A stretch of 64,000 nt of DNA from Eledone cirrhosa (Eukaryota): positions 62,001-126,000 of the forward strand of contig CAXHJY010000694.1 of NCBI GenBank assembly GCA_964016885.1, given 5' to 3'. Below the pieces are notes generated by a model. That model was not told the DNA's origin. It worked only from the letters and a program-made list of their open reading frames with translations, and did not search any database. Each line of letters begins with the position of its first letter. Position 1 is the first letter of the stretch. Both the position numbers and the translations under genes were made by a program. Positions 1 to 64,000 of this stretch are shown piece by piece.

Positions 1-150
1 GCTTTGACGCATAGAGTTACGGTCCTTGCCATTCTGAGTTCAAATCCCGCAGAGGTTAACTTCGCCTTTCAACCTTACAGGGTCGATAAAATAAAGTACC
101 AGTAATACACTGGGATAATTGCTGGCCTTGTGCCAAAAGTAGAAACAATT
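1..150 (+). mobile_element. tRNA-derived SINE (octopus-type), cut by window edge
   Basis: B-box GAGTTCAAATCC, body 'ttcgcctttcaaccttacagggtcgataaaataaagtaccag' and 3' 'ggccttgtgccaaaagtagaaacaatt'; many related copies in the window. Confidence 0.85.
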
Positions 151-475
151 ATTTGTATGTATTATTATTGATTTTAGTTTTGACATTTTGAAATATTTTC
201 TCTTTTTTTAATTTACTTTGAAGTTGTTAATTGTTGTTAATTGTTGTTAATTGTTGTTAGTTGTTGTTAGTTGTTGTTAGTTGTTGTTAGTTGTTGTTGT
301 TAATTGTTTTAGTAATCTATCCGACTGGTAATTGCGTAAACCGTGTTCGATTCTTGCTAAACCCTTTCGTTACGATATTTTTAATGAAAGATACTGTCGA
401 TAATTTTCAAATAATTTTGAACAAAACTAAGAATTTGGAGAGATATATTTACGTACATAAATAACTTTTATCTTA

Positions 476-845
476 GGGTCTTAGGAGTAACGTTACTGGA
501 TAAAGTACGTAGCTCGGAGATCAGAGAGTCACTCCAGGTAGAACCACTACTTCTCCGAATTGAGAGATCACAGCTCCGATACTATCGGCATGTAGTTAGA
601 ATGACTAAAAAAAAAAAAAAAAAAAAAAAATCGCTGGATAGATTTTACGTGCAAAACCAGGAGACTCAGGAGAAGACTCCGAGCAAGATGGTTGGATAAC
701 ATCCGTGAGCTTGACTGGTTTTGCTTCGAATCCAGCCGGATCAGTTGGAGACGGTTGCTTCTGACAGGACCCGCTGGAAGAAGTGTTTGAGGATTCTTCC
801 CCACGATCCACTTGGGAATAAGTGAGCGAAGAACTACTACTACTA
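476..845 (+). mobile_element. 5'-truncated RTE-clade LINE 3' end (decayed)
   Basis: Translates RVLGVTLLDKVRSSEIRESLQVEPLLLRIERSQLRYYRHVVRM ... RWLDNI ... DRTRWK; ends in (CTA)n; flanked by TATCTTA at 469-475 and 844-850 (candidate TSD). Confidence 0.8.
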
Positions 846-1106
846 TCTTAAGTTGATGTTCGAAACGTTTCTTAACCCTTTCGTAGCCATATTTCTCACG
901 AAAGACGTTGCCTATGATTTATAACTAATCCCGAACATAATTAAGACTTTGGAAGGATTTTCGTTATATTACTTTCTCATTAATCAGGTGATGTTTGGAA
1001 CATAACACTGTGGTTACCATATTTTTAATGATTTTCAAATATATTCTTTTAAATAATCCAGAATTTAGAGGGAATTACTTACATAACTAGATTTTCTTAT
1101 TATTAA

Positions 1107-1324
1107 CCATTTAGCATTCAAATTACTCTGTACTTACCATTGTATTTTCACAGAAAAGGCTTTACCTCACATAATTATCTCACATAGTATCGAATCTATG
1201 AGATTTTGATATTTAGTTTGAGAACAATAGCTTAACATTAGTATGAGCAACCAGTTATGGACTGTTTGAACAGAAAGAGGTGAGAGAATTCTGGTCAGAT
1301 ATGGCCGGTTTAAATGCTAAAGGG
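1107..1324. mobile_element. piggyBac-type MITE
   Basis: TIRs CCATTTAGCATTCAAA / TTTAAATGCTAAAGGG with TTAA on both sides (1103-1106, 1325-1328); nested in an older repeat present several times in 355-1510. Confidence 0.8.
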
Positions 1325-1934
1325 TTAAGCTGGTGTTTGGGACATAACTAAAGGTTTTAATGGAATATAAATTTTTAATGATATTCTAATGGAATACAAT
1401 TTTTTTTAATGGAATATAAAAAATTTAATGAAATATAAACATTTTAAAACCGCTAGATTTATATCATGGATTCAATGGTGGTTTCAGGGGGTTTGGTATG
1501 AAAAGGGAAAAGTTCTCTCGATCCCTTTCCTTGGACACAAACACAGTGATACAATGACACAGTATTCGGTACTAACTTTACGACCTATTAAGTTTAACAA
1601 ATATTTTATGTTGGTATGTTATTGAGCTCACTGGCTCTAATGATTGACAGCAAGCTGCAAATAGGGACAATGTATAGGTACGGAGATAGGTAGGGTCAAT
1701 ACACCTGTGTTACGATTGGAAACACTCATTTATCTATTAGCCTATTTGATAAAATAGGAGGGGGAGTAAAGTACCCTTAACTGTTGATGGAATCGTAGGG
1801 ATGCCGTCCTGAAACACGACGTATATTGAACAGTTTCAACTTGGTGAAACCTATGTCTCTCCAGGTCGAAACACTGCCGATTTCTTCCAGAGGAGAGACG
1901 AAGGGAGAATGAGCCAGAGAGAGAGGAAGAACCA

Positions 1935-2392
1935 ATACTGAACTCAGAATGTAAAAGGCCGTAACTCTCTGCTGCAAAGCATGTTGTCCGATTCTCTAAC
2001 CACCATTGACACACAAGTTCAGCAACTTTTGAGGCTGAGAGCAGTATCGGTAGAGGGTCGGACGCCATGCTTTGCAGCATAGAGTTACGGCCCTTTATGG
2101 ATATGAACTGAAAATGTTTAATAATCGTTTTTGATTTAGGCACAAGGCCAGTAATTTTAAGGGGAACGGGAAAGTCGACCAAATCAACCCCAGTACGTTA
2201 CTGGTTCTTTATTTTATCGACCCCATAAGGATGAAAGGTAAAGCTAACCTAAGCGGGATTTGAACTCAGAACGTAAAGGGCCGTAGCTCCCTGCTGCGAA
2301 GCAGGGTGTCAGACACTCTACCGATTTTGCCATTCAAATAATAATAATAATGTTTCTACTTTTGGCACAAGGCCAGCAATTACCCCAGTGCA
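1935..2392. mobile_element. Cluster of tRNA-derived SINE copies (near full-length minus copy about 2125-2332, partial heads about 1935-2000 minus and 2040-2100 plus)
   Basis: Reverse complement of the 1-150 SINE: 'ttttatcgaccccataaggatgaaagg', 'gggatttgaactcagaacgtaaagggccgta'. Confidence 0.8.
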
Positions 2393-2394
2393 TA

Positions 2395-2742
2395 AGGATG
2401 ATGATGATGATAATAATTTCATTTATTGGCCACAAGGGCCGACATATAGGGACAATACAAAAGACAGGGACAGTGGGGTTTACATAAACGTGTAAACAAT
2501 ATAAATAACAATAACATAATAACAATAAAAATACAAGGAAAATTCCCCAATAGGGGAGATAACCACCCAGGGCTCACTCAAGTACCTCACCAATCCTGAA
2601 CTACCCGACGCTTCGAGAGCACCCGGGAAGGGCACCCCTCTCCTCCTCAAATTCACACACCTACAGGCGCATTATCAGAGTAGGCCCACTCACAAGGGCC
2701 ATTCTCGCCACATTCACCCACCTTTCATCAAATATACTGAGA
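2395..2742 (-). mobile_element. L1/Tx1-like LINE 3' fragment
   Basis: Minus strand reads SIFDERWVNVARMALVSGPTLIMRL*, then a 3' UTR, AATAAA and an (ATC)n tail; related to 33855-34150. Confidence 0.6.
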
Positions 2743-2880
2743 TAATTGTTTCTAGATTTGGCACAAGGCCAGCAATTATCCCAGTGTATTACTGGTACTT
2801 TATTTTATCGACCCCCGTAAGGATGAAAGGCAAAGTAAACCTCGACGGGATTTGAACTCAGACCGTAATGGGACGTTAAT
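2743..2880 (-). mobile_element. tRNA-derived SINE fragment
   Basis: Same family as 1-150, reverse orientation. Confidence 0.8.
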
Positions 2881-3169
2881 AACAACGATAATAATAAATA
2901 ATCTTGATGGCGGGCCGCATTGTGGCTGGATTATGAAGAGATGGAACGTGAGACGATGATGCAAGATGACGTGTTAATGTCAGCTGCTGGCTACAGCTGA
3001 TTGGATAAATATCGTTGACGAATCAGCACAGCATGACAGTCGCCATTGTTATAACTTCTTCTCCCTCCCTCTGTCCCCAACACACATTCTCTTTCTTTCT
3101 CCATCACAATCACTTTTATCTATTATTTTATGCACATTTATTGATAAAGTTGCTCAATTAATTAGCTAT

Positions 3170-3235
3170 GCTGTATACACATACATACATAAATATGTGT
3201 GTATATATATATATATATATATGTATGTATATATA

Positions 3236-3269
<34 letters not shown>

Positions 3270-3357
3270 CGTACGTGTGTGTGTGTATACATTCATTATT
3301 GAGTGCTTTGTTCAGTTAATAATTGTTGCTTTTGCACATTTAACAGCAATCATGCTA

Positions 3358-3431
<74 letters not shown>

Positions 3432-3759
3432 CTATAGACGTATAAACTTTACCAGGGAATGCACGCAGCCACAATCATGTGTATGTATGTATGTATGTAC
3501 TTATATATATATATATATATGTATGTACGTATATATATATATGTATCTATCTATCTATATATATATTTGTATGTACATATATATGTATATATATATATAT
3601 TTGTATGTATGTAAATATATATATATATTTGTATGTATGTAAATATGTATATATATATATATTTGTATGTATGTAAATATATATATATATTTGTATGTAT
3701 GTAAATATATATATATATATATATATTTGTATGGATATATATATATATATTTGTATGTA

Positions 3760-3799
<40 letters not shown>

Positions 3800-4121
3800 C
3801 ATACATAAATACACATTGTGACATTTACAGAACAACCTCTACTGTTGTTTTCAAGAGAAAGGGGCTGGAGGGATGGGAGGAGAACTTTTAATAGTATTTC
3901 TATTATTTTCGTTTTTTCTTATTTCTTTTAAAGATATTTTTTTATCTGATCTTCATTTCTTCTCGTAGAAGAGTGTCTTTAACCTTTCTTCCACGGGACC
4001 ACACAGACTACACTCACCTAGTAGTAGGGACCACACATTGTATTCACAATACAAACATCTACTTGAGAAAGGACCTTTTAAAAATTATATATATATGTAT
4101 GTATGTGTGTGTATGTATATA

Positions 4122-4152
<31 letters not shown>

Positions 4153-4265
4153 GTTAAAAAGGACCACACACACACGTACAGATATATATATATATATATT
4201 TCTGTGTATTCATATGCATGTATATATATATATGCATGTGTATGTATGTATGTATGTATGTGTGT

Positions 4266-4299
<34 letters not shown>

Positions 4300-5054
4300 G
4301 TATGTATGTATATGTATATATATGTATGTATATGTATGTATGTATGTATATGTATGTATATGTATGTATGTATGTATATATATGTATGTATGTATATATA
4401 TGTATGTATGTATATATATGTATGTATGTATATGTATGTATGTATATGTATGTATGTATATGTATGTATATGTATGTGTATGTGTATGTATGTATATGTA
4501 TGTATGTATATGTATGTATATGTATGTGTATGTATGTGTATGTATATGTATGTGTATGTATGTATATGTATGTGTATGTATATGTATGTATGTGTATGTA
4601 TATGTATGTATGTGTATGTATATGTATGTATGTGTATATATGTGTATGTATATATATATATATGTGTATATATATGTGTATATGTATATATATATGTGTA
4701 TATATATGTGTATATGTATATATATATGTATATATATATGTATATATATGTATATATATATGTATATATATGTGTGTATATGTGTATATATGTGAATGTG
4801 TATATATGTATATGTATATATATGTGTATATATATGTGTATATATATGTGTATATATATGTGTATATATATATGTATATATATATGTATATATATATGTA
4901 TATATATATGTATATATATATGTATATGTATATATGTATATGTATATATGTATATATATGTATATGTATATATGTATATGTATATATGTATATGTATATA
5001 TGTATATATGTATATGTATATATGTATATATGTATATGTATATATGTATATATG

Positions 5055-5086
<32 letters not shown>

Positions 5087-5133
5087 TATATATATATATA
5101 TGTATGTATATATGTATGTATATATGTATATAT

Positions 5134-5173
<40 letters not shown>

Positions 5174-5294
5174 GTGTATATATATGTGTATATATATGTG
5201 TGTATATATATGTGTGTATATATATGTGTGTATATATATGTGTATATATATATATGTATATATATATATGTATATATGTATATGTATATATGTA
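3170..5294. repeat. (TA)n/(TATG)n/(CA)n microsatellite fields
   Basis: Direct inspection; source of the spurious YIYMCV ORFs. Confidence 0.95.
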
Positions 5295-7571
5295 TACTCT
5301 TTTACTCTTTTACCTGTTTCAGCCATCCGGCTGAGGCCATGCTGGGGCACCGCCCTTGTTGCTACACATTTTATCTCCAGCCTGTATAGGTTGGCCACTG
5401 GTGTAGGAGGGAGTTTGTTGCTGCTGCCCTTAGGTTTCCCTCGTGTCTTGCTGTGGGCTCATCCGGGATCCTGGATAACAAGGTGTCGAGATGTTTCTTA
5501 AAGACATCCACCTCCACGTCATGCAAGTCTCGCAGATGCCTCGGCAGCCTGTTGAAGAGTTGAGGGTCCTTGAATCCCAGGCTATTGCAATACCTGCTCC
5601 TTATTCTAGATGTGGAAGACGGGACCTTTGGCACCACACAGTGACGTCCTGTTCGACGGTTGGTCCAGCTCCCAATGCCAAAGTTTGGTGCTAGTCCCTC
5701 CAGGATTTTCCACATGTAGATCACTGCGTATCTCTCCCGTCTTCGCTCCAAGGAGTAGAGGTTCAGTTCCTTCAGCCTCTCCCAGTAGCTTGTCTCCCTC
5801 ATCTTGGCAATCCTCTTGGTGTAGCTTCGCTGGATTGCCTCAAGCTCTGTGGTTAGTTTGACACTATGGGGTGACCACAGCTGGGAGCAGTAGTCCAGGC
5901 GGCTTAGGACAAAAGTCCTCCACAGTGTCAACATGGTGTCTCGATCTCTTGTAAGGAAAGTCCTCAAGATCCAGCCAGCGAATCGTCTACATGCTGTCGC
6001 CACCTTCATGATGTGTGAAGAAAAAGATGCATCATCGCTCATGTCTATGCCCAGGTCTCGTATCGATTTTGACACGGGGATATCGGTCCCTCCTGGTCCT
6101 GTGTAGCTGTGTTCCGCTATATTTGTGTTTGTGTTTGCAGGTTTGTATTGTAGGGCTTGGAATTTGCCAGCATTAAACTGCATGTTGTTTTCTTCCGCCC
6201 ATCTGTATATGGCATCCAGATCCTGCTGTAAGAGGGCAGCGTCAGCCGGGTTTTTGATTGCCTGTGCTACCTTAGTGTCATCAGCATAGCTAGTGAGGGA
6301 TGTTGTTGCATGCACCACAGAGGGCATGTCCGAGAGAGCCACCAAAAACAGTAGTGGTCCCAGGACTGTCCCCTGAGGCACCCCACTTGTTATCGGTGTT
6401 TCCCTCGAGAGGGCCCCATTTGCTGCGACTGCCTGGCTTCTGTCCCTTAGGAAGCCATGCAGCCACTCACCTACTTTTCCAGTTATGCCGAGTCCGTGTA
6501 GTTTGTGACATATCATTCCGTGGTCGACCTTGTCAAAGGCCTTCGCAAAGTCAAGATATATCACGTCTACATGTGAGCTGTCTAGTAGTTGTCTCAGTAC
6601 CCAGTCGTAGTGATGTAGCAGCTGTGTAAGGCAGCTTCTTCCTGGGCGGAAGCCATGTTGCGTACTAGTCAGGCGGTCATTTTCTTCGAGGAAAGTGATT
6701 AGTTTCTTTCTGACGACTCGCTCCATGACCTTACTGATATGCGACGTCAGGGAGACTGGCCTATAGTTCTTGGCCTCCGCTCTACTACCTCCTTTATGGA
6801 TAGGGCATATTGTGCCTTCTTTCAGCTCCCTGGGTAGTACACCGCTAGCCAAGGAGCTTCTGAAGAGCATCTTCAGTGGAGTTGCTAAGGCCCGCTTACA
6901 TATTTTTAGGAGAACTGCTGGGAATCCATCAGGTCCAGCAGCCGAGTCTGTTCTAATTTCATCAATGGCGTACACCACATCCTCCTCCGTTATGTCTATG
7001 TGGTTGATGGTTGCCATTTCTTGATGTAGTGTTGTGGCATCAAAGAACTCCTCTGGCTTCGTTATTTGCATGTGCCTCAGTGGACATGTGAAGACACTTT
7101 TGTACTGTTCGTTCAGTATTTCACATATCTCTTGGGGATTTTCGGTTAATGAACCGTCCGTGTGTAAGAGTGGTCCAATCTTGCAGTGTACTGAGGCAGT
7201 TTCTTTTGCAAATTTAAAGAAGGCCTTAGGGTTTGTTTTAATGTTTTCTATGGCCCTGTTCTCTTTCCTTGCCCTCTCATTCTCACGTGAAAGCTTGAGT
7301 GCAATCTCGGTGTCAAGTAGTGCACGTTTCAAATAGGATTCCTTCTTGTTTTGGTTTTGTTGACTATTCAACTGGTTTGAGAGTTTAGTTCTACGTCTCA
7401 TAAGGATTTTCCTATCTCTGGGAATAAGATTTTTGTGTCTGTTTGCCTCTTTCTCCGGGACACACTTTTTGCATATGGTGTGTATCGTTGTCATGAAGTG
7501 TTGAAATTGTGTGTTGGTGTCTTGTGTGGCGATGTTTGCACTCCATGTTTGCTTCCGGATTTCACTCTTAG
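5295..7571 (-). mobile_element. CR1-clade LINE, 5'-truncated, young
   Basis: Uninterrupted RT frame, short 3' UTR and (TAAAAGAG)2 tail abutting (TA)n. Confidence 0.92.
5371..7571 (-). CDS. Non-LTR reverse transcriptase (ORF2 lacking the N-terminal APE endonuclease)
   Basis: Motifs [66 protein letters not shown]. The first ~23 aa of the listed 756-aa ORF are read-through from the inverted copy. Confidence 0.9.
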
Positions 7572-8843
7572 ACATGTAGACGTGATATATCTTGACTTTG
7601 CGAAGGCCTTTGACAAGGTCGACCACGGAATGATATGTCACAAACTACACGGACTCGGCATAACTGGAAAAGTAGGTGAGTGGCTGCATGGCTTCCTAAG
7701 GGACAGAAGCTAGGCAGTCGCAGCAAATGGGGCCCTCTCGAGGGAAACACCGATAACAAGTGGGGTGCCCCAGGGGACAGTCCTGGGACCACTACTGTTT
7801 TTGGTGGCTCTCTCGGGCATGCCCTCTGTGGTGCATGCAACAACATCCCTCACTAGCTATGCTGATGACACTAAGGTAGCACAGGCAATCAAAAACCCGG
7901 CTGACGCTGCCCTCTTACAGCAGGATCTGGATGCCATATACAGATGGGCGGAAGAAAACAACATACAGTTTAATGCTGGCAAATTCCAAGCCCTACAATA
8001 CAAACCTGCAAACACAAACACAAATATAGCGGAACACAGCTACACAGGACCAGGAGGGACCGATATCCCCGTGTCAAAATCGATACGAGACCTGGGCATA
8101 GACATGAGCGATGATGCATCTTTTTCTTCACACATCATGAAGGTGGCGACAGCATGTAGACGATTCGCTGGCTGGATCTTGAGGACTTTCCTTACAAGAG
8201 ATCGAGACACCATGTTGACACTGTGGAGGACTTTTGTCCTAAGCCGCCTGGACTACTGCTCCCAGCTGTGGTCACCCCATAGTGTCAAACTAACCACGGA
8301 GCTTGAGGCAATCCAGCGAAGCTACACCAAGAGGATTGCCAAGATGAGGGAGACAAGCTACTGGGAGAGGCTAAATGAACTGAACCTCTACTCCTTGGAG
8401 CGAAGACGGGAGAGATACGCAGTGATCTACATGTGGAAAATCCTGGAGGGACTAGCACCAAACTTTGGCATTGGGAGCTGGACCAACCGTCGAACAGGAC
8501 GTCACTGTGTGGTGCCAAAGGTCCCGTCTTCCACATCTAGAATAAGGAGCAGGTATTGCAATAGCCTGGGTTTCAAGGGCCCTCAACTCTTCAACAGGCT
8601 GCCGAGGCATCTGCGAGACTTGCATGACGTGGAGGTGGATGTCTTTAAGAAACATCTCGACACCTTGTTATCCAGGATCCCGGATGAGCCCACAGCAAGA
8701 CACGAGGGAAACCTAAGGGCAGCAGCAACAAACTCCCTCCTACACCAGTGGCCAACCTATACAGGCTGGAGATAAAATGTGTAGCAACAAGGGCGGTGCC
8801 CCAGCATGGCCTCAGCCGGATGGCTGAAACAGGTAAAAGAGTA
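7572..8843 (+). mobile_element. Second CR1-clade LINE copy, inverted, more truncated, with an in-frame TAG at 7711
   Basis: Reverse complement of about 5303-6574 with about 9 substitutions; single TAAAAGAG tail running into (TA)n. Confidence 0.92.
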
Positions 8844-9395
8844 TGTATATATATACATATATGTATATATATATACATATATGTATGTATATATATACAT
8901 ATATGTATATATATATACATATATGTATATATATATATACATATATGTATATATATATATATACATATATGTATATATATATATACATATATGTATATAT
9001 ATATATACATATATGTATATATATATATACATATATGTATATATATATATACATATATATATATATACATATATGTATATATATATATACATATATGTAT
9101 ATATATATACATATATGTATATATATATACATATATGTATATATATATACATGTATGTATATATATACACATGTATGTATATATATACACATGTATGTAT
9201 ATATATACACATGTATATATATACATATATATGTATATATATACATATATGTGTATATATATACATATATGTGTATATATATACATATATGTGTATATAT
9301 ATACATATATGTGTATATATATACATATATGTGTATATATATACATATATGTGTATATATATATGTATATATATGTATGTATGTATGTATGTTGT

Positions 9396-9957
9396 GTCAG
9401 GTCACCAGTTGGTGCTACTGGTAACATGTATCCGAGTACAACCTGTCCCATGGTCGGGTCGTTGGCGACTAAACTGGCAACCCCACCAAGGTTTCTTGGT
9501 GAGGAGGGTGACTTTGGACATCCTGCAGGATTAAAAACAAAACCTGTCAAAGGGCAAAGGAGCTCTTAAGAGTCAATGGCCATCCAAAATCACTGGGAGA
9601 GATGACCCCTTAGCCTTTGTCAAGGCAGAATTCTAGGAGAAGGAAAACTCTGATATAACACCTGCAACCCTGATGGTTAAGAGAGTGGGACTGGCTTTGT
9701 GCAGTGCCTTTGCTCACTATAAAAGCTTCACGGCACAGGCATTGCTTTATATCTGGAGATCTCTCTGCACTTGTCGTCACATGGTACCATGGGCCCAGCA
9801 CTATGTGTCAATAATTGTCACAGGTGTAGTGTTTGTACCAGAGTTTTCAAGTCGCTGGCTGGACTAAAAAGTCACACTCGTTCAGCGCATTGGTAGGGGT
9901 TCTCCTACATGGATATAAAGTAGTGGCCGTACTCGAAAACGAGTTGGCAGCCACCAT
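9396..9957 (+). mobile_element. Non-autonomous RTE-derived element, copy 1 (about 50-bp internal deletion)
   Basis: Near-identical to 11161-11773; 3' part encodes a C2H2 finger [22 protein letters not shown]; deletion at a TGGT microhomology. Confidence 0.75.
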
Positions 9958-10250
9958 GTATGTATGTATATATGTATGTATGTATATATGTATGTATATA
10001 TGTATGTATATATGTATGTGTATATGTATATGTGTATATATATGTGTATATATGTATATATATATGTGTGTATATATGTATATATATATGTGTGTATATA
10101 TGTATATATATATATATATATGTGTGTATATATGTATATATATATATATATATATGTTTGTATATATGTATATATATATGTGTGTATATATATATATATG
10201 TATATATATGTATATATGTATATGTATATATGTATATATATATATGTATG

Positions 10251-10281
<31 letters not shown>

Positions 10282-10282
10282 G

Positions 10283-10315
<33 letters not shown>

Positions 10316-10320
10316 GTATG

Positions 10321-10384
<64 letters not shown>

Positions 10385-10389
10385 CATAC

Positions 10390-10424
<35 letters not shown>

Positions 10425-10451
10425 ATGTATATATATATATATATATGTATG

Positions 10452-10502
<51 letters not shown>

Positions 10503-10623
10503 GTATATATATGTATGTATGTATGTATATATATATGTATGTATGTATATATATATGTATGTATGTATATATGTATGTATGTATGTATGTATATGTATGT
10601 ATATATATATGTATGTATGTATG

Positions 10624-10655
<32 letters not shown>

Positions 10656-10665
10656 TGTATGTATG

Positions 10666-10696
<31 letters not shown>

Positions 10697-11160
10697 ATAT
10701 ATATATGTATGTATGTATATATATATATATGTATGTATGTATGTATGTATATATATATGTATGTATGTATGTATATATATATGTATGTATGTATATATAT
10801 ATGTATGTATGTATGTATATATATATGTATGTATGTATATATATATGTATGTATGTATGTATATATATATGTATGTATGTATGTATATATATATGTATGT
10901 ATGTATGTATATATATATGTATGTATGTATATATATATGTATGTATGTATATATATATGTATGTATGTATGTATATATATATGTATGTATGTATGTATAT
11001 ATATATGTATGTATGTATGTATATATGTATGTATGTATGTATATATATATGTATGTATGTATATATGTATGTATGTATATATGTATGTATGTATGTATGT
11101 ATATATATATGTATGTATGTATGTATGTATATATGTATGTATGTATGTATATATATTTAT

Positions 11161-11773
11161 GTCAGGTCACCAGTTGGTGCTACTGGTAACATGTATCCCA
11201 GTACAACCTCTCCCATGGTCGGGTCGTTGGCGACTAAACTGGCAACCCCACCAAGGTTTCTTGGTGAGGAGGGTGACTTTGGACATCCTGCAGGACTAAA
11301 AACAAAACCTGTCAAAGGGCAAAGGAGCTCTTAAGAGTCAATGGCCATCCAAAATCAACGGGAGAGATGACCCCTTAGCCTTTGTCAAGGCAGAATTCTA
11401 GGAGAAGGAAAACTCTGATATAACACCTGCAACCCTGATGGTATCCAATGATGTTGACTTGTTCTTCTTTTTGGTAAATATCATCTTGGTTAAGAGAGTG
11501 GGACTGGCTTTGTGCAGTGCCTTTGCTCACTATAAAAGCTTCACGGCACAGGCATTGCTTTATATCTGGAGATCTCTCTGCACTTGTCGTCACATGGTAC
11601 CATGGGCCCAGCACTATGTGTCAGTAATTGTCACAAGTGTAGTGTTTGTACCAGAGTTTTCAAGTCGCTGGCTGGACTAAAAAGTCACACTCGTTCAGCG
11701 CATCGGTAGGGGTTCTCCTACATGGATATAAAGTAGTGGCCGTACTCGAAAACGAGTTGGCAGCCACCACCAT
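11161..11773 (+). mobile_element. Non-autonomous RTE-derived element, copy 2
   Basis: About 610 bp, same 5' end as copy 1, C2H2 finger at 11638-11709, ends 'ggccgtactcgaaaacgagttggcagccaccaccat' into TA repeats. Confidence 0.75.
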
Positions 11774-11774
11774 A

Positions 11775-11840
<66 letters not shown>

Positions 11841-12312
11841 TGTATATATATATATGTATGTATATATATATATATATGTATGTATGTATGTATATATATG
11901 TATGTATGTATGTATATATATATATGTATGTATGCATATATATATATGTATGTATATATATATATATATGTATGTATGTATGTATATATATATATGTATG
12001 TATATATATATATGTATGTATGTATATATATATATGTGTATGTATATATATGTGTATGTATATATGTGTATGTATATATATATATGTGTATATGTATATA
12101 TATGTATATGTATATATATGTATGTATATATGTGTATGTGTATATATGTGTATGTATATATATGTGTATGTATATATATATATACATATATATATATATA
12201 CACATGTATATATATATGTATATATATACATACATATGCATATATGTATATATACATATATATATATACACATGTATATATATATGTATATATATATATA
12301 CATACATATGTA

Positions 12313-12367
<55 letters not shown>

Positions 12368-12376
12368 GTATATATG

Positions 12377-12430
<54 letters not shown>

Positions 12431-12449
12431 CATGTACATGTATATGTAT

Positions 12450-12775
12450 ATATTGTTATACATGGGGAGGGTAATATTGCCAGAATTAATAACAGAGCAG
12501 ATGTGCAACGAAAGATTTATGATAAACTATATATATGTGTTTGTGTCTATATTGTATCTGTATTATTTTTGACCGTCGGTCAGTCTATGGCAACATTGAG
12601 GACCGAGTAAGTTAGATACCGATATAAAAGACACAGAAGCGAGAAGCGAAAACCAACCAAACAGTGAGTGTGTTCTGTTATTAATTCTGGCAATATTACA
12701 CAAATATGACCCTCCCCAAGTATAACAATATTTGTTTCGACACACGATTTCATATAAAAAACCTCGCAAAACTAA
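12450..12775. repeat. Inverted repeat with one-sided tail embedded in (TA)n
   Basis: 12450-12495 is the reverse complement of 12674-12731 (one indel); extra ~45 nt only on the right side. Confidence 0.75.
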
Positions 12776-12920
12776 TATATGTATATATATATATACATAT
12801 ATATACACATGTATATATATATATGTATATGTATACATATATATGTCTATGTATACATATATATATATGTATATGTATACATATATATATATACATGTAT
12901 ATATATAAGTATATGTATAC

Positions 12921-12952
<32 letters not shown>

Positions 12953-12953
12953 G

Positions 12954-13036
<83 letters not shown>

Positions 13037-13048
13037 ATATATATGTAA

Positions 13049-13626
13049 ATGTATCCCAGTACAACCCGTCTCATGGTCGGGTCGTTGGCGACTAAACTGG
13101 CAACCCCACTAAGGTTTTTTGGTGAGGAGGGTGACTTTGGACATCCTGCAGGACTAAAAACAAAACCTGTTAAAGGGCAAAGGAGCTCTTAAGAGTCAAT
13201 GGCCATCCAAAATAACCGGGAGAGATGACCCCTTAGCCTTTGTCAAGGCAGAATTCTAGGAGAAGGAAAACTCTGATATAACACCTGCAACCCTGATGGT
13301 ATCCAATGATGTTGACTTGTTCTTCTTTTTGGTAAATATCATCTTGGTTAAGAGAGTGGGACTGGCTTTGTACACTGCCTTTGCTCACTATAAAAGCTTC
13401 ACAGCACAGGCATTGCTTTATATCTGGAGATCTCTCTGCACTTGTCATCACATGGTACCATGGGCCCAGCACTATGTGTCAATAATTGTCACAGGTGTAG
13501 TGTTTGTACCAGAGTTTTCAAGTCGCTGGCTGGACTAAAAAGTCACACTCGTTCAGCGCATCGGTAGGGGTTCTCCTACTTGGATATAAAGTAGTGGCCG
13601 TGTTCGAAAACGAGTTGGCAGCCACC

Positions 13627-13628
<2 letters not shown>
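13049..13628 (+). mobile_element. Non-autonomous RTE-derived element, copy 3 (5' ~30 nt missing)
   Basis: Near-identical to copy 2. Confidence 0.75.
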
Positions 13629-13666
<38 letters not shown>

Positions 13667-13739
13667 AGATCAAAAGATGGTTAAAAGATGGTTAAAAGAG
13701 TTCCATGTATTTTATTATGCGCATTTTATTATTCCATGT

Positions 13740-62224: not shown

Positions 62225-62395
62225 GTATATGTATATATATGTATATGTATATTTGTATATGTATATTTATATATGTATATATTTATATATGTATATATGG
62301 ATATATATATATATGTATATGTATATATATGGATATATATATATATGTATATGTATATGTATATATATGTATATATGTATATATGGATGTATATA

Positions 62396-62428
<33 letters not shown>

Positions 62429-62429
62429 G

Positions 62430-62460
<31 letters not shown>

Positions 62461-62475
62461 GGATGTATATATATG

Positions 62476-62514
<39 letters not shown>

Positions 62515-63254
62515 GTATATGTATATATATGTATATATGTATATATGGATGTATATATATATGTATATATATATATATGTATATATATGTATATATGTAT
62601 ATATGGATATATATATATATATATGGATATATATATATATGTATATATGTATATATATGTATATATGTATATATGTATATATGTACATATGTATATATGT
62701 ACATATGTACATATATACATATGTACATATGTACATATGTACATATGTACATATGTATATATGTACATATGTATATATGTACATATGTACATATGTACAT
62801 ATGTACATATGTATATATGTACATATGTATATATGTTACATATGTATATATGTACATATGTATATACGTATATATGTATATATATATGTATATGTATATA
62901 CGTATATATGTATATGTATATGTATGATGGTGGGTTGAGTATATATATTTATATATTTATATATTTATATATATATAAATATTTATATATATATAAATAT
63001 TTATATATATTATATATTATATATATATTATATATATAATATATATATATAAATATTTATATATATATATTATAAATATATATATAGAAATAAATATTTA
63101 TATATTTATTTATATATATATATATAAATATCTATATATAAATAAATATATTTATATAGAAATAAATATTTATATATATATATTTATATATATATATTTA
63201 TTTATATATATATATTTATTTATATATATATATATATATTTATATATACATATA

Positions 63255-63305
<51 letters not shown>

Positions 63306-63776
63306 ACGTAGAGTAGTATATATATTTATATATATATGTATGTATACGTACAAACATATATGTATACAGGCGTACAGTAGTATGTATATATATATATATA
63401 TATACATACATGCACACATATGTATATGTACGTATGGATTCACCGAACATTTATTAATGCTCGGTGTTTTTGTAAACAAACATCCCGTATTAAGCCGAAC
63501 TGTCCAGCAACCATCATTGCTCGTTCGTTCAACACTGACAAAGGAACGCTGTACTATTTGCAAGCTTACTATCTATCGTCAGCTACGTATACCTTCCTGC
63601 CAGATGATTGAACGTCTGAAAGTATATACTTTCCTTATGCATATTAACGGCTGAGTAGCCCAATTTCCATATCGAGTGGGTTAATCGGCCGGGTGCACCG
63701 AAAACGATAAATGGAAAAAATGGAAAAAATGAAACGAAATTTCATTTCCCACTCTTAGTGTGTGTGCGCGTGTGTA

Positions 63777-63901
63777 TTCCAGGTTCAATCGAGGGGTAAG
63801 AGTAAGTAAGGTACTCAATACATAGTAGAGTATAAATATTTAATGTAGAAATTACTTCTACAGGACTAGAACTGTTTCATTCGAATGAAATAGTACTAGT
63901 C
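63777..63901. mobile_element. Family B fold-back fragment
   Basis: Reverse-complement homologue of 40245-40335 plus hairpin gactagaactgtttcattc/gaatgaaatagtactagtc. Confidence 0.7.
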
Positions 63902-64000
63902 TCTATCTCTTTATCTCTCTCTCGATAGGGGGGGGGGAGTGAGAGAGATTCCACAACAGTTGTGGAACTGCTGCTACCAAACTTATCCCATGGACTGAGT

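What the first reader, a model, noticed from the sequence alone, without database searches (positions are those of the whole stretch)
5295..8843. Two CR1 LINE copies fused head-to-head with both 3' tails pointing outward
Seen: a 2.28-kb minus copy and a 1.27-kb plus copy join directly at their truncated 5' ends (junction ACATGT, 7572-7577, itself palindromic) with no host DNA between. Both contain the authentic 3' end, so this is not classical twin priming, which gives non-overlapping pieces of one RNA. The arms differ by about 9 substitutions with no internal indels seen, and by tail repeat number, which argues against a sequencing artefact. Inference: both ends of one break in a self-complementary (TA)n target were primed on LINE 3' ends (two RNAs), or the cDNA folded back. 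The result is a ~1.27-kb inverted repeat with a ~1-kb spacer.
Basis: partly seen in the sequence, partly recalled or inferred. Interest (0 to 1): 0.72.

Follow-up and report, generated by a model that had tools for sequence, protein, structure and literature searches.

The report
Two-tailed LINE: candidate dual-priming insertion
Two shortened copies of one young jumping gene are joined nose to nose inside a TA-repeat tract, likely because both cut ends of the DNA each started copying a separate RNA at once, a route proposed in 2010 for human L1; the join is not yet confirmed by reads.

Summary
The structure is in the sequence. A 2,274-bp minus copy (5297-7570) and a 1,270-bp plus copy (7572-8841) of a young APE-type, CR1-like LINE meet at their truncated 5' ends, with both tails facing TA-type arrays. 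The arms differ at 9 of 1,272 bases with no gaps. Public contigs show the long copy's template stops at 7570, so palindromic ACATGT belongs to the short copy alone. The joint is either blunt plus one G, or a 2-nt TA microhomology with a 7-nt slip (chance about 3%). A 4-8 bp direct repeat flanks the pair (weak: 8-22% by chance). Best reading (0.45): dual priming, two RNAs primed on both 3' ends of one staggered cut in a self-complementary target, then end-joined. Rivals: two insertions plus deletion (0.24), one template (0.15), bridge between two sites (0.10), artefact (0.06). The mechanism was postulated for L1 (PMC2837659), and two-template L1 inserts are reported in human cells; my searches found no CR1 case. 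No listed contig spans the junction and no genome was held, so reality and frequency are untested. The scan's earlier notes hold only head-to-tail LINE arrays.

The parts
4086..5296 (.). Left TA/TATG microsatellite array (G-polarised on + strand; no C in 4400-5296)
5289..5296 (+). Left copy of candidate target-site duplication TATGTATA (4-bp core TGTA if the TA at each end is counted as tail)
   Evidence: 8-bp match; 4-bp match; chance 8-22%
5297..5312 (-). 3' tail of copy A: two units of TAAAAGAG
5319..5354 (-). Predicted 3' double stem-loop of copy A (mirror of 8792-8827)
   Evidence: folded on copy B (z -1.98; 9 of 200 shuffles as good); arms identical here
5297..7570 (-). Copy A: 5'-truncated LINE, 2,274 bp, open ORF2 frame (RT domain, no endonuclease domain left)
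   Evidence: template end at 7570
6575..7571 (.). 997-nt spacer of the inverted repeat: the part of A that B lacks, plus one odd base
7569..7577 (.). Head-to-head junction: blunt plus untemplated G at 7571, or TA microhomology (7569-7570) + GACA + 7-nt slip in B's template
7572..8841 (+). Copy B: 5'-truncated LINE, 1,270 bp, premature stop at 7711-7713, one TAAAAGAG tail unit (8834-8841)
8842..8849 (+). Right copy of candidate target-site duplication TATGTATA
8842..9382 (.). Right TA-type array built of about 26 self-complementary ~20-bp units (G and C balanced), unlike the left array
41232..41285 (-). Third, ~55-bp 3'-end copy of the same family inside a pure (TA)n tract (supports the TA preference; not part of the pair)

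Best explanation
Two 5'-truncated copies of a young CR1-like LINE are joined head to head in a TA-type array, likely made in one event by dual priming: both 3' ends of one staggered cut would each have primed reverse transcription on the tail of a separate LINE RNA, and the two unfinished cDNAs would then have been end-joined. SHOWN: two overlapping copies, each with an authentic 3' end facing outward; different tail lengths; no host DNA at the joint; A's template ends at 7570. INFERRED: the endonuclease cut both strands at equivalent ATA/TA sites 4-8 bp apart. Because TA is its own complement, both overhangs end in TA-3' and are equally good primers for an RNA tail ending GAGUA, so the second end acted as a normal start site, not as an internal primer. 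RT made 2.27 kb on one end and 1.27 kb on the other. The cDNA ends joined either bluntly with one added base, or through a TA/TA overlap with a 7-nt slip of the kind polymerase-theta end joining leaves (that signature is recalled, not from a call). The product is a dead element: B has a stop codon and neither copy keeps the endonuclease domain. It has no selected function that I can see; it is a record of mechanism.
For: Both ends are complete LINE 3' ends abutting TA tracts. Tail counts differ (2 vs 1), and B's flank is not the mirror of A's flank, so nothing was copied through the flank. One direct repeat brackets the whole pair, 4-8 bp by tail phase; the L2/CR1 peak is given as 3-5 bp (PMC4245944 passage). 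The family favours TA: 3 of 3 near-identical copies in the window are followed by a TA tract against a background of 31% of positions, and loose ends at the tail end in TA runs in 2 (X7, X15) of the 3 runs that list one. Hints of two templates: listed X1 contigs cover 7 of the 9 arm differences and side with A at 6 and with B at 1; B's allele at 8298 is the majority allele in organism D (83,604 of 88,138 depth in X7) and a minority in X2. Precedent for the mechanism: PMC2837659 section 'Dual priming'; opposite-orientation two-RNA inserts in L1-induced cells (PMC11702581 passages).
Against: No listed contig or read spans 7570/7572; one search showed only 24 of about 15,800 pieces and 15 of 84 joints, and the runs may be other individuals or species. 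The direct repeat arises by chance in 8-22% of random array pairings. The array changes type at the insertion (left G-only, right G/C-balanced), which a single target does not predict. The two-template signal is weak: p=0.039 only if all 8 non-A differences arose in B; 2 sites are not covered by listed contigs, and the 8298 site is a CpG that could have decayed in A, giving p of 0.07-0.29 (by hand). The TA preference has a selection bias (only TA-like flanks align there), and X2's loose-end consensus is AT-rich but not clean TA. None of the 15 listed joints is a true strand switch, so such fusions are not shown to recur. PMC4245944 found no 5' inversions with zebrafish ZfL2-1 and argues that its ~5-nt overhang may be too short to prime.
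Confidence: 0.45

Rival explanations
1. Two separate insertions into the same TA tract in opposite orientation, at different times. The DNA between them was then lost, either as target-site deletion during the second insertion or by later collapse of an inverted repeat with a TA spacer.
For: The region is a landing hotspot: three copies of another short element sit in the next TA arrays (9392-13627), and oppositely oriented copies of a third element share one TA tract at 44629-44989. B carries more damage than A over the shared part, including a stop and changes at two invariant residues, as an older copy would. The flanks differ in type. A microhomology-and-slip joint also fits deletion repair.
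Against: It needs two insertions of one family plus a deletion that removes every intervening TA base. The bracketing direct repeat is then chance (8-22%). Private-change rates of A (5 of 2,274) and B (up to 8 of 1,270) do not differ clearly (p=0.079).
Confidence: 0.24
2. One template. A's cDNA folded back about 990 nt onto itself through the TA overlap and copied its own 3' 1.27 kb, or both ends primed in the tail of one RNA with strand displacement.
For: A 2-nt TA microhomology with a nearby 7-nt slip can be read at the joint (chance 2.6% within 20 nt). The arms are 99.3% identical and share A-type alleles at the other organism-D diagnostic sites listed in the shared part. Tail-primed twin priming on one RNA is proposed in PMC2837659.
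Against: A fold-back copy would have to stop after the first tail unit and not run into the second unit and A's flank. The differences are lopsided (6 vs 1 among 7 covered sites) and one B allele is shared with other copies. L1 internal duplications are short (median 22 bp).
Confidence: 0.15
3. A rearrangement bridge. Two simultaneous insertions at two different TA arrays joined their cDNAs, fusing loci and deleting, inverting or translocating what lay between.
For: Bridges with poly(T) at one end and poly(A) at the other, from two L1 events, are described at tumour translocations (10.1101/2024.08.27.596794 section 8). The array type switches at the insertion.
Against: The candidate duplication is present on both sides. 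TATG arrays keep the same G-rich strand polarity on both sides across the window, which an inversion would tend to flip.
Confidence: 0.1
4. Assembly or read artefact (fold-back or chimeric long read).
For: No spanning read was seen. The same window holds a 1.36-kb near-perfect palindrome at 59006-61733 with a ~10-nt loop, 1 substitution and about 10 small indels, which looks like a fold-back artefact.
Against: Fold-back artefacts are defined as returning within 200 bp of the turn (PMC12870357 passage); here the turn skips 997 nt and the far flank is not mirrored. The arm differences are 9 substitutions, 7 of them transitions, with no indels, the opposite of the 59-61 kb palindrome. One difference is a known family allele. 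A repeat-driven misjoin would give same-strand copies.
Confidence: 0.06

Closest known systems
Dual priming (Meyer et al. 2010, PMC2837659; abstract and sections 9-11 read)
   Same: Two RNAs anneal by their 3' tails to the two nicks; two opposed cDNAs meet at an internal junction; the authors expect NHEJ-type repair there.
   Different: It was postulated for primate L1 from loci where one arm was only a poly(T) stretch, and the authors could not tell it from twin priming. Here both arms are long (2.27 and 1.27 kb), the element is CR1-like with an 8-nt repeat tail, and the target is self-complementary.
L1 twin priming, 5' inversion (Ostertag and Kazazian 2001, seen only as cited)
   Same: Head-to-head internal junction; both DNA ends primed; one duplication around the whole insert.
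   Different: One RNA, second primer internal, one tail only, overlap short (median 22 bp). Reported almost only for L1 in the cell assays of PMC4245944.
Two-RNA opposite-orientation L1 inserts and two-tailed L1 bridges (PMC11702581 passages; 10.1101/2024.08.27.596794 passages and section 8)
   Same: Two reverse-transcribed ends ligated or annealed to each other; in the tumour bridges, tails at both ends.
   Different: Somatic human L1 under high activity. The two-tailed cases I read join different chromosomes; whether the cell-line cases have two tails is in Fig. S7, which I could not see.
Penelope-like elements with an inverted 5'-truncated copy at the 5' end (PMC8557442 passages)
   Same: Inverted truncated copy directly at the 5' end; (TA)n insertion bias in Naiads; present in octopus genomes.
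   Different: Different RT class and GIY-YIG endonuclease. This protein's full-length relatives have an APE domain. That paper treats complex tandem/inverted structures as a feature that sets PLEs apart from LINEs.
CR1-clade LINEs; microsatellite-targeting APE LINEs
   Same: APE + RT ORF2, heavy 5' truncation, short tandem-repeat tail after a stem-loop, insertion in simple repeats. Thirteen recently active CR1 families are listed for Octopus vulgaris (PMC13282606 Table 1).
   Different: Clade not placed on a tree; (TA)n preference is suggested here, not established.

Membership tests
CR1-clade LINE | ORF2 with N-terminal APE endonuclease and RT | tested here: met
   RVT_1 in copy A (E 4e-30); APE domains in 3 of 4 closest relatives scanned, the fourth being partial. 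The window's own copies are truncated below the APE domain.
CR1-clade LINE | No RNase H or C-terminal zinc knuckle (criterion recalled) | tested here: met
   No other Pfam family at E<=0.001 in copy A or at E<=0.1 in 4 of 4 relatives.
CR1-clade LINE | 3' stem-loop followed by a short tandem-repeat tail, not poly(A) (criterion recalled) | tested here: met
   8-nt unit TAAAAGAG x1-2; predicted hairpins, modest z -1.98.
CR1-clade LINE | RT groups with reference CR1 rather than L2, Crack, Daphne, Rex1 or CR1-Zenon on a tree | not testable with these tools
   No clade-labelled reference sequences were available from any call; the motif likeness to CR1 is recalled.
Classical twin priming | One 3' tail; inverted piece comes from upstream with little overlap | tested here: not met
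   Two tails; 1,272-bp overlap.
Dual priming | Both ends of the insert are authentic RNA 3' ends facing outward | tested here: met
Dual priming | One target-site duplication around the whole pair | tested here: inconclusive
   4-8 bp repeat present; chance 8-22% in these arrays.
Dual priming | Two different RNA templates | tested here: inconclusive
   6 vs 1 among 7 covered sites and one shared allele; p 0.04-0.29 depending on polarity.
Dual priming | Single event: empty allele joins both flanks, no single-copy intermediate | not testable with these tools
   No genome held; no listed piece spans the locus.
Penelope-like element | PLE-type RT with GIY-YIG endonuclease | tested here: not met
   Relatives carry PF14529/PF03372, not GIY-YIG.

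The most novel reading that the evidence does not exclude
A TA-targeting CR1-like family routinely primes both ends of its cut, because a self-complementary target makes the two ends equivalent. Two-tailed head-to-head inserts would then be a regular product in this genome: a germline, long-armed proof of dual priming outside L1, and a LINE-made source of kilobase hairpin repeats like those of Penelope elements.
Probability: 0.2. Interest if true: 0.72.

Novelty: new variant of a known kind. Interest (0 to 1): 0.47.

Why it matters
How the second DNA end is used during LINE insertion is still open. Dual priming was proposed in 2010 with the hope of later validation, and only that paper holds the term together with 'retrotransposition' in the searchable library. 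Cell assays suggested that short-overhang LINEs do not prime from the second end. A family that cuts a self-complementary repeat gives a clean natural test: if target symmetry matters, two-tailed pairs should be enriched in TA-targeting families over others in the same genome. A 99.3% identical 1.27-kb inverted repeat would also form long double-stranded RNA if transcribed and could be unstable; neither was tested. As it stands this is one locus, unconfirmed by reads.

Tried and rejected
Whole-genome count: no genome is held. Metagenome scan for the tail motif: 0 matches. Earlier findings by sequence and by place: none. ACATGT as shared microhomology or hairpin seed: rejected, it lies wholly in B's template. 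Exact snap-back at B's start: the 7572/6574 register shows mismatches at all of the first 9 flanking positions; only the shifted parse gives 2 nt. The one 'opposite strands' joint listed (6306/7683, X2): rejected as a second fusion, because in element coordinates it is a plain internal skip that maps onto the two arms. Of 17 runs listed only 4 were laid. RNA editing as the source of arm differences: rejected, only 2 of 9 are A-to-G in B's sense. Supplement of PMC13282606: one file, summary tables only, no help with clade. Searches for a CR1 or non-mammalian head-to-head case and for CR1 tail criteria found none; bioRxiv supplements and most subscription papers were not searchable, so absence from print is not shown. 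An earlier count said X1 matches A at 8 of 9 sites; on rechecking it is 6 of 7 covered sites.

Full report
Observation. The largest inverted repeat in the window has inner ends at 6574 and 7572 and a 997-nt spacer. The LINE parts align over 1,272 bases with 9 substitutions and no gaps; 7 of 9 are transitions. The minus copy (A, 5297-7570) keeps an open frame of about 730 codons with an RT domain. The plus copy (B, 7572-8841) is its 3' 1.27 kb with a stop at 7711. Both end in the same 3' sequence, a predicted pair of hairpins (z -1.98) and an 8-nt unit TAAAAGAG, twice in A and once in B, followed by TA-type arrays.

Element. Full-length relatives at 64-67% identity have APE and RT domains and nothing else in Pfam. 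The closest named relative is an Argonauta hians protein at 55%. With the microsatellite-rich sequence this suggests a cephalopod host; that is an inference. The architecture and the repeat tail fit CR1 by recalled criteria; I could not place it on a tree. The family is young: seven runs under four organism labels hold half or more of the query's words, and A differs from the main X1 contigs at about 6 listed places in 2.27 kb. Depth at the 3'-most bin exceeds every interior bin in X1, X2 and X7, and many reads stop near 5355-5358, as does a third, 55-bp copy at 41232-41285 that sits inside pure (TA)n. All 3 near-identical copies in the window are followed by a TA tract, against 31% of positions at large; an older relative at 34877-34923 fails the same test. 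In one search, records that align on into the flank read pure TA at 5292 in 92-96% of depth in 4 of 4 runs, but only TA-like flanks can align there. TA preference is therefore likely, not proven.

Junction. An X1 contig follows A from 6265 to 7570 and then continues with unlike letters; an X2 contig does the same, and its 19 loose letters continue ORF2 into the conserved W seen in relatives (translated by hand, compared). So A's template ends at 7570 and ACATGT belongs to B alone. Two parses remain. One is a blunt joint with one untemplated G. In the other, the six letters TAGACA at 7569-7574 match B's template 7 nt upstream of its apparent start, giving a 2-nt TA overlap and a 7-nt slip between ACA repeats; random joints give such a match within 20 nt in 2.6% of 200,000 trials. 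The second parse fits end joining of two cDNAs that both end in TA, and it also fits a fold-back or a deletion.

One event or two. TATGTATA lies directly left of A and directly right of B; with the TA at each end counted as tail the repeat is TGTA. PMC4245944 gives 3-5 bp as the L2/CR1 peak (passage). In these arrays a match of 8 or more with a G or C inside occurs in 8-22% of random pairings, so this is weak support. If real, the two nicks fall at equivalent ATA/TA sites and both overhangs end in TA-3'. Against a single target, the left array is G-only while the right one is built of self-complementary units; later slippage could do that.

One template or two. Listed X1 contigs cover 7 of the 9 differences and agree with A at 6 and B at 1; 5770 and 5773 fall in a gap between contigs. 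B's changes include a stop, two changes at invariant residues and four silent ones. B's allele at 8298 is the majority in organism D and a minority in X2. An equal split is rejected at p=0.039 only if all eight belong to B; other polarities give 0.07-0.29 by hand. This leans towards two source copies, or an older B, without proving either. Only 40 of 324 variant rows were shown.

Reality and frequency. No piece shown spans the junction, but only 24 of about 15,800 pieces and 15 of 84 joints were shown, the runs need not be the assembled individual, and the RAD run covers the spot thinly. The one strand-switch joint listed is a plain internal skip. No genome is held, so fusions could not be counted. 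The window has a second inverted duplication at 59006-61733 with a ~10-nt loop, 1 substitution and about 10 small indels. It looks like a fold-back artefact and raises the prior of artefacts here, but the LINE pair shows the opposite signature: long spacer, substitutions only, unmirrored flank, and a known family allele.

Mechanism. I commit to dual priming at 0.45. The second end of a cut in a self-complementary tract is as good a start site as the first, two RNAs are copied, and the cDNAs are joined. It explains two complete tails, unequal tail counts, the bracketing repeat and the lopsided differences in one step. Two insertions plus deletion (0.24) is the main rival in a region crowded with TA-inserted elements. 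One template (0.15) must stop copying after the first tail unit. A bridge between two arrays (0.10) and an artefact (0.06) remain.

Literature. PMC2837659 (abstract and sections 9-11 read) postulates dual priming and could not separate it from twin priming; it is the only paper in the library with that term and 'retrotransposition'. PMC11702581 (passages) reports nine two-RNA inserts in L1-induced cells, some in opposite orientation; its Fig. S7 was not seen and may hold two-tailed cases. 10.1101/2024.08.27.596794 (passages and section 8) shows two-tailed L1 bridges at translocations. PMC4245944 (passages) found 5' inversions almost only with L1. PMC8557442 (passages) describes inverted truncated copies and (TA)n bias as typical of Penelope-like Naiads. 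PMC12870357 (passages) defines fold-back artefacts. PMC13282606 (passages and supplement search), PMC10294476, PMC10191854 and PMC5668948 (passages) and PMC5907723 (abstract) gave background only. Searches found no CR1 head-to-head case; that library is incomplete.

Verdict. A real-looking, anatomically clean candidate for dual priming in a CR1-like, TA-favouring LINE. It works like twin priming but fails that membership test; it meets one defining feature of dual priming, with two inconclusive and one untestable. It is a new variant of a known kind, at a single locus and unconfirmed by reads. Interest 0.47.

Noticed in passing
window 59006-61733: Near-perfect palindrome of non-LINE DNA, 1.36-kb arms, ~10-nt loop near 60370, 1 substitution and about 10 small indels, abutting a 4.5-kb TA array on the left. 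Fold-back artefact or real fold-back inversion.
   Followed up: partly
window 9392-9955, 11157-11769, 13045-13627 (part copy 45305-45491): Three 96-99% identical ~600-bp copies of a short element, each in its own TA array, all on the same strand; the first lacks ~45 bp. Looks RTE-derived by recalled motifs.
   Followed up: no
window 40470-40582, 44629-44818, 44855-44989, 50569-50760: ~190-bp element in TA tracts, made of a copy plus an inverted partial copy (long internal hairpin); two copies face each other across a 36-bp TA tract. Resembles the inverted arrangement of Penelope-like elements; unverified.
   Followed up: no
window 41232-41285; first bin 5280-5360: A ~55-bp 3'-end form of the LINE (just the hairpins and tail) seems very abundant; in X2, 31 contigs leave the element at 5363 into one other sequence, possibly a SINE or second family sharing this tail.
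   Followed up: partly
table 5c, run X2 (joints 6136 to 5303, 5349 to 5308, 5351 to 5306): Joints that go back to the tail suggest head-to-tail tandem copies of this family in organism B.
   Followed up: no
window 34877-34923: Older, 85% identical 3'-end relative with a TAAAAGAT/TAAAAGAA tail.
   Followed up: partly
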